Shown here piece after piece: positions 1 through 64,000 of a stretch of 64,000 nt of DNA (its first letter is position 1; every line of letters starts with the position of its first letter). The position numbers and the translations under genes were made by a program. The notes below the pieces were generated by a model that made no database searches, was not told the DNA's origin, and saw only the letters and a list, made by a program, of their open reading frames with translations. This stretch comes from Ignavibacteriota bacterium. GTDB taxonomy: Bacteria > Bacteroidota > Ignavibacteria > UBA10030 > CAVZMI01. The stretch spans positions 160,001 through 224,000 of the forward strand of contig CAVZMI010000023.1 of NCBI GenBank assembly GCA_963776275.1, written 5' to 3'.

Positions 1-190
1 CCTATGTGACTCTGACGGGCCCTGAGTGGTTAACTGGGGGTGTTTTCGGCCTGAAGGTGGTATCGCGGCGACTGTCGTTCTGGTTCTGGCATCAATTGTG
101 ATCTGGAGAGTCCCGTGGATTAAAAATGAAAATCCCCCGGCGGTTATTGACACATCAATTCAATCTGCCGATGGAAAGATAAACGAATGA
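1..190 (+). CDS. 3' end of CPBP/CAAX-family intramembrane metalloprotease (partial, apparent frameshift near 50)
   Basis: Reads YVTLTGPEWLTGGVFG|(P)EGGIAATVVLVLASIVIW...KINE* if one base is restored at ttcggcctgaagg. GPEWLTGGxFGPEG is a typical CPBP C-terminal motif. Stop overlaps the next start (ATGA at 187-190). Confidence 0.55.
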
Positions 191-1350
191 ATCTTCAAAA
201 AATACTTATCGGATTATGCATTGGTCTATGCTGTTATGTGAATGTATCGCCTGCTCAATGGGATACAGATTCAATATTCGATATTCACACACAGCAGGGC
301 ATTAACGCCGTATATAACCTTGATTTCCCCAATGCAACGAGGGAATTTGAGGCCTTGGTCGCGCTTAAGCCAAAACATCCGGCAGGCCATTTTTTCCTGG
401 CCATGGTAGAGTGGGAAAAAATTTTAATCGATATTGACGATGAATCGCGCGACGATACTTTCTTTGACATGCTCGACAAAGTGATCGATCTCTGCGATGA
501 TCGTCTTGATGAAAATCCAAACGACATCACCGCACTCTTTTTTAAAGGAGGAGCTATCGGATTCCGCGGCAGACTTCGTGCCCATCGGAGTCATTGGCTG
601 CGGGCGGCGAATGACGGTCGACGCGCACTTCCCATCGTGCAAAAGATCCAGGAGCTGGACCGAAATAATTATGACGTTTTGCTCGGCACAGGAATCTATG
701 ATTATTTCGCCGAAGTTGTTCCTAACGAATATCCGTTTCTGAAGCCATTAATGATTTTTTTCCCGACGGGGAATAAGGAAAAGGGAATACGGGAACTTCG
801 CCTTGCATCTGAAAAGGCAAAATATGCCGCGGCAGAAGCATCATATTTTTTAATGGAGGTGTACATTAACTATGAACATCAACCCTCGAACGCCTTGATG
901 CCGGCATTGAAGCTTACAGCCCGATTTCCAAACAACCCGCAATTTGCCCGATATTTAGGGCGGTGTTATGTTCAAACCGGAATCTGGCCCGAGGTGTTCC
1001 GTGTTTTTTCAGATATACGGAGAAAGGGACTCGAACGGATGACCGGATATACAATGAATGTCGTCCGGGAAGCAGAATATTATATTGGAATGTATTATTT
1101 TACCTCTAAGGTATATGAAATGGCTCTCCCGCATTTCTTTGCCTGTGATTCGCTTTCTCGGACGCTTGACCGAAAGAACGGGCCTTCGGGTTTCATGACG
1201 ATGACGAATCTTAGACTTGGACAAATTTACGATCTTCAGGGCAAGCGCGATTATGCACTTCAAGAGTACCGAAAGGTGATCATATTAAATGATTATGAAA
1301 ATGCACATGCCCTTGCCGAACAATACACAAAAACACCTTTCAAATACTGA
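187..1350 (+). CDS. Secreted tetratricopeptide-repeat protein
   Basis: 387 aa, N-terminal signal peptide, TPR-like helices (e.g. LRLGQIYDLQGKRDYALQEYRKV). Confidence 0.75.
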   Translation: MNLQKILIGLCIGLCCYVNVSPAQWDTDSIFDIHTQQGINAVYNLDFPNATREFEALVALKPKHPAGHFFLAMVEWEKILIDIDDESRDDTFFDMLDKVIDLCDDRLDENPNDITALFFKGGAIGFRGRLRAHRSHWLRAANDGRRALPIVQKIQELDRNNYDVLLGTGIYDYFAEVVPNEYPFLKPLMIFFPTGNKEKGIRELRLASEKAKYAAAEASYFLMEVYINYEHQPSNALMPALKLTARFPNNPQFARYLGRCYVQTGIWPEVFRVFSDIRRKGLERMTGYTMNVVREAEYYIGMYYFTSKVYEMALPHFFACDSLSRTLDRKNGPSGFMTMTNLRLGQIYDLQGKRDYALQEYRKVIILNDYENAHALAEQYTKTPFKY

Positions 1351-2114
1351 TGACCGACATTACCATCATATTATTTTTCGGATTTATTGCAGCGTTTGCC
1401 GAGATCATAGGTGCAGCGATCGTGCTTCTCCGGCAGCGATGGCCCCGGAAATTTCAGGAATATCTCCTTGCCCTTGGAGCCGGATTCATCCTCGCGCTCG
1501 TCTTCAGTGAGTTAATTCCAAGGAGTTTCGATGCAATCGGGGCGATCGCAGCAGTCTTTATTATTCTCGGATATGCCGTAATCCATTTGTTCGAGCACAC
1601 CATAGTCGGCCATCTCCACTTTGGTGAAGAAACGCATCATGATGTCATGGTCTCGAAGATCGCCAGTCTCTCTGCATATGCCGGACTTTTCGTCCATGCG
1701 TTTTTTGATGGATTATCAATTTCTGTCGGAATGCATTTCAATTTTTTAGTGGGGCTGTTGATCTTTATTGCTGTCCTGCTGCATAAGATTCCTGAAGGAA
1801 TGACTATTGCTTCGATCATGCTCTCGGCAGACCATACAAAGAAATTTCGATTATGGGCATCGTATAGTCTTGGTGCTGCTACAATGCTGGGAGCATGTAT
1901 GATTTTCATCTTAACGAATGTCGACGTGAGAATCACAGGTATCGCGTTTGCGTTTTCGGCGGGAGCTGGAGCATATGTCGGTGCAACCGATCTTGTTCCC
2001 GAGATCAACAAATCTGAGAACCGCCTTGCTCCGATTATTGTCCTGATAGGGATGCTTCTCTTTTATGGAACGCTGCGCGGACTCGAAATTGTCTCGGGTA
2101 TACACACACATTAA
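1350..2114 (+). CDS. ZIP-family metal (Zn/Fe) transporter
   Basis: About 8 TM segments, HAFFDG and LHKIPEG motifs, His-rich loop HLHFGEETHH. Confidence 0.9.
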   Translation: MTDITIILFFGFIAAFAEIIGAAIVLLRQRWPRKFQEYLLALGAGFILALVFSELIPRSFDAIGAIAAVFIILGYAVIHLFEHTIVGHLHFGEETHHDVMVSKIASLSAYAGLFVHAFFDGLSISVGMHFNFLVGLLIFIAVLLHKIPEGMTIASIMLSADHTKKFRLWASYSLGAATMLGACMIFILTNVDVRITGIAFAFSAGAGAYVGATDLVPEINKSENRLAPIIVLIGMLLFYGTLRGLEIVSGIHTH

Positions 2115-2169
2115 TACGAAATGATCGTTTTAAAAAATGACCATTTCATATCCTGTGATCATGAAAAAA

Positions 2170-3123
2170 TCAGAATGAGGTTGAGATCGAAATCCTGTGA
2201 GTAGCACCTACGGCGCCAAACGAGTTATACGCGTAGTCCACCATGTATCCCTTCACAAGAATTCCACCTCCGAGAGAAAAGCCGGCCATACCTGCCGATG
2301 TTCCGAGTTTTAAATCCAGCCGGCGTTGGTTGTTATAGCCGACGCGGAGTTTTACAACAGAACTGAGCGAGAATTCCCCTCCCAGTGAAAAACATTTAAA
2401 ACGATCGATAAAAGAATTTTCGGCATAATTCAATTGATGAAAATTGATATTAAGCAGGAGGGGCAGGTGTTCAAGCTTTTTCGATATTCCGATGGAAATA
2501 TCGAATGGAAGACTCTCATTTGTACTGATGTATGATTTTGTCTGCCGGCCGATATTGGTGGCACTTACACCGAGTGTGAACAGCTTATCAGGGATATTGT
2601 ACAAGAATCCAATATCGAATCCGACCGCCGTGGAAGTGTATTCAGCAATGGATGAGTAAATAAATTTTGCGTTAATTCCGTACGTCAGATTTTCGTACAT
2701 GAGATTGGAGTAATTGAGTGTGATCGCGAGATCGTTCGCCGTGAACGTCCCGAGTCTATTTCCCAGTTCATCAGTCTGTGCGAACGAGCCATAGTTCACG
2801 TATTGAATTCCTCCGCCCACCCAGCCAAAGTCCTCAATATTTTGTCCGTAGCTGGCAGTACCGGCATTGATATCAACGAGATTCTTAAAAAAGCCGAACG
2901 AAATCTGTCGGGCTTCAAGTGTACCAATGATAGCCGGATTAACGAAGATGCCGTTTGGGTCGTTGACAATGCTTACGAAACTGCCGCCAAGGCCGGCTGC
3001 GCGTGCGCTTGCGTCGGTTCTTAAAAAAGCATACGTGGAATTATCCGCAGCCTGACAGGGAAGCGAAAGAGGAATTATTCCCATGAAAGAAAATAGAAAA
3101 ACCACCAAAGAATTAAGACGCAT
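2170..3123 (-). CDS. PorV/PorQ-family outer-membrane protein (type IX secretion associated)
   Basis: Signal peptide, FLRTDASARAAGLG..NPA motif, beta-barrel ending THRISISTSF. Confidence 0.8.
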   Translation of the reverse strand: MRLNSLVVFLFSFMGIIPLSLPCQAADNSTYAFLRTDASARAAGLGGSFVSIVNDPNGIFVNPAIIGTLEARQISFGFFKNLVDINAGTASYGQNIEDFGWVGGGIQYVNYGSFAQTDELGNRLGTFTANDLAITLNYSNLMYENLTYGINAKFIYSSIAEYTSTAVGFDIGFLYNIPDKLFTLGVSATNIGRQTKSYISTNESLPFDISIGISKKLEHLPLLLNINFHQLNYAENSFIDRFKCFSLGGEFSLSSVVKLRVGYNNQRRLDLKLGTSAGMAGFSLGGGILVKGYMVDYAYNSFGAVGATHRISISTSF

Positions 3124-3248
3124 ATTTATCCTTTTATATAAAGTATAATGTATCGAAATTGGCCGTAAACTTCAACATTTTTCTTCGTTGCAATTCTGAA
3201 AAAAAATCATTAAATTTTAATGCTTAATATTATAAATAGGGAGATTCA

Positions 3249-3476
3249 ATGAAAGCTTCAATTCATCCTGAGTATAAGAAATCGGTCGTTACCTGTATCT
3301 GTGGAAATGTATTCGAGACACGGTCGACAGTCGGTAATATCAAGGTTGAAATTTGTTCAAAGTGCCATCCGTTTTTTACGGGGCGTCAGAAATTGGTAGA
3401 CTCGGCCGGACGTGTCGAGCGCTTCAACAGGAAATACGGAAAGAAAACAACGGAAACGGCATCGCAGGCTTCGTAG
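3249..3476 (+). CDS. rpmE: 50S ribosomal protein L31 (Zn-binding type)
   Basis: [31 protein letters not shown]; SD ggag upstream. Confidence 0.98.
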
Positions 3477-3511
3477 ACAATGGCCGGCCGCCGTCCAGCA
3501 TGTTGCACAAC

Positions 3512-3546
3512 AAAAACGGAATGAGATGCTCCATTCCGTTTTTTTG
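3512..3546 (+). terminator. Rho-independent terminator after rpmE
   Basis: aaaaacggaatg-agatgctc-cattccgttttttt hairpin with T tract. Confidence 0.8.
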
Positions 3547-3876
3547 TTTTTCAATTGTCGATCCTGAATTATCCTGCAAAGCTGCATATGTATGCTCGTT
3601 TTTTTGAATATGATGAATCCGCGGGCAAGTCGCACTTGTTACGATGGAGTGTAGCGAAATACCCGCAGTTTTCCTTCGCGGTGAATTCATACCAAATGGA
3701 CTCCCTCGATGACTTCATAGAAATTATGAACGGTAAAGTGCAAAAGTTACCGGCCCTTTATCCAAAAAAATCCCTTCCCGGAAGGAGGGTGAACTCGATT
3801 CAGAAGGAATTTGTTAAATGTACAGCGGCGCAGTCTTACAAAATATTATCCATATTATCATAGACCGGGTAAGCAA

Positions 3877-5235
3877 ATGACAGCAGAGACAGCCGAACGC
3901 TCGCTCTATGACAGCGTTCGAGGAATTGCGGTAAAAATACTCAATAGGGTTGAACGTACGGACTCGTATCTCGATAAACTCCTCGATAATGAACTCCGCT
4001 CTGACGACCTGAACGATCTGGATAAAGGGCTTCTTAACGAGCTTGTGCACGGAGTTCTTCGATGGCAATTAAAACTCGATTGGGTTATTACAGGATTCTT
4101 TCATGGAAATTACCCGAAGTCGAATGTGAATGTCCGGAATGCTCTTCGAGTAGCCCTGTATCAAATTCTTTTTCTCGAACGCATTCCGTCGTCCGCTGCC
4201 GTAAATGAAGCTGTCGAGATGGTTAAAAGAATTCGCGGACAGAAATCGGCCGATCTTGTCAATGCAGTATTGAGAAACATCGATCGCAATATCGCCGCTA
4301 TCCGTTATCCGGTGGCCGATGAAAATCCAATTCATTACCTGTCTGTCGTCTATTCGCACCCACAATGGATTGTGCGTCGATGGATAGAGCGATACGGTAT
4401 CGAGGGGACAGAGAAGATTCTTGCGGCAAATAATGAAAGACCCCCGATTACTGTGCGGGTGAATCAAATCCGCTCTACAACTGAAGAGATCACGACCCTT
4501 TTTGATACCGCTCATATCCACTATGTAAGGTCTCTCTATATTCCCACTTTTCTTCGGGTCTCAGGGTTAGGGAATGTCGGCAACAATTCGGCGTTTCAGG
4601 AGGGAAAATTTACCGTTCAGGATGAGAGTGCGGGACTCGTATGCCAGCTCGTCTCACCTCAACCCGGTGAGAGAATCATCGATTTCTGTGCGGCACCCGG
4701 CGGTAAATCGACCTATCTTGCAGAGTTGATGCAAAACAAGGGAGAGGTTATCGCAATTGACAAGTACGATATGAAACTGCGGATGATCCGGAGTGCGGCT
4801 GAACGTTTGGGAATAACGATCATTTCAACAATGGAAGCCGATGCAACGATCTACGACGGTAGTGTCGCCGATAAGGTTCTCCTGGATGCGCCCTGTTCCG
4901 GTCTCGGTGTGCTGACGAAGAAGCCCGATATCAAGTGGAAACGGGAACCGGAAGATATTGCAACACTTGTTGAATTGCAGAAAAGACTTTTACACAATGC
5001 AGCACATTTGGTAAGACCGGGAGGTGTGCTTGTCTATAGCACCTGTACTACCGAACCTGAAGAGAATATCGAGTTGATTCGTCGATTTCGTGATACCCAT
5101 CCGGAGTTTATCGTCGACGATGCACGAAAGTATGTTCACGTGGATGTCGTTAATGCGGAAGGTTGTATTGAAACCCTGACAAGTGTTCACGGCATTGATG
5201 GATCGTTCGCGGTACGACTTATTAGGAATCACTGA
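3877..5235 (+). CDS. rsmB: 16S rRNA m5C967 methyltransferase
   Basis: NusB-like N-terminal domain, QDE, DFCAAPGGKS, DAPCSG and YSTCT motifs; start placed at ATG 3877. Confidence 0.95.
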   Translation: MTAETAERSLYDSVRGIAVKILNRVERTDSYLDKLLDNELRSDDLNDLDKGLLNELVHGVLRWQLKLDWVITGFFHGNYPKSNVNVRNALRVALYQILFLERIPSSAAVNEAVEMVKRIRGQKSADLVNAVLRNIDRNIAAIRYPVADENPIHYLSVVYSHPQWIVRRWIERYGIEGTEKILAANNERPPITVRVNQIRSTTEEITTLFDTAHIHYVRSLYIPTFLRVSGLGNVGNNSAFQEGKFTVQDESAGLVCQLVSPQPGERIIDFCAAPGGKSTYLAELMQNKGEVIAIDKYDMKLRMIRSAAERLGITIISTMEADATIYDGSVADKVLLDAPCSGLGVLTKKPDIKWKREPEDIATLVELQKRLLHNAAHLVRPGGVLVYSTCTTEPEENIELIRRFRDTHPEFIVDDARKYVHVDVVNAEGCIETLTSVHGIDGSFAVRLIRNH

Positions 5236-5259
5236 TTGTTCGAGGAGAAATATAATACC

Positions 5260-6486
5260 ATGAAAGCGATTATTAAGGAACGTCCTGAACAGGGGAAAGA
5301 ATGGGAAACGGGACTCCGATTTGTCGAAAAGCCCATACCGACGCTTCAAAAAGATACTGATGTCAAGCTTCAGATAGTTGCAAGTGCCATCTGCGGGACT
5401 GATCTTGGTATTTACAATTCGAAGGAATCACTGCGGGACCTAATGTCCGTTGCGATGAAGCCCGACGTGATTATCGGTCATGAATTTTGCAGTACACTCA
5501 GTGAGGCAGGGGCTGCGGCCCGCGTTCACCTTGCGGCGCTTCTCATTACAGAGGCAAGAGGGGATAGGGTAATTCAAAGATTCATCAAGGGTCGTTCGGC
5601 GAAGGGACTGGCAAAAGACACTCATTTTCTGGAGTTTCTATCAGAACATTTTTATTCGACGGCTGAAATGCACGTCACATGCGGGAAATGCTATCAATGC
5701 CGGACGGGGCAGAGACATATCTGCTCCAACACCATTATACGTGGAATCCAAGATGACGGTGCATTCACCCGGTATATAGTTCTACCAGCGGAGAATATCA
5801 GAATATTCAAGAAGGGTGATATTCCCCCTGATGTCATTGCATTTATGGATGCTATAGGGAATGCGACGCATACCGTGCAATCGGCAAACGTTAGAGGAAA
5901 AACAATTGCAATCACCGGACTCGGTGTTCAAGGGCTGATGGCAACGGCAATTGCCAAATCAGCCGGAGCAAAAAAAATATTTGTCACTGACGCGTCCCAC
6001 GGTGAGTTTACCTACGAGAAACTGGCGAACGGACGGTTTCGACTTGCACGTTTATACGGGGCGGACGATTGTTTTGATGTTCATATCGATAATGATAAAG
6101 ATCGGTTCTATAAAACGGTAAAAAAGGAGACCAATGGTGTCGGTGTCGATGCCGTGCTTGAAATGTCCGGCAACTACAAGGCGTATGAAGATGCATTTAG
6201 AGTGCTCAGGATGGGAGGTTGTATATCACTTCTCGGTCTCCCGGGTGGGATGATGGTAGTTGATTTTTCAAAAGATGTTATCTTTAAAGGAGTTACAATT
6301 CACGGAGTGATCGGCCGCCGCATCTGGGAGACATGGGATATGATGACTCATATTCTGAGGAAAGGATTGGCAAAGACCTTCATCGAGACAGGATTCATCA
6401 CGCATGATTTACTACTCGAGAAATATGAAGAAGGCTTCCAAGCCATTATGAATGGCGACGCACTTAAAGTGATATTGCGTCCGTAG
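5260..6486 (+). CDS. tdh: L-threonine 3-dehydrogenase-like Zn-dependent dehydrogenase (with internal insertion)
   Basis: ICGTD, GHE, CGKCYQC..C Zn motifs, GLGVQG Rossmann motif, IHGVIGRRIWETW; adjacent to kbl. Confidence 0.8.
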   Translation: MKAIIKERPEQGKEWETGLRFVEKPIPTLQKDTDVKLQIVASAICGTDLGIYNSKESLRDLMSVAMKPDVIIGHEFCSTLSEAGAAARVHLAALLITEARGDRVIQRFIKGRSAKGLAKDTHFLEFLSEHFYSTAEMHVTCGKCYQCRTGQRHICSNTIIRGIQDDGAFTRYIVLPAENIRIFKKGDIPPDVIAFMDAIGNATHTVQSANVRGKTIAITGLGVQGLMATAIAKSAGAKKIFVTDASHGEFTYEKLANGRFRLARLYGADDCFDVHIDNDKDRFYKTVKKETNGVGVDAVLEMSGNYKAYEDAFRVLRMGGCISLLGLPGGMMVVDFSKDVIFKGVTIHGVIGRRIWETWDMMTHILRKGLAKTFIETGFITHDLLLEKYEEGFQAIMNGDALKVILRP

Positions 6487-6503
6487 AAAATCCAACGGAA
6501 GGA

Positions 6504-7739
6504 ATGACATGTATGCAACAATTGTATGAATTGCTCGTTGCTGAGCTTGATCAGCTCAGGCACTTAAAAACATACAAGTATGAAACGGAACTCGAAGGCC
6601 CGCAGGATGGTGTCGTGCGGGTTAAAGGACGCAGTGTCGTCATGCTTGCATCAAATAACTATATCGGAATGGCAAATCATCCCGCCATCAAGAAGTCCGC
6701 AATTGATGGCATTAAGAAATATGGATATGGAATGGCGTCGGTACGTTTTATATGCGGTACGCAGACAATTCATCGTACCCTGGAAAAAAAGATCGCAAAG
6801 TTTGTTGGAACTGAAGATGCGATTCTCTTTTCTTCGTGCTGGTCGGCAAACGAGGCATTTTTTGCTGCATTAAGTAATGAAAAATTTGGGACAGAAAGCT
6901 ATAAGGATGTCATCTATAGTGATCGTTTGAATCACGCCAGTATCATTGATGGACAACGCCTGACCCGATCAGATACCTGCGATCGCAAGATATATCAACA
7001 TGCCGATCTCAACGATCTTGCACGCCAACTTGAGGATGATAAAGGAAAGGATTATCGCTTCCGCATGATTGCAACAGATGGTGTTTTTAGCATGGAAGGA
7101 GATCTTGCGCCGCTCGATAAGCTGGTAGAAATTGCACGGCAATATCAGGCTATTCTTTTCGTTGATGATTCGCATGCGGTTGGGGTTGTCGGGAAGACCG
7201 GTCGTGGCACACCCGAACATTTTAATGTACTGGGTAAGGTGGATATCATTACAGGTACACTGGGGAAAGCCATCGGTGGTGCTTCAGGAGGATATATTGC
7301 CGGAAGAAAAGAGCTTGTTGATTATATGCGACAGAAAGCTCGAACGTATATCTTTTCAAATTCACTCCCGCCGTCAATCGTCACGGCGTGCATAGCCAGT
7401 TTCGATTTGCTCTCTAGGGATAAATCGATAGTCCGGCGGTTGCATGAAAACACTGCGTATTTCCGGCAGGAGATCAAGAGACTAGGATTCACAATTCTTG
7501 AAGGGACACACCCAATTGTGCCGATTATGCTCGGTGAAGCGGCACTTGCTCAGGATATGTCGGCTGCTTTATTGAAAGAGGGTGTTTATGTCAAGGGATT
7601 ATGGTATCCCGTTGTTCCGAAAGGTGAAGCACGACTTCGGGCTCAAATATCTGCAGCATTGAAAAAAAACGACATCGATCGGGCACTTGCGGCATTCAAA
7701 AAAGTGGGAATGAAATTCGGAGTGATCCGAAAAAATTGA
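6504..7739 (+). CDS. kbl: 2-amino-3-ketobutyrate CoA ligase (glycine C-acetyltransferase)
   Basis: ASNNY, SVRFICGTQ, SDRLNHASIIDG, TDGVFSMEGD, DDSHA, TLGKAIGGASGGY (PLP Lys). Confidence 0.93.
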   Translation: MTCMQQLYELLVAELDQLRHLKTYKYETELEGPQDGVVRVKGRSVVMLASNNYIGMANHPAIKKSAIDGIKKYGYGMASVRFICGTQTIHRTLEKKIAKFVGTEDAILFSSCWSANEAFFAALSNEKFGTESYKDVIYSDRLNHASIIDGQRLTRSDTCDRKIYQHADLNDLARQLEDDKGKDYRFRMIATDGVFSMEGDLAPLDKLVEIARQYQAILFVDDSHAVGVVGKTGRGTPEHFNVLGKVDIITGTLGKAIGGASGGYIAGRKELVDYMRQKARTYIFSNSLPPSIVTACIASFDLLSRDKSIVRRLHENTAYFRQEIKRLGFTILEGTHPIVPIMLGEAALAQDMSAALLKEGVYVKGLWYPVVPKGEARLRAQISAALKKNDIDRALAAFKKVGMKFGVIRKN

Positions 7740-7797
7740 TACTTACCCTGTTTTTCAATATCTTATTCTACGGATGTAGTACATAAAAAGGAAGCGA

Positions 7798-8898
7798 ATG
7801 AAGCCGTTGACCAAGGAAAATATACTCGAGGCATTAAGACAGGTTCATGATCCTGATCTCAATCGTGATATTGTGACACTTAATTTTGTGAAAGATATTA
7901 CTATTAATGGAAACAATATAGCGGTAACCGTCGAACTTACAACTCCAGCTTGTCCCGTCCGGGATGAGTTGAAAAGTTCCTGTGTTCGTGTTATTAAGGA
8001 AAATATTGAGGGAGTCGGAAATATCGCTGTTACAATGACGTCGAATGTCGTAAGTCGTGACAATGTTCAGCCGGGGATAATTCTCCCCGGCGTGAAACAT
8101 ACGGTTGCGATTGCATCGGGAAAAGGGGGAGTTGGCAAATCGACAATAGCTGTGAATCTGGCCGTTGCCCTCGCACGTGACGGGGCAAAAGTGGGACTGG
8201 TAGATGCCGATGTCTATGGTCCGAGCATTCCTGTTATGATGGGGATTGATGATAGACCGAGACTGCGAAATAACAAGATAATTCCACTAGAAAACCACGG
8301 CGTCAAAGTCATGTCGATTGGATTCCTCATCGATCCGTTGCAGGCAATAATATGGCGGGGACCCATGGCGAGTAGTGCAGTAAAACAGTTCCTCACCGAT
8401 GTCGACTGGGGAGAACTCGATTATCTACTTTTTGATCTTCCGCCCGGGACCGGAGATGTCCAACTAACGCTTGTTCAAACAATTCCCTTAACAGGTGCCG
8501 TTATCGTAACAACTCCGCAGGATATATCGCTTTCCGATGCCAGAAAAGGACTTATGATGTTCCGGAAAGTCAATGTTCCGATTCTTGGTATTATTGAGAA
8601 TATGAGTTATTTTATCTGTTCACATTGCGGGCATCGTGAAGAGATTTTCAGCTATGGTGGTGGGAAAAGGACTGCCAGAGAACTTGAGACTGTCTTTTTG
8701 GGGGAAATACCAATTCATACCGATATCCGGATTGGTAGTGACGTTGGGAGACCGATCGTGATTGCCGAAACCGATACGGAACTTTCCGAAATCATCCAAA
8801 AGATTGCCCGGGCGATGGCTGCACAGCTTAGTATTCATACTATCAACGCTCCGCCTGTTCCGACAAAGTCAGGACGGATGTCCGGTGCATCCCGCTAA
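7798..8898 (+). CDS. mrp: Mrp/ApbC/NBP35 Fe-S cluster carrier ATPase
   Basis: N-terminal FeS_assembly_P domain (TTPACP), SGKGGVGKST, DLPPGTGD, ENMSYFICSHC. Confidence 0.93.
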   Translation: MKPLTKENILEALRQVHDPDLNRDIVTLNFVKDITINGNNIAVTVELTTPACPVRDELKSSCVRVIKENIEGVGNIAVTMTSNVVSRDNVQPGIILPGVKHTVAIASGKGGVGKSTIAVNLAVALARDGAKVGLVDADVYGPSIPVMMGIDDRPRLRNNKIIPLENHGVKVMSIGFLIDPLQAIIWRGPMASSAVKQFLTDVDWGELDYLLFDLPPGTGDVQLTLVQTIPLTGAVIVTTPQDISLSDARKGLMMFRKVNVPILGIIENMSYFICSHCGHREEIFSYGGGKRTARELETVFLGEIPIHTDIRIGSDVGRPIVIAETDTELSEIIQKIARAMAAQLSIHTINAPPVPTKSGRMSGASR

Positions 8899-8918
8899 TA
8901 GCGGTACGGAGAAACCCA

Positions 8919-9170
8919 ATGAACACCATTAATGAAACAAGCGAAACACTACAGGAACGAGTGAAAAAAGTTCTTGAGTCCGTCCGTCCATATCTTCAAG
9001 CCGATGGCGGTGATGTCGATCTTGTCAAGATTACCGATGACGGAATTGTCTCGGTTCATCTTATTGGAGCGTGCGGATCATGTCCAATGGCGATGATGAC
9101 GCTTCGTGCAGGGATTGAACGTGCGCTTATGCGTGAAATACCCGAAGTAAAACGAGTCGAAGCTGTATAA
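8919..9170 (+). CDS. NifU C-terminal / NfuA-like Fe-S carrier
   Basis: VRPYLQADGGD, GACGSCP. Confidence 0.92.
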   Translation: MNTINETSETLQERVKKVLESVRPYLQADGGDVDLVKITDDGIVSVHLIGACGSCPMAMMTLRAGIERALMREIPEVKRVEAV

Positions 9171-9191
9171 TCAAAAAGAGATGTAAAAACG

Positions 9192-9225
9192 AAAGGCGGT
9201 TCATATGCAATGAACCGCCTTTTTT
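9192..9225. terminator. Bidirectional terminator between nifU and the convergent lipoprotein gene
   Basis: aaaggcggttcat-atgca-atgaaccgcctttttt. Confidence 0.8.
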
Positions 9226-9258
9226 CTTTCCTGTCAAAGACTGATGTGGAGAATAGTT

Positions 9259-10146
9259 CTAATGTCCGTATGTATTACCGCATGATTTGTTTTTATTATT
9301 ATTTCCACAACTACCACCATTACCAGAACGGCCGGTATTATTTCCGCAACCGCCGTCATTACCATAATGATCGGTATTATTTCCGCAACCGCCGTCATTA
9401 CCATAATGATCGGTATTATTTCCGCAACCGCCGCCATTACCATAATGATCGGTATTATTTCCGCAACCGCCGCCATTACCATAATGATCGGTATTATTTC
9501 CACAACCGCCGCAATTGCCAGAATGCCCGGTATTGTTTCCATAAGCGTTGCCGCCATTACCATAACAGCCATTATTGTTTCCGCAATAGCCGTCCCAATT
9601 GCCCCAACCATAGCCGTTCCAACCGTCCCAACAATATCCATTGCCACAGCCCCAATGACAACTATCGTTCGTGACATCATTCTCGGGTACAGATTCTGCC
9701 ACGGTAATTGATAAAGGTGTGACATTCATGACATTTCCAATGAGAATAACATCATAAGTTCCTATAGCTGGAAGAGTGATATTTGCCGTCCATTGACCTG
9801 TCGCTGCATCATCGAGGACAGCCTGGTCTGACGTTGCATCGCCAATAATAATAACGGCATCGACACCACTGGTCACCGGGTTCCCTCCCGAATCGACGAC
9901 GATAAACTTTACCGGGACTTGCATTCCAGGAGTGAAAGGTTTATCGAGCGAAATAGGTGGTCGCCATCCACCAAAGATAAGCGCTGATCCACCCATAATA
10001 AAATTAACTCGAGGAAGATTGACGGTATTCGAATTGAGATTTGAATTGGAACTTAAGATCGGATTATCAATATTATCCTGACAACCAGTTAAAAAACCCC
10101 CCATGCATAAAATCAACAACATAAACAACGAAATTCCTTTTATCAT
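9259..10146 (-). CDS. Lipoprotein with an Ig-like central region and a Gly/Asn/Cys/His-rich tandem-repeat C-terminus
   Basis: Lipobox FLTGC, SD ggagatgg upstream, C-terminal (GCGNNTDHYGN[G/D]G)n. Confidence 0.75.
   Translation of the reverse strand: MIKGISLFMLLILCMGGFLTGCQDNIDNPILSSNSNLNSNTVNLPRVNFIMGGSALIFGGWRPPISLDKPFTPGMQVPVKFIVVDSGGNPVTSGVDAVIIIGDATSDQAVLDDAATGQWTANITLPAIGTYDVILIGNVMNVTPLSITVAESVPENDVTNDSCHWGCGNGYCWDGWNGYGWGNWDGYCGNNNGCYGNGGNAYGNNTGHSGNCGGCGNNTDHYGNGGGCGNNTDHYGNGGGCGNNTDHYGNDGGCGNNTDHYGNDGGCGNNTGRSGNGGSCGNNNKNKSCGNTYGH
9294..9566. repeat. 39-bp coding tandem repeat (4 near-perfect copies at 9333-9488 plus degenerate flanking copies)
   Basis: Unit cggtattatttccgcaaccgccg(t/c)cattaccataatgat, head-to-tail with no spacers. 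Confidence 0.95.
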
Positions 10147-10395
10147 TTCACCATCTCCATTGTTGGGTTATTAATAATTTAAAAACCCCCCATTCGAAAT
10201 AAATTATCGTAAAAAAATTGATAAGTAACAAGAGGTATATCAAGAAATTCAATCGGCTTTGCATTAATTTTATATCTCGTAAATAATCACGATATAAAAA
10301 AATATTAAAAAAGTAGCACCGTAGGAAGGCCAGGGTATTTTTTTAAGGATATTCCCTGTAATTGGTAAGAAAATATAAATCTTCACTGGATGGTG

Positions 10396-11055
10396 TTACA
10401 TTGTCATTTCTGAAAGCTTTCCATCTTTAAGCTGTACAACGCGGGCTCTAAGTTTCTTTATAAGTTCATGATTATGAGTAGCCATGAGTACTGCTGTACC
10501 GTGATTGTTAATTTCCTCCAGTGTTTGCATGATCTCTGCCGCTGATTCGGGATCGAGATTTCCGGTGGGTTCATCTGCTAGGAGGATGAACGGCTCGTTA
10601 ACCAGCGCGCGTGCAATTGCGACTCGCTGTTTCTCACCCCCGGAAATTTCATGCGGGAAAGAATTTCGTTTATGACTCAAGCCGACATCCGCAAGAACTC
10701 TCAGAACCCGCTTTTTAATCGTGCTCTTTCTGGAACCTGTCACGTGAAGCGCAAAGGCAACATTCTCAAAAACCGACCGGTCTTCAAATAACTTGAAATC
10801 TTGAAAGACCACGCCAATCTTTCTCCGGAGATAAGGAATTTGTCGGCGTCTTATTGTGGAGGAGGAATAATCGCCCACTTCAACTTCGCCGGTCTGAGGG
10901 AACAGATCCATGTAGATCAGCCGAAGCAGTGTGCTTTTTCCGACTCCTGTTACACCGATAAGAAATACAAATTCTCCCTGAAGTATTGTCAGATCCACGC
11001 CGTCAAGAACTTTTCGTGAATCGAAGGAATACTCAACATTTTTTATGGTGATCAT
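10396..11055 (-). CDS. ftsE: Cell division ATP-binding protein FtsE
   Basis: [45 protein letters not shown]. Confidence 0.92.
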
Positions 11056-12092
11056 ATGTATGCCTTTGATTTATCGATTGTTGATCGATTTCGTGAGGAA
11101 TGAAGCCTTCGGCGGCATGCTATGTGCCCCGCCATTACAATAGCTTCAACCATGCTGTTGGGATTTGCAATGTTTTTCCCTGCGATTTCAAATGCTGTCC
11201 CATGATCAGGTGATGTTCGAATAATTTGTAGACCGGCCGAGAAATTTACTCCACGACCGCGCGCAGTCATTTTTAACGGGATTAATCCCTGATCATGATA
11301 CATCGCTATAACTGCGTCGTATCGATGTGGAAACCACTGACTGAAAAATCCATCGGCTGGAAATCGGACCGCTAACCTTCAGGTTCTGGAGTCGTAGAAA
11401 TTCCACAGCAGGCTTTACAATGGTTAAATCTTCGTTTCCGATTAATCCTTCTTCACTCGCATGCGGATTTAAAGCAAGAAGCGCAATGGATGGTGTTCGA
11501 ATGCTAAAGTCATGCCGGAGTGTGAAATCGACGATAACAGTCGTCTCAAATATCTTCTCGATGGACAACGTTGAGGAAACGTCGCGGAGCGGCAGATGGA
11601 TTGTGACGAGACCGACCCGCATTGTCCTCGAAATAAGCATCATAACGACTTTTTGATTGCCGGAGAGTGCAGAAAGCATCTCTGTTTGTCCCGGATACCC
11701 GAATCCCGCCGCGTTTAATGTTTCTTTCGATATGGGGGCAGTTACCATTGCATCAACGACATGAGTACGGCAGAGATTTGCCGCATATTCAATGGCCCGG
11801 CCAGCACACAATCCTGCAGTGGAAGACAATCGACCAATCGAAATATCTCCCGCTGTCGCCGTCGGTATATCGAGAACCGGAATCGCCCGTCGATATTTCT
11901 TTGGAACCTCTGTAACTTTCTCGAGTGAGACGGGATATCGGAATTTCTTCCTGAAGAATTGAAAAATATCAAATGGCCCGATAAGGATAAAATGGTGATG
12001 CTGAAGAAGAGATCGGCGGGAGAGAGCTTTGAGCGTTATCTCAGGCCGACACCATTGAAATCACCGATTGTAATGGCAATTCGGGGTATCAT
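11052..12092 (-). CDS. pdxA: 4-hydroxythreonine-4-phosphate dehydrogenase, split by several frameshifts (probably sequence error)
   Basis: [16 protein letters not shown](PE) at 12092; [27 protein letters not shown] in 11293-11829; [19 protein letters not shown] in 11052-11303. Confidence 0.88.
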
Positions 12093-13453
12093 ATCTGTTC
12101 TACCCTCATCAAGGTATAACCCCCGTTCCGACTCTCATCTATGAAAATAAAACGTTTGTGTAGTTCAGGATATGTCCATATTTCAATGGGTGCTCCATTG
12201 GTAGGGAATAACCTCTCGGGAGAAGAGGGAATTCCGAAGAGAATCGATATTTTTCCCCGATCGGTTTTAGCTCCATCGGGAGATTTAATCGAAGCATACG
12301 CCGACTGTGCATAATCGATTCGCGAGTAATATTCTTCGAGCGCTTCATTGTATGCCGTACAGGGAGTCGGATCTTTTAATTTCCAGTATTTTTCGAAGGT
12401 ACGTATCTGTTCGTTGCGATCTAGCGCCTTAAGTGAATCAAATTCATTTTTACTGAGCTCATATATCAACATATCGATTGCATAATCAATCCTCATTAAT
12501 GAACGGGGCATCGACGGCCATCGTATGGTCATGAGTTTGCCGATTGTAATTTTTTTCTCTCCGTGAAGAATTTTCACTTCAATCATATATTGACCATAAT
12601 CAATCTGATCACCGTTAACATTGATGATTGCCGAACGGTTTCCATCCTGCGAGGGGATCAATGGAAATGCTGTCAATGAGTCATTAGAAAGTGAACCGAT
12701 TTGTGATCGATGAAGAATCAGAAAAGGAATGCTGTCATGAAACGAAAGATTTTTCTCGGCTGGATGATGCTCGTACTTGAAGAATTTAATCGTAATATTA
12801 CGGAGTGTATCGTAATCCGAGTGGGTTTCGAAATATAGCCTGAAATTTTCGCCTAAAAAAGCGTCCCCACCCCGTAAAAGTGGGTGGAGAACCTTTTCAT
12901 CGGTCGAATCGGGAGAGAGTATGATAATGTCCGATGTCGTGTACGGTTTTCGAAAATCCTTCAATATTTTTCTGAATGTATGATTGAATTTTCTTGTCGA
13001 TTCCAGATCACTTACCTCCACGATACAATCATACGTTCCCGGATCAAGATCGAAACATACTGTGTGGGTGATCGACTGCTGATGGATGTCGTTCTCGGCA
13101 AGAGGAGATAAACGGTTTAATTCCTTATGGACAATGTGCCTGGTTATTGAATTTTTAATTGTATCAAGGATTTCGATGCTTATTTCACCTTTAGCCGAAT
13201 ATGCAGCATTCTGACCGGGATTTTTCATAAATATGAAAAACGTCTGTGGAATATCGAATATGATAAGAAGTCGGCTCTTAAGACTGTCGAGTGAGGCGAG
13301 ATTAATAAGGTCGACATGGATGGGAGGCATCCCTGGTTTTTCCTGAAAATCCGGGGCATTCCGTGGAAATCTCTCTTGCTGACTCAGTGCAGAGCACGCT
13401 GTCAGAAAAATCAATGTGAGAAAGGAGCAGATGCTCATGCGGACGGTCTTCAT
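12089..13453 (-). CDS. GWxTD-domain secreted/lipoprotein
   Basis: YWKLKDPTP..NE..EEYYSR..DGAKTDRGKISILFGIP..EIWTY. Confidence 0.85.
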   Translation of the reverse strand: MKTVRMSICSFLTLIFLTACSALSQQERFPRNAPDFQEKPGMPPIHVDLINLASLDSLKSRLLIIFDIPQTFFIFMKNPGQNAAYSAKGEISIEILDTIKNSITRHIVHKELNRLSPLAENDIHQQSITHTVCFDLDPGTYDCIVEVSDLESTRKFNHTFRKILKDFRKPYTTSDIIILSPDSTDEKVLHPLLRGGDAFLGENFRLYFETHSDYDTLRNITIKFFKYEHHPAEKNLSFHDSIPFLILHRSQIGSLSNDSLTAFPLIPSQDGNRSAIINVNGDQIDYGQYMIEVKILHGEKKITIGKLMTIRWPSMPRSLMRIDYAIDMLIYELSKNEFDSLKALDRNEQIRTFEKYWKLKDPTPCTAYNEALEEYYSRIDYAQSAYASIKSPDGAKTDRGKISILFGIPSSPERLFPTNGAPIEIWTYPELHKRFIFIDESRNGGYTLMRVEQI

Positions 13454-13577
13454 ATGGCATAAGATAGATGATCAGTACCAATATATAATGTACATGCTTG
13501 CATATCGAAATGCAACCGCTGAACTAGGGATGTCTTCATTCCGATTGATGTAGCGCCAATGATGCAGGTGAAAAGTA

Positions 13578-15095
13578 CTATTGGAGTCGTTTCCAGTGCC
13601 GAAGCATTTCAGTCAATAATCGGACACCGACACCCGTACCTCCTTTGGGGATATAGTCGAGTGGTTCCTCGAGCATTGCAGTACCAGCAATATCGAGATG
13701 GACCCATGGGTAATCACCGGCAAATTTTTTCAAGAAACATCCGGCAGTAATCGCACCGGCCCATCGTCCCCCGGTGTTTTTCACATCGGCGATTTCGCTC
13801 TTAATGTGTTTCTCATATTCTTCGAAAAGAGGGAGCCGCCACACTCGCTCATAAGTCTTTTCACCCGCTATGGTCAACCTGGTCATAAGCTCCTCATTCG
13901 TTCCCATCATCCCTGTTGCATGGTGTCCGAGTGCGACGACGCAGGCTCCTGTCAATGTGGCGAGATCGATGATTGCATCGGGTTTGAAGCTCGAAGCGTA
14001 TGCCAGGGCATCGGCAAGAATAAGGCGTCCTTCCGCGTCTGTGTTATCGACTTCGGTCGTAGTGCCGTTATAATGACGAATGATGTCTCCCGGTTTAAGG
14101 GCGCGGCTACCGGGCATATTTTCGGTCGCAGGAATGAGACCTATGAGATGAATATTAAGTCTGAGTCGGGCGCACGCTTCAAATACCCCAATGACAGCAG
14201 CGGCACCGGACATATCCATTTTCATCTCTGCCATTCCTGACGACGGTTTGAGGGAAATGCCCCCTGAATCGAAAGTAATACCCTTTCCGACAAGGATAAT
14301 CGTATCGGTCTTTTTCTGTCCATATTCAAGAATGATAAATCGAGGCGGTTTTGAGCTTCCCTGACTCACTGCAAGTAATCCACCCATCCCCAGCTGTTTG
14401 ATTTTCTGTGAGTTAAATACTGACACTCTGAATCCATACCTGCGGGCAAGACGCCGGGTGATTCGGGCGAGCGTTTCAGGATAAATCTCGTTTGCAGGAG
14501 CATTTTCCAGATCACGCGCCAGAGAAGTTGCATCGTAGAAGAACCGACGCATATGCAACACTGCGGATCCCCTCGGCATGTCGCCGGCCATTGCCGTCAA
14601 ACACAGTAAGCGAGGTGATCTTTTTTATCTTTTTCTCTTTATTTGTGATATATTTGTCGAATATATAAAGAGATAGTGATGCTCCTTCCGCAATAGCCTG
14701 AACCATATCGGCATATGAGCATTGTAGAATATTCTTGACAGCGGTATAATCAAACACCTCAATTGCGAGCGATTGAATTTTATAGCTTCGTGCCCGTTTT
14801 GCTGCTCCAGCTGTGGCTCGGCGTATTTTCTCGAGGGTCAGTTTTTTTTGATCACCGAGTCCTACAATTATCAACCGCCGGCAATGGAGTCCGACTTTTG
14901 GATATATAACGACGAGTTCTCCTTCCTTACCTCGAAAATCTTTCGTCTTGATGTATGGTGCAAGCTGATTTCCTGCTATCTGATCGAGTTCTGCAGTTCG
15001 TGCTCGGAATTGTCCGGCATTCTCGCAGACAAACACTGCGGCAGCGTCGGTTCTTTTATGCGGCGTAGTGATGCATGTTGAAATTGAAGTCTCAT
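13578..15095 (-). CDS. pepA: Leucyl aminopeptidase (M17), frameshifted near 15055 and about 14550
   Basis: GKGITFDSGG, MKMDM, NTDAEGRL, DLATLTGA, HLDIAG; N-terminal domain in 14512-15036 frame; ATG at 15095 with gaggg SD. Confidence 0.9.
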
Positions 15096-15114
15096 TTTTT
15101 CCCTCACAGTTTGC

Positions 15115-16137
15115 TCAATGTATAAATGAACTCACACGTGCAAGCACCCGTTGGATAACGACATCGAGAGGAACGCCGTTTATCCGTGCGCCGGCTGCAT
15201 TTATATGGCCGTTGCCGCCAAATTCTTGTGCGAGTTTGTTGATAGGGATATCTCCTTTTGATCGAAAACTAATTTTCACTTCGTCAGGTTGCTCTATGAA
15301 TAGCAGTCCGACGCGAATACCGCCAATTCCGAGTATATAGTTTGTAAATCCGTCGGTATCTACATCAGATGTTTGCGTTTCCTTGAACATTTTCCGGGTA
15401 ATGACGCCATATGAGACTGTCCCATCATGTGTTGTGGCGAGTCCTGAAAGCATTTGCCCGAGTAAACGCATCCGGTTGATCGGTCCACATTCGTACACAT
15501 GACTGTAAATTTCAGTCGGATCAGCCCCATGTTGAATCAAATCGGCAGTGATCTGGTGGATCTCCGGATCAGTTTTTGGAAATCTGAATGATCCAGTATC
15601 GGTCATGATTGCGGTATATAAAGCTGTTGAAACCTCGGCAGTGAGAACATTCGGATCTATTTGCTGAATCAGCCGATAGATGATCTCACCCGTGGCGGTT
15701 GCTTCAAAATCGATGATCGAAAATGGCCCGACATTTACAGGTTCGGGATGATGGTCGATGATAATTTTTAGCGCCGGACTTTCAAAGACAGCCTGTCCCA
15801 TCGAGCGTAATCGAATGGGGGCATTGGTATCGACGAGGAAAATCACTTCGGCGTTTAATATCAGCGGCCGGTGTCGTGAAGCATCATACAATTCGATAAA
15901 ACCATGCGGATCCAGAAAAAGAAAATTGGGGGGAGTAGTGTCGTAATTGATAATTCGGACATCCTTATTGCGGGTACGGAGCAATGCTGCGAGGGCAAGT
16001 TGACTTCCAAGTCCGTCGCCATCGGGATTCACATGGGTTGTCAGAACAAACCGGTGATGCGATTCAATGAGAGATCGAAAGTGATCCACGAGAAACTCCC
16101 TATAAAAACCGGAGATACCAAAAAGCCCCGTAGGCAA
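15115..16137 (-). CDS. nrnA: DHH/DHHA1 oligoribonuclease / pAp phosphatase
   Basis: HVNPDGD, IDHH, TDTGSF, SFRS, GGNGH motifs. Confidence 0.88.
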   Translation of the reverse strand: MPTGLFGISGFYREFLVDHFRSLIESHHRFVLTTHVNPDGDGLGSQLALAALLRTRNKDVRIINYDTTPPNFLFLDPHGFIELYDASRHRPLILNAEVIFLVDTNAPIRLRSMGQAVFESPALKIIIDHHPEPVNVGPFSIIDFEATATGEIIYRLIQQIDPNVLTAEVSTALYTAIMTDTGSFRFPKTDPEIHQITADLIQHGADPTEIYSHVYECGPINRMRLLGQMLSGLATTHDGTVSYGVITRKMFKETQTSDVDTDGFTNYILGIGGIRVGLLFIEQPDEVKISFRSKGDIPINKLAQEFGGNGHINAAGARINGVPLDVVIQRVLARVSSFIH

Positions 16138-16179
16138 ATGTCGGGGCTGTGTATGGAAAAATCTGTCAGACCATCGGAC

Positions 16180-17220
16180 TTATTTGATTGTCCATGTTTC
16201 CCCCGATTCGAATAACGTCTTCAAATCGGCAGTTCCTTGTTTTGCCTTTGCTTGTTCAATTTGTTGAAGCATTACATCCTCGTACACCGGTCGTTCCTTC
16301 ACGTGAAAAATACCCATAGGTCTGGGCAGGTCTGGGTAGTCTTCCAGAGTCGCCATGATGAATGCAAGCGCATGATCTTTCTCATCGAAAACAACAACGT
16401 CATTAACCGTATACTTTCCGTCATCGATGGTAATCGCTTCGGGAATTAATCCGTTCAGTCTGATACCGCGATTTCGCCTTTTCCCGAATAGAAGAGGTTT
16501 GCCATGCTCAAGATATACGACATGGTCGTCTTTGGTTTCTTTTTCGGTCAGGAGTTCGAATGCACCGTCGTTGAAGACATTACAATTCTGATAGATTTCA
16601 ATGAACGCCGTTCCTCTATGTCCGGCTGCACGTCTGAGCACATATTGAAGATGTTTCGGGTCCCGGTCTATTGTCCGGGCGACAAATGTTCCGCTTGATC
16701 CCAGTGCCACCAGAATAGGATGGAATGGAAAATCGATCGATCCATACGGCGTAGATTTTGTGATTTTTCCAGATTCGGATGTCGGTGAGTACTGTCCCTT
16801 CGTCAATCCGTAAATTTGGTTGTTGAACAGAAGGACTTTGATATTTAGATTCCGTCGTATCAAATGAATCATATGATTTCCCCCGATACTCAGTCCATCA
16901 CCATCACCCGTGACGACCCAGACTGACAGATCGGGATTTGCCATTTTCACTCCCGAGGCGATCGCTGTTGCACGACCGTGGATTCCGTGAAATCCGTAGG
17001 TCTCCATGTAATAGGGGAAGCGGCTCGAACAGCCGATTCCGGACACAAAGACGGTCTTCTCGCGTGGGATTCCAAGTTCAGGCATGATCCGCTGGACCTG
17101 TGCGAGGATTGAATAGTCACCGCATCCCGGACACCAGCGTGGATCCTGATCGGATGCGAAGTCTTTTGGAGTGTTCTTTTTCAGCGCGGCGCTGATCGTG
17201 TTGTCCGTTGGAGTTGTCAT
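16180..17220 (-). CDS. korB: 2-oxoacid:ferredoxin oxidoreductase subunit beta
   Basis: WCPGCGD, SGIGCSSR, GDGD..NNQIYGLTKGQ TPP-binding motif. Confidence 0.9.
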   Translation of the reverse strand: MTTPTDNTISAALKKNTPKDFASDQDPRWCPGCGDYSILAQVQRIMPELGIPREKTVFVSGIGCSSRFPYYMETYGFHGIHGRATAIASGVKMANPDLSVWVVTGDGDGLSIGGNHMIHLIRRNLNIKVLLFNNQIYGLTKGQYSPTSESGKITKSTPYGSIDFPFHPILVALGSSGTFVARTIDRDPKHLQYVLRRAAGHRGTAFIEIYQNCNVFNDGAFELLTEKETKDDHVVYLEHGKPLLFGKRRNRGIRLNGLIPEAITIDDGKYTVNDVVVFDEKDHALAFIMATLEDYPDLPRPMGIFHVKERPVYEDVMLQQIEQAKAKQGTADLKTLFESGETWTIK

Positions 17221-17230
17221 CGTTGTCCAG

Positions 17231-19063
17231 TTATCCTCTTAATATTTCATTAATCTTCTGCTCAACATCGGCCGCACGAAGTGGTAATCCTTTGATAAGA
17301 TTTAAACCGACAGCCGGGACAAGGTATTGCGATCGAAGAATCTTGATTAGCTGTCCGTTGTTAATCTCGGGGACTAAAACCTGTTTGAAATTATGGAGAA
17401 TTTCACCGAGATTTTTCGGGAATGGATTAATGTATCGAACCTGGACATGAGAGACCGATTTCCCCCGCTGTCGCATGTTTGTAACGGCCTCTCTGATTGC
17501 TCCGTACGTTCCACCCCATCCGACAATAAGGAGGTCGCCTTCGGTGTCGCCTTCTATTGTTTGAAGGGGGATATCGTTGACAATACGATCGATTTTTTCC
17601 TGGCGGAGTTTTACCATTAAGTGATGATTCTCCGGATCATAGCTGATGTTGCCATTAATATTTGCTTTTTCAAGTCCGCCTATCCGGTGTTCGAGTCCCG
17701 GAGTTCCCGGAATTGCCCAGGGGCGGGCGAGAGTTTTTTCATCACGAATGTACGGTTGGAAGGTGTCCTTGTCGGTGCAAAATTTTACCCTGAGGTCAGG
17801 GAGTGATTCCGGTTCAGGAATTCTCCACGGTTCGGAACCATTTCCCAGATAGCCGTCTGTCAGACAGATGACCGGCGTCATATATTTCAGTGCGATGCGT
17901 GCCGATTCGAAAGCAGCATAGAAGCAGTCAGCCGGACTTGTAGCTGCGATTACAGGGACAGGAGCTTCTCCATTGCGGCCGTACATCGCCTGGAGTAGGT
18001 CACCTTGTTCAGTTTTCGTTGGCAATCCGGTACTTGGCCCGCCGCGCTGGACATCGACGACGACAAGAGGAAGTTCAGTCATGACTGCCAATCCGATGGC
18101 TTCGGTTTTAAGTGAGAGTCCGGGACCGCTTGTTGTCGATGCACCCAGCGCGCCTGCAAACGATGCGCCTATGGCGCTGGTTATACCGGCGATTTCATCC
18201 TCGGCCTGGAATGTCTTCACTCCGGCGTTATTATATTTTGAAAGCTCGTGGAGGATCTCACTTGCAGGAGTGATAGGATAGCTGCCGAGGAACAAGTCTA
18301 ATCCGGCTCGTTGGGCGGCTGCGACCAGACCGAGTGCAGTGGCTTCATTTCCTGTTAAGTTGCGGTATTTCCCTGGTTTCAGTTTAGCAGATTTGACTTC
18401 ATATCGTTCAGTAAATAATTCTGTTGTTTCGCCATAATTCCAGCCGGCTTTTAAAACCCGAAGATTTGACTCTGCGATATCCGGTTTGTTGGCAAATTTC
18501 GTTTTTATCCACTTGATAGACGGTTCCATTGGCCGATCATACAACCAGAACATCACTCCGAGTGCGAAAAAATTCTTTGTACGATCGATCACCTTTGGTG
18601 AGAGTCTCATCCCCGACAACGCCGCTTCGGTCAATTTATTGATATCGATTTTATAGGTTTGATATTTTTTTAGTGACCCGTCATCGAGAGGATTCGATGT
18701 ATAGCCGGCGAGTTTTAGATTTTTATCGTTGAATGACCCCGTGTTTGCAATGATAATTCCGTCTTCGCGTAGTATCCGCAGATTTACTTTCAGTGCAGCC
18801 GGGTTCATCACAACCAGTACATCGCACATATCGCCTGGAGTCATAATCTCGACGCTGCCGAAATGAATTTGAAATCCACTGACGCCTGAAGGTGTACCGG
18901 CGGGTGCACGGATTTCTGCAGGATAATCCGGAAGGGTACTTAAATCGTTCCCGAGAGCGGCTGATGCATTCGTAAAATGGGTCCCGGTGAGCTGCATTCC
19001 GTCACCGGAATCACCGGCGAAGCGTATCGTGACATTGTCAAGCGTCTTAATACTTTTTGCCAT
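17231..19063 (-). CDS. korA: 2-oxoacid:ferredoxin oxidoreductase subunit alpha (gamma-alpha fusion)
   Basis: [34 protein letters not shown]. Confidence 0.9.
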
Positions 19064-19200
19064 CGTATTCAATCACCTCACCTCGAACCGTGAGAATTCT
19101 TACTCGTGCAAACATTGCCGGAGAGAATAAAGTTGCATGTAGCAACCGGTCTCAGAATGAAAGACGCTTTTCTCACCGGAAAGGCTTTTCGGTGTCGAGA

Positions 19201-19644
19201 TTATTCGGCAACAACCCACACTTTGAGTGTCGATGTTACTTTTGGGTGCAGTTTTACTGGAACTTCGTATACTCCAAGAGCTTTGATTGGTTCATCAAGC
19301 TCGATACTTCGCTTATCAATTGTTATTCCCTGGGCTTCGAGCTGTTCTGCAATCATCTGTGATGTTACAGATCCGTACAGTTTATCTTCTTCGCCCACTT
19401 TCATTTTCAGAGTCACCGAAGTGGTCGACAGGGTTGCACCGAGATTGTTGGCCGATTTTTTCTCTTTTCCATGTCGGCGTTCGTTTTGACGTTTTTCTTC
19501 TTCGAGAGCGCGAAGAGAACCCTCCGTTGCCTGGTAGGCAATATTCCGTGGAAGAAGATAGTTGCGTGCATAGCCGTCCTTTACTTCGACGACGTCCCCT
19601 ATATGACCGAGTGCTTCATAATCTTGTCGCAAAATAACTTTCAT
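19201..19644 (-). CDS. rplI: 50S ribosomal protein L9
   Basis: MKVIL..VKDGYARNYLLP..KLYGSVT. Confidence 0.98.
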   Translation of the reverse strand: MKVILRQDYEALGHIGDVVEVKDGYARNYLLPRNIAYQATEGSLRALEEEKRQNERRHGKEKKSANNLGATLSTTSVTLKMKVGEEDKLYGSVTSQMIAEQLEAQGITIDKRSIELDEPIKALGVYEVPVKLHPKVTSTLKVWVVAE

Positions 19645-19810
19645 AAGAGCTCCATTAAAAAAATCATCAACACGTCATCATCTCTCATGGAGTACAAATA
19701 GAGAGTCATGATGAGTTGTTTATAATTCACGCCGTATCGCGGAGAAAGCATTTCTGTCTTCCATTAACGGCGAGGGTGTTCTCTCTTTGCTTTGAGGTAC
19801 TCGAGAGAGA

Positions 19811-20050
19811 CTAACGGATTGTATCAGAAACGAATGGAAGCAGCGCAAGATGTCGTGCCCGCTTGATTGCCTGCACAAGCTGACGCTGATGCTTCGCACA
19901 TGTACCGGTGATCCTTTTCGGAATAATTTTTCCTTGTTCGGTTACAAAACGATGAAGTCTTTTCTCATCTTTGTAATCGATATAGATTTCTTTATTCTCG
20001 CAGAACCGGCAATTTCGTTTTTTCCGTACCTGATTATTCTCCTTCAACAT
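19811..20050 (-). CDS. rpsR: 30S ribosomal protein S18
   Basis: [25 protein letters not shown]. Confidence 0.97.
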
Positions 20051-20095
20051 TATTCTCCTTTGCGCTGTGTTGTGCGATCGGCGGAATCCCTATGC

Positions 20096-20572
20096 TCATT
20101 GATTCCGTAACAGGTGTGGTTCACCGTCTTTAATGAATCGATCGAAAGAGTCATCCTCGAATGAGTTAGATTCTTCTTCGTGTGGAACCTTTGCCTGTTC
20201 GATTTCTGCTTCATTATAAGTTCGGGTCCGTTTGTTGAGGAATTGAATGCGTCGTGCTTTGACTTCCACAACAGAGCGATTGGACCCGTCCTCCGCTTTC
20301 CAGGTTCGGCTTTGCAGCTCGCCATCGATGAGAACAGCGTTCCCTTTCTTCAGACGGTCCCGGCAGCTTTCAGCCAGTTTATTCCATGCTACCACACCGA
20401 CATAGCAGACATCTTCCTGCCATTGATTGTTCGCATCGCGGTATTTCCGATTTGATGCGATTGAAAAATTGATCACAGGAGTCCCGTTTGTCGTTTGGCG
20501 GCAGATGGGATCTTTCGTCAGATTTCCTGCGATGATCACAGAATTCAATTCTGGTATTTTTAAATCTGCCAT
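20096..20572 (-). CDS. ssb: Single-stranded DNA-binding protein
   Basis: NSVIIAGNLTKDP OB fold, between rpsF and rpsR. Confidence 0.93.
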   Translation of the reverse strand: MADLKIPELNSVIIAGNLTKDPICRQTTNGTPVINFSIASNRKYRDANNQWQEDVCYVGVVAWNKLAESCRDRLKKGNAVLIDGELQSRTWKAEDGSNRSVVEVKARRIQFLNKRTRTYNEAEIEQAKVPHEEESNSFEDDSFDRFIKDGEPHLLRNQ

Positions 20573-20665
20573 CAGTTCATCTCCATGTAGGCAATAATAC
20601 TATAACTCATTTGAGTGTACTTTATAATGCACATCACATGAATTTTCTGATAATACTACTTGTGT

Positions 20666-21085
20666 TTATTCTGTTATCGCGACCACCAGTGGATCTACGA
20701 CGGCTTCACCCGCCAGATCTGGTAATACCGGGGCTGCCGCTGGTTCTTCCTCAGCCCGTGCAACCGAGCGCCGTGCCTTCAGAGCTTTCGTATCCAATTG
20801 TACTGTTAAATAGCGTATGATATTTTCATCGAGCTGGTAGTGACGCTCAAGTTTGGCAACAGCATCACCCTTTGCAGAAAATATGAGAACGATATAGAAG
20901 CCGTTGTTTTTCTTCTGGATAGGATAGGCGAGCCGCTTGCGACCCCATTTCTCGACCGCTGTAACCGTGCTCCCATTCTTGACGAGTAATTCTTGAACGC
21001 GGGCAATGACAGCTTCGGTCTGAGCATCATCAAGCGTTGCGTTAATGATGAACGTTGTCTCGTAGTTACGTGTCAATGTGTCCAT
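20666..21085 (-). CDS. rpsF: 30S ribosomal protein S6
   Basis: YETTFI..WGRKRLAYPI..IIRYL; strong SD ggaggtg before ATG 21085. Confidence 0.97.
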   Translation of the reverse strand: MDTLTRNYETTFIINATLDDAQTEAVIARVQELLVKNGSTVTAVEKWGRKRLAYPIQKKNNGFYIVLIFSAKGDAVAKLERHYQLDENIIRYLTVQLDTKALKARRSVARAEEEPAAAPVLPDLAGEAVVDPLVVAITE

Positions 21086-21089
21086 GTAT

Positions 21090-21263
21090 TCACCTCCTTT
21101 GGACGTTTCTTGTACCGCTCCAACTATCATTTTAAAAATTAACTGTGTTGGATTGTGTACTGTGCCCCCTTTTTTTGAATGGTACGAAAAGTAGGAAGGG
21201 CACTTGTTCGAAATTAACCCCAGGATAGTAGCCTTTTCGTCCAGGCTAACCCCGGAGTAGGAT
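21090..21263 (-). promoter_or_regulatory. Candidate S6:S18 autoregulatory mRNA leader
   Basis: Minus strand reads cctactcc...ggagcgg...gtccaaaggaggtg-ATG, resembling rpsF leaders; internal hairpins (tagcc..ggcta, gtgccc..gggcac). Confidence 0.45.
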
Positions 21264-21269
21264 TTTATA

Positions 21270-21851
21270 TTATACCTCCGGCCGTGTGTTCCACCGATTC
21301 ATTGCAGCGTCAATGCCTTCTTCGATCCAGTATTGAAGTGCATCCGCTGCCTGAAGAATCATCGCTCGAACACCTTCTCGTTCTTCGGGTATGAAAGGTG
21401 ATAGAACGAAATCAACCGAGTTCAACCGTGTAGCATCCTGTGCCGTGCTTTGTATTCCGCATCTCAAGCGAGGTATTTCCTCACTCTGCAGGTGATAAAT
21501 AATCGATCCCATGCCGTTGTGTCCGCCGTCGCTTCCCTGTGGTCGGAACCGAAGTGTTCCTATCGGCAGATGGACATCATCATAAACAATAATCAGATTA
21601 ATAAGTTCAATTTTAAACCGTTCAACAACATCTCGAACAGCACAGCCGCTATTGTTCATCATTGTTGTCGGTTTGACCAGAACAATATCTTCGTTGTTGA
21701 TATTCCCCGACGCGATCCAGTAATCGCCCTTTCCCGGCCTGAATGAAATTTTCCTCTGCTCGGCTATGGTATCGACAACGGCAAATCCGATATTATGCCG
21801 GGTCTCAGCGTATGCCGATCCAGGATTACCGAGTCCAATAATGATATGCAC
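21270..21851 (-). CDS. pth: Peptidyl-tRNA hydrolase
   Basis: GLGNPG..TRHNIGF..KPTTMMNNSG..GGHNG. Confidence 0.96.
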   Translation of the reverse strand: MHIIIGLGNPGSAYAETRHNIGFAVVDTIAEQRKISFRPGKGDYWIASGNINNEDIVLVKPTTMMNNSGCAVRDVVERFKIELINLIIVYDDVHLPIGTLRFRPQGSDGGHNGMGSIIYHLQSEEIPRLRCGIQSTAQDATRLNSVDFVLSPFIPEEREGVRAMILQAADALQYWIEEGIDAAMNRWNTRPEV

Positions 21852-21878
21852 GGGAGTCGGCAGATTCTTCGAAAGAGA

Positions 21879-22569
21879 TTATTTTTTTTCTTCTTTCTTC
21901 GGGACTTCTGCTTTCTTTGGTTCTTCAGTCCCCTCAGCACCTTCTTCAGGTTTCTTTCCCTTGCCGATTACTTCGGGTTCAGCCGGTATCTCGGCTTCTA
22001 CTACTGGAGCTACTTCGACAACCGCCGCCGGTGGAATGACAGCGACGATAGCGTTTTCTTCACCATCTAGAATTTTTACATTCTGGAGTTCGAACGTCGC
22101 TCACATGGAGCGAGTTATTGATTTCTAACGCCGAGACGTTGAGTGTGATATTCTCTGGAATGTATCGGGGCAGGCAGGATACCCGTAATGTATGCATTAT
22201 ATGCTGCATTATTCCACCATTTTTTACTCCTGCCGGTATTCCTTGAAGGACAATCGGCACCTCAATCGTCAGCTCTTGGTCTGCTTTGATTCCCTGTAGA
22301 TCAAAGTGAACCGGAAGATCGGTTAGAGGGTCATATTGGACATCACGGAGAATACAATTGAGTGTTTCACCGGAATTCAATTTCAGGTTGATAATATGAG
22401 CTTCCTTGGTTCCAACCAGCGGTCGTAATGCCTTTTCCGTAGTCACGATCGCGATATTCTCTTCCCCTCGAGCATAATACACGCCCGGGATTTTTCCGGC
22501 ACGCCGCAATGCACGAGACTGCTTTCCACGTGAATTTCGAACCTCTGCTTCTAGAACTATTTCAGCCAT
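21879..22569 (-). CDS. rplY: 50S ribosomal protein L25/Ctc, frameshifted near 22080-22095
   Basis: RALRRAGKIPGVYY, HFDL, GVKNGG; C-terminus ..EPEVIGKGKKPEE..EEKK* in another frame ending 21879. Confidence 0.92.
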
Positions 22570-22586
22570 TGGTAATCCTCATTATT

Positions 22587-23534
22587 CTAAATCGCCTTAT
22601 CTTTATCAGTATCAAAAAGAGAACTGATCGATTGATTCAGATTCGTTCGTTTAATTGCTTCTCCGAAAACACCTGCAACTGATATGACTTCAATCTTGCT
22701 CGATGATCTCCGTAACGGCACCGTATCTGTCACCAACAGTTTTGTCACACCGCAGCTCTCAATCTTTTCGTATGACTGCCCTGAAAGGATTGGGTGCGTA
22801 CAGGCCCCATAGATTTTTTTTGCACCGGCTTCTTCAAGAACCTTTACAGCGTTTGTAAACGTGCCTGCCGTGTCGATTAAATCATCGATGATCAGAATAT
22901 TTTTGTCTTTGACATCACCGATGATATTCATTACTTCGGCGACATTTGCCTTGGGCCGTCGTTTGTCTATAAGGACAAGATCTGCCTCGAGCCGCTTGGC
23001 ATATGCGCGTGCAATCTTGATGCCGCCAACATCCGGTGAAACGACCGCAAGATTTTCCATCTTCATATCTTGGATATATTTTATAAGCACCCTTGAAGCA
23101 TATAAGTGGTCGAACGGTATATCAAAAAAGCCCTGAATTTGCGGTGTATGCAGATCCATCGCAATTACGCGATCGGCACCCGCTGTGGTGATCAGGTTGG
23201 CTACCAATTTTGCTGAAATTGATACCCGTGGCTGGTCTTTTCTATCCTGCCGTGCATACCCGAAATACGGAATCACAGCTGTGACTCGTCGTGCTGACGA
23301 CCGTTTCGCTGCATCAAGAAGGATCAACAACTCCATAAGATTTTCAGCCGGTGGATTTGTCGATTGAATGATGTATACATCCGACCCGCGGATGTTATCA
23401 TTATATTTCACCCAAATTTCACCGTCGCTGAAAGTCTGGAACGAGTTGTTTCCAAGCGGTTGATCTATCGCCTGACCAACGCGTTCAGCGAATTGCGGGT
23501 TGCTCCGCCCGGAAAAAATATACATATTGTCCAT
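22587..23534 (-). CDS. prs: Ribose-phosphate pyrophosphokinase
   Basis: FSDGE, PYFGYARQDRK, DLH, SPDVGG, DDLIDTAGT; start moved to ATG 23534 because the longer ORF overlaps the tRNA. Confidence 0.96.
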   Translation of the reverse strand: MDNMYIFSGRSNPQFAERVGQAIDQPLGNNSFQTFSDGEIWVKYNDNIRGSDVYIIQSTNPPAENLMELLILLDAAKRSSARRVTAVIPYFGYARQDRKDQPRVSISAKLVANLITTAGADRVIAMDLHTPQIQGFFDIPFDHLYASRVLIKYIQDMKMENLAVVSPDVGGIKIARAYAKRLEADLVLIDKRRPKANVAEVMNIIGDVKDKNILIIDDLIDTAGTFTNAVKVLEEAGAKKIYGACTHPILSGQSYEKIESCGVTKLLVTDTVPLRRSSSKIEVISVAGVFGEAIKRTNLNQSISSLFDTDKDKAI

Positions 23535-23550
23535 GGCTCTCGGCTTTCTG

Positions 23551-23622
23551 CTGGGGTGCCTGGATTCGAACCAGGGCATGGCGGCTCCAAAGGCCGCTGC
23601 CTTACCGCTTGGCTACACCCCA
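23551..23622 (-). tRNA. tRNA-Gln(TTG)
   Basis: TGGGGTG-TAGCCAAGCGGTAAGGC-A-GCGGC-CT-TTG-GA-GCCGC-CATG-CCCTGGTTCGAATCCAGG-CACCCCA-G; typical position upstream of prs; CCA not encoded. Confidence 0.97.
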
Positions 23623-23755
23623 GTCGGATAATCATTATTAAGCTATAAAATATACTCAAATATTAGAAAAGTGTCAATAAATTTCTCTCCATTTCTTGAT
23701 TCTCCTGAAGGATTTTTGTATCTTCGTCACTAATAAATTAAACGAAGGAGCATTA

Positions 23756-24328
23756 ATGAGAGAATTGTCTCAAAATACGGCGTCGAAATCGTTTAAAATT
23801 ACAAATACCAGCACGGTCGCCCAGGGATTTTGGATTATTGGTTTTACGATTCTAACGGCGGCAGGTGCCCGTATTGAAATTCTCCATCAACCGGTACCAT
23901 TTACCCTACAGACATTTATGGTTGTCCTTGCCGGAGGATTCCTCGGCATGCGAAATGGTTTCATAAGTCAGGTGATATATCTGGCAATGGGGTGCGCAGG
24001 ATTTCCGGTTTTCGCGGGTGGACATGCAGGACTGGCCATTCTTTTGGGTCCCACCGGTGGGTATTTACTGGCATTTCCTCTTGCAAGCTCTATTATCGGA
24101 TGGATGGTACATTTGCGAAAAGGATTTTGGTGGAATTTTTTCTCGTGCAGCATTGGTCTTGCGGCGATCTTTACGCTCGGCGCAATGCAGCTCAACATTG
24201 TCTATTTTCATAATATTTCAGATTCGATTAAAGCAGGCTTCCTGATCTTTTCATTGTGGGATGTGTTAAAACTTTTTGCTGCTGCATCGATAATCACGGT
24301 GTATAGCCGCCATTTTGTAAAGCCGTAG
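23756..24328 (+). CDS. bioY: Biotin transporter BioY
   Basis: PVPFTLQT, GFPVFAGG, GPTGGYL; SD gaaggag. Confidence 0.93.
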   Translation: MRELSQNTASKSFKITNTSTVAQGFWIIGFTILTAAGARIEILHQPVPFTLQTFMVVLAGGFLGMRNGFISQVIYLAMGCAGFPVFAGGHAGLAILLGPTGGYLLAFPLASSIIGWMVHLRKGFWWNFFSCSIGLAAIFTLGAMQLNIVYFHNISDSIKAGFLIFSLWDVLKLFAAASIITVYSRHFVKP

Positions 24329-24393
24329 GGAGATACAGAAGGGTTCACCGATAACTGCCGCCTTTTACATTAGTTTTTTAAATAAAGCTTCTC

Positions 24394-25326
24394 TTATTTC
24401 CGTCCTTCCACTGGATCAATATGGACGAATACCTTATTCACCTCACGCAGCGATTCGATCTCGTTCTGGACTTCTTTTCCGATATCGTGAGAACGCTGGG
24501 TAGCTAGTGTGCGGTCCACCTCGATATGGATTTCGATGTGGAAGCGATTGCCGACATGGTGAGATCGGAGTGCATTCACACCGAGCACACCTTCGATCTT
24601 TGTGGCCCGCCGGATAATCTCCAACATTAACTCTTCAGTTGCACCCTTGCCCATAAGATAATTAATGTTTTCTTTAGCGATCAGGTAGCCGCCGCGGGCG
24701 ATCATTAACGACACTGCGATTCCTCCAATTCCATCACACCATGTGTATCCAAAATATGAAAGGGTAATACCGACGATCGCCATCGAGGCGCACAGAACAT
24801 CGTTTTTTGCATCAATCGAGCTTGCCATGAGAGCCGGACTTTCATATTTCAGACCCACTTTCTGAAGGTGCTTTCCCATTGCAAATTTAATGATGATGGT
24901 AACCGCGAGCACGGCAAATGGAAGAATTTGGATCGAGTGAATTGTCGGTGTGAAGACTCTCTCAATAGATTCTTTTAACATGTTAAAACAGACCACGGCT
25001 GCAAAGATTGCATAGAGCAGACTTGTGATCGGTTCGGCGGCGCGATGGCCGAATGGATGATCTTCGTCCGGTGCGCGAAGAGCGATCCGTACACTATAGA
25101 TGATTCCTCCGGAGGCGATAATATCGAGAAGCGAGTTAAACGCCTCAGAGATCACTGAAATGCTTGAAATGGTGAACCCGGCATAGAGTTTTATGCAAAA
25201 TAGAAAAATATTTGCTGCGAGAGTGATGAACGCAGCCCGTGTCCGGGTCGAATGTACGTGATCGATACCTTCTTGGGGTTGATCCTGTGAGTCCTTATCA
25301 TTCATATTCTCTCCGTGGATGATCAT
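24394..25326 (-). CDS. Cation diffusion facilitator (FieF-like)
   Basis: PDEDHPFGH, DAKND, C-terminal HD..VHIDP. Confidence 0.9.
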   Translation of the reverse strand: MIIHGENMNDKDSQDQPQEGIDHVHSTRTRAAFITLAANIFLFCIKLYAGFTISSISVISEAFNSLLDIIASGGIIYSVRIALRAPDEDHPFGHRAAEPITSLLYAIFAAVVCFNMLKESIERVFTPTIHSIQILPFAVLAVTIIIKFAMGKHLQKVGLKYESPALMASSIDAKNDVLCASMAIVGITLSYFGYTWCDGIGGIAVSLMIARGGYLIAKENINYLMGKGATEELMLEIIRRATKIEGVLGVNALRSHHVGNRFHIEIHIEVDRTLATQRSHDIGKEVQNEIESLREVNKVFVHIDPVEGRK

Positions 25327-26003
25327 GAATGATTATCAAGATTTAAGAATGAATTCCATTTTTGAAAAAGAAGCGCTGTTGCCCGGATGTCACCGAGGCA
25401 ATATTCGGCGATTTCTTTATATCTACCTCCTGTGAATAAAGTTCCCATGTCGAGTCCTGTTATACCATGGCTCTTTGGACTTTCAATACCGAACTGCTTA
25501 CAATAAAAATCGAGATTGAATTTTTTTGTCGCTCCATAGTATGAAAGTTGGTCGAGCAAATCGCAGTGGATCCGGGTATCATATCGATAGGGAATAAGGT
25601 TTCTTGTAGGCTTCACACCGCGGATTGCCGACCGAAGCATTATGAATGGACAATCGAATGCCCGGCCGTTGAATGTAATGAATTGATCGTATTTAGTCAC
25701 AACATCCCAGAAATGAGAAAGCAAATCGTTTTCCGTACTGCTGATATAATCGATCTGGCCGTCGTCGCTGACATAATGTCCTTCGGTATCGGCTTGATAT
25801 AGAATTTTACCGTGGTTGGTATCCGGGTTGAGAAGGCCGATGGCAATAATCTGTGCTGTCAGAGGGTAAAGGTTGAGTTTCTGGAGTGTTTCAGTGCGCT
25901 GCTCATCATCCTGTGCAAATCGGAGAAGGTACTCCTGCTGTACCTCGTCGAATTGTTCGAGCGGAAAAGCAAGCGTTTCAATATCAAAAACGAGTCTGTT
26001 CAT
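25323..26003 (-). CDS. DEDD 3'-5' exonuclease (PolB-exo / RNase H-like family)
   Basis: VFDIET, TFNGRAFD, HCDLLD, YCLGD. Confidence 0.85.
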   Translation of the reverse strand: MNRLVFDIETLAFPLEQFDEVQQEYLLRFAQDDEQRTETLQKLNLYPLTAQIIAIGLLNPDTNHGKILYQADTEGHYVSDDGQIDYISSTENDLLSHFWDVVTKYDQFITFNGRAFDCPFIMLRSAIRGVKPTRNLIPYRYDTRIHCDLLDQLSYYGATKKFNLDFYCKQFGIESPKSHGITGLDMGTLFTGGRYKEIAEYCLGDIRATALLFQKWNSFLNLDNHS

Positions 26004-27061
26004 CGGTGCAGTGGTATACGCTCGGTTTTTGTTATTGTGTAATGAGTGAAGCCCCAGTATGCCTGTTTCGCAGTCACCTTAATGATTGTAGCGATTGGTA
26101 TTGCCAGAAGCATTCCAATTATACCCCCGAATTCATTTCCAATCAGAACGATGATCAGTACCGAGAGGGGATGCATGTTGACTGCCGTTGCGAAGGCCCA
26201 TGGTTGGATTGCTGTATTATCGACGAGCTGAATGACAAGGGTCAGGATAATAATATTGACAACTAGTGCGCTATTTCCTCCCTGGAGCACGGCTATAATA
26301 ACGGCAGGAACAATGCCGGCAACAGGACCGACGTAGGGAATCAGATTTGTAATCCCGGCGACAACCCCGAGAACGAATGCGTACTCCATCCCTATGATGA
26401 AATATCCAATGATCATCAAGATACCGACGACGAACGAGTCGAGCAGCCATCCCCGGATATACCCGGCAAGTTCGTGTCCGAGTCGGTCGACAAGGTTCAG
26501 AGTGATTTCGAAGTAGCGATTAGGGACCCGTTCGATCAGCGCTTTCAACGACTTTCGCCCGTCGCGGACGATAAAAAAAGCAATGAACGGCACAATTGCC
26601 ATAAGCATCAGGAGTGAAAATATTTTAGAAATATTGCTCAGCACTCCGTTCATGAGATCGCTTGCCGCCTCGTTTACACCCCGGGCGACATCAACTGCTT
26701 TTAAAAAGGGGACTCGGTGTTCTATTTCTTGACCGATAGCGAGCAGTTGCTGTTCCATATTCACATGTTTCATCATATCGGCAAGTAATTTAATCTGACT
26801 TATAAATAGTGGTACAGCGATCCATAATGCGATACCCAGAAGCGCACCAATCCCCAAGAAGGCGAAAATAGTTGCGGCAGTCCTTCTCAAACCATGCTGT
26901 TCCAGATAGTCAACGAACGGAGTAAGAATGAACGAGAGTAGAAATGCCAACAATACGATCATTGAAATTTCGGCAAAAAAGCCCCCGAGCCATATAATAC
27001 AGGCAACCGCTGTCAACAGAAGCGCAATTTTCTTAACGATATGGGCCGGTGGATGTGTCAT
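26000..27061 (-). CDS. AI-2E family transporter
   Basis: LTPFVDYLE, GYIRG, NLIPYVGP, MHPL..G..GMLLAIP. Confidence 0.9.
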   Translation of the reverse strand: MTHPPAHIVKKIALLLTAVACIIWLGGFFAEISMIVLLAFLLSFILTPFVDYLEQHGLRRTAATIFAFLGIGALLGIALWIAVPLFISQIKLLADMMKHVNMEQQLLAIGQEIEHRVPFLKAVDVARGVNEAASDLMNGVLSNISKIFSLLMLMAIVPFIAFFIVRDGRKSLKALIERVPNRYFEITLNLVDRLGHELAGYIRGWLLDSFVVGILMIIGYFIIGMEYAFVLGVVAGITNLIPYVGPVAGIVPAVIIAVLQGGNSALVVNIIILTLVIQLVDNTAIQPWAFATAVNMHPLSVLIIVLIGNEFGGIIGMLLAIPIATIIKVTAKQAYWGFTHYTITKTERIPLHR

Positions 27062-28110
27062 TGGTTTTGCTGATGAGCAAGCCGGTAATGTTCGAGCCCC
27101 CAGTGTGTTTCTTTCATGATGACTTTTATGACTGTCGCAACCGGAATAGCAAGAACCATCCCGATAACACCGATGAGCTGACTGCCGATAAAGATATACA
27201 GAATCACAGTAACCGGATGTGTCTTGACACTTCGTGAATAGAGAAATGGGATTATGATCATATCGTCAAATAAACGAATTCCAATGAACATAAGAGCTAA
27301 TGGAAACACCATAGTCAATCCACCAAACTGGTTCATGGAGACGACTATTGCGCTGATAGCGCTTATTAGCGGACCGATATACGGTATGAGATTAAGGATC
27401 GTGGAAACAAGTCCGAGTACCGGTGCGCTCTGGATACCGAACAACAACAGGCCAATGGTTACAAGAGACCCGACTATGACCGCCTCGATGATTACTCCAC
27501 GGATATATTGTTTTAGCTGGGTGCGAATTTTGTAGAGGACATTCAGTCCCATCTCAAAATATCGGTTCGGTATGAGTTCCACAAATCCCTTTTGCATCCG
27601 GGGACCATCCTTAAGCAGGAAAAATGTGATGAAGGGAATGATGGTTGCAAACGTTATAATCGAGGCGACGCTTGAAAGAATATCCATGGCCTGCGAGATA
27701 AGAGAAGTAAGTTCCGACTGGATGCGGGAGCTGATATCTCCCGGACGGATCATAGGGATTACTTTTCGGATTTCTTCCTCGAACCCGCGTATTCGTGCTG
27801 CGAATGGAAACTGCTGGACGGTGTTTCCGAGTACTGAGAGGTCACTGATGAGCACCGGTAGTAAAAGGGCGATAATCCATGCAATTGATCCAAAACCCAC
27901 AATGAAAATTCCCAGTATGCTAATAGTGCGTGAAACCATGTGCCGTTCGAACCATTCGACAATCGGCCAGAGGAAAAATGTGATTACTCCGGCGATCAGC
28001 ACAAGAATCCCGATACTCAAAAATTGCGCTGCAATAAATAGTGCAAGGGTAACAACAATAAGAACAATCGTTACCTTACCAATATTCGATGATAGAAATG
28101 TGTGAAACAT
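27058..28110 (-). CDS. AI-2E family transporter (paralogue)
   Basis: FFLLKDG, QYIRG, NLIPYIGP, THPV..GMVLAIP. Confidence 0.9.
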   Translation of the reverse strand: MFHTFLSSNIGKVTIVLIVVTLALFIAAQFLSIGILVLIAGVITFFLWPIVEWFERHMVSRTISILGIFIVGFGSIAWIIALLLPVLISDLSVLGNTVQQFPFAARIRGFEEEIRKVIPMIRPGDISSRIQSELTSLISQAMDILSSVASIITFATIIPFITFFLLKDGPRMQKGFVELIPNRYFEMGLNVLYKIRTQLKQYIRGVIIEAVIVGSLVTIGLLLFGIQSAPVLGLVSTILNLIPYIGPLISAISAIVVSMNQFGGLTMVFPLALMFIGIRLFDDMIIIPFLYSRSVKTHPVTVILYIFIGSQLIGVIGMVLAIPVATVIKVIMKETHWGLEHYRLAHQQNQ

Positions 28111-28116
28111 AGATTC

Positions 28117-28758
28117 TCATTCCTTGTGTAATACCTCGTCCACGACATGACCGATGATATCCCATTCGAATCCCCGTTGAGCGAGAAATTGTGCAAGCCT
28201 CTGTTTTTGTTTTTTTAGATCGAGTTTTTCAAATTGTGATCGTGAAACCCTGAGTTTTTTTCTTGCGGCAGCCAGGGCAATCGTTTCTTCTTTCTGAGTT
28301 TCAAGCGTGGCCGTCAGTACATTGTCGATAATTTCCTTGTGGATACCCTTGAGACGCAATCGTTGTAAAAGTGCGCGTCGCCCGATCGGGCGCTTCTGCA
28401 AACAATCTGTAACATAGGCTACGGCGAATTGGGTATCGTTGAGATAGCCGGACGAACGGAAATCGTCAATAAGTCTAAGGATTGTATCAGCCGAGAACCC
28501 TTTCTTCTGAAGTTTTTGATTCAGTTCTTTTTCACTATGCATTCGCCGCGAGAGATAATCGAGCGCCTTCCGCTTTGCCTGAAAGAGCTCTTCAGCTGCT
28601 TGGATTTTTGCTATGAGACTTTCATCAACCTGATCCCCGCGTCGTAATCCGAACTGAATGAGAACATCGGTGCTCATGCCGAGGAGAAATTTCCCATCGA
28701 CAATGAGATTTTTCCGTGCTGGATCCTTCTTCTGCGTTTCTATCGCAGTAATTCGCAT
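28117..28758 (-). CDS. recX: RecA regulator RecX
   Basis: ALDYLSRRMHSEKEL, GYLNDTQFA, LRLKGI, FLAQRGF. Confidence 0.9.
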   Translation of the reverse strand: MRITAIETQKKDPARKNLIVDGKFLLGMSTDVLIQFGLRRGDQVDESLIAKIQAAEELFQAKRKALDYLSRRMHSEKELNQKLQKKGFSADTILRLIDDFRSSGYLNDTQFAVAYVTDCLQKRPIGRRALLQRLRLKGIHKEIIDNVLTATLETQKEETIALAAARKKLRVSRSQFEKLDLKKQKQRLAQFLAQRGFEWDIIGHVVDEVLHKE

Positions 28759-28771
28759 TAAAAGATTCGCT

Positions 28772-29458
28772 TTACGAAAACAAACGTGCAAGTCCGAAGG
28801 CTGTTATCGCTGCCAATCCGCCGATAAAAACAGTCTGGAATGCGCTTCGAAACGGAGCCACTCCGGTAAAACGGCCTTTAACGTATCCGAAGATAATGAG
28901 TGCAAGAAACGTTACTATAACCGACATCCAGAGAGCTGTCCGAATGCTCGAGAAAAGCATGTAAGGGCCAAGAGGTATGAATCCCCCTGTAATATACGCT
29001 CCGGCAATTGTCAGGGCGCTTGTTAACGCCCTCTGGGGATTTGGTTTTTCAAGCCCGAGTTCAAAACGCATCATAAAATCAACCCATTCCTCGGGCCTTC
29101 GGCTGAGTGCTGAAACGACTATTTTACTTTCCTCTTCCTTTATTCCGTATTCCTCGAACACCCTCGTAATTTCAGCTTTTTCTTCTTCCGGGATTTCCTT
29201 TACTTCCTGTTGTTCACGAAGTCTTTCTGAGTCATAATGCTCAGCCTCACTTTTGGCAGCGAGGTATCCGCCCAGTCCCATCGCGATCGAACCGGCTGCA
29301 ATCTCTGCAAGTCCCGCGGTTACAATGATTCCCGAGGCAACCACAGCACCTGTTAATCCGGCCGCAAGAGCAAAAGGAACGGTTAGACCATCTGACATTC
29401 CTATCACAATATCACGGACTGTCTCCGATCCGGTAAAGTGAGTTTCTGTATGCGGCAT
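28772..29458 (-). CDS. VIT1/CCC1 iron/manganese transporter
   Basis: RDIVIGMSDGLTVPFALAAG, AEIAAGSIAMGLGGYLA, FMMRFELG. Confidence 0.9.
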   Translation of the reverse strand: MPHTETHFTGSETVRDIVIGMSDGLTVPFALAAGLTGAVVASGIIVTAGLAEIAAGSIAMGLGGYLAAKSEAEHYDSERLREQQEVKEIPEEEKAEITRVFEEYGIKEEESKIVVSALSRRPEEWVDFMMRFELGLEKPNPQRALTSALTIAGAYITGGFIPLGPYMLFSSIRTALWMSVIVTFLALIIFGYVKGRFTGVAPFRSAFQTVFIGGLAAITAFGLARLFS

Positions 29459-29471
29459 TTGAGAAGTGATC

Positions 29472-30566
29472 CTATGGTTTTTGTGCCGGTTTCTTAGTAG
29501 TTTGTGGTGGTTCGACTTTTTCAGGTTTTGGTGGTGTCGTCGGCGGTGATGCGATCTGCCGCTGAGGCAGACCAAGCTTTGTACGTACGCTAGTCTCGAC
29601 TTCCGCCATCATCTTTGGTGATTCCTGCAGATATTTCTTTACTGCATCCCGTCCCTGCCCGATACGTTCGGGGCCATACGAGAACCAGGCACCGCTTTTC
29701 TGGATTACGTTCAACTCGACTGCGGTATCGATCAGGTCGCCGAGTTTTGAAATGCCTTCGTTATAAAGAATATCAAATTGTGCTTCTCGGAACGGTGGTG
29801 CGACTTTATTCTTCACAATTTTCACTTTTGTTCTGTTGCCGATGACGTTTGTGCCGTCTTTCAATGCTTCGATCCGTCTGACATCCATACGAACCGATGC
29901 ATAAAACTTGAGGGCATTCCCGCCCGTTGTCGTTTCCGGATTGCCGAACATCACGCCGATTTTCATGCGAAGCTGGTTAGTGAAGATGACGGAAGTGTTA
30001 GATTTGGCAATTGCAGAAGTCAGTTTCCGTAGTGCCTGTGACATAAGCCGTGCCTGTATACCCATTTGTGGATCGCCCATCTCCCCCTCGATCTCGGCGC
30101 GCGGAGTAAGTGCTGCAACAGAATCGATGACGATAACATCCAATGCGCCGCTCCGAACGAGTGTTTCCACGATTTCCAGTGCCTGCTCTCCAAATTCGGG
30201 TTGGGATAGAAGGAGGTCGTTCACGTTTACACCGAGACGTTTTGCATATCCCATATCCATTGCATTTTCAGCATCAATGAACGCAGCAAGCCCTCCCGCC
30301 TTTTGAGCTTCGGTAATAATATGGAGACACAGGGTCGTTTTCCCCGATGATTCAGGACCATAGATTTCGATTACCCTTCCCCGAGGGACGCCCCCGATGC
30401 CCAGAGCGGCGTCAAGTGAAATCGAGCCGGTGGAAATTGATTCAATCTTGGCAACCGGACCTTCTCCAAGACGCATGACCGAACCTTTGCCATGCTCTTT
30501 TTCAATCTGGTCGATTGCGTTTTGTAATGCTTGTAGGCGCTGTGTTTTAGTCCTCTCGTCAGCCAT
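29472..30566 (-). CDS. recA: Recombinase A
   Basis: [37 protein letters not shown]. Confidence 0.99.
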
Positions 30567-30575
30567 GCGAACTCC

Positions 30576-31142
30576 TTATTTCTGTAGTGCAATGGTTTGT
30601 ATTCTTGTGTAAATGGAGCCGGTAGAACGAAGCTCGCTCTTCATGAAGTGAACCTCGTCGATGATTACTGGATGTGGTTCAAATGTAACGCTTTGGAACA
30701 TTTTAATCAAGCTCGGAATATTTTGCCTTCCCTTTACTCTTGCTAGAGTGATATGGGGGTGAAATGACCTATTTTCGCGTTCAAAGCCATATCGTACTAC
30801 AATATCGTCTATATTTTTTTTTATCCGGACAAGTGTCCCATCATCATTATGTGAACCGGCCCAGATTATACGCGGGTTTCGTGTATCGGGGAAACAACCG
30901 AGTCCCTCGTATATTAAAGAGAACGATGGGAGGTTACAGACGACATTTGAACATTCGGTCATCAGTTGAGGGAGTTGACGCTCGTCGACATTTCCTAGAA
31001 AACGAAGTGTAATATGGAGCTTTTCGGGCGGTTCCCATTTGACCTCGGCACGCGAGGTATTCAATTCAGCCTGAATTTCGCTCAACACTTGCCTGACGTT
31101 GTCGGGAGTTGGGATCGCTATGAATGTGCGGATTGATGCCAT
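30576..31142 (-). CDS. thpR: RNA 2',3'-cyclic phosphodiesterase (2H)
   Basis: Two HITL motifs, RTFIAI start. Confidence 0.92.
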   Translation of the reverse strand: MASIRTFIAIPTPDNVRQVLSEIQAELNTSRAEVKWEPPEKLHITLRFLGNVDERQLPQLMTECSNVVCNLPSFSLIYEGLGCFPDTRNPRIIWAGSHNDDGTLVRIKKNIDDIVVRYGFERENRSFHPHITLARVKGRQNIPSLIKMFQSVTFEPHPVIIDEVHFMKSELRSTGSIYTRIQTIALQK

Positions 31143-31354
31143 TTGTCTTAGTTATTTTAACTCCGTGGGCGATGAATATATAATTTCTTTTTCTAAAATA
31201 TAATACCACAGCATTATTCAGGGCAATGAGTGGTACGGTGCTCTCTTTTTAAAATCGAAATTAATAATAAGAGCACCGACACAGAGGACTCAGAGGGTCC
31301 ATAAAGGTCACAGAGTATGGGGCTTACTATTCTATTCATTATAGATGTTGTAGT

Positions 31355-32605
31355 CTATTGTTCCAGAGCAATCGAAAGGATTTTTCTCCTCACCAGCTCC
31401 ATCGCCGCCTGAGAAGCCCGCTCTTTTGTCCGCATCCGGTTATTACCGAAATTAAATTGAAGCGCGAATGAACTTTCCGTATCTGCATAACCGATCCATA
31501 CAAGACCGACCGGTTTTTCAGGCGTGCCGCCCGACGGTCCGGCTATACCCGTCGTGGAAATACCGATTGTCGTCTTGGCGGTTTTTCGGATTCCCTCAGC
31601 CATGGCAAGAGCTACTTCACGGCTTACCGCGCCATGCCGGGCAATGAGCTCAGACGGAACACCGAGCAGTTCAATCTTCGAAGCATTGCCGTATGTGACG
31701 ACCCCCCGTTCGAAGTATTCCGAACTTCCCGGAACATTCGTCAGACGATCTGCTATCATCCCGCCGGTACACGATTCGGCCACAGCAATCGTCATTTTCC
31801 GTTCCTTCAGGATGTGGCCGACTATTTCCTCGAGATCTTCTTCGCCTGTCGCATAAATATATTTATCGACTTTCGCGCGGATCTGCTGTTCTACTTCCTG
31901 AATTTTCTTCTCAGCGGCAGCAACCGACGGCTCGTTAACGGTTATGCGCAGGCGTGTGCCGTGCGGCGATGGCAGAAACGCAAGGGTTGCTCCGCCAAGG
32001 AATTCCTCGACATTTCCAAGCCGTGACGCAAGCACCGATTCGGCAATACCTGTTGTCTTTAAAGTACGATGCAGTATCGCGCGTCCGGATGCATGTGTCT
32101 GGAAATACGGTACAACGGATTCTTCCATGATACTTTTCATTTCAAACGGTACGCCGGGCATTGCTATGAAATATTTTCCATCGCGATCAAACAAAATACC
32201 CGGTGCGGAACCCATACTGTTCGGAAATACAGTACATCCCCCTGGGACCAATGCTTGTTCCTCGGACGCTTTTAATAGGGGTATATTTCGTTTACCCAGG
32301 ATTGCCTTGATATTCTCGAGGATGCTCTGATCCATGATCAGATCGGTTTGAAAGAATTTGCAGATGACTTTCTTTGTAATATCGTCGTGAGTCGGTCCCA
32401 ATCCTCCCGTCACGCATACAACATCATATATTCGGTACGCGTTTTCAAATGCCTTCAGCATCATCTCTTCATCGTCGCCGACGGTGGTCATCCGGGCGAC
32501 GGCAATCCCGACGCTGTTCAATTTTTCGGCGATGAAGGCCTGGTTGGTATTGATAACCTGACCGATCAGAAGTTCGTCACCTATTGTAATGATTTCTGCA
32601 AGCAT
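31355..32605 (-). CDS. cinA: Competence/damage-inducible protein CinA (MoCF-like + NMN deamidase)
   Basis: IGDELLIG, GGLGPTHDD, PGVPFEM, AESCTGG, TTGIAGPSG. Confidence 0.95.
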   Translation of the reverse strand: MLAEIITIGDELLIGQVINTNQAFIAEKLNSVGIAVARMTTVGDDEEMMLKAFENAYRIYDVVCVTGGLGPTHDDITKKVICKFFQTDLIMDQSILENIKAILGKRNIPLLKASEEQALVPGGCTVFPNSMGSAPGILFDRDGKYFIAMPGVPFEMKSIMEESVVPYFQTHASGRAILHRTLKTTGIAESVLASRLGNVEEFLGGATLAFLPSPHGTRLRITVNEPSVAAAEKKIQEVEQQIRAKVDKYIYATGEEDLEEIVGHILKERKMTIAVAESCTGGMIADRLTNVPGSSEYFERGVVTYGNASKIELLGVPSELIARHGAVSREVALAMAEGIRKTAKTTIGISTTGIAGPSGGTPEKPVGLVWIGYADTESSFALQFNFGNNRMRTKERASQAAMELVRRKILSIALEQ

Positions 32606-32810
32606 GAAATAATATACGATTGGGATGAATGATAAACAAAGGTAATTTTTTCCTTAAAATAACGGTTAAAAATGACCCATAGAGATTTTTTGACCTGCCC
32701 GCCTTTCTCGTGTTTCTTACGTCTCATGTTCCGTGCTTTTTACGTCCCACGCTCTTTGTGGGGCTCAGTTGAGTAGTGGGATTGGCGGAACGATGAATTT
32801 AAGGATGGCA

Positions 32811-33056
32811 AGCGCCGTAAGCGCGACATGTTAATAGAAAAGCTATCGAAAAACGAAACGAGCCCCATGGGATATACAAATCATAAAGGCGGCATATGTA
32901 ACCTGTTTTCGTTCTATGTAATATAAGGGCTGCGAGATAATAAACAGGCGCCGTCCTGTCCGCCGGAACGTAGTGTAGGCGGAAGGCGCGACATGTTTAT
33001 AGAAAAACCGCCAATGAAACGGTACGAGCCCCCATGGGGGCGGCATGTTGAGATTT
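32811..33056 (+). repeat. Left REP-like palindrome cluster of the REPtron
   Basis: agcgccgtaagcgcgacatgttaatagaaa (32811); gagccccatggg..ggcggcat (32860); gcgccgt..aggcgcgacatgtttatagaaaaaccgccaatgaaacggtacgagccccatgggggcggcatgttgagatt (32948-33056). Confidence 0.8.
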
Positions 33057-33120
33057 ATTAAAGAAATAATTCGCCTGATATATTTTTTTAACTCCAATCA
33101 ATATTTTCATTATTCATGTC

Positions 33121-33588
33121 ATGGCAAACACATTTTCGAAAATCTATTTTCATGTTATATTTTCTGTCCAGAATCGCTTGAATCTCATGTCCCCGGGGGT
33201 CCGTGAAGAAATACAAAAATATATATCCGGGATAGTCACAAATAAAAACCAGAAATTAATATCAATATGTTGCATGCCTGATCATACCCATATTCTACTT
33301 GGATTAAAACCGGATATTTCTGTCTCGACAATTGTAAGAGATATTAAGGCGAATTCTTCCCGCTTTATTAATGAATGTAGATTGGTGAAAGATCGATTTA
33401 ATTGGCAGGAGGGATTCGGTGTATTTTCGTGCGGCGAAGGAGATCTTGATTGGATTATTCATTACATCATGAATCAAGAATTCCATCATAAGAAGAAGAA
33501 TTTTAAAGAAGAATATATTGCGATACTACAGGAATACAATGTTGCGTATAATGAAGAATATCTTTTTAAATGGATCGCGATAGATTGA
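33121..33588 (+). mobile_element. tnpA: IS200-like Y1 HUH transposase, probably REP-associated (RAYT/TnpA-REP)
   Basis: PDHTHIL (HUH), KANSS, WQEGFG, YIMNQ catalytic Tyr; no tnpB; flanked by REP-like repeats. Confidence 0.88.
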
Positions 33589-33602
33589 TTTATCCTTTTT
33601 CC

Positions 33603-33885
33603 ACATATCACCCCGACGGGGTTCATTCCTTTTTTTGTTATGCTTTTCTATAAACATATCACCCCTACGGGGTTTTTGAAATGTTGAATTTCGAGTTTTG
33701 TATTGTGAATACATGAGCGTTGTATGCACGTCATCGGTGAATAATAGTCGGATTGTTAATGAGCGTCGTGGCGCTGAACGTTTCTAGAAAAGCTATTTTG
33801 TGAAAGAGCGCCGTAGGCGCGATATGTTTGTAGAAAAACCGCCAACGAAACGGTACGAGCCCCATGGGGGCGGCATGTTGAGATT
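33603..33885. repeat. Right REP-like palindrome cluster of the REPtron
   Basis: Inverted copies acatatcaccccgacggggtt (33603) and ctataaacatatcacccctacggggttt (33648); direct copy of the left doublet at 33808-33885. Confidence 0.8.
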
Positions 33886-33915
33886 CATCTGTTCGTCTCG
33901 AAGCTGTTAAGTCGA

Positions 33916-34413
33916 TTAGTGGATAAACCGCAGCCACAATTGAAGCGCAATATTCACATACATCCCTGCAAACACATCATCAAGCATTATTGCCCATCCG
34001 CCCGATTTACGTTGGCACCACCGTGCAGGCCAGGGCTTAATGATGTCGGAGATACGGAACAGGATAAATGCAGCCGCTGTGATCGTAAGCGATTTCGGAA
34101 GAAAAAGCAGCGATACCCACATCCCGACTATTTCATCTATCACGACAATTCCCGGATCATGACTGCTTTGCTTTTCAACCAGATGGGCTCCGTATATGCC
34201 GATTGCAAAAGTAGCAACGATCGCAGACAGCATTACGGTGGTCACTTCAAATCCGGGGATTGCATAAAATATAAGTGCTACTAAAGTGCCGATGGTGCCG
34301 GGAATTAGGGGCGAATATCCCGCACCGAATCCGGTGCTGATAAATCGTAAGAGAAAGGGAACACTCTTAACATTCCGATCAATCTGATTCGGTGATTCGG
34401 GAACGGCTGACAT
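33916..34413 (-). CDS. pgpA: Phosphatidylglycerophosphatase A
   Basis: GYSPLIPGT, HDPGIVVIDEIVG, FRISDIIKPWP, MLDDVFAG. Confidence 0.93.
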   Translation of the reverse strand: MSAVPESPNQIDRNVKSVPFLLRFISTGFGAGYSPLIPGTIGTLVALIFYAIPGFEVTTVMLSAIVATFAIGIYGAHLVEKQSSHDPGIVVIDEIVGMWVSLLFLPKSLTITAAAFILFRISDIIKPWPARWCQRKSGGWAIMLDDVFAGMYVNIALQLWLRFIH

Positions 34414-35002
34414 AGAGATTCAGAATAGTCTTCCGGTTATCGATGATGTAGGTGATGCCCGTCCAGAGAGTTATGATCGTGATGATCAGCATTAAAATAT
34501 ACACAAGCGTCGGATTGAGAAGCATGTCGAACAATGGCTGGTGATCTGACCAGAATCCGGGAGTTGTTTTTGCCAGATACAAAATCAGGATATAATAGAT
34601 CAGTGTCATCTGGGCGAATGTTTTTACTTTTGCAAAATAAGTCGTTACAACCGTCTGATCTTTATACTCGGCAAGCGAACGGAGTAACGTAATGAGGATA
34701 TCCCTTATTACAATAATCCAGACCATCCAGTATTGTGCAAGGCCGAGTATGGCAAAAGCGAAAAACGCCGCTGATGTCAGTACTTTATCGGCGAGTGGAT
34801 CGAAGAATTTTCCCCATCGTGAAATATATCCCCATTTTCGTGCTACCCATCCGTCGTACCAATCTGTCAGTGATGCGATAGTAAAAGCCACAAAAGCCCA
34901 TTGTCGCAGTCGGTGATCCTGCGAGAAGAGCAGACTGACAAAGACGGGAGTAAGCAGTATCCGGAGCAGTGTCAGTTGATTTGGAAGGGAAATTGATATC
35001 AT
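34379..35002 (-). CDS. pgsA: CDP-diacylglycerol--glycerol-3-phosphate 3-phosphatidyltransferase
   Basis: LPNQLTLLR, DWYDGWVARK..GKFFDPLADK. Confidence 0.92.
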   Translation of the reverse strand: MISISLPNQLTLLRILLTPVFVSLLFSQDHRLRQWAFVAFTIASLTDWYDGWVARKWGYISRWGKFFDPLADKVLTSAAFFAFAILGLAQYWMVWIIVIRDILITLLRSLAEYKDQTVVTTYFAKVKTFAQMTLIYYILILYLAKTTPGFWSDHQPLFDMLLNPTLVYILMLIITIITLWTGITYIIDNRKTILNLYVSRSRITESD

Positions 35003-35081
35003 GAGCTTAATTTAATAGAATTCCCTTCTTTTGCAAGGCGGGGGGGGGAGGCGGATTTGGCAGTTTTTAATACTTTTTTAT

Positions 35082-35290
35082 GTGGTCTCGATATGGCATA
35101 ATAAACAGCGGTTTTACTCGACCACCTGGCTATTGATACTGAGTAACAAATTCAATAGCCAGGTCACCGAGTTATCAAGCCATATCGACATCCATATCGA
35201 GGTGACCTTTCATAGATCATCGGTATAACATCGTGGTCTCGATACGTCCTGTTCCGCTACCGCGGAACAGGACTACTCGACCACCTGGCT
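35082..35290. repeat. Three REP-like hairpin units arranged forward-reverse-forward
   Basis: gtggt-ctcgata..tactcg-accac-ctggct at 35082-35131 and 35233-35290; inverted variant gtcac-ctcgata..aactcg-gtgac-ctggct at 35157-35206. Confidence 0.8.
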
Positions 35291-35361
35291 GTCGAAACAG
35301 CCCCTAAACATTTATCATTCACAATTGAGACCAGCCGATTCCTTGAGCGGAACGCAGAAAT

Positions 35362-35395
35362 AAAAAACCCCGATCCGCAGAGCGGAACGGGGTCT
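35362..35395 (-). terminator. Terminator after rpmB
   Basis: + strand aaaaaaccccg-a-tccgc-aga-gcgga-a-cggggt gives a hairpin plus T tract on the minus strand. Confidence 0.75.
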
Positions 35396-35415
35396 TAAAT
35401 ATACATAAAGACTCT

Positions 35416-35607
35416 TTATGCAGCTTTCATAACCTTACCCGATTTAATGCAATTTGCACAAACGGTAATCCGCATGGTTTTCGAGCCGACTTTTGCGCGG
35501 ACGCTCTGGAGATTCGGCTCCCACCGCCGCCGTGTCCGGTTATGGGCATGACTGATATTGTTGCCGCTTGTCGGCTTTTTACCGCAAATTGCACATACTT
35601 TTGCCAT
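35416..35607 (-). CDS. rpmB: 50S ribosomal protein L28
   Basis: [30 protein letters not shown]. Confidence 0.97.
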
Positions 35608-35713
35608 TTCGAATTCCTGACCTTTCTGTTATTAGATGAAAAATCTTCATTTAAGATAGCGAATTTAAAGAAGAGAGGCAAGGAGAATGTAAATGTAAAT
35701 ATATCTTTTCAAC

Positions 35714-35772
35714 ACAACCTCTAACCTTCAACCGCCCAACCTTTAACCTTCAACCTCCCAACCTTCAACCTT
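35714..35772. repeat. Degenerate heptamer tandem array (caacctt-like)
   Basis: caacctctaaccttcaaccgcccaacctttaaccttcaacctcccaaccttcaacc. Confidence 0.75.
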
Positions 35773-35776
35773 TTTT

Positions 35777-37234
35777 TCACCAGTTCTTCAACTTCGGCCA
35801 GAGTTCATGAAGCCCAACTTTAGGTTTACGGCAGATTGCCACATAAAATTGCTGTTCCCAGGGATTAACATTTTTCAGCGTAGTCTGAGATGCAACTATA
35901 ACGTCGTCGAACATCGTCTTCAACCTCTCAATGGGCGCATCGGCCACAATAACCGTTGTGATCGGCTTTTGCGGAAATCCCCACAGGTAATATGTCATGT
36001 GTCCTGAAACTGCTTTTGGTAGTCCGTACTCGCCGCCAAAATAATTAATCGCTCCAGTGGGGCCGTACCAGCTCCCAAAGATTAAAGTGCTGTCACATTC
36101 TATGGGTGAAAGCGTATGATAGACTTTCGCGACGGCTTCTACGCGTTCTTTCCATCCAAATTGTCCGTGGAGATCGCCTGTTATCTCATAGACATTTTCA
36201 AACGAACCGAACGATAATACTTTACAATATCGATCCATGGCATCGATGGAAGTAATTGGGAGTAAGATAGGGGCAAAAAGTATCAATGCTAGAATCATCG
36301 TACCGGCGATGACAGGTTTAAGGCGGGGCCAATTCTTGCGAATGATAAATTGTTCAAGTGCAGCGCCGCCACCGGCTAATACGGCAGGATATGCAGGAGC
36401 AAGGTAATAGATTTTACTCTTGATAAGCATCAGGAGAACAAAAAGAGAAATATAGACCCATCCGAAAATGCGGTATGGCTTTCCGGCTTTTGAGAAAAAG
36501 AAAACGAGTCCTCCGATCCATATCGGAGCTGTAACCGGATTGAGATAGAGAATTTGTCCGAGAATGAATTGAAAGATGGAGATTCTGCTCATAGTATGCC
36601 GGTTGAGATTACGGAGGAATTCCACTGTGGGCCAGTCGTTGGCAATCTGCAATAGAATATTCGGGAGAAAAATACATAGGGCGATCGCCCCGGCAAGATA
36701 CGGCCAGCGTGTTCGAAGGTGGTTTCTTAATGGAGTCAGAAGTATTCCGATCCCCAAGCCAAAAATTAAAAGCAGCGTCGAATGCTTAATCATCAGTCCG
36801 ATACCGATCAATACTCCTATCCAGATCCACAACCGGAGATTATTTTCCTGTATGATCCGGACGACGAAATATGCACATGAAACCCAGATAATGGGTTCGA
36901 AGACCGGAATGCAGAGCATGATACTCGAGCGGATAAAATTCGGCGCTATCAACATTGAGAAACAGGCTGCAAAGACTGCGAACTTGCGGCCGCCCAGTCG
37001 TTGGACGAGAAGTCCTGTAATGAATATCGCCGCGGTTCCGGCGAGGACTGCAAATATGCGTAAACCGAACAACGATTGTCCGAAAAGGAAATCTGCCAGA
37101 CGGGCAATCCAGGGGACTATCGGTGATTGGTCGACATAACCGAAGGATAAATGATGCCCGCAGTCGAGAAAATACAATTCATCGTGGTGGTAGCCGTACC
37201 GTGCAAGGAAGGGGAGGTGCATCAATATTTTCAA
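35777..37234 (-). CDS. GT39/PMT-2 (ArnT-like) membrane glycosyltransferase, N-terminus apparently truncated
   Basis: YGYHHDELYF..GYVDQSP, PNILLQIANDWP, KIYYLAPAYP; no SD, begins immediately after an in-frame TGA. Confidence 0.82.
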   Translation of the reverse strand: MKILMHLPFLARYGYHHDELYFLDCGHHLSFGYVDQSPIVPWIARLADFLFGQSLFGLRIFAVLAGTAAIFITGLLVQRLGGRKFAVFAACFSMLIAPNFIRSSIMLCIPVFEPIIWVSCAYFVVRIIQENNLRLWIWIGVLIGIGLMIKHSTLLLIFGLGIGILLTPLRNHLRTRWPYLAGAIALCIFLPNILLQIANDWPTVEFLRNLNRHTMSRISIFQFILGQILYLNPVTAPIWIGGLVFFFSKAGKPYRIFGWVYISLFVLLMLIKSKIYYLAPAYPAVLAGGGAALEQFIIRKNWPRLKPVIAGTMILALILFAPILLPITSIDAMDRYCKVLSFGSFENVYEITGDLHGQFGWKERVEAVAKVYHTLSPIECDSTLIFGSWYGPTGAINYFGGEYGLPKAVSGHMTYYLWGFPQKPITTVIVADAPIERLKTMFDDVIVASQTTLKNVNPWEQQFYVAICRKPKVGLHELWPKLKNW

Positions 37235-37531
37235 TCAGCATCGCATGCTGAGATAGCTTTCAGAGGCCGGACTTATGAGCGTGACATAGGCGTGGGGGAC
37301 GATACATCCACCGGAAATGAATACCGAACGGTTTCCTCCAGAAGGGGGTACGTCGTCCCTGAATTCCATATCTCCCTGCCAACCAGATGTGTCGGCCGGC
37401 GACTCGAAAGAATAAAAATAGATCTGCTCTTCATTGTTTTGTTCCGAAGCAGCCTCATTATTTTTTTTACACCCCGTGAGAGGAACAGCGATGATTAGAA
37501 AGAGCCATGGAGTTGTCATGAATGATTTCAA
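37235..37531 (-). pseudogene. Lipoprotein gene, apparently 3'-truncated and abutting the GT39 gene in frame
   Basis: Lipobox PLTGC, SD ggagatggag; ends abruptly at ..SMRC-TGA, then TTG AAA ATA of GT39 in the same frame. Confidence 0.5.
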
Positions 37532-37573
37532 TCTCCATCTCCTTGATATAATATTTTTCCCATTGCAGGAGCC

Positions 37574-37951
37574 CTAGTCGATTATTTCCAGTCCTGCATC
37601 CTGCAACGCGTGAATTGCCTGATCGAGCGCTTCCTTTTTCACCAGAATAAAATCGGTTTCATAGGTCGACACCGTGAAAAGGGACACTCCGGCATTGGCT
37701 AGAATCCCTGTTATTCTCGAGATGACACCCACAAGTGAAAAATCCAGAGGACCGATTATTTTTAAAATTCGCCAACCCCTTTCCTGCTTTATCTCGGCGG
37801 GGACATATTTCTCCTGACATACGATCGAGAGTTCATCCGGAGTATATGTCATACTGGCGAAACCGTGCGAGGCATGCACCCACGGAGGGATTGGAGAATC
37901 ATGATCGAGTTTACAGATTGCATATGTATTCTTCATTACCGTCAATTGCAT
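37574..37951 (-). CDS. ACT-domain protein (CASTOR/ACT_7-like)
   Basis: TPDELSIVC, GWRILKIIGPLDFSLVG, STYETDFILVK. Confidence 0.88.
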   Translation of the reverse strand: MQLTVMKNTYAICKLDHDSPIPPWVHASHGFASMTYTPDELSIVCQEKYVPAEIKQERGWRILKIIGPLDFSLVGVISRITGILANAGVSLFTVSTYETDFILVKKEALDQAIHALQDAGLEIID

Positions 37952-38157
37952 TATCCAACTCCTCTCTATAGGCTGTGAAGATTTGTCATTTGTGTTATAG
38001 TCGTGGAAAAGTTTGCTCCATGGATTTTCAATGAAATAATGCAGGAATAAATACTCGAATGCAATTGTAAGAGTCAGCCATGTGCGATATGCACGTGGAG
38101 ATGATTTGTTGAACCTGGTGAGAATATAATTGAATTGCAGTTAACATGCAAAAGATA

Positions 38158-38436
38158 AGAAAAAAGTAAAAAGGAAAAAGTGAAAAGTTTACCCCGTCTG
38201 GACCCTGAGCATGCCGAAGAGTATCGAGGGGTACCACTTCATGAAGCCTGCCGGCTTATCTTTAAGAGCCGGAGACCGTAAGCTTACGTGCTTTTTAGTG
38301 TCATACGTTCTCCGATGGGACTAGTGGGGTTGGCGGAAAAACGGATGAACCTCAGGCTCAAAGGGCGAAAAGTTGGAAAATTTGCTTTTCAAAGCTCTTT
38401 AATACTTTTTCCTTTTTAATTTTTACTTTTTACTTA
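38158..38436. repeat. Intergenic repeat mosaic: inverted heptamer tracts enclosing REP-like remnants
   Basis: aaaaagtaaaaaggaaaaagtgaaaag (about 38160) vs ctttttcctttttaatttttactttttactt (about 38405); accctgagcatgccgaagagtatcgaggggt; tagtggggttggcggaa..gatgaa shared with 32774. Confidence 0.55.
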
Positions 38437-38717
38437 ATCGATAGCCATCGAGATCTGATGTGACTCTTTTATCTTGAATTCTCATTAGGATTTAACACAA
38501 TATATCCGTATCTTATACAAGTCGCAAACAGCGGCGCCCGCATCCGTGCGTTACCAGCATCGGAAGCGGATATTTGAGACTCGCTCTCTGATGTCAATAA
38601 GCTAAGGTACTGCACGGAGTTTTGTACGCTCAGTTGTACACTTCCCGTACTTTCTCATCTTCGGCAAATTACCATCCTGCGTAGCGTGTTTTTTACAGTT
38701 CTAATAAAGGATTTATT

Positions 38718-40121
38718 ATGCCATTTTCAAAACTTGATCTTTCCGATCAACTCGTGCAGGGTATTCTTGCAACAGGCTATACTGCACCCACCGCAATTCA
38801 ATCGCAGGCTATTCCGCTGGCCGTTACCGGCCGGGATATTATCGGCGTTGCTAAGACGGGTACCGGAAAGACCGCCGCATTCATTTTGCCGATGCTCAAC
38901 CATCTGACAAAACAGGGTACGCATCACACAACCCATCATGCGCGCGCGCTTGTCCTTACACCGACACGCGAGCTTGCTCTGCAGGCTGAAGAATTTATTA
39001 CCACGTACGGCCGGTTCACGAACATTCAGAGCCTCACAATCATCGGTGGAGCCAGTATGGACAACCAGGTGAAACGGCTCCGGCACGGCGTCGACATTAT
39101 CATCGCAACCCCGGGACGTTTAAACGATCATCTCAATCGGCATACGGCAGACCTCTCGAAGATCGAAATTCTTGTACTCGACGAGGCCGATCGCATGTTC
39201 GATATGGGATTCATAAATGACGTTCGAGAAAATCATCGCCCGTATGCCGGTGAAGCGGCAAACGCTGTTGTTCTCTGCGACTATGTCGAAAGAAGTGAAA
39301 GCGTTGACTGCGTCCATTCAAAAGAATCCATCGTTGATCGAAATCGGCGAGCAGCGACGGCCTGTAGAAACCGTTGCGCAAGCGTTTTATACCGTACCCC
39401 AGGAGATGAAAATAGAGTTGCTCCTTCACTTGCTCGGTTCGGAGGACTATCGATAGCGCGCTCGTTTTTTCGCGGACAAAGCACGGAGCCGACAAGATCA
39501 CGCGCACGGCTTGAGAGAAACGGCGTCCAATCCGTCGCCATCCATTCCAACCGCACACAGGCGCAGCGTCAACGTGCTCTGGCGGGATTCAAGCAGGGAC
39601 ACTATAAAGTTCTTGTTGCCACAGACATTGCCGCACGCGGAATCGACGTTGAGGGAATTTCGCACGTAATTAATTATGACACGCCGACCTTTGCCGAGGA
39701 TTATATCCACCGTATAGGCCGCACCGGACGTGCAACCGCTAACGGAGACGCAATCACGTTTGTGTCGGCAGCAGAGCAAAAGTTTGTGAAAAGTATTGAG
39801 AAGTACGTCGGTAGGCGGTATGATGTTAAACGCTACGAGGGATTCGATTACACGAAAAAAGAATCTCTCGTCGCAGAGACTAAAACCATGCAGCATGACA
39901 CTCCACACCACAGGCATGCGAATCCGTCCGGTTCAAAGCATCAGGGACACGATGGGAGCGAACGGAACAGAAAACCACGCCGGTATACGGCTCATCCCTT
40001 GAAGAAGAAAAAATCATACAGTCCAAAAGAATCATTTGGAAAGAAGGAATCGTTTGAGAGAAAGGAATCGATAGAATCCCGTGAACGCAGCTGGCGGAAA
40101 TTATTCCGGCGCGAGAAATAA
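38718..40121 (+). CDS. rhlE: DEAD-box RNA helicase (RhlE-like) with compensating frameshifts at about 39228-39505
   Basis: Q motif PTAIQ, AKTGTGKT, PTREL, TPGRL, LDEADRM, ATDIAARGID, HRIGRTGR; motif III (LLFSATM) lies in the 39217-39456 frame. Confidence 0.88.
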   Translation: MPFSKLDLSDQLVQGILATGYTAPTAIQSQAIPLAVTGRDIIGVAKTGTGKTAAFILPMLNHLTKQGTHHTTHHARALVLTPTRELALQAEEFITTYGRFTNIQSLTIIGGASMDNQVKRLRHGVDIIIATPGRLNDHLNRHTADLSKIEILVLDEADRMFDMGFINDVRENHRPYAGEAANAVVLCDYVERSESVDCVHSKESIVDRNRRAATACRNRCASVLYRTPGDENRVAPSLARFGGLSIARSFFRGQSTEPTRSRARLERNGVQSVAIHSNRTQAQRQRALAGFKQGHYKVLVATDIAARGIDVEGISHVINYDTPTFAEDYIHRIGRTGRATANGDAITFVSAAEQKFVKSIEKYVGRRYDVKRYEGFDYTKKESLVAETKTMQHDTPHHRHANPSGSKHQGHDGSERNRKPRRYTAHPLKKKKSYSPKESFGKKESFERKESIESRERSWRKLFRREK

Positions 40122-40341
40122 AAAGTTCTTAGGGAATTGCTAAAGGCGCGGACTCCCGGGTCATATTAAAAAGGTGAAGCTCTGCTCCATATCTTTTTAA
40201 AAAGCGATCGGGAACCGAGCTCCTTTGAATCGATGTTTTATGGACTCGTCCAACAGGAGTATTGACAGTTAAGATACATTTGTAAAGGATTTGTCGATTG
40301 CGAACCAATCAATTTTGCGAGATAGTGCGGCAGCGAAAAGA

Positions 40342-41972
40342 TCAGCGAGTATATTCCCCGATCTGACAGACAGTTTTTGGAAGAGAAGATGAGAAGGCGT
40401 TGAGGTTCACCTGTAAATTGGCCGCCTCGGTTAGATTAACCGCATAGAACGTAACAATCTCATCGCCGCAAACAAAATTTTTTGAAATTTTCCATTCACC
40501 CACATGAATCCACTGAGAAGGTAGGATGCTTACTCCATGGCGGCTGAACCAACTATCATAGAGTATTGCAATCCTGATATTCTTTGATCTCGTAACACTT
40601 TCTATTTGTTCTCTATTGTAAAAACCGTTCCTTTTTTTCAGATCTATATCGGCATTCCCGATTCCCCACAAATCGAGACAACGAATGTCCGCCAGATAGT
40701 TGATAGCCCCAATATCATTTGCGGCAACAGCAGCGTCCTGATAATAGCTGCCGTAGGAAAATTCCCATCTGGTATTGTTGTTCAAAAATGTTTTTTGTCG
40801 CCCGAGGTATCCGGCGTCGTTGATCCTATTCCTCTCCTGGCGAGCGGGAAAAGAGCGAGAAGGCCCAGAAGTAATGATAGCTGAGAATTTCATGGCGTAA
40901 TAATCCCTTGATATTTATTTTCTTTACCTCGCATGTAAATGAATTCGAAGAATGGAATACTAACGACAAAAACACCAAGGGCAACAAGATATGACTCATA
41001 TCGGTAAAACCAGCCGGTTTTAGCAAATTGCATATGGAAAACGCATGTGGCGAAAAATATTATCATCATTATCCGGTTCTCTTCCCAGAATCCCTTTTTG
41101 AACCGGAGTACGAAGAGAATAATCGACATAATCATCAGAGAAAGAATGTGAGGCGCTCCAAGGAGTTGATGAATTGAGATCCCGAGAAATTCTTTCATAC
41201 CGGCGAGAGAAGTAAAATCCGGAATATGACCTTTTAAAAGAACCGAATTCGGCAGCCAGAACCACCCATGAGAGATCGAGATAATTCCATAAATCCCGAT
41301 CGGTATGATCGCAATTGCCCCCAACAAAAGAGAATACAACCATCGGTTACGGAAGAGGTAAAGAACGCACACAACGAAAACGACGAACAATCCCTCATAT
41401 CGGGTAAGAACAACAATCGGCGCCAGTATCAAGGGCGACACAAAACCTGTTACCGAGCTACCGTGGTGAATATTCGAAGAAAGTGTTTTTGCAGAAACGT
41501 ATACAAAAAGAATAGTAAGAAGCGCATGGAGAATGTGTTCCTGTCCTGTAAAAAGAAGAGCAGGGAAGGGGGTGAAGAGAATAATTCCCATTAGGACAAG
41601 GAATACATACGATTGCGGAAGAGCGTACTTTCTTAATAGTAGAAAGACTGAAAAAAGTGCCGCGACGGCGATCGCGACAGTCAGTATAAACGGACCGATT
41701 TCATTGACTCCAAATGCTAGGTACATTCCCGAGAGGAGCAGTGTCCATAGCAACGAAGAGGACGAAGAACTGAACTCATGCCTTGTTACTCCCCATACTC
41801 CATGCTGGGCGAAGTTCTTGGCCATGGCCATGTGTATGTAGGGATCGTCGAGCGCGTAGATGAGATGGCCCTGATTTTGGTTCATGGATATCCATGAAAG
41901 GATCAGGACTGTTATGAATAGTACTGCTGTTGCGATGATGAACGACCAGGATTTATAAAAGGTGCTTTTCAT
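40342..41972 (-). CDS. Polytopic membrane protein, GT-C-like, multiply frameshifted at about 40750-40900
   Basis: LDDPYIHMAMAKN, SSSS.LWT, GQEHILH, TRYEG, GWFYRYE, then ..QYQMG..VAANDIGA..DLWGIG in other frames. Confidence 0.65.
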
Positions 41973-41979
41973 CGATTCT

Positions 41980-42429
41980 CTATTTATAAACACCGCAACA
42001 GAAGATGATGCCGTCTACTTTCTTGAAATAAGTTGTTTTATCTTCCACTTTTTCGGTTTTTGGATTTTTGTACTTATAATCAACCCATCCTGTTCCGGAT
42101 GCTTTTGCTTTTTGGACGATCTCTTTTCTAAAATACTTCCCGGCATCGTCAGGAACATCGATAAGATTTTTTCCTATCAACGATTTATTCACCGGATGCG
42201 CAAGCATCACGCCTTCTTTGCTGTACGCAAAGACATACAGTTCATCTTTTTTAAATCTGCCAGCGGTGATTGCTTCGAGGGTTTTTCCCCTGCCGTTGGC
42301 TTTATAGAATTGAATAGCCTTTCGTACCATCGCCTTCGCCTCATCTCTTTTTGAGGCTGCAGACATTGTATTTTCTATGCCGAAAATAGCGATGAGTGCG
42401 AGTATGGATACGACAAAAATTCTTTTCAT
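41980..42429 (-). CDS. Secreted single-Cache-domain protein
   Basis: Signal peptide, ELYVFAY..LAHP..IGKNL..D..GK..GWVDYKYKNP..KTTY..CGVYK. Confidence 0.85.
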   Translation of the reverse strand: MKRIFVVSILALIAIFGIENTMSAASKRDEAKAMVRKAIQFYKANGRGKTLEAITAGRFKKDELYVFAYSKEGVMLAHPVNKSLIGKNLIDVPDDAGKYFRKEIVQKAKASGTGWVDYKYKNPKTEKVEDKTTYFKKVDGIIFCCGVYK

Positions 42430-42474
42430 AATGGTTCTCCTTTGATGATATAAAAATGTTCTCACATGGCCAAG

Positions 42475-43077
42475 CTAAATATTACTGTACTTTATAACCT
42501 GCCGGGATCTTGAATTTTTCTGCGGGGCCTTTGCATTTTCCTCCACCTTGACCGCTTTCGCGATAACGTTTATACCCGAAGTGGTGAGATCGGTCATTAA
42601 GCAAATACCTTTCCATCCTGCAAACACGGTCTTACCCGAGGTGGAGGTGACTTCGAATGATTCGCATAGCTTACCGGCGATGGTGACATTTGACAGTTGT
42701 TTTGCTTTTCCGCTGGCTTTCTCCTTCTGAGAAACTTCGTTCCAGTCGAACCGCAGTTCCGTCCCACGATATGCATCGCCCTGTTTGTATGCTACTTTAT
42801 CCTTGTGGTTCAGGGTGTACAGTGTTTTTCCATCGCTGAAGAACGATTCGGAAAGAGTATTGTCTTTATATGTTTCTTTACATTCCTTCATTCCATAATC
42901 ATCAAAATACACGATAAACCTTTCGGTAAATTTGATCTTTCCCATAACAGTGGAGTTTTCGAATGTGACGATTCCCGATTTGATATCGTATTTTTTTGTT
43001 TGTCCGGCTAGATCAGGCGGCACCAGAAAAACCGCCACGATGAGGAGAATAAGAATTGAAAGAGTTTTCATTTTCAT
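42475..43077 (-). CDS. Secreted hypothetical protein (C-terminal frameshift likely)
   Basis: Signal peptide, YDIKSGIV..YFDDYGMKE, WKGICL; the alternative frame gives ..AEKFKIPAGYKVQ. Confidence 0.7.
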   Translation of the reverse strand: MKMKTLSILILLIVAVFLVPPDLAGQTKKYDIKSGIVTFENSTVMGKIKFTERFIVYFDDYGMKECKETYKDNTLSESFFSDGKTLYTLNHKDKVAYKQGDAYRGTELRFDWNEVSQKEKASGKAKQLSNVTIAGKLCESFEVTSTSGKTVFAGWKGICLMTDLTTSGINVIAKAVKVEENAKAPQKNSRSRQVIKYSNI

Positions 43078-43215
43078 CTCCAGGAATGAGTGTTATGTGG
43101 TGAGTATTAGAAAAACTAATAAATATAACGATAAATGGCAACTGAGATAATCATCATGAGAATTCCACAGTCCGGATTATGGGTTTTTAAATGTGAGGTA
43201 TATCGTTAATATTTA

Positions 43216-43247
43216 AAAAAGCCCCGACGGATTTCGACGAGGCTTTG
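43216..43247 (-). terminator. Terminator after the GH20 gene
   Basis: + strand aaaaaagccccg..cgaggcttt. Confidence 0.6.
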
Positions 43248-43274
43248 TAAAAAGGCTGCATTCTTACGGCGTTA

Positions 43275-44830
43275 TTACCAGGGAACCAGTGGAGAGCGAT
43301 AGAAATTCACTCCCATTGCCCTTAACCGGGGGCCATGAGCTCCCAGACGGTATTTATATTCGTCGAAGCTTCTTCCCTCAGATAAAGACCAGCCGATCTC
43401 GGCGTAACCCGGAAGCCGCGGGAAAGTCATAAATTCTATGTCACTCATAGTCTTGATTGTTTCCGTCCAGAGCGGAGCTTCTACTCCCAGAATATTTTCT
43501 TCTGTGACTCCGTTCAACTCTGTCGCCGGATCCCAGGAATAGCCATTGTCCACCTCAATATATCCTGCCCAATTCTGTCCTGGAAAAGTGAAGAAATTAT
43601 ATCTCATATCCATGTATGTCCTAGATGCCGGTGACATGATGACCTTCGCACCTCGCTCGACTGCATCTTGAGCCAGCGTGCTATTCCAGTGCTGTGCAAT
43701 AGAAGTACGGAAAATATTTCCCCGGGGAATTTCCTCCCACCCGACCATTTGTTTGCCGTAAGAGTGTACAATAGATTGTATACTATCAATGAACAGTGTA
43801 TACTTGGCCAATGGAATACCGTACGCCTCATCGCCTCCAACATGGAAGTAAAGACCGGGAGTTATTGCTGAAATTTCCCGGATTACGTCATCAAGGAATT
43901 TGTAGGTTGTTTCTTTATCTAAATCAAGAGTACCGAGGAAGTACCAAGTATTGGATAAGATAAAATAGCCGCGCCCATGTGTCCCGGCATATCAATTTCT
44001 GGGACAACTGTGATATAGCGACTCTGAGCATACCCAACGATTTCCATATAATCTGCCTGGGTATAGAATCCTCCGGGATCGTCTCCGTACGCACTGAGGC
44101 CGCCTACGGTTGCTAGGTTCGGCCACGTATTGATCGTAATTCGCCATCCCTGGTCGTCACTAAGGTGCAGGTGAAGTCGGTTTATCTTGTAATAAGCAAT
44201 CAGATCGATTATACGTTTCACATTTTCGACGGTGAAGAAATGTCTTGCAACATCGAGCATCATACCACGCCATTCAAAACGTGGACGATCCGTGATCGTG
44301 CAGGTTTCAATTTCCCACCGACCGGATTGTCTTGTCGAATTCTCGATGGATGGAGGAAGCAATTGTCTGATTGTTTGTATTCCCCGGAATAGACCTGCTG
44401 GCCGAGGTGCGACAAGTGTCACCAAATTATTTTCGGCCGTTAGATAATAGCCCTCTTCACCCAACGCAGGATCTCCCCCGACAGTCGTGATGTATATATT
44501 TCCGTTTTCTAGTGGACCGGATGTCTGAACGACATTCAATTTATATCCTGTTGATGGGCGCAGTTTTTCGGAAAGGTATTCGCCAATCGCTGTTATCTCG
44601 ATTGATCCTGGATTGATGCATATGGAGGCGTTTTCGGATAAGACAAAAGTGCCGGTATGTTTCTGAACAAACTCGGGCCGTGGAATTATACTCTCTAACG
44701 CCGGGAGCGATTGGTTCGATGTTGGTTCCGTCGGTCCTGATTTATGGCATGCTGCCAGGATACATGCACATGCCAGCAGCGTAGTGAGTTTTAATACCTG
44801 CTCGTAAAGTTTCGCTGTGTGTAAAATAAT
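43275..44830 (-). CDS. GH20 beta-N-acetylhexosaminidase lipoprotein, frameshifted near 43935; start codon unclear
   Basis: Lipobox ILAAC, IIPRP, RGMMLDVARHFF, HLHLSDDQGWR, PEIDMPGH, HVGGDE, GVEAPLWTE, FPRL. Confidence 0.88.
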
Positions 44831-44845
44831 AATTATATTTTTCGA

Positions 44846-46558
44846 TCACCTCACCAATATCAATTTTCTTGTTTGGTAGAAATTGCCGGCTTCAAGGCGA
44901 TAGAAATAGACTCCACTTGATAGCGATCCGGCATACCATCGACGTATGTGCAATCCGGCCGGCAGGGTCTCCGATACCGGTGTCGAAATTTCTCGACCCA
45001 TCACATCGAAAACCTTCAACGTAACGAAATCGGGACTTGGCATTTGAAATTTGATCGTTGTCGCCGAGTTAAAGGGGTTGGGATAATTCTGATATACAAA
45101 GAATGTCGACGGCTGCCGGTAATTTACGCCATCGGTGTCGAGAGAACCCCCGGTGAGTTCTATATCTATCCAGGACAACCGGTCGCCGATCCAATTTTTT
45201 AGAAATGAAACCTCTTCAGCATATGTTTTAAAATAATAATAGTTCGGCCAGATCTTAATACCCAGAATCGGCCACTTGATAAAATTTCTTTGCTGTGCTT
45301 CATCAATATATGCGGCGACCGAATCGATAATCCCGTTGATCTTTTGCAGTGTCAATTGATTCTGTCGTAATTCAATCCACCTGCTTTTTACTTTATCCAT
45401 AAATGTCGGGTCGTCAAATAATTGTTTCCACCAGAAAGGAACCAGGTAATTATCGTAGTTCAGAAAGTTTGAATTGGTCGTCAAATAGACCATCTGCCAC
45501 CCGCCGGTTAACCAGGCATCATAATAATCGCAGTTACCCAGTGAATTAGTGAAATCCCAAATCGGACCGATGCCGAGTTTTCCTCCTTTGCTATCTTTGT
45601 CTTTGAACATGTATGCACTTAACCTGTAGGCATCGACATTTCTGGCCAGTTCGTTGATGATCAAATAATCGACAGCAGAGCTAATATCCAGATATTTAGG
45701 GTATCCATTAACGGTATCGGTGTAATCGGCGCTTTTCATAACCGTTTCAAAGGATGATATGAAATTTTGGATATATGCTTCCTGTTCGGAAACGATCTTT
45801 TCAGGTTTTGGATAATAATATTGGTACAGGATCTTTTTTGACGGTGCAGCATAAGGAGGATTCGGTGAAAACCAACCTCTATCAGTGAAACTAAATTTGT
45901 CAATTCGAATTATATATCCTCCGGTGAGAGTGTCGCCGGAAATCTCTGTGGTGTCAATTTTAGAAATATCAACCCGGTTTTTCCCGCGTTTAATGGTTTC
46001 GAATAGCATATAAACGCCCCAGTATCTTCCATTGAGAACAAGCTCAAAGTAGCGTGCGCGGGTTGCATATCTGCCCATACTTCGCGCAAGCGTATACGAT
46101 AAGAAATCCCGCATCAATGACTTGTCGTTATACGCGGCATAGATGACCCAATCAGATTCAGCCGGAAGGTCAAGTAGTGAAACATTAATTCCGTCTCCGG
46201 ATATGTCCCGCGTTTCGAGTCCGAATTGCCTTTTGGGAAATTGCTGCGAGCTCGAGCCCCGGGCTTCAATTCCGATTTTGCCGTTATAATTGTACACCGT
46301 ATCGGTGATGGCATTCCGTTGTCCCTCACCGTTATAAATAATTTTCATATCAGCGGTAATCTTCGGTTCATCGGGGATTGTTTGTCCGTGTGTATCAATC
46401 ACAATGATCGGCAGATTCGACGAGGTAAAAACGACGGTATCGGCGGCCAGATTATCTGAATCCTGAATTGAATAATTTTCCTGCGCGTGAAGGATAATGG
46501 AAAATATCGTGATGCAAGAAAAGCTGATACAAAATATTTTAAAGTAAAAATTGATCAC
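44846..46558 (-). CDS. CotH-family kinase with T9SS C-terminal sorting domain
   Basis: GIEARGSSS, NDKSLMRD, YWGVYMLFE, NVDAY, GPIWDF; QNYPNPFN..SGVYFYRL..RKLILVR. Confidence 0.88.
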   Translation of the reverse strand: MINFYFKIFCISFSCITIFSIILHAQENYSIQDSDNLAADTVVFTSSNLPIIVIDTHGQTIPDEPKITADMKIIYNGEGQRNAITDTVYNYNGKIGIEARGSSSQQFPKRQFGLETRDISGDGINVSLLDLPAESDWVIYAAYNDKSLMRDFLSYTLARSMGRYATRARYFELVLNGRYWGVYMLFETIKRGKNRVDISKIDTTEISGDTLTGGYIIRIDKFSFTDRGWFSPNPPYAAPSKKILYQYYYPKPEKIVSEQEAYIQNFISSFETVMKSADYTDTVNGYPKYLDISSAVDYLIINELARNVDAYRLSAYMFKDKDSKGGKLGIGPIWDFTNSLGNCDYYDAWLTGGWQMVYLTTNSNFLNYDNYLVPFWWKQLFDDPTFMDKVKSRWIELRQNQLTLQKINGIIDSVAAYIDEAQQRNFIKWPILGIKIWPNYYYFKTYAEEVSFLKNWIGDRLSWIDIELTGGSLDTDGVNYRQPSTFFVYQNYPNPFNSATTIKFQMPSPDFVTLKVFDVMGREISTPVSETLPAGLHIRRWYAGSLSSGVYFYRLEAGNFYQTRKLILVR

Positions 46559-46676
46559 GCGAGATTTCAGTAATACTCCTTTTAATACAATAATACACCG
46601 AGTATTAGTATTTAACGCAGATCGGTCATGTGTGCGTACAGAACTACTTTTTGAATAGACAAGTGTCGCATTATGT

Positions 46677-47156
46677 CTACTTAATTACTCCCGGCGGATC
46701 GGGTTGAGGACTGAGCTCGTTCAAGCCCGTTTTGAGTATGATCTTCACCGGCTGATAGATGATTGTAATCGGGAGCCATGTCACCTCGTCGTCAATCTTG
46801 ATATAGTCGGTAGGCGGGAGTTTAGAAGCCGCCTCTTTTGTCAGTTTTCCGGAAATTGTAAGCTTGCCCTGGGTTCCCTTAACGACTGGTTTAATTGGCG
46901 GATCAGGATCGATAATACTGATAGAACCGACGACGCCTAATTTGGGGTTGAAATTCTTGACTTCGACAATCTGCCTGTTTGGGAGCTTGAACTTGAAATG
47001 TCCTGCAGCAATCTTCTGGACTGTCGTCCCTTTCGGCAGAGTAATCGATTTCTGTTGAGCGAATGCTGTCGAGGAAAATACGAGGAATACGGCAATCAGA
47101 AAAAGTGACGTCAGTGACATCACAATAGTCTCTTTATTCATGCGATAGGTTTTCAT
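46677..47156 (-). CDS. Secreted hypothetical protein, paralogue B, with C-terminal SPQPDPPG tail
   Basis: Signal peptide ending AFA-QQ, SD ggagg; highly similar to 47218-47649. Confidence 0.8.
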   Translation of the reverse strand: MKTYRMNKETIVMSLTSLFLIAVFLVFSSTAFAQQKSITLPKGTTVQKIAAGHFKFKLPNRQIVEVKNFNPKLGVVGSISIIDPDPPIKPVVKGTQGKLTISGKLTKEAASKLPPTDYIKIDDEVTWLPITIIYQPVKIILKTGLNELSPQPDPPGVIK

Positions 47157-47217
47157 GATTACCTCCTTTGTAGTAGCACAGTAGCCACTTTATTATGTAT
47201 GAAACAGACCACAATAG

Positions 47218-47649
47218 TTATTTTACCACCGGCTGATAGAAAAGTGTAATCGGAAGCCACGTTACGTCATCGTCGATCTGGATGTATTCAATGGGCTTAA
47301 GTTTTGACGCCGCCTCTTTGGTCAGTTTCCCGGAGGAAACAAATTTTCCCAGATTTCCGGATACAATGGGGATCCACCCGATCTTGCTGTGCGGATCCGG
47401 ATTAAAAACTCCGATAGAACCGATCATGCCTGTTTTGGGATTGAAGTTTTTCACTTCCACGATCTGCCGGTTCGGGAGTCTGAATTTGAAATGCCCGGGA
47501 CCGATTTTTTGCACCGTCGTCCCTTTCGGCAGTGTGATCGATTTCTGTTGAGCGAATGCCGTCGAGGAAAATACAAGGAATACGGCAATCAGAAAAAGTG
47601 ACGTCAGTGACATCACAATAGCTTCCTTACTTCTTCTATAAGCTTTCAT
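47218..47649 (-). CDS. Secreted hypothetical protein, paralogue A
   Basis: Near-identical N-terminus and RBS region (tttcatgattacctcctttgt) to 46677-47156. Confidence 0.8.
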   Translation of the reverse strand: MKAYRRSKEAIVMSLTSLFLIAVFLVFSSTAFAQQKSITLPKGTTVQKIGPGHFKFRLPNRQIVEVKNFNPKTGMIGSIGVFNPDPHSKIGWIPIVSGNLGKFVSSGKLTKEAASKLKPIEYIQIDDDVTWLPITLFYQPVVK

Positions 47650-47700
47650 GATTACCTCCTTTGTGTCCGAAATGTGGAGTAAATTTAGTGTACGCTTTTT

Positions 47701-48207
47701 TTATCTAGAAAAAACGCGACGGATAGAAACAATGGCGTCTGCCAGTGGTATTCGTCCGCAATTGCACTTTGACAATTTTGGACACCGCTGCATGCATACA
47801 ACCAGCGTGTATTTCACATCGGGTTTCAGACGGCCAATAGCAATCCAGGGCCCCCCGGTGGGGCATGCTGTATAATTATGCATAATAACTGAATCGCCCT
47901 GATAGACTGTTCCGCATGCACGGCAGCTGGGAGTTATAGTATCTCCATTGAAATAGCTTACCGTGAGATAATAAGTCGTGTCTATCTGCACCATGAAATC
48001 ACGCTTGACGCAATCTCCGGCTTTCGAAGGACAAGGTATCGAATCTGAACATGATGTATCGCGCACCGATACTATTATTGGCACAGGCCAAAGCGGGTCC
48101 TCGATTTCCCCCGGCAATAATGGTCTGAAGCGCTCGAACCTGTCACCACATGACCATACCATCAATAGCATTGTGGCGGCGAGGATAGTTATTATGATTT
48201 TCTTCAT
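47701..48207 (-). CDS. Cys-rich lipoprotein
   Basis: MKKIII..VWSC lipobox, 11 Cys, SD ggagga. Confidence 0.72.
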   Translation of the reverse strand: MKKIIITILAATMLLMVWSCGDRFERFRPLLPGEIEDPLWPVPIIVSVRDTSCSDSIPCPSKAGDCVKRDFMVQIDTTYYLTVSYFNGDTITPSCRACGTVYQGDSVIMHNYTACPTGGPWIAIGRLKPDVKYTLVVCMQRCPKLSKCNCGRIPLADAIVSIRRVFSR

Positions 48208-48288
48208 AAATTCCTCCGAGTGGTTTGCCAAATATTTATTCTCTATGTATAAAAATTATTTCTGAAGCAACGTCGGCCTGCTATTAAT

Positions 48289-48759
48289 CTATACGGCTGG
48301 ACCTGACGAAGCTGCGTGTTCTTTTTGTGCCCTTTTTTTATAGATATAGCCAAGCGTTGCTCCAAATCCCGTGAATCCGACTAATTGATAGAGCAGCCAG
48401 AAAGTCTGATCCGGGATATTGATAGATCCATAAATTAAAGGGTGGGAGAGATTCCACAACGATATAATGAACCAAAAAGCAAATCCATAGGTAAGTCCAT
48501 GTAGTATGCCGTTCAATTTTTTCTGCAGGGGGAGCATTTCATATGTGAATGTAAAGAGGAGTCCGAAAGACCATCCTATCGCTAATTTTGTCCAGACAAA
48601 ATAAAAAGCATTCATTTGTTCCTCGGTGAACTTCCCCGGAGGAGCAAATTGGGGTCCGTAAATAATTCTGGAGAAAATTGCACCTCCGATAAAAAGAAAA
48701 ACTCCCATCGCGAGTCCTGATATTGTACCTGCGGTTATGATTCTTTTAATTTTTATCAT
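48289..48759 (-). CDS. Small 4-TM membrane protein
   Basis: Hydrophobic helices from MIKIKRIITAG; the upstream extension in the ORF track overlaps another gene. Confidence 0.7.
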   Translation of the reverse strand: MIKIKRIITAGTISGLAMGVFLFIGGAIFSRIIYGPQFAPPGKFTEEQMNAFYFVWTKLAIGWSFGLLFTFTYEMLPLQKKLNGILHGLTYGFAFWFIISLWNLSHPLIYGSINIPDQTFWLLYQLVGFTGFGATLGYIYKKRAQKEHAASSGPAV

Positions 48760-49135
48760 TATTATTTTTCCTGTCGGTTCTGATTGCCTCAAGTTGTGTC
48801 CTGGCGCTTGCGTCGGTGGCGAACAACTTCTGCAATTTCTCGCATGCATAGTCTGTGCAGTAAGCACAGCTGTCAAGCTTTCTCTGTCTTGCACAGCTCC
48901 TGATTTCGCACTTGCTGGAGGCTGAAAATAATCTTCCTGTTTCGGAACGGCATCCATCGCAGTCGGTGATATCCTCCTGTCGGACATCCATACCGTAGTG
49001 CTCGCGGCAGAGCCGTGCGATATCGACCCTCATTTCTTGCTGTTTTTGTTTATCCTGCTCTCTGGTTGCCCAGTAGATAGGACAGCCCTCGCAATTCAAG
49101 CCGCAGTATGCAAACGCAATACTATTCACCTTCAC
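48746..49135 (-). CDS. DUF3795-like Cys-rich protein
   Basis: AYCGLNCEGCP..CDGC..CEIRSC..CAYCTDYAC. Confidence 0.8.
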   Translation of the reverse strand: MKVNSIAFAYCGLNCEGCPIYWATREQDKQKQQEMRVDIARLCREHYGMDVRQEDITDCDGCRSETGRLFSASSKCEIRSCARQRKLDSCAYCTDYACEKLQKLFATDASARTQLEAIRTDRKNNNDKN

Positions 49136-49439
49136 CCGTCGGTTCGTTTTGACAAAAGATCTCGAACGTTGGCGGAGTCACTTCAGGCGCAAAGTTTGTA
49201 TAAATGGGCTTCTCGTTGCGCAGCAGATCGATGAAATTCATGAACTGACTGAAGGACTGGTAACCGAAGCCAATTTTAGTGGCAACATCAAAGCTGTTGG
49301 GCGGCAGTGTCGCCGAAGGATCCATGAAAATCAGGTTGAGTACACAATCGCTGCAGGACAGAATTATTCGCCCACCTGCTTTTCCTTCGTTCGGGCACAG
49401 ATACGCATCGTATTTTTGTACTGTTCTGGTGAATGGCAT
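49122..49439 (-). CDS. Hypothetical protein
   Basis: 105 aa, SD ggagga, IDLLRNEKPI..EPTGEGE. Confidence 0.7.
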   Translation of the reverse strand: MPFTRTVQKYDAYLCPNEGKAGGRIILSCSDCVLNLIFMDPSATLPPNSFDVATKIGFGYQSFSQFMNFIDLLRNEKPIYTNFAPEVTPPTFEIFCQNEPTGEGE

Positions 49440-49563
49440 TTGTTCCTCCTATGGACATCACATGCGTTTTATTGAATAAGGTAATGTCGTACTTTTGGGT
49501 TATCTGCTCGAATCCTCCTTGTCCACGTATCGATTTATCGCAACTTCGGCAAGAACTGTAAAT

Positions 49564-52536
49564 TTATCTTACGAGCACCATCTTGTTTGTTTTAACAAAA
49601 TTTCCCGCTTTGATCCTATAAAGATAAACACCGCTGCTCAAGTTACCGCTGTCTCCGCTCGAGGCGGGGAACTTTACTTCATAAGTGCCGGCATTTTGTT
49701 CCTGATCAACCAATGTAGCTATTTCCCGTCCGAGTATATCGAACACTTTAAGTTCTACGCTGACACGCGACGGAAGTCGATAGCTGATCATCGTTTCAGG
49801 ATTGAAGGGATTAGGATAATTCTGGTCGAGCTGAAAAAACCCGGGTAGCCGGTTTGGTGTATCGCCGATACCGTTCACCAGATCGTCTCTTCCCGGCGAT
49901 CCATTGATACTTAAAGATGCCCGCCAGTAGTTGGCTGAATCGGGGTTGCCATAACCGTTTATATTTTTTACTACAAGTGAATACCCGTCCCCATCTGCCG
50001 AATCCGGCCAGGGTGCTTTATCGTTGTAGCGAACGGTAAAAAGTGTATCGCCTGGAAGGTCGACCAATGTCAAACGCTCTCCAACATTGTCCAGCTGTTG
50101 GTTATACTCACCGGTCGGTGCAAATCCGTATCGTTTCTGAAACATCCCGGCATTTGATGCCAGTACAACGAAGCTCCCCGGCAATACGGGCGATTCATTC
50201 GGAAACGTATAATCAATGCCCTGGACGAAATGCGCGCCTGCAAGTGATAGAGACGATGATCCTACATTTTTCAATTCGATAAACTCAAACTCGGTACCAC
50301 TGATATCTCCATCAGGCAGCGGATCATAATGAATTTCTGTAATTTTCATTCCACTCAAATCTTCTCCGGTGTTGAGTAAAATTTCATGTAAAGCGCTCCA
50401 GGTATTGTCGTTTTTCACCCGGGCCTTCAGTGCAGTGTTTGAATTGATTGTCAATTCAATTTCGTCTCCGGCATCGGCAGCCGAGGGACTCGAAGCTCCT
50501 CCTATGGCACGCGGGTCCGTGCCGTCAAGTGTATAGAAAACCGAGCCCACCTGAGATGTGTTGGTATTAACAAGACGGACTTTGTCGCCTTTCTGAATTG
50601 TCAATATGTCATTCTTGATTTCTTGAGAACCGGACATGATCTTCGGCGGATCGATTGATGGATAGAGCTTATCGGCCTTAAGCTGATCAAGGACTATCCC
50701 GGTACGGGCAGGGAAAAACGAGTCCATTATCCACGATATTGATGGTGACCAATCATCATCTTTTGTACGCGGAGGATGCACTTTTGTATCCCCCCAGCGG
50801 GCAGATTCTGCGATTACAGCCGTATCGATCTCATCCCTCCGGTTAGCCAGTCGCTGCTCAGAGGCCTCCGCCGTCAATGCGCCGTGATTGAAAAAATGAC
50901 GGTATATATGATTGGAAAACAACACTTTATATTCATTGTTCGAGGAGAGTCGTTCATGGAGCCATTGAGGGTTGAAGTACTGTACTATATTTCCGCAGCC
51001 ATACGGTCCTGTGCGGTTCAGGCCATAATCTCCATTCTCGCTGTATTGCGGTTGCATCAAAGTATGTTCCGCGTCGTGTACGAAAAATAAAAATCCGCTG
51101 CGACCTATCCTGTTATAGATGCCGTAAAAATTATTTGGTTGTGAATTACCCGTAAAGGCACTTATCGGCGCGTCGAAATTTCCCGTGTAATAAATGATAA
51201 GAAGGTAGTCTATCAAATTATCCAGGTTGGCAAGCACAGGATAATCTAGGTTCATCGAACCGTCTGGATTCTTTCCCTGTATTTTAAAGTAATTTTCGTT
51301 CGACTGGAATCCTGCCTTCGAATACGACCAGAGCTGATTATAGGCATCAAGGGTTCCGTCTGTTGCTTCAATATTTCTGTTATTGACCTGATCCACTTTG
51401 ACAACATCGTAATCGTCCTTGTTCCCTCCAAAATAGGATTCCGCGAAAGAAGCTTCGGGCCTTTCCTGAGTCTGGTACAGGCCCCAGTACATACCGTCAA
51501 GATAGAGATGATACTCGCGGCTTCGCGTGTACGGCTGCCCCATGTCGCGCTGGCAATCGCGGGAAAACAGATCCCTGATAAATATACAGACGTGGCCTGA
51601 GTACGATTGGTAGCTCCATGAATAATTTTGTGCCGATCTGAGATCCACGCAATCGAATTCTGAAACACCCTCATCTCCGAACAGCGGATATTTTAACTTG
51701 GCTTCACCGTAATCTTTCCGGAAAAAGAAACGGAATGCGTGTTTGAGCTGCCCGGATTCACCTGTGGGAATACGGCTGTAGCCTCCGCGGAGCCGAAGAC
51801 CTGCATTAATCTGAAATCCCTTCTCTTTTTTATGAGGATCGATTAATTCGATTGCTGCCGGTCTTTCCCATTCCATGCCGCGTCCCAGCGGATTTACATA
51901 AATTCCTATTGTCGGATCGAAGAGATTCTTCAAATCCGTATTAATGCATATACTCGGAATCTCAAGGAGGGCATCATCAATAAGGTCTTTATATCGCACA
52001 TTGTTCACTACGTCCGGATCCATTTCATAGTCCAGAATTTTAGCGTTAACGATACCCTGCGGCCAATTGCCACCCGGATATTTTTGATTCTTCACCTGAT
52101 CGGTAAAAATATAGGTTTGAGATCCGGCGTCGGTCACCGGTATATCGTTTACTTTCGCATAGGCGCGTACCACTACTGCCGGTGTCGCCGCACGGCCCTG
52201 TGTACTGGCCGGATCGATTCGTATAGTTGCCGGTGAAGGTGTATTGATAGCTGCCGGATTATTTCTTGGGTCGGATCCGTCGAGTGTATAACAGATTATA
52301 GATCCTTGATCATCCCATGAGATCGTGAGATCAAAGGGTGATGTATAAAATCCGTGGTCTACCGAATAATCGGGTAATTCGGTGAGTCCTGAATCTGAAA
52401 CAAGCTCGGAACCGGAGCCGTATATGTGCGAAGAACCAACCCCTGCTCCGGTTTTTTCGGAGATTGGCGGTTGTGCAGGGAGGGTTGAGATCGAGAGTAG
52501 TGAAATGATGATCGATGAAATTAACGAACGGAACAT
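49564..52536 (-). CDS. Large CotH-family kinase with Fn3/chitobiase-like and lamin-tail domains and T9SS C-terminal domain
   Basis: Signal peptide, YTLDGSDP twice, GLRLRGGYSR, YWGLYQTQER, PNNFY, ITEIHYDP..EFIELKN (LTD), QNYPNPFN CTD. Confidence 0.87.
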   Translation of the reverse strand: MFRSLISSIIISLLSISTLPAQPPISEKTGAGVGSSHIYGSGSELVSDSGLTELPDYSVDHGFYTSPFDLTISWDDQGSIICYTLDGSDPRNNPAAINTPSPATIRIDPASTQGRAATPAVVVRAYAKVNDIPVTDAGSQTYIFTDQVKNQKYPGGNWPQGIVNAKILDYEMDPDVVNNVRYKDLIDDALLEIPSICINTDLKNLFDPTIGIYVNPLGRGMEWERPAAIELIDPHKKEKGFQINAGLRLRGGYSRIPTGESGQLKHAFRFFFRKDYGEAKLKYPLFGDEGVSEFDCVDLRSAQNYSWSYQSYSGHVCIFIRDLFSRDCQRDMGQPYTRSREYHLYLDGMYWGLYQTQERPEASFAESYFGGNKDDYDVVKVDQVNNRNIEATDGTLDAYNQLWSYSKAGFQSNENYFKIQGKNPDGSMNLDYPVLANLDNLIDYLLIIYYTGNFDAPISAFTGNSQPNNFYGIYNRIGRSGFLFFVHDAEHTLMQPQYSENGDYGLNRTGPYGCGNIVQYFNPQWLHERLSSNNEYKVLFSNHIYRHFFNHGALTAEASEQRLANRRDEIDTAVIAESARWGDTKVHPPRTKDDDWSPSISWIMDSFFPARTGIVLDQLKADKLYPSIDPPKIMSGSQEIKNDILTIQKGDKVRLVNTNTSQVGSVFYTLDGTDPRAIGGASSPSAADAGDEIELTINSNTALKARVKNDNTWSALHEILLNTGEDLSGMKITEIHYDPLPDGDISGTEFEFIELKNVGSSSLSLAGAHFVQGIDYTFPNESPVLPGSFVVLASNAGMFQKRYGFAPTGEYNQQLDNVGERLTLVDLPGDTLFTVRYNDKAPWPDSADGDGYSLVVKNINGYGNPDSANYWRASLSINGSPGRDDLVNGIGDTPNRLPGFFQLDQNYPNPFNPETMISYRLPSRVSVELKVFDILGREIATLVDQEQNAGTYEVKFPASSGDSGNLSSGVYLYRIKAGNFVKTNKMVLVR

Positions 52537-52831
52537 GCAGTGTTTCTCCTTGGGGAATTATTTTTCGAGAAAGAAAGGTACGCCACTCTTACCTAAAAAG
52601 CCACAATATTTTACTCGATGAAATCGAATGTAAAATTCTCAGAGTCGGTCACCAATAGGGCATTTTCTTTCCGATTAATGTGCGACTGATACGTATCCGG
52701 GTTATGACAATGAAGAGGATTTACGGGGCTTACCCCATAAATATTTAATGAAAAACGGTGCTTTTTTGGTTAATATTTCGTATTCTTAAATGATAAATAA
52801 TAATATTGAGAATCCGTAAGCGATTATTTTC

Positions 52832-53896
52832 ATGTTGAGAAAAAGGTCAAAACTTGTATTATACGCCAGCCCCATCTTTGTGGGAATAATATTACTACAG
52901 ATTTTTTTCGATGTAAGAGTTCCTCACAGCCTTGATACCTATTTTGAAGTAAATCCTCTACAAAAATGGGTATTGGCGAAGGGGACTGAAGGACAAATTT
53001 TTTCAAGTATCGTCGACTATAAATTGGCAATTTCAAATACCTTTACCGTTGTGCAGTTTGAACGTGGGGAGTCGATGAATTTTACATTGGCTCAATCAAT
53101 TCAATCCAAATCCTTCATCAATAAAGGAGATACCATCGGCATCATCAATTCAACCAGTCTGCAAGAACGGCTGACGCAATTAGGGGGGAGTCTTCTTGTA
53201 GCAAAAGCAGATTTGGCTGCTAAAAGCACAGGAGAGAAACAGGCACTGATAGATGAAGCTAAAAATAAATTAGCATACACAGAAGCTGAAATTCAACAAA
53301 AAACATTAACTTATGAAAGAATGGAGGAACTGCATAACAGAGGATATATTTCTCAGGGTGAATACGAAATATATCTCTGGGATTTAAAGCAATTAAAAAT
53401 TCTCCGTGAGGTAAACAAAGCTCAGCTTGAAGCTCTGACGACCGGGAGTAAAAGTGAAGAACTGCAGATATTACGATCGACCATTGATTCGTACATCAAG
53501 GAGATACGGCTTCTGAAGAGCAGACTGGACGATTTTGTGCTCACCGCACCGATCGCCGGAGAAGTCGCCAAATATGTTTCGCGGGATACACTGCTCAAAG
53601 TAAATAACACATCGCAAATAATTCTGACCGCACCTGTTCGGTATTCAGATTCACGGGACCTGACAGAAGGTCAGACTGTGAAATTATCTCTCAGGGGTTT
53701 TCCCGATGAAATTACGGGTCAACTGGTGTCCATCTCAAGAGAAATAACAATTTTGAATGGTGTCCAGATTCTTTATTCCAGAATATTGCTTGATTCTCCC
53801 GATAAGAGTCTGGTACCCGGATTACTTGTCGGGGGAGAAATCATACTTCCAAAAATTACCGTAAAAGAATATATGTTTTCGTTGTTGAGGAATTGA
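52832..53896 (+). CDS. HlyD-like membrane fusion/periplasmic adaptor protein
   Basis: N-terminal TM anchor, lipoyl-like halves (INKGDTIG / LTAPIAGEV) around a long coiled coil, C-terminal barrel ..LVPGL. Confidence 0.7.
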   Translation: MLRKRSKLVLYASPIFVGIILLQIFFDVRVPHSLDTYFEVNPLQKWVLAKGTEGQIFSSIVDYKLAISNTFTVVQFERGESMNFTLAQSIQSKSFINKGDTIGIINSTSLQERLTQLGGSLLVAKADLAAKSTGEKQALIDEAKNKLAYTEAEIQQKTLTYERMEELHNRGYISQGEYEIYLWDLKQLKILREVNKAQLEALTTGSKSEELQILRSTIDSYIKEIRLLKSRLDDFVLTAPIAGEVAKYVSRDTLLKVNNTSQIILTAPVRYSDSRDLTEGQTVKLSLRGFPDEITGQLVSISREITILNGVQILYSRILLDSPDKSLVPGLLVGGEIILPKITVKEYMFSLLRN

Positions 53897-53903
53897 GAAA
53901 GTA

Positions 53904-54662
53904 ATGAAAAATAGGCTGGAATATAAATATCTTGTTTCGACAATGTACCTGGAAAACCTCCGTACCAGCCTGTTAGGCTATCTCGACTACGATGACTATG
54001 CTTCAATACGTCCGAATAAAGAATACACCGTGCGTAGTATATACCTCGATAGTTTTGATTACAAATGTTATTATGAAAAACTGGACGGTACGCACACAAG
54101 AAAAAAATTAAGAATACGTGGGTACAACCAGAAAGAAGATAATTCGCGGGTCTTTTTTGAAATAAAACGCAAGAACGATAATTTTGTTTCCAAAGACAGG
54201 GTACGCGTGCCCATTCAGGATATACGGAAAACGTTAAGCAGTTCTAATTCGGTACCGCAGCTGGATGTCGAAGAAAAAAAATATCTAAATAATTTTTTCT
54301 TTTATTATCAATTACGACATCTTGAACCAAAAGTTCTGGTTGTCTATGAACGGGAACCGTTCCAGTGCAAATTTGGATCTCATTTAAGAATAACAATCGA
54401 TAAAAATCTGAGAAGCAAAGTAGTGTACGATTATGATATGCTGTTTGATGAAGAAGGATTTACAGGAGGTAATAGGAAGGAATTCATATTGGAGATCAAG
54501 TTTTATCAGGTGTTACCTCAATGGATTGATAAGGTGATAGGGAAATACAATTTAACCCGCATCGCTGTTTCGAAATATACTTCATGCATCGATATGCAGC
54601 ATCGTTTTTCAATCTCACTAAATAAATCAATTCGAAATGACTTTGATTACAGGATACAATAA
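53904..54662 (+). CDS. VTC-domain (polyphosphate polymerase-like, CYTH/TTM fold) protein
   Basis: RLEYKY, YTVRSIYLD, KLRIRGY, FEIKRK, YEREPF, LRITID, ILEIKF, SKY. Confidence 0.9.
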   Translation: MKNRLEYKYLVSTMYLENLRTSLLGYLDYDDYASIRPNKEYTVRSIYLDSFDYKCYYEKLDGTHTRKKLRIRGYNQKEDNSRVFFEIKRKNDNFVSKDRVRVPIQDIRKTLSSSNSVPQLDVEEKKYLNNFFFYYQLRHLEPKVLVVYEREPFQCKFGSHLRITIDKNLRSKVVYDYDMLFDEEGFTGGNRKEFILEIKFYQVLPQWIDKVIGKYNLTRIAVSKYTSCIDMQHRFSISLNKSIRNDFDYRIQ

Positions 54663-55330
54663 TGTTACAAAACTTACAGGGAATTGATCTTTTTTCTCCG
54701 ACAATCGTCCAAATTATTATCAGTCTCGGTGTCAGTCTGCTCTGTAGTCTCGTAGTATCTCTTGTGTACCGTTTTACGTACCGTGGGCCAGGATATTCGA
54801 ATAGTTTCGTTCTTTCCATTATATATCTTTCTCTTATTGTTTGTCTTGTCATTATGGTAATAGGAAATAATCTTGCTAGAGCCTTCGGGCTGGTCGGTGC
54901 ACTATCTATCATACGTTTCCGGACCGCCGTGAAAGATACAATCGATATCGTTTATATTTTTTTCGGACTTGCCGTTGGTATGGCGGCGGGGGTCGGATAT
55001 CATAGGGTCGCATTTGTCGGCACCGCGGTGATAGCCTTGGTATTAATAGTTTTTTCTAAAATGAATATTAATATATTCAAAGGCGAACAATTTTTACTCC
55101 AAATTCAGTACGCCGACGATGATATGACGCCTGTGAAAGAAATTATGCACAATTATTGCTCGAAATACGAATTAATCAATGTAAAAAGCTCGGCAGGTGA
55201 TGCTCCGCGGGAATTCTCGTATTACATAAACCTGAAGAGAAAAAAGGATTTTCTGGATTTTGTAAAGGAAATAAGAGGTGTAAAAGCAGTTCTAAATTTA
55301 AATCTCTTTAGAGACGAAGAACATATTTAG
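54662..55330 (+). CDS. DUF4956 membrane protein
   Basis: IGNNLARAFGLVGALSIIRFRTAVKD..GMAAGVG, C-terminal ACT-like domain; translationally coupled to the VTC gene. Confidence 0.9.
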   Translation: MLQNLQGIDLFSPTIVQIIISLGVSLLCSLVVSLVYRFTYRGPGYSNSFVLSIIYLSLIVCLVIMVIGNNLARAFGLVGALSIIRFRTAVKDTIDIVYIFFGLAVGMAAGVGYHRVAFVGTAVIALVLIVFSKMNINIFKGEQFLLQIQYADDDMTPVKEIMHNYCSKYELINVKSSAGDAPREFSYYINLKRKKDFLDFVKEIRGVKAVLNLNLFRDEEHI

Positions 55331-55367
55331 AATGTATTATCCCACATTGCCGCTGTCTTGTATTGTC

Positions 55368-56138
55368 CTACGCAGTTATTATTCCATATATTCTTTTCAA
55401 ACTATCGACTGTATAATCCGGCCTTATGTTTCCTGAGTCGCCGTTAATTCTATTTATCCAAATTGTTTTTATTCCTATATCTTGTGCTCCTTTGATATCT
55501 GAATTTAAATTGTTTCCGACCATGATAGAATTCCTTTTTTCGGCTTTTAGGCCGTCCAAAACAGCTTGGAATAATCTTGCGTCCGGCTTGCCATAACCGT
55601 ATTCTCCTGATATTGCTATACAATCAAAATAGTTTTCTATATTACCGCCATGTATTTTTTTCCACTGTAAATCAGGTGCTCCATTTGTAATTAATCCTAG
55701 CTTATAATGTTGTTTTAATATATCTAAAGTTTCTTTTGCGTCAGGATAAAGCTCATGTTTAGTATTTCGTATTCTCTTGAAATCATTGCTTAATTTAAAG
55801 GCAATATCCGGATTGTTAATATTTAATTTAATTAGCGTTTTATTCCATGTTTCGAATCTATAATATTCTGCAAGGTCCTGTAACTTTTTAAAGTGGTCAT
55901 CGTTCCCGGTGAAATCAGCCCATAATGCCTCCCACGAACTAATCCCGATTTTTAAACAATAATCAATGGTAGGCAACTTATACCAAAGCTCTTTGGCTTG
56001 TTCTCTAATACACTTGAGAAATTCTCCGGTATCTATGTCATAATCTATCTGGCTGACTGTTTCAATGAAGGATTCTTCAGCCGATTTCAATTCAACAATT
56101 AATGTATCATCCAAATCGAATAAAATAGAATTTATCAT
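55368..56138 (-). CDS. HAD-superfamily hydrolase (cassette)
   Basis: FDLDDT, ITNG, KPD, VGNNLNSDI. Confidence 0.9.
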   Translation of the reverse strand: MINSILFDLDDTLIVELKSAEESFIETVSQIDYDIDTGEFLKCIREQAKELWYKLPTIDYCLKIGISSWEALWADFTGNDDHFKKLQDLAEYYRFETWNKTLIKLNINNPDIAFKLSNDFKRIRNTKHELYPDAKETLDILKQHYKLGLITNGAPDLQWKKIHGGNIENYFDCIAISGEYGYGKPDARLFQAVLDGLKAEKRNSIMVGNNLNSDIKGAQDIGIKTIWINRINGDSGNIRPDYTVDSLKRIYGIITA

Positions 56139-56155
56139 GTTAATTTGCGTATTTT

Positions 56156-56262
56156 GTTATGCCGCTAAATATGTGTGCAAAGTGTGCAGCGGTCCTGTGA
56201 ATTCAGAATATGTTTTATCTATGACACGGCTGCTGCATTTTATTATCAGATGTGTCTTCAAG
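56156..56262 (-). repeat. Degenerate attC-like remnant
   Basis: tgcagcgg..cggctgctgca arms; gcataac core on the gene strand; incomplete. Confidence 0.3.
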
Positions 56263-56301
56263 AAATTCTTTAGCGAATTGAGGATGCAATTGAATATCGA
56301 A

Positions 56302-56730
56302 CTATTCTCTCGTTAATATTACTTCTAGTACTAATTCGTGCCCTCCTTTAATGGCAGTATTTTGCATTTTTAAAACGACTCTATCCGGACTCTCTTTTGC
56401 AAAAGTTTGCACCAGCAAAGTGTCGTGCCAGTTCATGGCCAGGGTTTCATCGTCAACAAAATTGCAGGTTGCCGTCAAAAAGGCACCGGAATTCTCGAAC
56501 CACCAATATCTGTACACCTTAGCCCTGTCATCCCACGCAAAAATGCCGTGCGCCTCACCACCTGATTTTGTCGAATAATCAAAGAAGACGTATTTGTCAT
56601 CTAGCCCTCTTTTGAACGATCCGGTACCAGAGTCCGACCCGGCTTCACTGAATGTGCTCTTTGGTATTCGATACTCCAAATTCCAATTTCCCAGGAGGAA
56701 TTCGAATTTTTTCATAGCTTCTGTGTGCAT
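56302..56730 (-). CDS. Hypothetical beta-barrel protein (DUF1579-like, cassette)
   Basis: FEFLLGNW..HGIFAWD..YRYWWFENSG; SD gagg. Confidence 0.7.
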   Translation of the reverse strand: MHTEAMKKFEFLLGNWNLEYRIPKSTFSEAGSDSGTGSFKRGLDDKYVFFDYSTKSGGEAHGIFAWDDRAKVYRYWWFENSGAFLTATCNFVDDETLAMNWHDTLLVQTFAKESPDRVVLKMQNTAIKGGHELVLEVILTRE

Positions 56731-56744
56731 ATCGAACCTCGTTA

Positions 56745-56854
56745 TAATAACGTTTTGGAATAATCCTTGCTAAGCAGAGACCCTGTCGCACGATCAAGAC
56801 CCACTCGATCGGCCGAAGGGAATCGGGAGAGTGTCATTGCTTTTATTGTTAAAC
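56745..56854 (-). repeat. attC-like site (degenerate)
   Basis: Gene strand GTTTAAC-aataaaagca..tgctt..aaaac-GTTATTA just before the next ATG. Confidence 0.45.
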
Positions 56855-56887
56855 GCAGCGCAGCTAAATAGTGGTGAATATCCGAAC

Positions 56888-57610
56888 CTATGTTTTTAAG
56901 AGTAGAAGAGTAATACCCGCCCGCATTGATGGCCATAAGTTGACAAGTTTCATAATCGGGTTGTCATCCGACCAGTAGGAACAGTATTCTTTAAACCATA
57001 TCTTGAATCCGGCATCTGTTGCGTAGTTTTCCAATTCTCTCATAGTATATTCACGAAAATGGCCGGGGTTCGACCGGTCTACTCGGATCAATTCAAAAGG
57101 ATTATAACCACAAAGGAGACGAATTCGCTTTGAAAATGATGCTGCATTAGGAGTCTGTATTAAAATGCCGGCTCCTGGTTCTTTTTTCAATAATTTATAA
57201 AATAAAGTTAAAATTACCTTGGGTGAAGTGTAAAGATGTTCGATAGTTTCTGAAAATGTGATCAAATCGAAGTCTTTATAAATAAATTTATGTTCTGCCG
57301 ATTCGCATTCATTGAGATCCAATTGTATATGCTGAATAGTTAGCTCCGGAGGGACTAATCGTTCATTCTTGAATCCTAACGTTGAGATTTCTGGCTCAGG
57401 TTTTAAAAGATGTTTCAAGCAATATGTGAGGAAATGGGGTCCAACATCCAATATTTTTCTTGATTGATGTTGGTCGATAAATCGTTGAACCAGTCCTGTT
57501 GTATAGGCTAATCTTCGAGAATGGTAACGCAAGTAATAGATCTCTTCTTCAGCTAACTTTTTATTTTTGAACAGATCGAGAATATCTTCCACTGTAATTG
57601 TTTTCTGCAT
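56888..57610 (-). CDS. Class I SAM-dependent methyltransferase (cassette)
   Basis: ILDVG, FDLITFSETIEHL, IQTPN, HFREYT. Confidence 0.82.
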   Translation of the reverse strand: MQKTITVEDILDLFKNKKLAEEEIYYLRYHSRRLAYTTGLVQRFIDQHQSRKILDVGPHFLTYCLKHLLKPEPEISTLGFKNERLVPPELTIQHIQLDLNECESAEHKFIYKDFDLITFSETIEHLYTSPKVILTLFYKLLKKEPGAGILIQTPNAASFSKRIRLLCGYNPFELIRVDRSNPGHFREYTMRELENYATDAGFKIWFKEYCSYWSDDNPIMKLVNLWPSMRAGITLLLLKT

Positions 57611-57675
57611 AATGTCATCTCTTTTTGTGGTGCTTTTGTATTCACCCGCAAATGGGCGAATTACTAAAACCGTTG

Positions 57676-57746
57676 GCACGACGCACGACGTTCATAATAG
57701 CAAAGCAGCCCAGACACAGTGGTAGGAGAGAACGTTGTTGTTAACC
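57676..57746 (-). repeat. attC-like site (degenerate)
   Basis: Gene strand GGTTAAC-aacaacgttc..gaacgtcgtgc-GTCGTGC. Confidence 0.4.
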
Positions 57747-57772
57747 GCAGGTCTGTGTACTACAACACTTTT

Positions 57773-58270
57773 TTACTTGTTGGCATTTTCCTCAGTCGGT
57801 TTCCAGGGTCTCAATCTCGGAATCCATCTTGGGACATTCCGTTTGTATTCAAGATATTCTTCACCAAATCTTCTTATTAACCCGGGCTCTTCTGAGAACA
57901 TAAAGTAAATACTATTGATGATAAAAAAAATAATAAACCAGATGAATATTGTGGTTGAGTGAAATATCGACGATTCTCCGAGTAGGGTAGTTAATACACC
58001 GGTGATCATTGGATTTCGAACATAAGAATAAAAACCGGTGACAACGAGTTTCTTTGTTGGGTTCCAGGGTGCCAGCGTCCCTTTGCCAACGCGTACAAAC
58101 ATCGATATTGTGATGGCAAGAATAACCATTCCGCCGGCAACTAATATCAGTCCTATGACAGACAGAATATCGGTCATGATAGTAAAATTACTCTCAATTG
58201 CAAGCGGCACGACTACGAGAACAATAAAAGGTAGTACAAATGAAAGTAGCTGCTTCGAAATAGTATTCAT
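57773..58270 (-). CDS. Isoprenylcysteine carboxylmethyltransferase/PEMT-family membrane protein (cassette)
   Basis: GTLAPWNP..LVVTGFYSYVRNPM..EEPGL..FGEEYLEYKRNVPRW. Confidence 0.88.
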   Translation of the reverse strand: MNTISKQLLSFVLPFIVLVVVPLAIESNFTIMTDILSVIGLILVAGGMVILAITISMFVRVGKGTLAPWNPTKKLVVTGFYSYVRNPMITGVLTTLLGESSIFHSTTIFIWFIIFFIINSIYFMFSEEPGLIRRFGEEYLEYKRNVPRWIPRLRPWKPTEENANK

Positions 58271-58347
58271 TTTAATCAATTTTTCGTGGCGTGGCGGGGT
58301 AAGCAACGCGATGTTATTCCGGTTTATACATTGCCACCATTTTCTCT

Positions 58348-58478
58348 AGATAACGTTTAACTATCTATACAGGCGGGCATTTTCATATACTATATTATCA
58401 AGTTGTACCTTTTTCCAATATTGGTAACTCCTTTCACTTCTGCACTTTCAGCCCGTTTGGATCTATAGCATAATGGGC
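58348..58478 (-). repeat. attC-like site
   Basis: Gene strand ctatagatccaaacgggc..gcccgcctgtatagatagttaaac-GTTATCT. Confidence 0.5.
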
Positions 58479-58484
58479 TTAAAT

Positions 58485-60497
58485 TCAATTTAGGACCTTT
58501 TTAAATCTGATATTCCTAACTCTTTCATTTGTTATCCTAAATCCATTTATTTCCATGTTGCTCGATGTGTCAAATTCTACCGAAGAAAAATACCATCTGT
58601 TTCCTTTATATAAATTATTTTTGATATATTTCAACGTGATTTCACCATTAATATTGTGTAGTGCTACCAGAGTGTTTCCAGATTGATATATCGTATAATA
58701 AGTATCCAATTCTTCACTATAGTATTTTCCTTCATAGGTTTTAAAATATTCAGATTTTTCCGGAATATTTTCAACTTTTTTACTTACATGCTCTTCACCC
58801 TTGTTATTGGATTTCATTTTTATCACTCGACTGGATGTATCTCTTAAAAAAGAAATTATGACATCTGCTTCTTTGATAAAAAAAACAGAATCTGATAAAG
58901 CATATAGCTCTGCTTTATCAAAACCAGACGTTTGAATAAATAAACCATTCCATTCCCTGATAATATTTGTAGTAATCCCTGAATCATCCAGATATCTGCC
59001 TTCTATATCCAATAAAATTTTGTTACTCACTTTAACAGGTTTGTAAGGATTCCTGTAATCAGAATATGCAGGATCAGTTTTAGTAAAATGATCATTTAAA
59101 AATATATCGGCAATTTGTCTTGCCCGCCTGTGTACTCCTCCATATATAAAATTGCTGAGAACAATGGCCCCAAATTTATATTTAGGGAAATGCACTATCT
59201 GGGCAGTATAACCATATCCGCCGCCACCATGCCAGTAATATTTCAATCCCTTGTAATTCCCTTGCACACGTCCAAAAGTATAAAACTCTGAACTGTCCTT
59301 GTTCATGGACATTTTGATTTTTTCTAGCCTGGAAATTAGTCGTGAGTTGCCCACCTTCGGATAATCAAAATTGATTAACCATTTACACATATCCTCTACA
59401 GTTGAAAAAACATTGCCTGCTCCAACATACCAGGTTTTAAATAATTGTTCTTTTTTATAGTTTCTGTCGTTATCAAGTGTATATGACCATGCAAAGTCAT
59501 TTATAAAATTATCCGGATCATGATAAAAATAAGTATCATTCATTCCCAGCGGCTTGAAAATATTCTCTGTCATCCATTCGATAAATGGTTTGTTTGTAAT
59601 CCTTTCGATAATCTCCGCAAGCAGTAAATAACCTGTATTACAGTAAAGATATTCACTACCAGGCTTAAAATTAAGTTCCTTTTGTCGATATATTAAATTC
59701 ATAATATCTTCTTTAGAAAGAGAACCGGTATTCTTTTTCCCCGATATTTCAAGAATATCCGTAATATCGCGTAATCCGCTCGAATGATTGAGTAAATTTT
59801 GAATGGTTATTTTGCCTCCGAAATCATGAAGCTCCGGTAAATATTTTCGAATATCATCATTAATTGATATTTTGCCTTTTTGTTCTAATAATGCTATTGC
59901 AAAGGCAGTAAATTGTTTTCCAATAGAACAAACATTTAATCTTGTTGATGGTTTGATCGGTGTTTTGTTGTCAAAATCTGAAATCCCCGATCCATTTTTA
60001 TAAATGATTTTTCCATCCTGTACTATCGCAACAGCTGCTCCAGGTCTGTAATCATTATCGAATTCCGCAAATAATTGATCAACCAGTTCTTCTTTTGAGT
60101 TATTTGTGATGATGTTTTTCTCTAATACGATGCTATATTTACCGGTTGCTGCCATTGGATTAAATGGTTGTACCAGAATTCTGTAAATACCTGCCTGCTT
60201 AGTCGTAAATGAAATGAATTCAGGACCACTTTTTATATCGTCAATTTCTTGAATTATATTGTTTTGTGGATCAGTTACCTTAACAAGTACATCAATACCC
60301 ATTTGAAATAAACTGGCAAATATAAATCTGTCTTTTTCAAGTTTGGCAAAAAATGTATCTATTTGACCGCCAGATAATTCTTTAATGATACTTTTATTCG
60401 GAAGTAAAATTTCATTTCGAGACTCATCATCATTATTATGATGACAGTTAACCATTAATAAGAATATAAAACAGAGAAAAAATAATATTCTTTTCAT
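58485..60497 (-). CDS. Serine hydrolase (beta-lactamase/PBP-like family) lipoprotein, AT-rich (cassette)
   Basis: SIGK (SxxK), LLNHSSG, YCN (YxN), HGG motifs; lipobox MVNC. Confidence 0.88.
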   Translation of the reverse strand: MKRILFFLCFIFLLMVNCHHNNDDESRNEILLPNKSIIKELSGGQIDTFFAKLEKDRFIFASLFQMGIDVLVKVTDPQNNIIQEIDDIKSGPEFISFTTKQAGIYRILVQPFNPMAATGKYSIVLEKNIITNNSKEELVDQLFAEFDNDYRPGAAVAIVQDGKIIYKNGSGISDFDNKTPIKPSTRLNVCSIGKQFTAFAIALLEQKGKISINDDIRKYLPELHDFGGKITIQNLLNHSSGLRDITDILEISGKKNTGSLSKEDIMNLIYRQKELNFKPGSEYLYCNTGYLLLAEIIERITNKPFIEWMTENIFKPLGMNDTYFYHDPDNFINDFAWSYTLDNDRNYKKEQLFKTWYVGAGNVFSTVEDMCKWLINFDYPKVGNSRLISRLEKIKMSMNKDSSEFYTFGRVQGNYKGLKYYWHGGGGYGYTAQIVHFPKYKFGAIVLSNFIYGGVHRRARQIADIFLNDHFTKTDPAYSDYRNPYKPVKVSNKILLDIEGRYLDDSGITTNIIREWNGLFIQTSGFDKAELYALSDSVFFIKEADVIISFLRDTSSRVIKMKSNNKGEEHVSKKVENIPEKSEYFKTYEGKYYSEELDTYYTIYQSGNTLVALHNINGEITLKYIKNNLYKGNRWYFSSVEFDTSSNMEINGFRITNERVRNIRFKKVLN

Positions 60498-60527
60498 TTA
60501 GTTTATTCTTTATTGTAAAATTTTACC

Positions 60528-60658
60528 AAATAACGATTGCACAAACCACGCCTTTGAGCGAGCCGCTATCAAAAGAGTCATTCAATGCGGCGAGCGAAGT
60601 GGAACGAGCACTATAATCCATTTCAAAAGAGCGAGTGTCGTGGTTTGTGCTATTATGC
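60528..60658 (-). repeat. attC-like site
   Basis: Gene strand GCATAAT-a-gcacaaaccacg..cgtggtttgtgc-aatc-GTTATTT (12-bp perfect arms). Confidence 0.7.
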
Positions 60659-60692
60659 GTTCGTGGCCGTCCGTGTCTAATTAGTTGTAGAT

Positions 60693-61113
60693 TCATGGAT
60701 TAGAGCTCAACTTGGCCGTGATGTTCGCCTCAAGAAACATCTTCGCATAGGTGTCATTGTAAAAAGTGATCCGTACGTTGTACGAACCGATGGGACGAAT
60801 CTTTACAGGCACACCGACTCGGGCATGGCTGCTGTTTTTGGACGGCCACACGATATGTCGATAGTACTGGGAGACGATTATCGGCAATAAGAATGTCGTT
60901 GCGAGCATCCAGAATCCGATAAATAACAGTGTGCTGAATTCAGCGGTCTTTGCCGAGTTTCGAAATACCATAATTATTAGTACCAACACAAGAATAACAG
61001 CAGCCATCGCAATAGCTGCCTGAAGAAATCCCGTCTTGCTGTCATGTGCTCTACAAGTCGAACATAGTGGAGCTTTAGTCGTCACCGAGGTGCCCGGACC
61101 TAACAGTTTTCAT
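60693..61113 (-). pseudogene. Hypothetical 2-TM protein with 5' deletion or frameshift (cassette remnant)
   Basis: SD aaagga plus ATG at 61113 gives MKTVRSGHLGDD*; the body PLCSTC..2 TM..FYNDTYAKMF is in another frame. Confidence 0.45.
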
Positions 61114-61237
61114 GATTGTTTAGTCCTTTCGGTTGTGTCTGGCTGCGGATTACGGCAGTCGCGATGAATCAGGCCGTATATCAGTGCTTTGGTTTATTGT
61201 GTCTGTGGCGAAGCCCGGAGCCGCCGAACAGGCGGCG

Positions 61238-61259
61238 GAGCGTCTACGCTCTGTTGTGC
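61238..61259 (-). repeat. Left half of an attC-like site (right arm missing)
   Basis: Gene strand GCACAAC-agagcgtagacgc after the DUF3795 stop. Confidence 0.4.
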
Positions 61260-61326
61260 GAAGTTCCGAGTCCTGCCCGAGATAGACTTTTAATTACTGG
61301 GGCTATTACAGATAAATTCATTACAA

Positions 61327-61899
61327 TCATTCTGCTAAAGGAATTTCATTAATAATTGTTTTAAGAATATTTGCTTTGCTTTTCATATCGCTCTGTTTGA
61401 TCTTGTCAGTTTTAATTATTTTTGTCGCTTTTTCTATTGAGTTCGCTAATGCCGTTAAATCATGAAAAATTGCTGCTTTACAGAAAAAGCTTCTCGATCT
61501 TCCATCATCAAATTTACCTATCATTGTTTCAAGTAATTTGATGCGTTTTTTCTGTTGCTCTATAAATTTTTTGATTCCATGTTCTTTTATAAAATACAAA
61601 TTCGGCAAAACTTTTTTACATGATGGGTACGAAGAAGACTCCTTTACTTGCTTATATTCTTCAGCACTTTTAAATTTTGCACAAGGGAAATCTGAACATT
61701 CTGAACAAACTTCAAGATTTTTTTTCTTGACGCAACAGGTTATGAAGGAACATGATGGACGTTTATTGAAGAAATTAGGGCCACCACATCCAGGACATCT
61801 TGAAGTCCCTACAGTATAGTATCTAGGGCATAGACCACAATCAAGGCCACATACACCAATTGTTGGGTATTTTTTCAAAATAGAGCTTGATTTTCCCAT
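61327..61899 (-). CDS. DUF3795-like Cys-rich protein (cassette)
   Basis: IGVCGLDCGLCPRY..CPGC..CC..CSECSDFPC, DDGRSRSFFC. Confidence 0.8.
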   Translation of the reverse strand: MGKSSSILKKYPTIGVCGLDCGLCPRYYTVGTSRCPGCGGPNFFNKRPSCSFITCCVKKKNLEVCSECSDFPCAKFKSAEEYKQVKESSSYPSCKKVLPNLYFIKEHGIKKFIEQQKKRIKLLETMIGKFDDGRSRSFFCKAAIFHDLTALANSIEKATKIIKTDKIKQSDMKSKANILKTIINEIPLAE

Positions 61900-61931
61900 G
61901 ATTATACCTCCTTTAATCCGTTCGGAATTTC

Positions 61932-62184
61932 GCCCAACGTCTAGGCAAACCGCCGTCCTACCCCGATACTATAATAATCAATTCATCTGTGTCGGGGTAG
62001 GGTGGAGCGAGCACTTTACATTTCGCCAACCTTTGTTTTCTCATCGCCTATCCAGTGTGCGCCTGCTCGCCTCGCTCTGCCGAGTATCTCGAGGCGGAGC
62101 GGGTCCGCCATGCTTTATCTTTTGGCGGAAGCGTTTACCCGCCATGTTTCATCTTCTGGCGGGCCGGTTTGCCGTTTGTTAGGC
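61932..62184 (-). repeat. attC site, unusually long (253 bp)
   Basis: Gene strand GCCTAAC-aaac-ggcaaaccg..cggtttgcc-tagac-GTTGGGC; both cores match consensus. Confidence 0.8.
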
Positions 62185-62253
62185 GCAGGCAAAGTTCAAT
62201 ATCGATCGCGTTTTGCGGCACAATCGGATGGTGCCTAGTGGTTTGTCGAAACC

Positions 62254-62712
62254 TCAGCTGCCGATGGTAAGCGCGGTTGCTGGTTTCCACCTCCATGCAT
62301 ACCAGACGATTAGCGAAGTACACACAATCTCGATAGTTGCAAAGAATATGTAATAGAGAGCTGGCCTCGTTCCTCCAACAAACGCCGACAACATAACAGC
62401 CGCAGTGTGTAATACACCTATGACAATGTTTGTCCAGCGATTTGCTCTGTACTCCAATACGCGGGAGAGGAGAACCATGGCAATCGCAGTCTCTATGAGT
62501 ATTGCGGATCCCAACAAGAATCCTTGAGTGATATGAAGAGACCCTACATACCCTGTCATTATTTCCTTTAGTGTCGTAGGATCAATTAATGAATGGATAT
62601 CCGCATAAGCATAATTGAACAGTGCAAATATCCATAGTGTTGAGAGTCTTACCTTCATTTCATTCATTTCGTTGGCCTTTCGTGTTGATGAATCTGCAGA
62701 GTGGTTTGTCAT
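62254..62712 (-). CDS. DUF6326-like membrane protein (cassette)
   Basis: KVRLSTLWIF..NYAYADI..MVLLSRVL..NRWTNI..YYIFFATIE..AWRW. Confidence 0.8.
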   Translation of the reverse strand: MTNHSADSSTRKANEMNEMKVRLSTLWIFALFNYAYADIHSLIDPTTLKEIMTGYVGSLHITQGFLLGSAILIETAIAMVLLSRVLEYRANRWTNIVIGVLHTAAVMLSAFVGGTRPALYYIFFATIEIVCTSLIVWYAWRWKPATALTIGS

Positions 62713-62830
62713 GTGAATACCTTCAAGGGATTCGGTATAGGGCCACCAGACTATTGCTTATATGGTCTCCACATGACCTAGCCGCAATAGATGTGCCGCA
62801 AAACGCCTTAAGGAATGAATCTTTGCTTGC

Positions 62831-62936
62831 GCATAACGTCCGCAACAAAAATGCCGTCCCGTTTGCCGCTATGATCGACCAATTCCGTTTGCGGCAAACG
62901 GGATGGTTCATTTTACATTTTTGTTGCTGATATTTT
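62831..62936 (-). repeat. attC-like site with intact R' core and a degenerate or interrupted R'' end
   Basis: Arms gcaacaaaaatg / catttttgttgc, inner stem cccgtttgccgc / gcggcaaacggg; GTTATGC core at 62837-62831. Confidence 0.7.
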
Positions 62937-63008
62937 CTAAAAGGTGCCCCTAAGAGTCAAGAGAAATGAGTATTATATAAGCGCAAACAAACACAACACT
63001 CATTCACT

Positions 63009-63038
63009 TGAGCCAAAGGCTCATCAGCCTACGGCTGA
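63009..63038. repeat. 30-bp double-hairpin mini-element, copy 1
   Basis: tgagcc-aaa-ggctca + tcagcc-tac-ggctga. Confidence 0.8.
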
Positions 63039-63055
63039 GACTCAAAGGAGGCCAT

Positions 63056-64000
63056 ATGTATTACACCGGAGTTGATCTTCATCGCCGTCTCATCGTTCTG
63101 TGCACAGTTGATGAGAGTGGAACAATAGTAGCGCGAGCTCGTATGCGAACAGAACCTGAAAAGATTATTGGCTATTTCTCTCAATGGGCCGCTCCGCAAA
63201 AGGCTGTTGTTGAATGTACAGGGAGTTGGTATTGGTTCTGTGATCTACTCCGCACAAACGGAATTAAAATTCTACTGGCTCACGCAAAATACCTCAAAGC
63301 TATATCATATGCAAAAGTGAAAACCGATGCAGTCGATGCGCAAACGTTGGCACAGTTATTACGCATGGGGTATATTCCCGAAGCTCACCAGCTTTCACCC
63401 GAATATCGTTCTATGCGTGATCTTCTCAGACAACGAATGGTGATGGAACATAAACGGACGAACATGATACAACGCATCGCAAGCATCCTGGCTCAGTTCA
63501 ACATCACCAGCTATCCCGTTGCCCCGTATCAATCTGGATTTGCTGATTTTCTTAACGAATGCCCCATACCGGCAGAATATCGAATGACACTATTGATGTA
63601 CCACCAGCAATGTCTCCAGGCAACCGAACACAGAAAACAGTTAGAAAAATACTTTAAAACGAAACTACGCCCCACACCGGTTGTTCAGCTCCTGATGTCC
63701 ATCCCCGGCATCGGAGATATCACCGGTTCAATCATTGCAATGGAAACAGGGGATATCAATCGCTTTGCTGATGCCAAGCATTATTGCTCGTACTGTCGAC
63801 TCGTACCCGGAGCAAAAGACTCAGGTGGTAAACATAGCCATCGTTCGGGCTCAAAAGATGGCAACCAGTATCTCAAGTATGCCTTCACCGAAGCTGCCAT
63901 CTCCGCCTGAGGCGGATGCGCCTCTGGCGCAAAAGCGATGATGTATTATCCCGAGATCAAGCACTTCGCGACTCAACTGGAACGACGATCTACAAAAAGA
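63056..64000 (+). mobile_element. IS110-family recombinase/transposase, interrupted by an in-frame 30-bp insertion carrying TGA; runs off the window
   Basis: RuvC-like GVDLH / VVECTG / KTDAVDA; C-terminal SIPGIG..GDINRF..DSGGK; SD ggagg before ATG 63056; frame resumes KAMMYYPEIK after the insertion. Confidence 0.92.
63902..63931. repeat. 30-bp double-hairpin mini-element, copy 2 (inside the IS110 ORF)
   Basis: tccgcc-tga-ggcgga + tgcgcc-tct-ggcgca, located exactly between codons ATC and AAA. Confidence 0.88.

Follow-up and report, generated by a model that had tools for sequence, protein, structure and literature searches.

A 30-bp double hairpin inserted twice in one IS110 element as a probable mobile mini-element

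In fungal mitochondria, as PMC10085805 recounts after Paquin, Laforest and Lang 2000 and Bullerwell 2003, double-hairpin elements (DHEs) are short, GC-rich sequences of two hairpins that lie in spacers and rRNA genes, are thought to be mobile by an unknown mechanism and are sometimes near-identical between species. REP and REPIN sequences are small dispersed palindromes, sometimes within genes, that are treated in PMC3116915 and PMC3733652 as non-autonomous mobile DNA working with RAYT (Y1) transposases; in the same accounts REPs are 20-40 bp imperfect palindromes with an unpaired GTAG or CGTC tag, usually set as spaced inverted doublets and flanking the RAYT gene. We describe here a 30-mer of two abutting hairpins from an Ignavibacteriota genome, found in a window of 64,000 nucleotides (the whole stretch of DNA that was analysed), whose positions are used below unless a contig is named.

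Rickettsia palindromic elements (RPEs) are reportedly selfish DNA that sits in frame in genes and is tolerated as an extra peptide; they are roughly 100-150 bp long and lineage-restricted, with families named from RPE-1 onward. The small dispersed repeats of Nostoc are likewise said to be mobile, at 21-27 nt and with hairpin potential. IS200/IS605 elements have strand-asymmetric ends, and their insertion point is on the 3' side of a fixed tetra- or pentanucleotide. Free-standing GIY-YIG homing endonucleases, for example SegB in a tRNA cluster of phage T4, represent small selfish genes among tRNA genes.

The 30-mer resembles DHEs in its two adjacent hairpins, its dispersal and its identity across species, a likeness of form only: DHEs are organellar and occur in few fungi, and the account of them in PMC10085805, as far as it goes, describes no T-Y|R-A target, fixed 30-bp length or linked nuclease. 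It differs from REP/REPIN in consisting of two abutting perfect triloop hairpins without a tag (the flanks of 55 copies hold only T-Y|...|R-A), and Y1 genes are not flanked by 30-mers but by a hairpin-plus-tail repeat of their own. With RPEs it shares tolerated in-frame insertion (in a glycerate kinase and a PLP enzyme), while its length of exactly 30 bp, against roughly 100-150 bp, and its crossing of phyla set it apart from them by description; the Nostoc repeats belong to another lineage and differ in sequence. Mini-elements derived from IS200/IS605 (PATE-like) need strand-asymmetric ends and a fixed target, whereas the 30-mer is symmetric in both, and a MITE of a DDE transposon needs terminal inverted repeats and a target-site duplication, and no duplication was seen at four filled/empty pairs. 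Homing by GIY-YIG enzymes, in which repair from a homologous template duplicates the nuclease gene, leaves solo 30-bp insertions at non-homologous sites unexplained. No family matching the 30-mers was found in Rfam, and no published description of the 30-bp double-hairpin element was found in the literature searched.

Two copies and their junctions in one IS110 element

Pattern matching placed one copy at 63009..63038 (TGAGCC-aaa-GGCTCA TCAGCC-tac-GGCTGA) and a second at 63902..63931 (TCCGCC-tga-GGCGGA TGCGCC-tct-GGCGCA), both without strand assignment, and the letters at both places have exactly the double-hairpin layout claimed in the initial annotation. Copy 1 lies in the 5' leader of an IS110 element, with the ATG 17 bp downstream, and as single-stranded DNA it is predicted to fold into two hairpins (-10.1 kcal/mol, z -5.4). 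The left-end leader upstream of it (62927..63008, + strand) was delimited by alignment with three related IS110 elements (L003, L004 and L005), similarity starting near its first position, and copy 1 corresponds to an exact 30-bp gap in 3/3 of them. Copy 2 lies in frame within the IS110-family recombinase gene, and its first loop is a TGA stop. The N-terminal 284 codons (63056..63910, + strand; from the list of open reading frames, with PF01548 and PF02371 homologues) end at this TGA. Alignment of the read-through translation (TGA=X) to intact homologues identified the rest of the reading frame (KAMMYYPEIK...), severed by copy 2, at 63932..64000 on the + strand, from where it extends past the window to about C23:224185.

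No further copies of this IS110 were found in the same genome, so homologues from other genomes were used to define the junctions. The best intact homologues are 362 aa long and 93% and 92% identical to the 284-aa query. In alignment, 12/12 intact homologues (74-92% identical) are without precisely the 10 codons SA*GGCASGA and read ..TEAAI|KAMM..; the initial annotation had proposed that removal of copy 2 restores EAAI|KAMM without a target duplication, that its loop supplies the truncating TGA and that the idea would fail if intact homologues held the same 10 codons, and on each point the alignment agrees with the insertion. Neither junction is shiftable in copy 1 or copy 2, and a target duplication is absent from both.

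That one IS110 had been hit twice is true, but related IS110 copies elsewhere hold 30-mers at at least four sites, and because of this spread of sites we regard the IS110 family as a habitual host. Four IS110 copies in another genome (G002) each have a 30-mer 14 bp upstream of the ATG, and related IS110 loci from metagenomes contain 10 copies of the 30-mer in 202,256 bases. IS110 was rejected as the mobiliser, with an IS110 match in 0/11 genomes of family f2 and the element in 9/11. A second protein of 284 aa (P0052) was considered as another truncation by a 30-mer and rejected as a frameshift variant. Among sequencing runs, small shares (0.15 and 0.13) came from just two metagenomes, and as contigs only. 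These contigs pile up only at copy 2, where unrelated flanks begin at 63899-63902 and 63931-63941; none spans either 30-mer, so that excision within a population was not seen.

Architecture, spread and insertion sites

Two tandem T-NN-GCC-N3-GGC-NN-A units matched twice in the window against 0.00 expected (0/100 shuffles), so that the proposed comparison with shuffled sequence, made in the window, came out far above chance. Across the order the strict pattern was found in 128/277 genomes, with 952 copies, and the reversed control in 0/277. A whole-genome search for any two abutting perfect 6-3-6 hairpins returned 17, and 17/17 fit the pattern. Decayed copies are few in this genome (1, 2 and 4 with one, two and three defects, against 17 perfect), and 7/17 copies sit within one repeat family of ~300 bp. 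The element is also present in candidate-phyla-radiation (CPR) bacteria and other phyla, near-identical 30-mers occurring in distant phyla. The single genome G297, from another class, has 18 copies; its relatives have Y1 genes too. Most of the 42 copies in G090 lie inside a longer palindrome and share palindromic flanks, and part of the copy number there is therefore attributable to host repeats multiplying. Landing at the centre of larger palindromes was rejected as a general rule, being confined to G090, with flank complementarity barely above random (mode 3 of 10).

In an alignment of 56 copies both strands present the same picture, a purine-rich first loop (RRA) and a pyrimidine-rich second one (TYY). 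Stem cells were paired in 98.3% of cases compared to 82.0% in shuffles (0/500), and the covariation score of the stems was 0.351 compared to 0.079. Folding as a single long hairpin was no better than in shuffles (80.9 vs 80.7% paired; 230/500). The variable stem bases covary inside each 15-mer and not across the two, and two separate hairpins are therefore the conserved feature.

Four filled/empty comparisons (the IS110 coding sequence, the IS110 leader, G001 against G000, and a tRNA-Ser duplicate) gave exact 30-bp boundaries and no target duplication. The filled site in G001 and its empty counterpart in G000 differ by a precise 30-bp insertion at ttttctac|caagattcc, and the tRNA-Ser duplicate differs from the intact tRNA within G000 by a 30-mer placed precisely at GGTC|GAAT. 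These four pairs, with the compensatory changes in the stems, support the earlier description of an ultra-small mobile mini-element defined by its structure. The preferred target is T-Y|R-A, base -2 being T in 71% and base -1 being C in 56% or T in 36% (110 half-sites of 55 copies); the T-loop sequence TTCGAA of tRNAs is one such target. Copies land in spacers, other repeats, tRNA copies and coding sequences, and in one repeat family neighbouring ACAC|AAAG sites were used. At one G001 site the flank is repeated over 11 bp. Locus L046 has one nested 30-mer copy.

In-frame insertions of 10 codons were verified in the glycerate kinase of G234, by comparison with four congeners, and in the PLP enzyme of G248 and G247, by comparison with G249. 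The idea that a frame-preserving length of 30 bp adds peptides to proteins is thus upheld by 10-residue insertions in two enzymes, and a TGA loop can kill a gene. Putative insertions were also noted in a T9SS C-terminal domain (L051), in an RHS gene (L032) and in uvrC (L228).

The 15-bp half-unit reported in the CotH C-terminal domain was not recovered, no unit with one defect or fewer being present in either T9SS-type C-terminal domain of the window. Related tccgcc/ggcgga stems do exist at about 32959 and 62104, but their loops of 13-16 nt make a different architecture. A unit with one defect at 18164 coincides with a SAIGA motif, itself conserved, in a 613-aa ORF that we read as a 2-oxoacid:ferredoxin oxidoreductase subunit; it was taken as chance. 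The single-unit pattern gave 65 hits (36 perfect, 29 imperfect); inspected by eye, they offered no convincing purine-loop ... pyrimidine-loop pair that might delimit a larger autonomous element with single units at its ends. For the integron-like array at C32:78528-80790 a link was rejected, contig C32 having no 30-mer.

Candidate enzymes and alternative explanations

Small GIY-YIG/tRNA cassettes are a better candidate mobiliser than the Y1 transposase. In this genome 6/13 small GIY-YIG genes (3/10 loci) have a perfect unit within 300 bp, compared to 1.0% of 20,000 random intervals. A unit was nearby in 5/30 GIY-YIG loci of five other genomes. Of 55 loci from other lineages, 4 have a GIY-YIG ORF no more than 273 bp from the 30-mer, and 0/55 contain a Y1. 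tRNA genes adjoin 4/5 GIY-YIG/30-mer loci. At C37:20634-21283 the 5' part of a duplicate tRNA-Ser differs from the intact gene by nothing but the 30-mer, and the GIY-YIG ORF at C37:20836-21036 separates the two. In an array on contig C10, four GIY-YIG ORFs each have a tRNA-Met-like copy after them whose D loop holds a 15-nt unit. Copy number correlated across the order with the number of GIY-YIG matches (rho 0.52), and the element was present in 100/144 genomes with at least five matches and 28/133 with fewer, both figures being uncorrected for the kinship of the genomes; the IS110 control gave OR 1.75. Against this candidate, only 1/20 copies here and 1/39 loci in relatives are near a GIY-YIG gene, 7/13 GIY-YIG genes here and 25/30 elsewhere have no strict unit nearby, and ten genomes with at least nine matches are free of copies. 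In G050, of which only 67% is present, 20 copies go with zero matches, and G137 has 7 copies and 2 matches. GIY-YIG enzymes hydrolyse DNA without a covalent intermediate, which counts against seamless 30-bp insertion by them, and the counts of both element and GIY-YIG genes may simply track repeat-rich genomes.

The initial annotation had looked to the Y1 transposase gene at 33121-33588 (PF01797, E 8e-26). The 30-mer would then be the minimal two-hairpin substrate of an HUH Y1 (IS200/RAYT-like) enzyme, moving as single-stranded DNA and likewise without target duplication, which we consider improbable. The gene does carry the HUH, WQ and Y---Q--HH motifs of subclass 1.2, a subclass to which the classification of Quentin et al. 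2018 (PMC6006769), in its treatment of that group, assigns no repeat. Y1 genes are flanked by GC hairpins with a 5-bp stem, a 3-nt loop and variable but paired stems, a geometry like that of the 15-mer unit, but these have a conserved tail (GATATGTTTRTAGAAAA) that is missing from the 30-mers and so belong to a different repeat family. The element is present in 108/179 genomes with Y1 and 20/98 without (OR 5.9), above the control of IS110 presence (OR 1.75), yet among genomes with at least five GIY-YIG matches Y1 adds little (88/124 with Y1, 12/20 without). The suggested comparison of abundance with candidate HUH or nuclease genes, made among related genomes, shows a correlation with both. Copies with one defect do occur near Y1 genes, at 868 bp from the one on contig C27 and at about 350 bp from one in G297, but 30-mers with two defects or fewer were absent from the 12 Y1 loci scanned, and perfect 15-mer units from six Y1 loci. 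Conversely, a phmmer search with one query, covering 55 loci around copies in other lineages and 39 in this order, detected no Y1. A search of G028, which is 99% complete in 10 contigs and has 11 copies, gave no PF01797 match at E 0.01, while G285, G289 and G293 have 1-7 Y1 matches and zero copies. The element is also 2-fold symmetric on a symmetric target, unlike IS200/IS605 ends. The gene at 33121, with a different flanking repeat of its own, is accordingly not supported as the mobiliser.

Still less probable is that no dedicated enzyme exists and that the 30-mer spreads passively within IS110, tRNA cassettes and repeats, with new sites arising when replication switches templates at stalled hairpins or when repeats recombine. 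Within quasi-palindromes such switching is known to perfect stems, and the clustering of copies in the ~300-bp family, the shared palindromic flanks in G090, the four IS110 copies of G002 and the metagenomic IS110 loci all fit such spread. Microhomology-driven events should, however, yield variable ends, whereas the same T...A boundaries recur in every unrelated context, including the four filled/empty pairs and the two enzymes; the T-Y|R-A preference is defined, and copies occur in unique genes without a surrounding repeat. A functional motif kept by selection after repeated local origin (a protein-binding palindrome, terminator or RNA stabiliser) would fit the many copies in 5' leaders or directly after a tRNA, the two IS110 lineages with a copy directly upstream of the ribosome-binding site and the perfect stems, but is very unlikely given exact 30-bp presence/absence inside the conserved coding regions of a transposase and of enzymes unrelated to each other, to which the 30-mer contributes a loop or a stop, near-identical 30-mers in distant phyla and the lack of an Rfam match.

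Proposed mechanism and its meaning

With moderate confidence, we read the 30-mers as a non-coding, 2-fold-symmetric mobile mini-element that inserts at T-Y|R-A, is acted on in its folded form and is moved in trans, with a GIY-YIG nuclease as the candidate enzyme. The covariation suggests that, in the form acted on, the two 15-mers would be folded individually, whether as single-stranded DNA or as extruded hairpins; their stems could then stack into a dumbbell that unites both flanks. Less firmly, an enzyme that recognises structure may move the 30-mer in trans, the foremost candidate being a stand-alone GIY-YIG nuclease of ~70-100 residues, found in cassettes beside tRNA genes and hairpin-split tRNA fragments, and IS110 elements and other repeats would then ferry copies between genomes. 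A bolder and more doubtful proposal is that a 30-nt dumbbell or extruded double hairpin might be the smallest known cellular transposable unit, cut and pasted at T-Y|R-A by ~70-100-residue GIY-YIG nucleases that dwell on tRNA genes; it would spread on their cassettes and on IS110 over bacterial phyla and at least one archaeon, seeding 10-residue Ser/Ala/Gly loops and knocking out mobile elements.

If the preferred reading of a mobile mini-element is true, 30 bp of pure structure would suffice for mobile-DNA behaviour. We take this length to be well below the size for a double-stranded circle or a classical transposase synapse, and the element would therefore point to a mechanism, single-strand or cruciform, of a kind not so far known from bacteria. 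It would give conserved enzymes exact 10-codon insertions, and thus contribute to protein loop variation, and would knock out genes, among them those of other mobile elements, as in this IS110. To annotation pipelines the 30-mer would look like no more than an odd indel or a premature stop. Present in uncultured bacteria of many phyla, it could serve as a marker of horizontal exchange, and the link to tiny GIY-YIG proteins offers a directly testable candidate enzyme and, possibly, a structure-specific DNA tool.

Two double hairpins in the leader and coding sequence of an IS110

The source genome (G000; 3.70 Mb, 38 contigs, 45% G+C) carries in the window (C23:160001-224000) a single-copy IS110 whose named relatives in a homologue search were Ignavibacteriales. 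The initial annotation described two 30-bp double hairpins here, copy 1 at 63009-63038 and copy 2 at 63902-63931, each built of two abutting 15-nt units of the form T-NN-GCC-N3-GGC-NN-A, and re-reading returned identical sequences. The window contained two matches to the tandem pattern (0.00 expected; 0 of 100 shuffles), and the four single-unit matches were the four halves of the two copies. The recombinase ORF (63056-63910) ends at a TGA that is the first loop of copy 2, as the ORF list and read-through translation confirmed.

Sequence comparisons show that both window copies are insertions. A search with the 284-aa protein recovered 3510 recombinase homologues (E <= 1e-20), of which the top full-length ones (362 aa) shared 93% and 92% identity with it. 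When 12 homologues were aligned against the read-through frame of the window gene, all 12 ran ..TEAAI|KAMM.. and lacked exactly the ten codons SA*GGCASGA, so the opposing possibility, that intact homologues carry the same codons, was not borne out. Copy 1 corresponded to an exact 30-column gap in 3/3 related IS110 elements of other genomes. Because the end bases of each insert differ from those just outside, neither pair of junctions can be shifted, and both copies were free of target duplication, as originally described for copy 2. Contigs from two metagenomes piled up only over 63900-63941 (depth 46-178 versus ~5 elsewhere), with unrelated sequence starting at 63899-63902 and 63931-63941; these breakpoints are consistent with the element boundaries.

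Filled and empty sites were also found elsewhere. In the congener G001 a 30-mer lay between ttttctac and caagattcc, a sequence uninterrupted in G000, and a duplicate of the 5' part of the G000 tRNA-Ser(GGA) differed from the intact gene solely by a 30-mer located precisely at GGTC|GAAT. One 30-mer was nested within another (locus L046), one G001 site had an extra 11-bp repeat of the flank, and G000 and G001 had two common sites, one decaying in G000.

Other repeats surround the IS110. Just 5' of it, short segments at window ~62788-62843 and 62827-62933 shared 73-98% identity with many genomes of the order and are a further dispersed repeat family beside the IS insertion site. Two direct copies of a ~34-nt unit at window 62100-62180 (atgctttatctttt and atgtttcatcttct), with a CCGCC...GGCGG stem and 14-nt loop, account for a stem annotated at about 62104. 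Just past the window, the C-terminal region of the IS110 protein read WPSRPCREKPVR at L001:2113-2129 (G000 C23:224113-224129), where homologues have WPR---SRKPVR, and the DNA was a 17-nt hairpin, tcccgac-cct-gtcggga. A nested GC-rich palindromic repeat 3' of the IS110 (L001:2455-2561; G000 C23:224455-224561) gave a sub-threshold Rfam anti-hemB match (29.2 bits versus a gathering score of 49.5) and is probably just a REP-like hairpin.

Anatomy, target site and distribution of the element

Across 56 aligned copies, 45 of them distinct, T1, G4-C6, G10-C12, A15, T16, G19-C21, G25-C27 and A30 were invariant, which follows from selection by the search pattern; A9 and T22 were nearly so. The first loop was purine-rich on either strand (AAA 37, AGA 24 and GGA 23 of 110) and the second rich in pyrimidines, so the 30-mer looks alike from both ends. 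The NN positions had been left free in the search pattern, and their covariation was therefore not built in: within each 15-mer 98.3% of cells were paired versus 82.0% after shuffling (0/500), both sides had changed in 87 cells versus 37.6 expected, and the covariation score was 0.351 versus 0.079. Pairing unit 1 with unit 2 as a single long hairpin brought no gain (80.9% versus 80.7% shuffled). Predicted single-stranded DNA folding energies were -10.1 and -13.4 kcal/mol for copies 1 and 2 (z -5.4 and -4.3), with the two-hairpin fold predicted for copy 1 by itself and for both copies with 10-nt flanks. The conserved feature is two separately self-paired hairpins, which points to a folded single strand or to extruded hairpins as the form acted on and disfavours a simple duplex half-site reading.

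Among 110 half-sites, flanking base -2 was T in 71% and base -1 was C in 56% or T in 36%; the target is a symmetric T-Y|R-A. One repeat family had two adjacent ACAC|AAAG sites used by 30-mers. A ~300-bp repeat family with motifs ggacac and ttttcttttctcggtggct hosted 7/17 G000 copies (C7:8255, C8:18639, C10:33826, C22:5990, C28:51610, C28:68296 and C35:2095), the C8 copy lying in the neighbouring ACAC|AAAG site. Most of the 42 copies in genome G090 (loci L039, L044, L049) were one sequence at the tip of a longer palindrome (..cctgaactt[30]gtttcagg..); there a composite element has multiplied.

Genome-wide, G000 had 17 pairs of abutting perfect hairpins with 6-bp stems and 3-nt loops, all 17 of the T-NN-GCC...GGC-NN-A form. 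The single-unit pattern matched 99 times, with NN perfectly paired in 70, where 1 in 16 would be expected. Decayed copies were rare (17 perfect copies; 1 with one defect, 2 with two and 4 with three). Across the order the pattern occurred in 128/277 genomes (952 copies, at most 42 per genome) and its backwards version in 0/277. A phylum sample of 401 genomes contained it in G000, 22/38 others of the order, 4/60 from other orders of the class and 1/302 from other classes, the last being G297 with 18 copies. In an all-prokaryote scan with one genome per species, the matches listed numbered 85 in 80 stretches of at least 120, 59 having both units fully paired. Among these listed matches, fully paired copies came from many CPR/Patescibacteria lineages, Kiritimatiellae, Verrucomicrobiota, Gammaproteobacteria, Omnitrophota and other phyla, as well as one Woesearchaeota archaeon; the nine lacking pairing in both units came mostly from stretches of 62-74% G+C, Streptomyces included, and look like chance.

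Candidate mobilisers

Small GIY-YIG nucleases are a better candidate than the Y1 transposase. G000 has 13 such ORFs besides uvrC, and the five full-length ones starting near the ORF's first codon encode 94-97 aa. A perfect unit lay within 300 bp of 6/13 ORFs (3/10 loci) versus 1.0% of random intervals, and a tRNA gene within 400 bp of 5/10 loci. The C37 locus runs from a tRNA-Ser 5' part split by a 30-mer through the GIY-YIG gene to an intact tRNA-Ser, and at C10:40586-42050 an intact tRNA-Met precedes a 349-bp unit repeated four times in tandem, in which a small GIY-YIG ORF accompanies a tRNA-Met-like copy that has the 15-nt unit TCCGCC-gaa-GGCGGA in place of its D loop. In five other genomes of the order a unit lay within 300 bp of 5/30 GIY-YIG loci; in other lineages an ORF was within 273 bp of a 30-mer in 4/55 loci, and a tRNA gene adjoined 4/5 checked loci with both. 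The share of genomes with the 30-mer rose with GIY-YIG matches, from 15% (0-2) through 28% (3-4), 64% (5-7) and 73% (8-10) to 81% (at least 11), with rho 0.52 across the order (related genomes, kinship ignored). Genomes with at least 5 versus fewer matches had the 30-mer in 88/124 versus 20/55 cases where Y1 was present and 12/20 versus 8/78 where it was not; the IS110 control association had an OR of 1.75. This candidate also has evidence against it: the majority of copies stand alone, the majority of GIY-YIG genes lack a strict unit in their vicinity, ten GIY-YIG-rich genomes had no copies, two copy-rich genomes had few matches, and a hydrolytic nuclease by itself does not explain seamless insertion.

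Separately, at G000 C37:20738-20810 and 21306-21385 a double hairpin with long loops, TCAGCC-N19-GGCTGA then TCCGCC-N20-GGCGGA, interrupts a tRNA T arm (gggttc|gaatccc); it has 30-mer-family stems and ~20-nt loops.

Mobilisation by a Y1 (HUH) transposase like that encoded at window 33121-33588 (PF01797), as initially proposed, appears improbable. Y1 genes are flanked by mini-hairpins of geometry similar to the unit, and presence of the 30-mer did follow the gene (30-mer in 108/179 genomes with Y1 versus 20/98 without), but the flanking hairpins have a conserved tail and are a different repeat, G028 (99% complete, 11 copies) had no PF01797 match, G297 relatives have Y1 genes and no copies, and a phmmer search with one query found no Y1 in 55 and 39 loci around copies. 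In the window protein we find the Y---Q--HH motif that marks subclass 1.2; Quentin et al. 2018 (PMC6006769) describe this Y1 class as low-copy and without assigned ends. G000 has four such paralogues, two broken. The repeat bracketing the window gene (32800-33060 and 33590-33890) consists of a GC hairpin of 5 bp whose loop is GTA/TAC or GAC, then GATATGTTTRTAGAAAA; similar hairpin-plus-tail repeats, with stems differing yet paired, flank Y1 genes of other genomes. IS110 itself was rejected as mobiliser, with a match in only 54/277 genomes and, in one family of the order, in 0/11 genomes versus 9/11 with the 30-mer.

Host genes and known relatives

As claimed, one IS110 was hit twice, and the IS family hosts the element habitually. 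In 80 related IS110 loci from metagenomes (202,256 bases) there were 10 copies with at most one defect, by arithmetic ~10 times the G000 density, at no fewer than four sites (5' region, two CDS sites, 3' non-coding end). In G002, four copies of another IS110 lineage (46% identical protein; C1:47109, C2:119891, C2:152928, C2:930182) each had a 30-mer 14 bp 5' of the ATG, an arrangement resembling that in the window; these 30-mers abut the AAAGGAG ribosome-binding site. Two readings fit the shared CDS site: a hot spot, or an ancient insertion that was precisely lost later on.

G000 copies lie mostly in spacers, often 5' leaders. Five distinct copies from G000 and the fetched loci fell within long open frames, including the G000 C7 copy, upstream of the likely start codon of a 735-codon frame. 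The proposed frame-preserving length was upheld, 30 bp keeping frame: a glycerate kinase (G234) had ten extra residues missing from 4/4 congeners (63-71% identical), and a PLP-dependent enzyme (G248) had ten that G249 (77% identical) does not, its G247 relative (95% identical) having the same insert with 4/10 residues changed. Putative insertions were also seen in an RHS protein, a T9SS C-terminal domain (NPF|SAKGGSASGG|N) and a uvrC-like gene. In this 658-codon uvrC-like frame (L228:1642-1671; G119 C33) the 30-mer lies within the GIY-YIG region, and the family match spans 258 bp versus 231 bp in other genomes.

The proposal that the element inactivates mobile elements fits copy 2, whose TGA loop kills the recombinase. 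In metagenomic IS110 relatives the same site was filled with an ATA-loop 30-mer read through as TESAI[SAIGGCAFGA]KAMM, and a second, TGA-bearing 30-mer lay between ..EFKTF and KGI... The outcome in a gene depends on the loops.

By behaviour, Rickettsia palindromic elements and the small dispersed repeats of Nostoc are among the closest to the 30-mer. So are REP/REPIN elements, from excerpts of PMC3116915 and PMC3733652; by form the closest are fungal mitochondrial double-hairpin elements, of unknown mechanism according to part of PMC10085805. The 30-mer lacked the defining features tested for REP/RAYT, IS200-type and DDE mini-elements. It matched no Rfam family, and neither a description of it nor three typical 15-mers were found in the full-text library searched. 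Overall, the structural and frame-preserving reading stands, whereas the HUH attribution does not. The window pair is a real and out-of-the-ordinary case, two copies of a 30-bp double-hairpin insertion element that is widespread and apparently undescribed.
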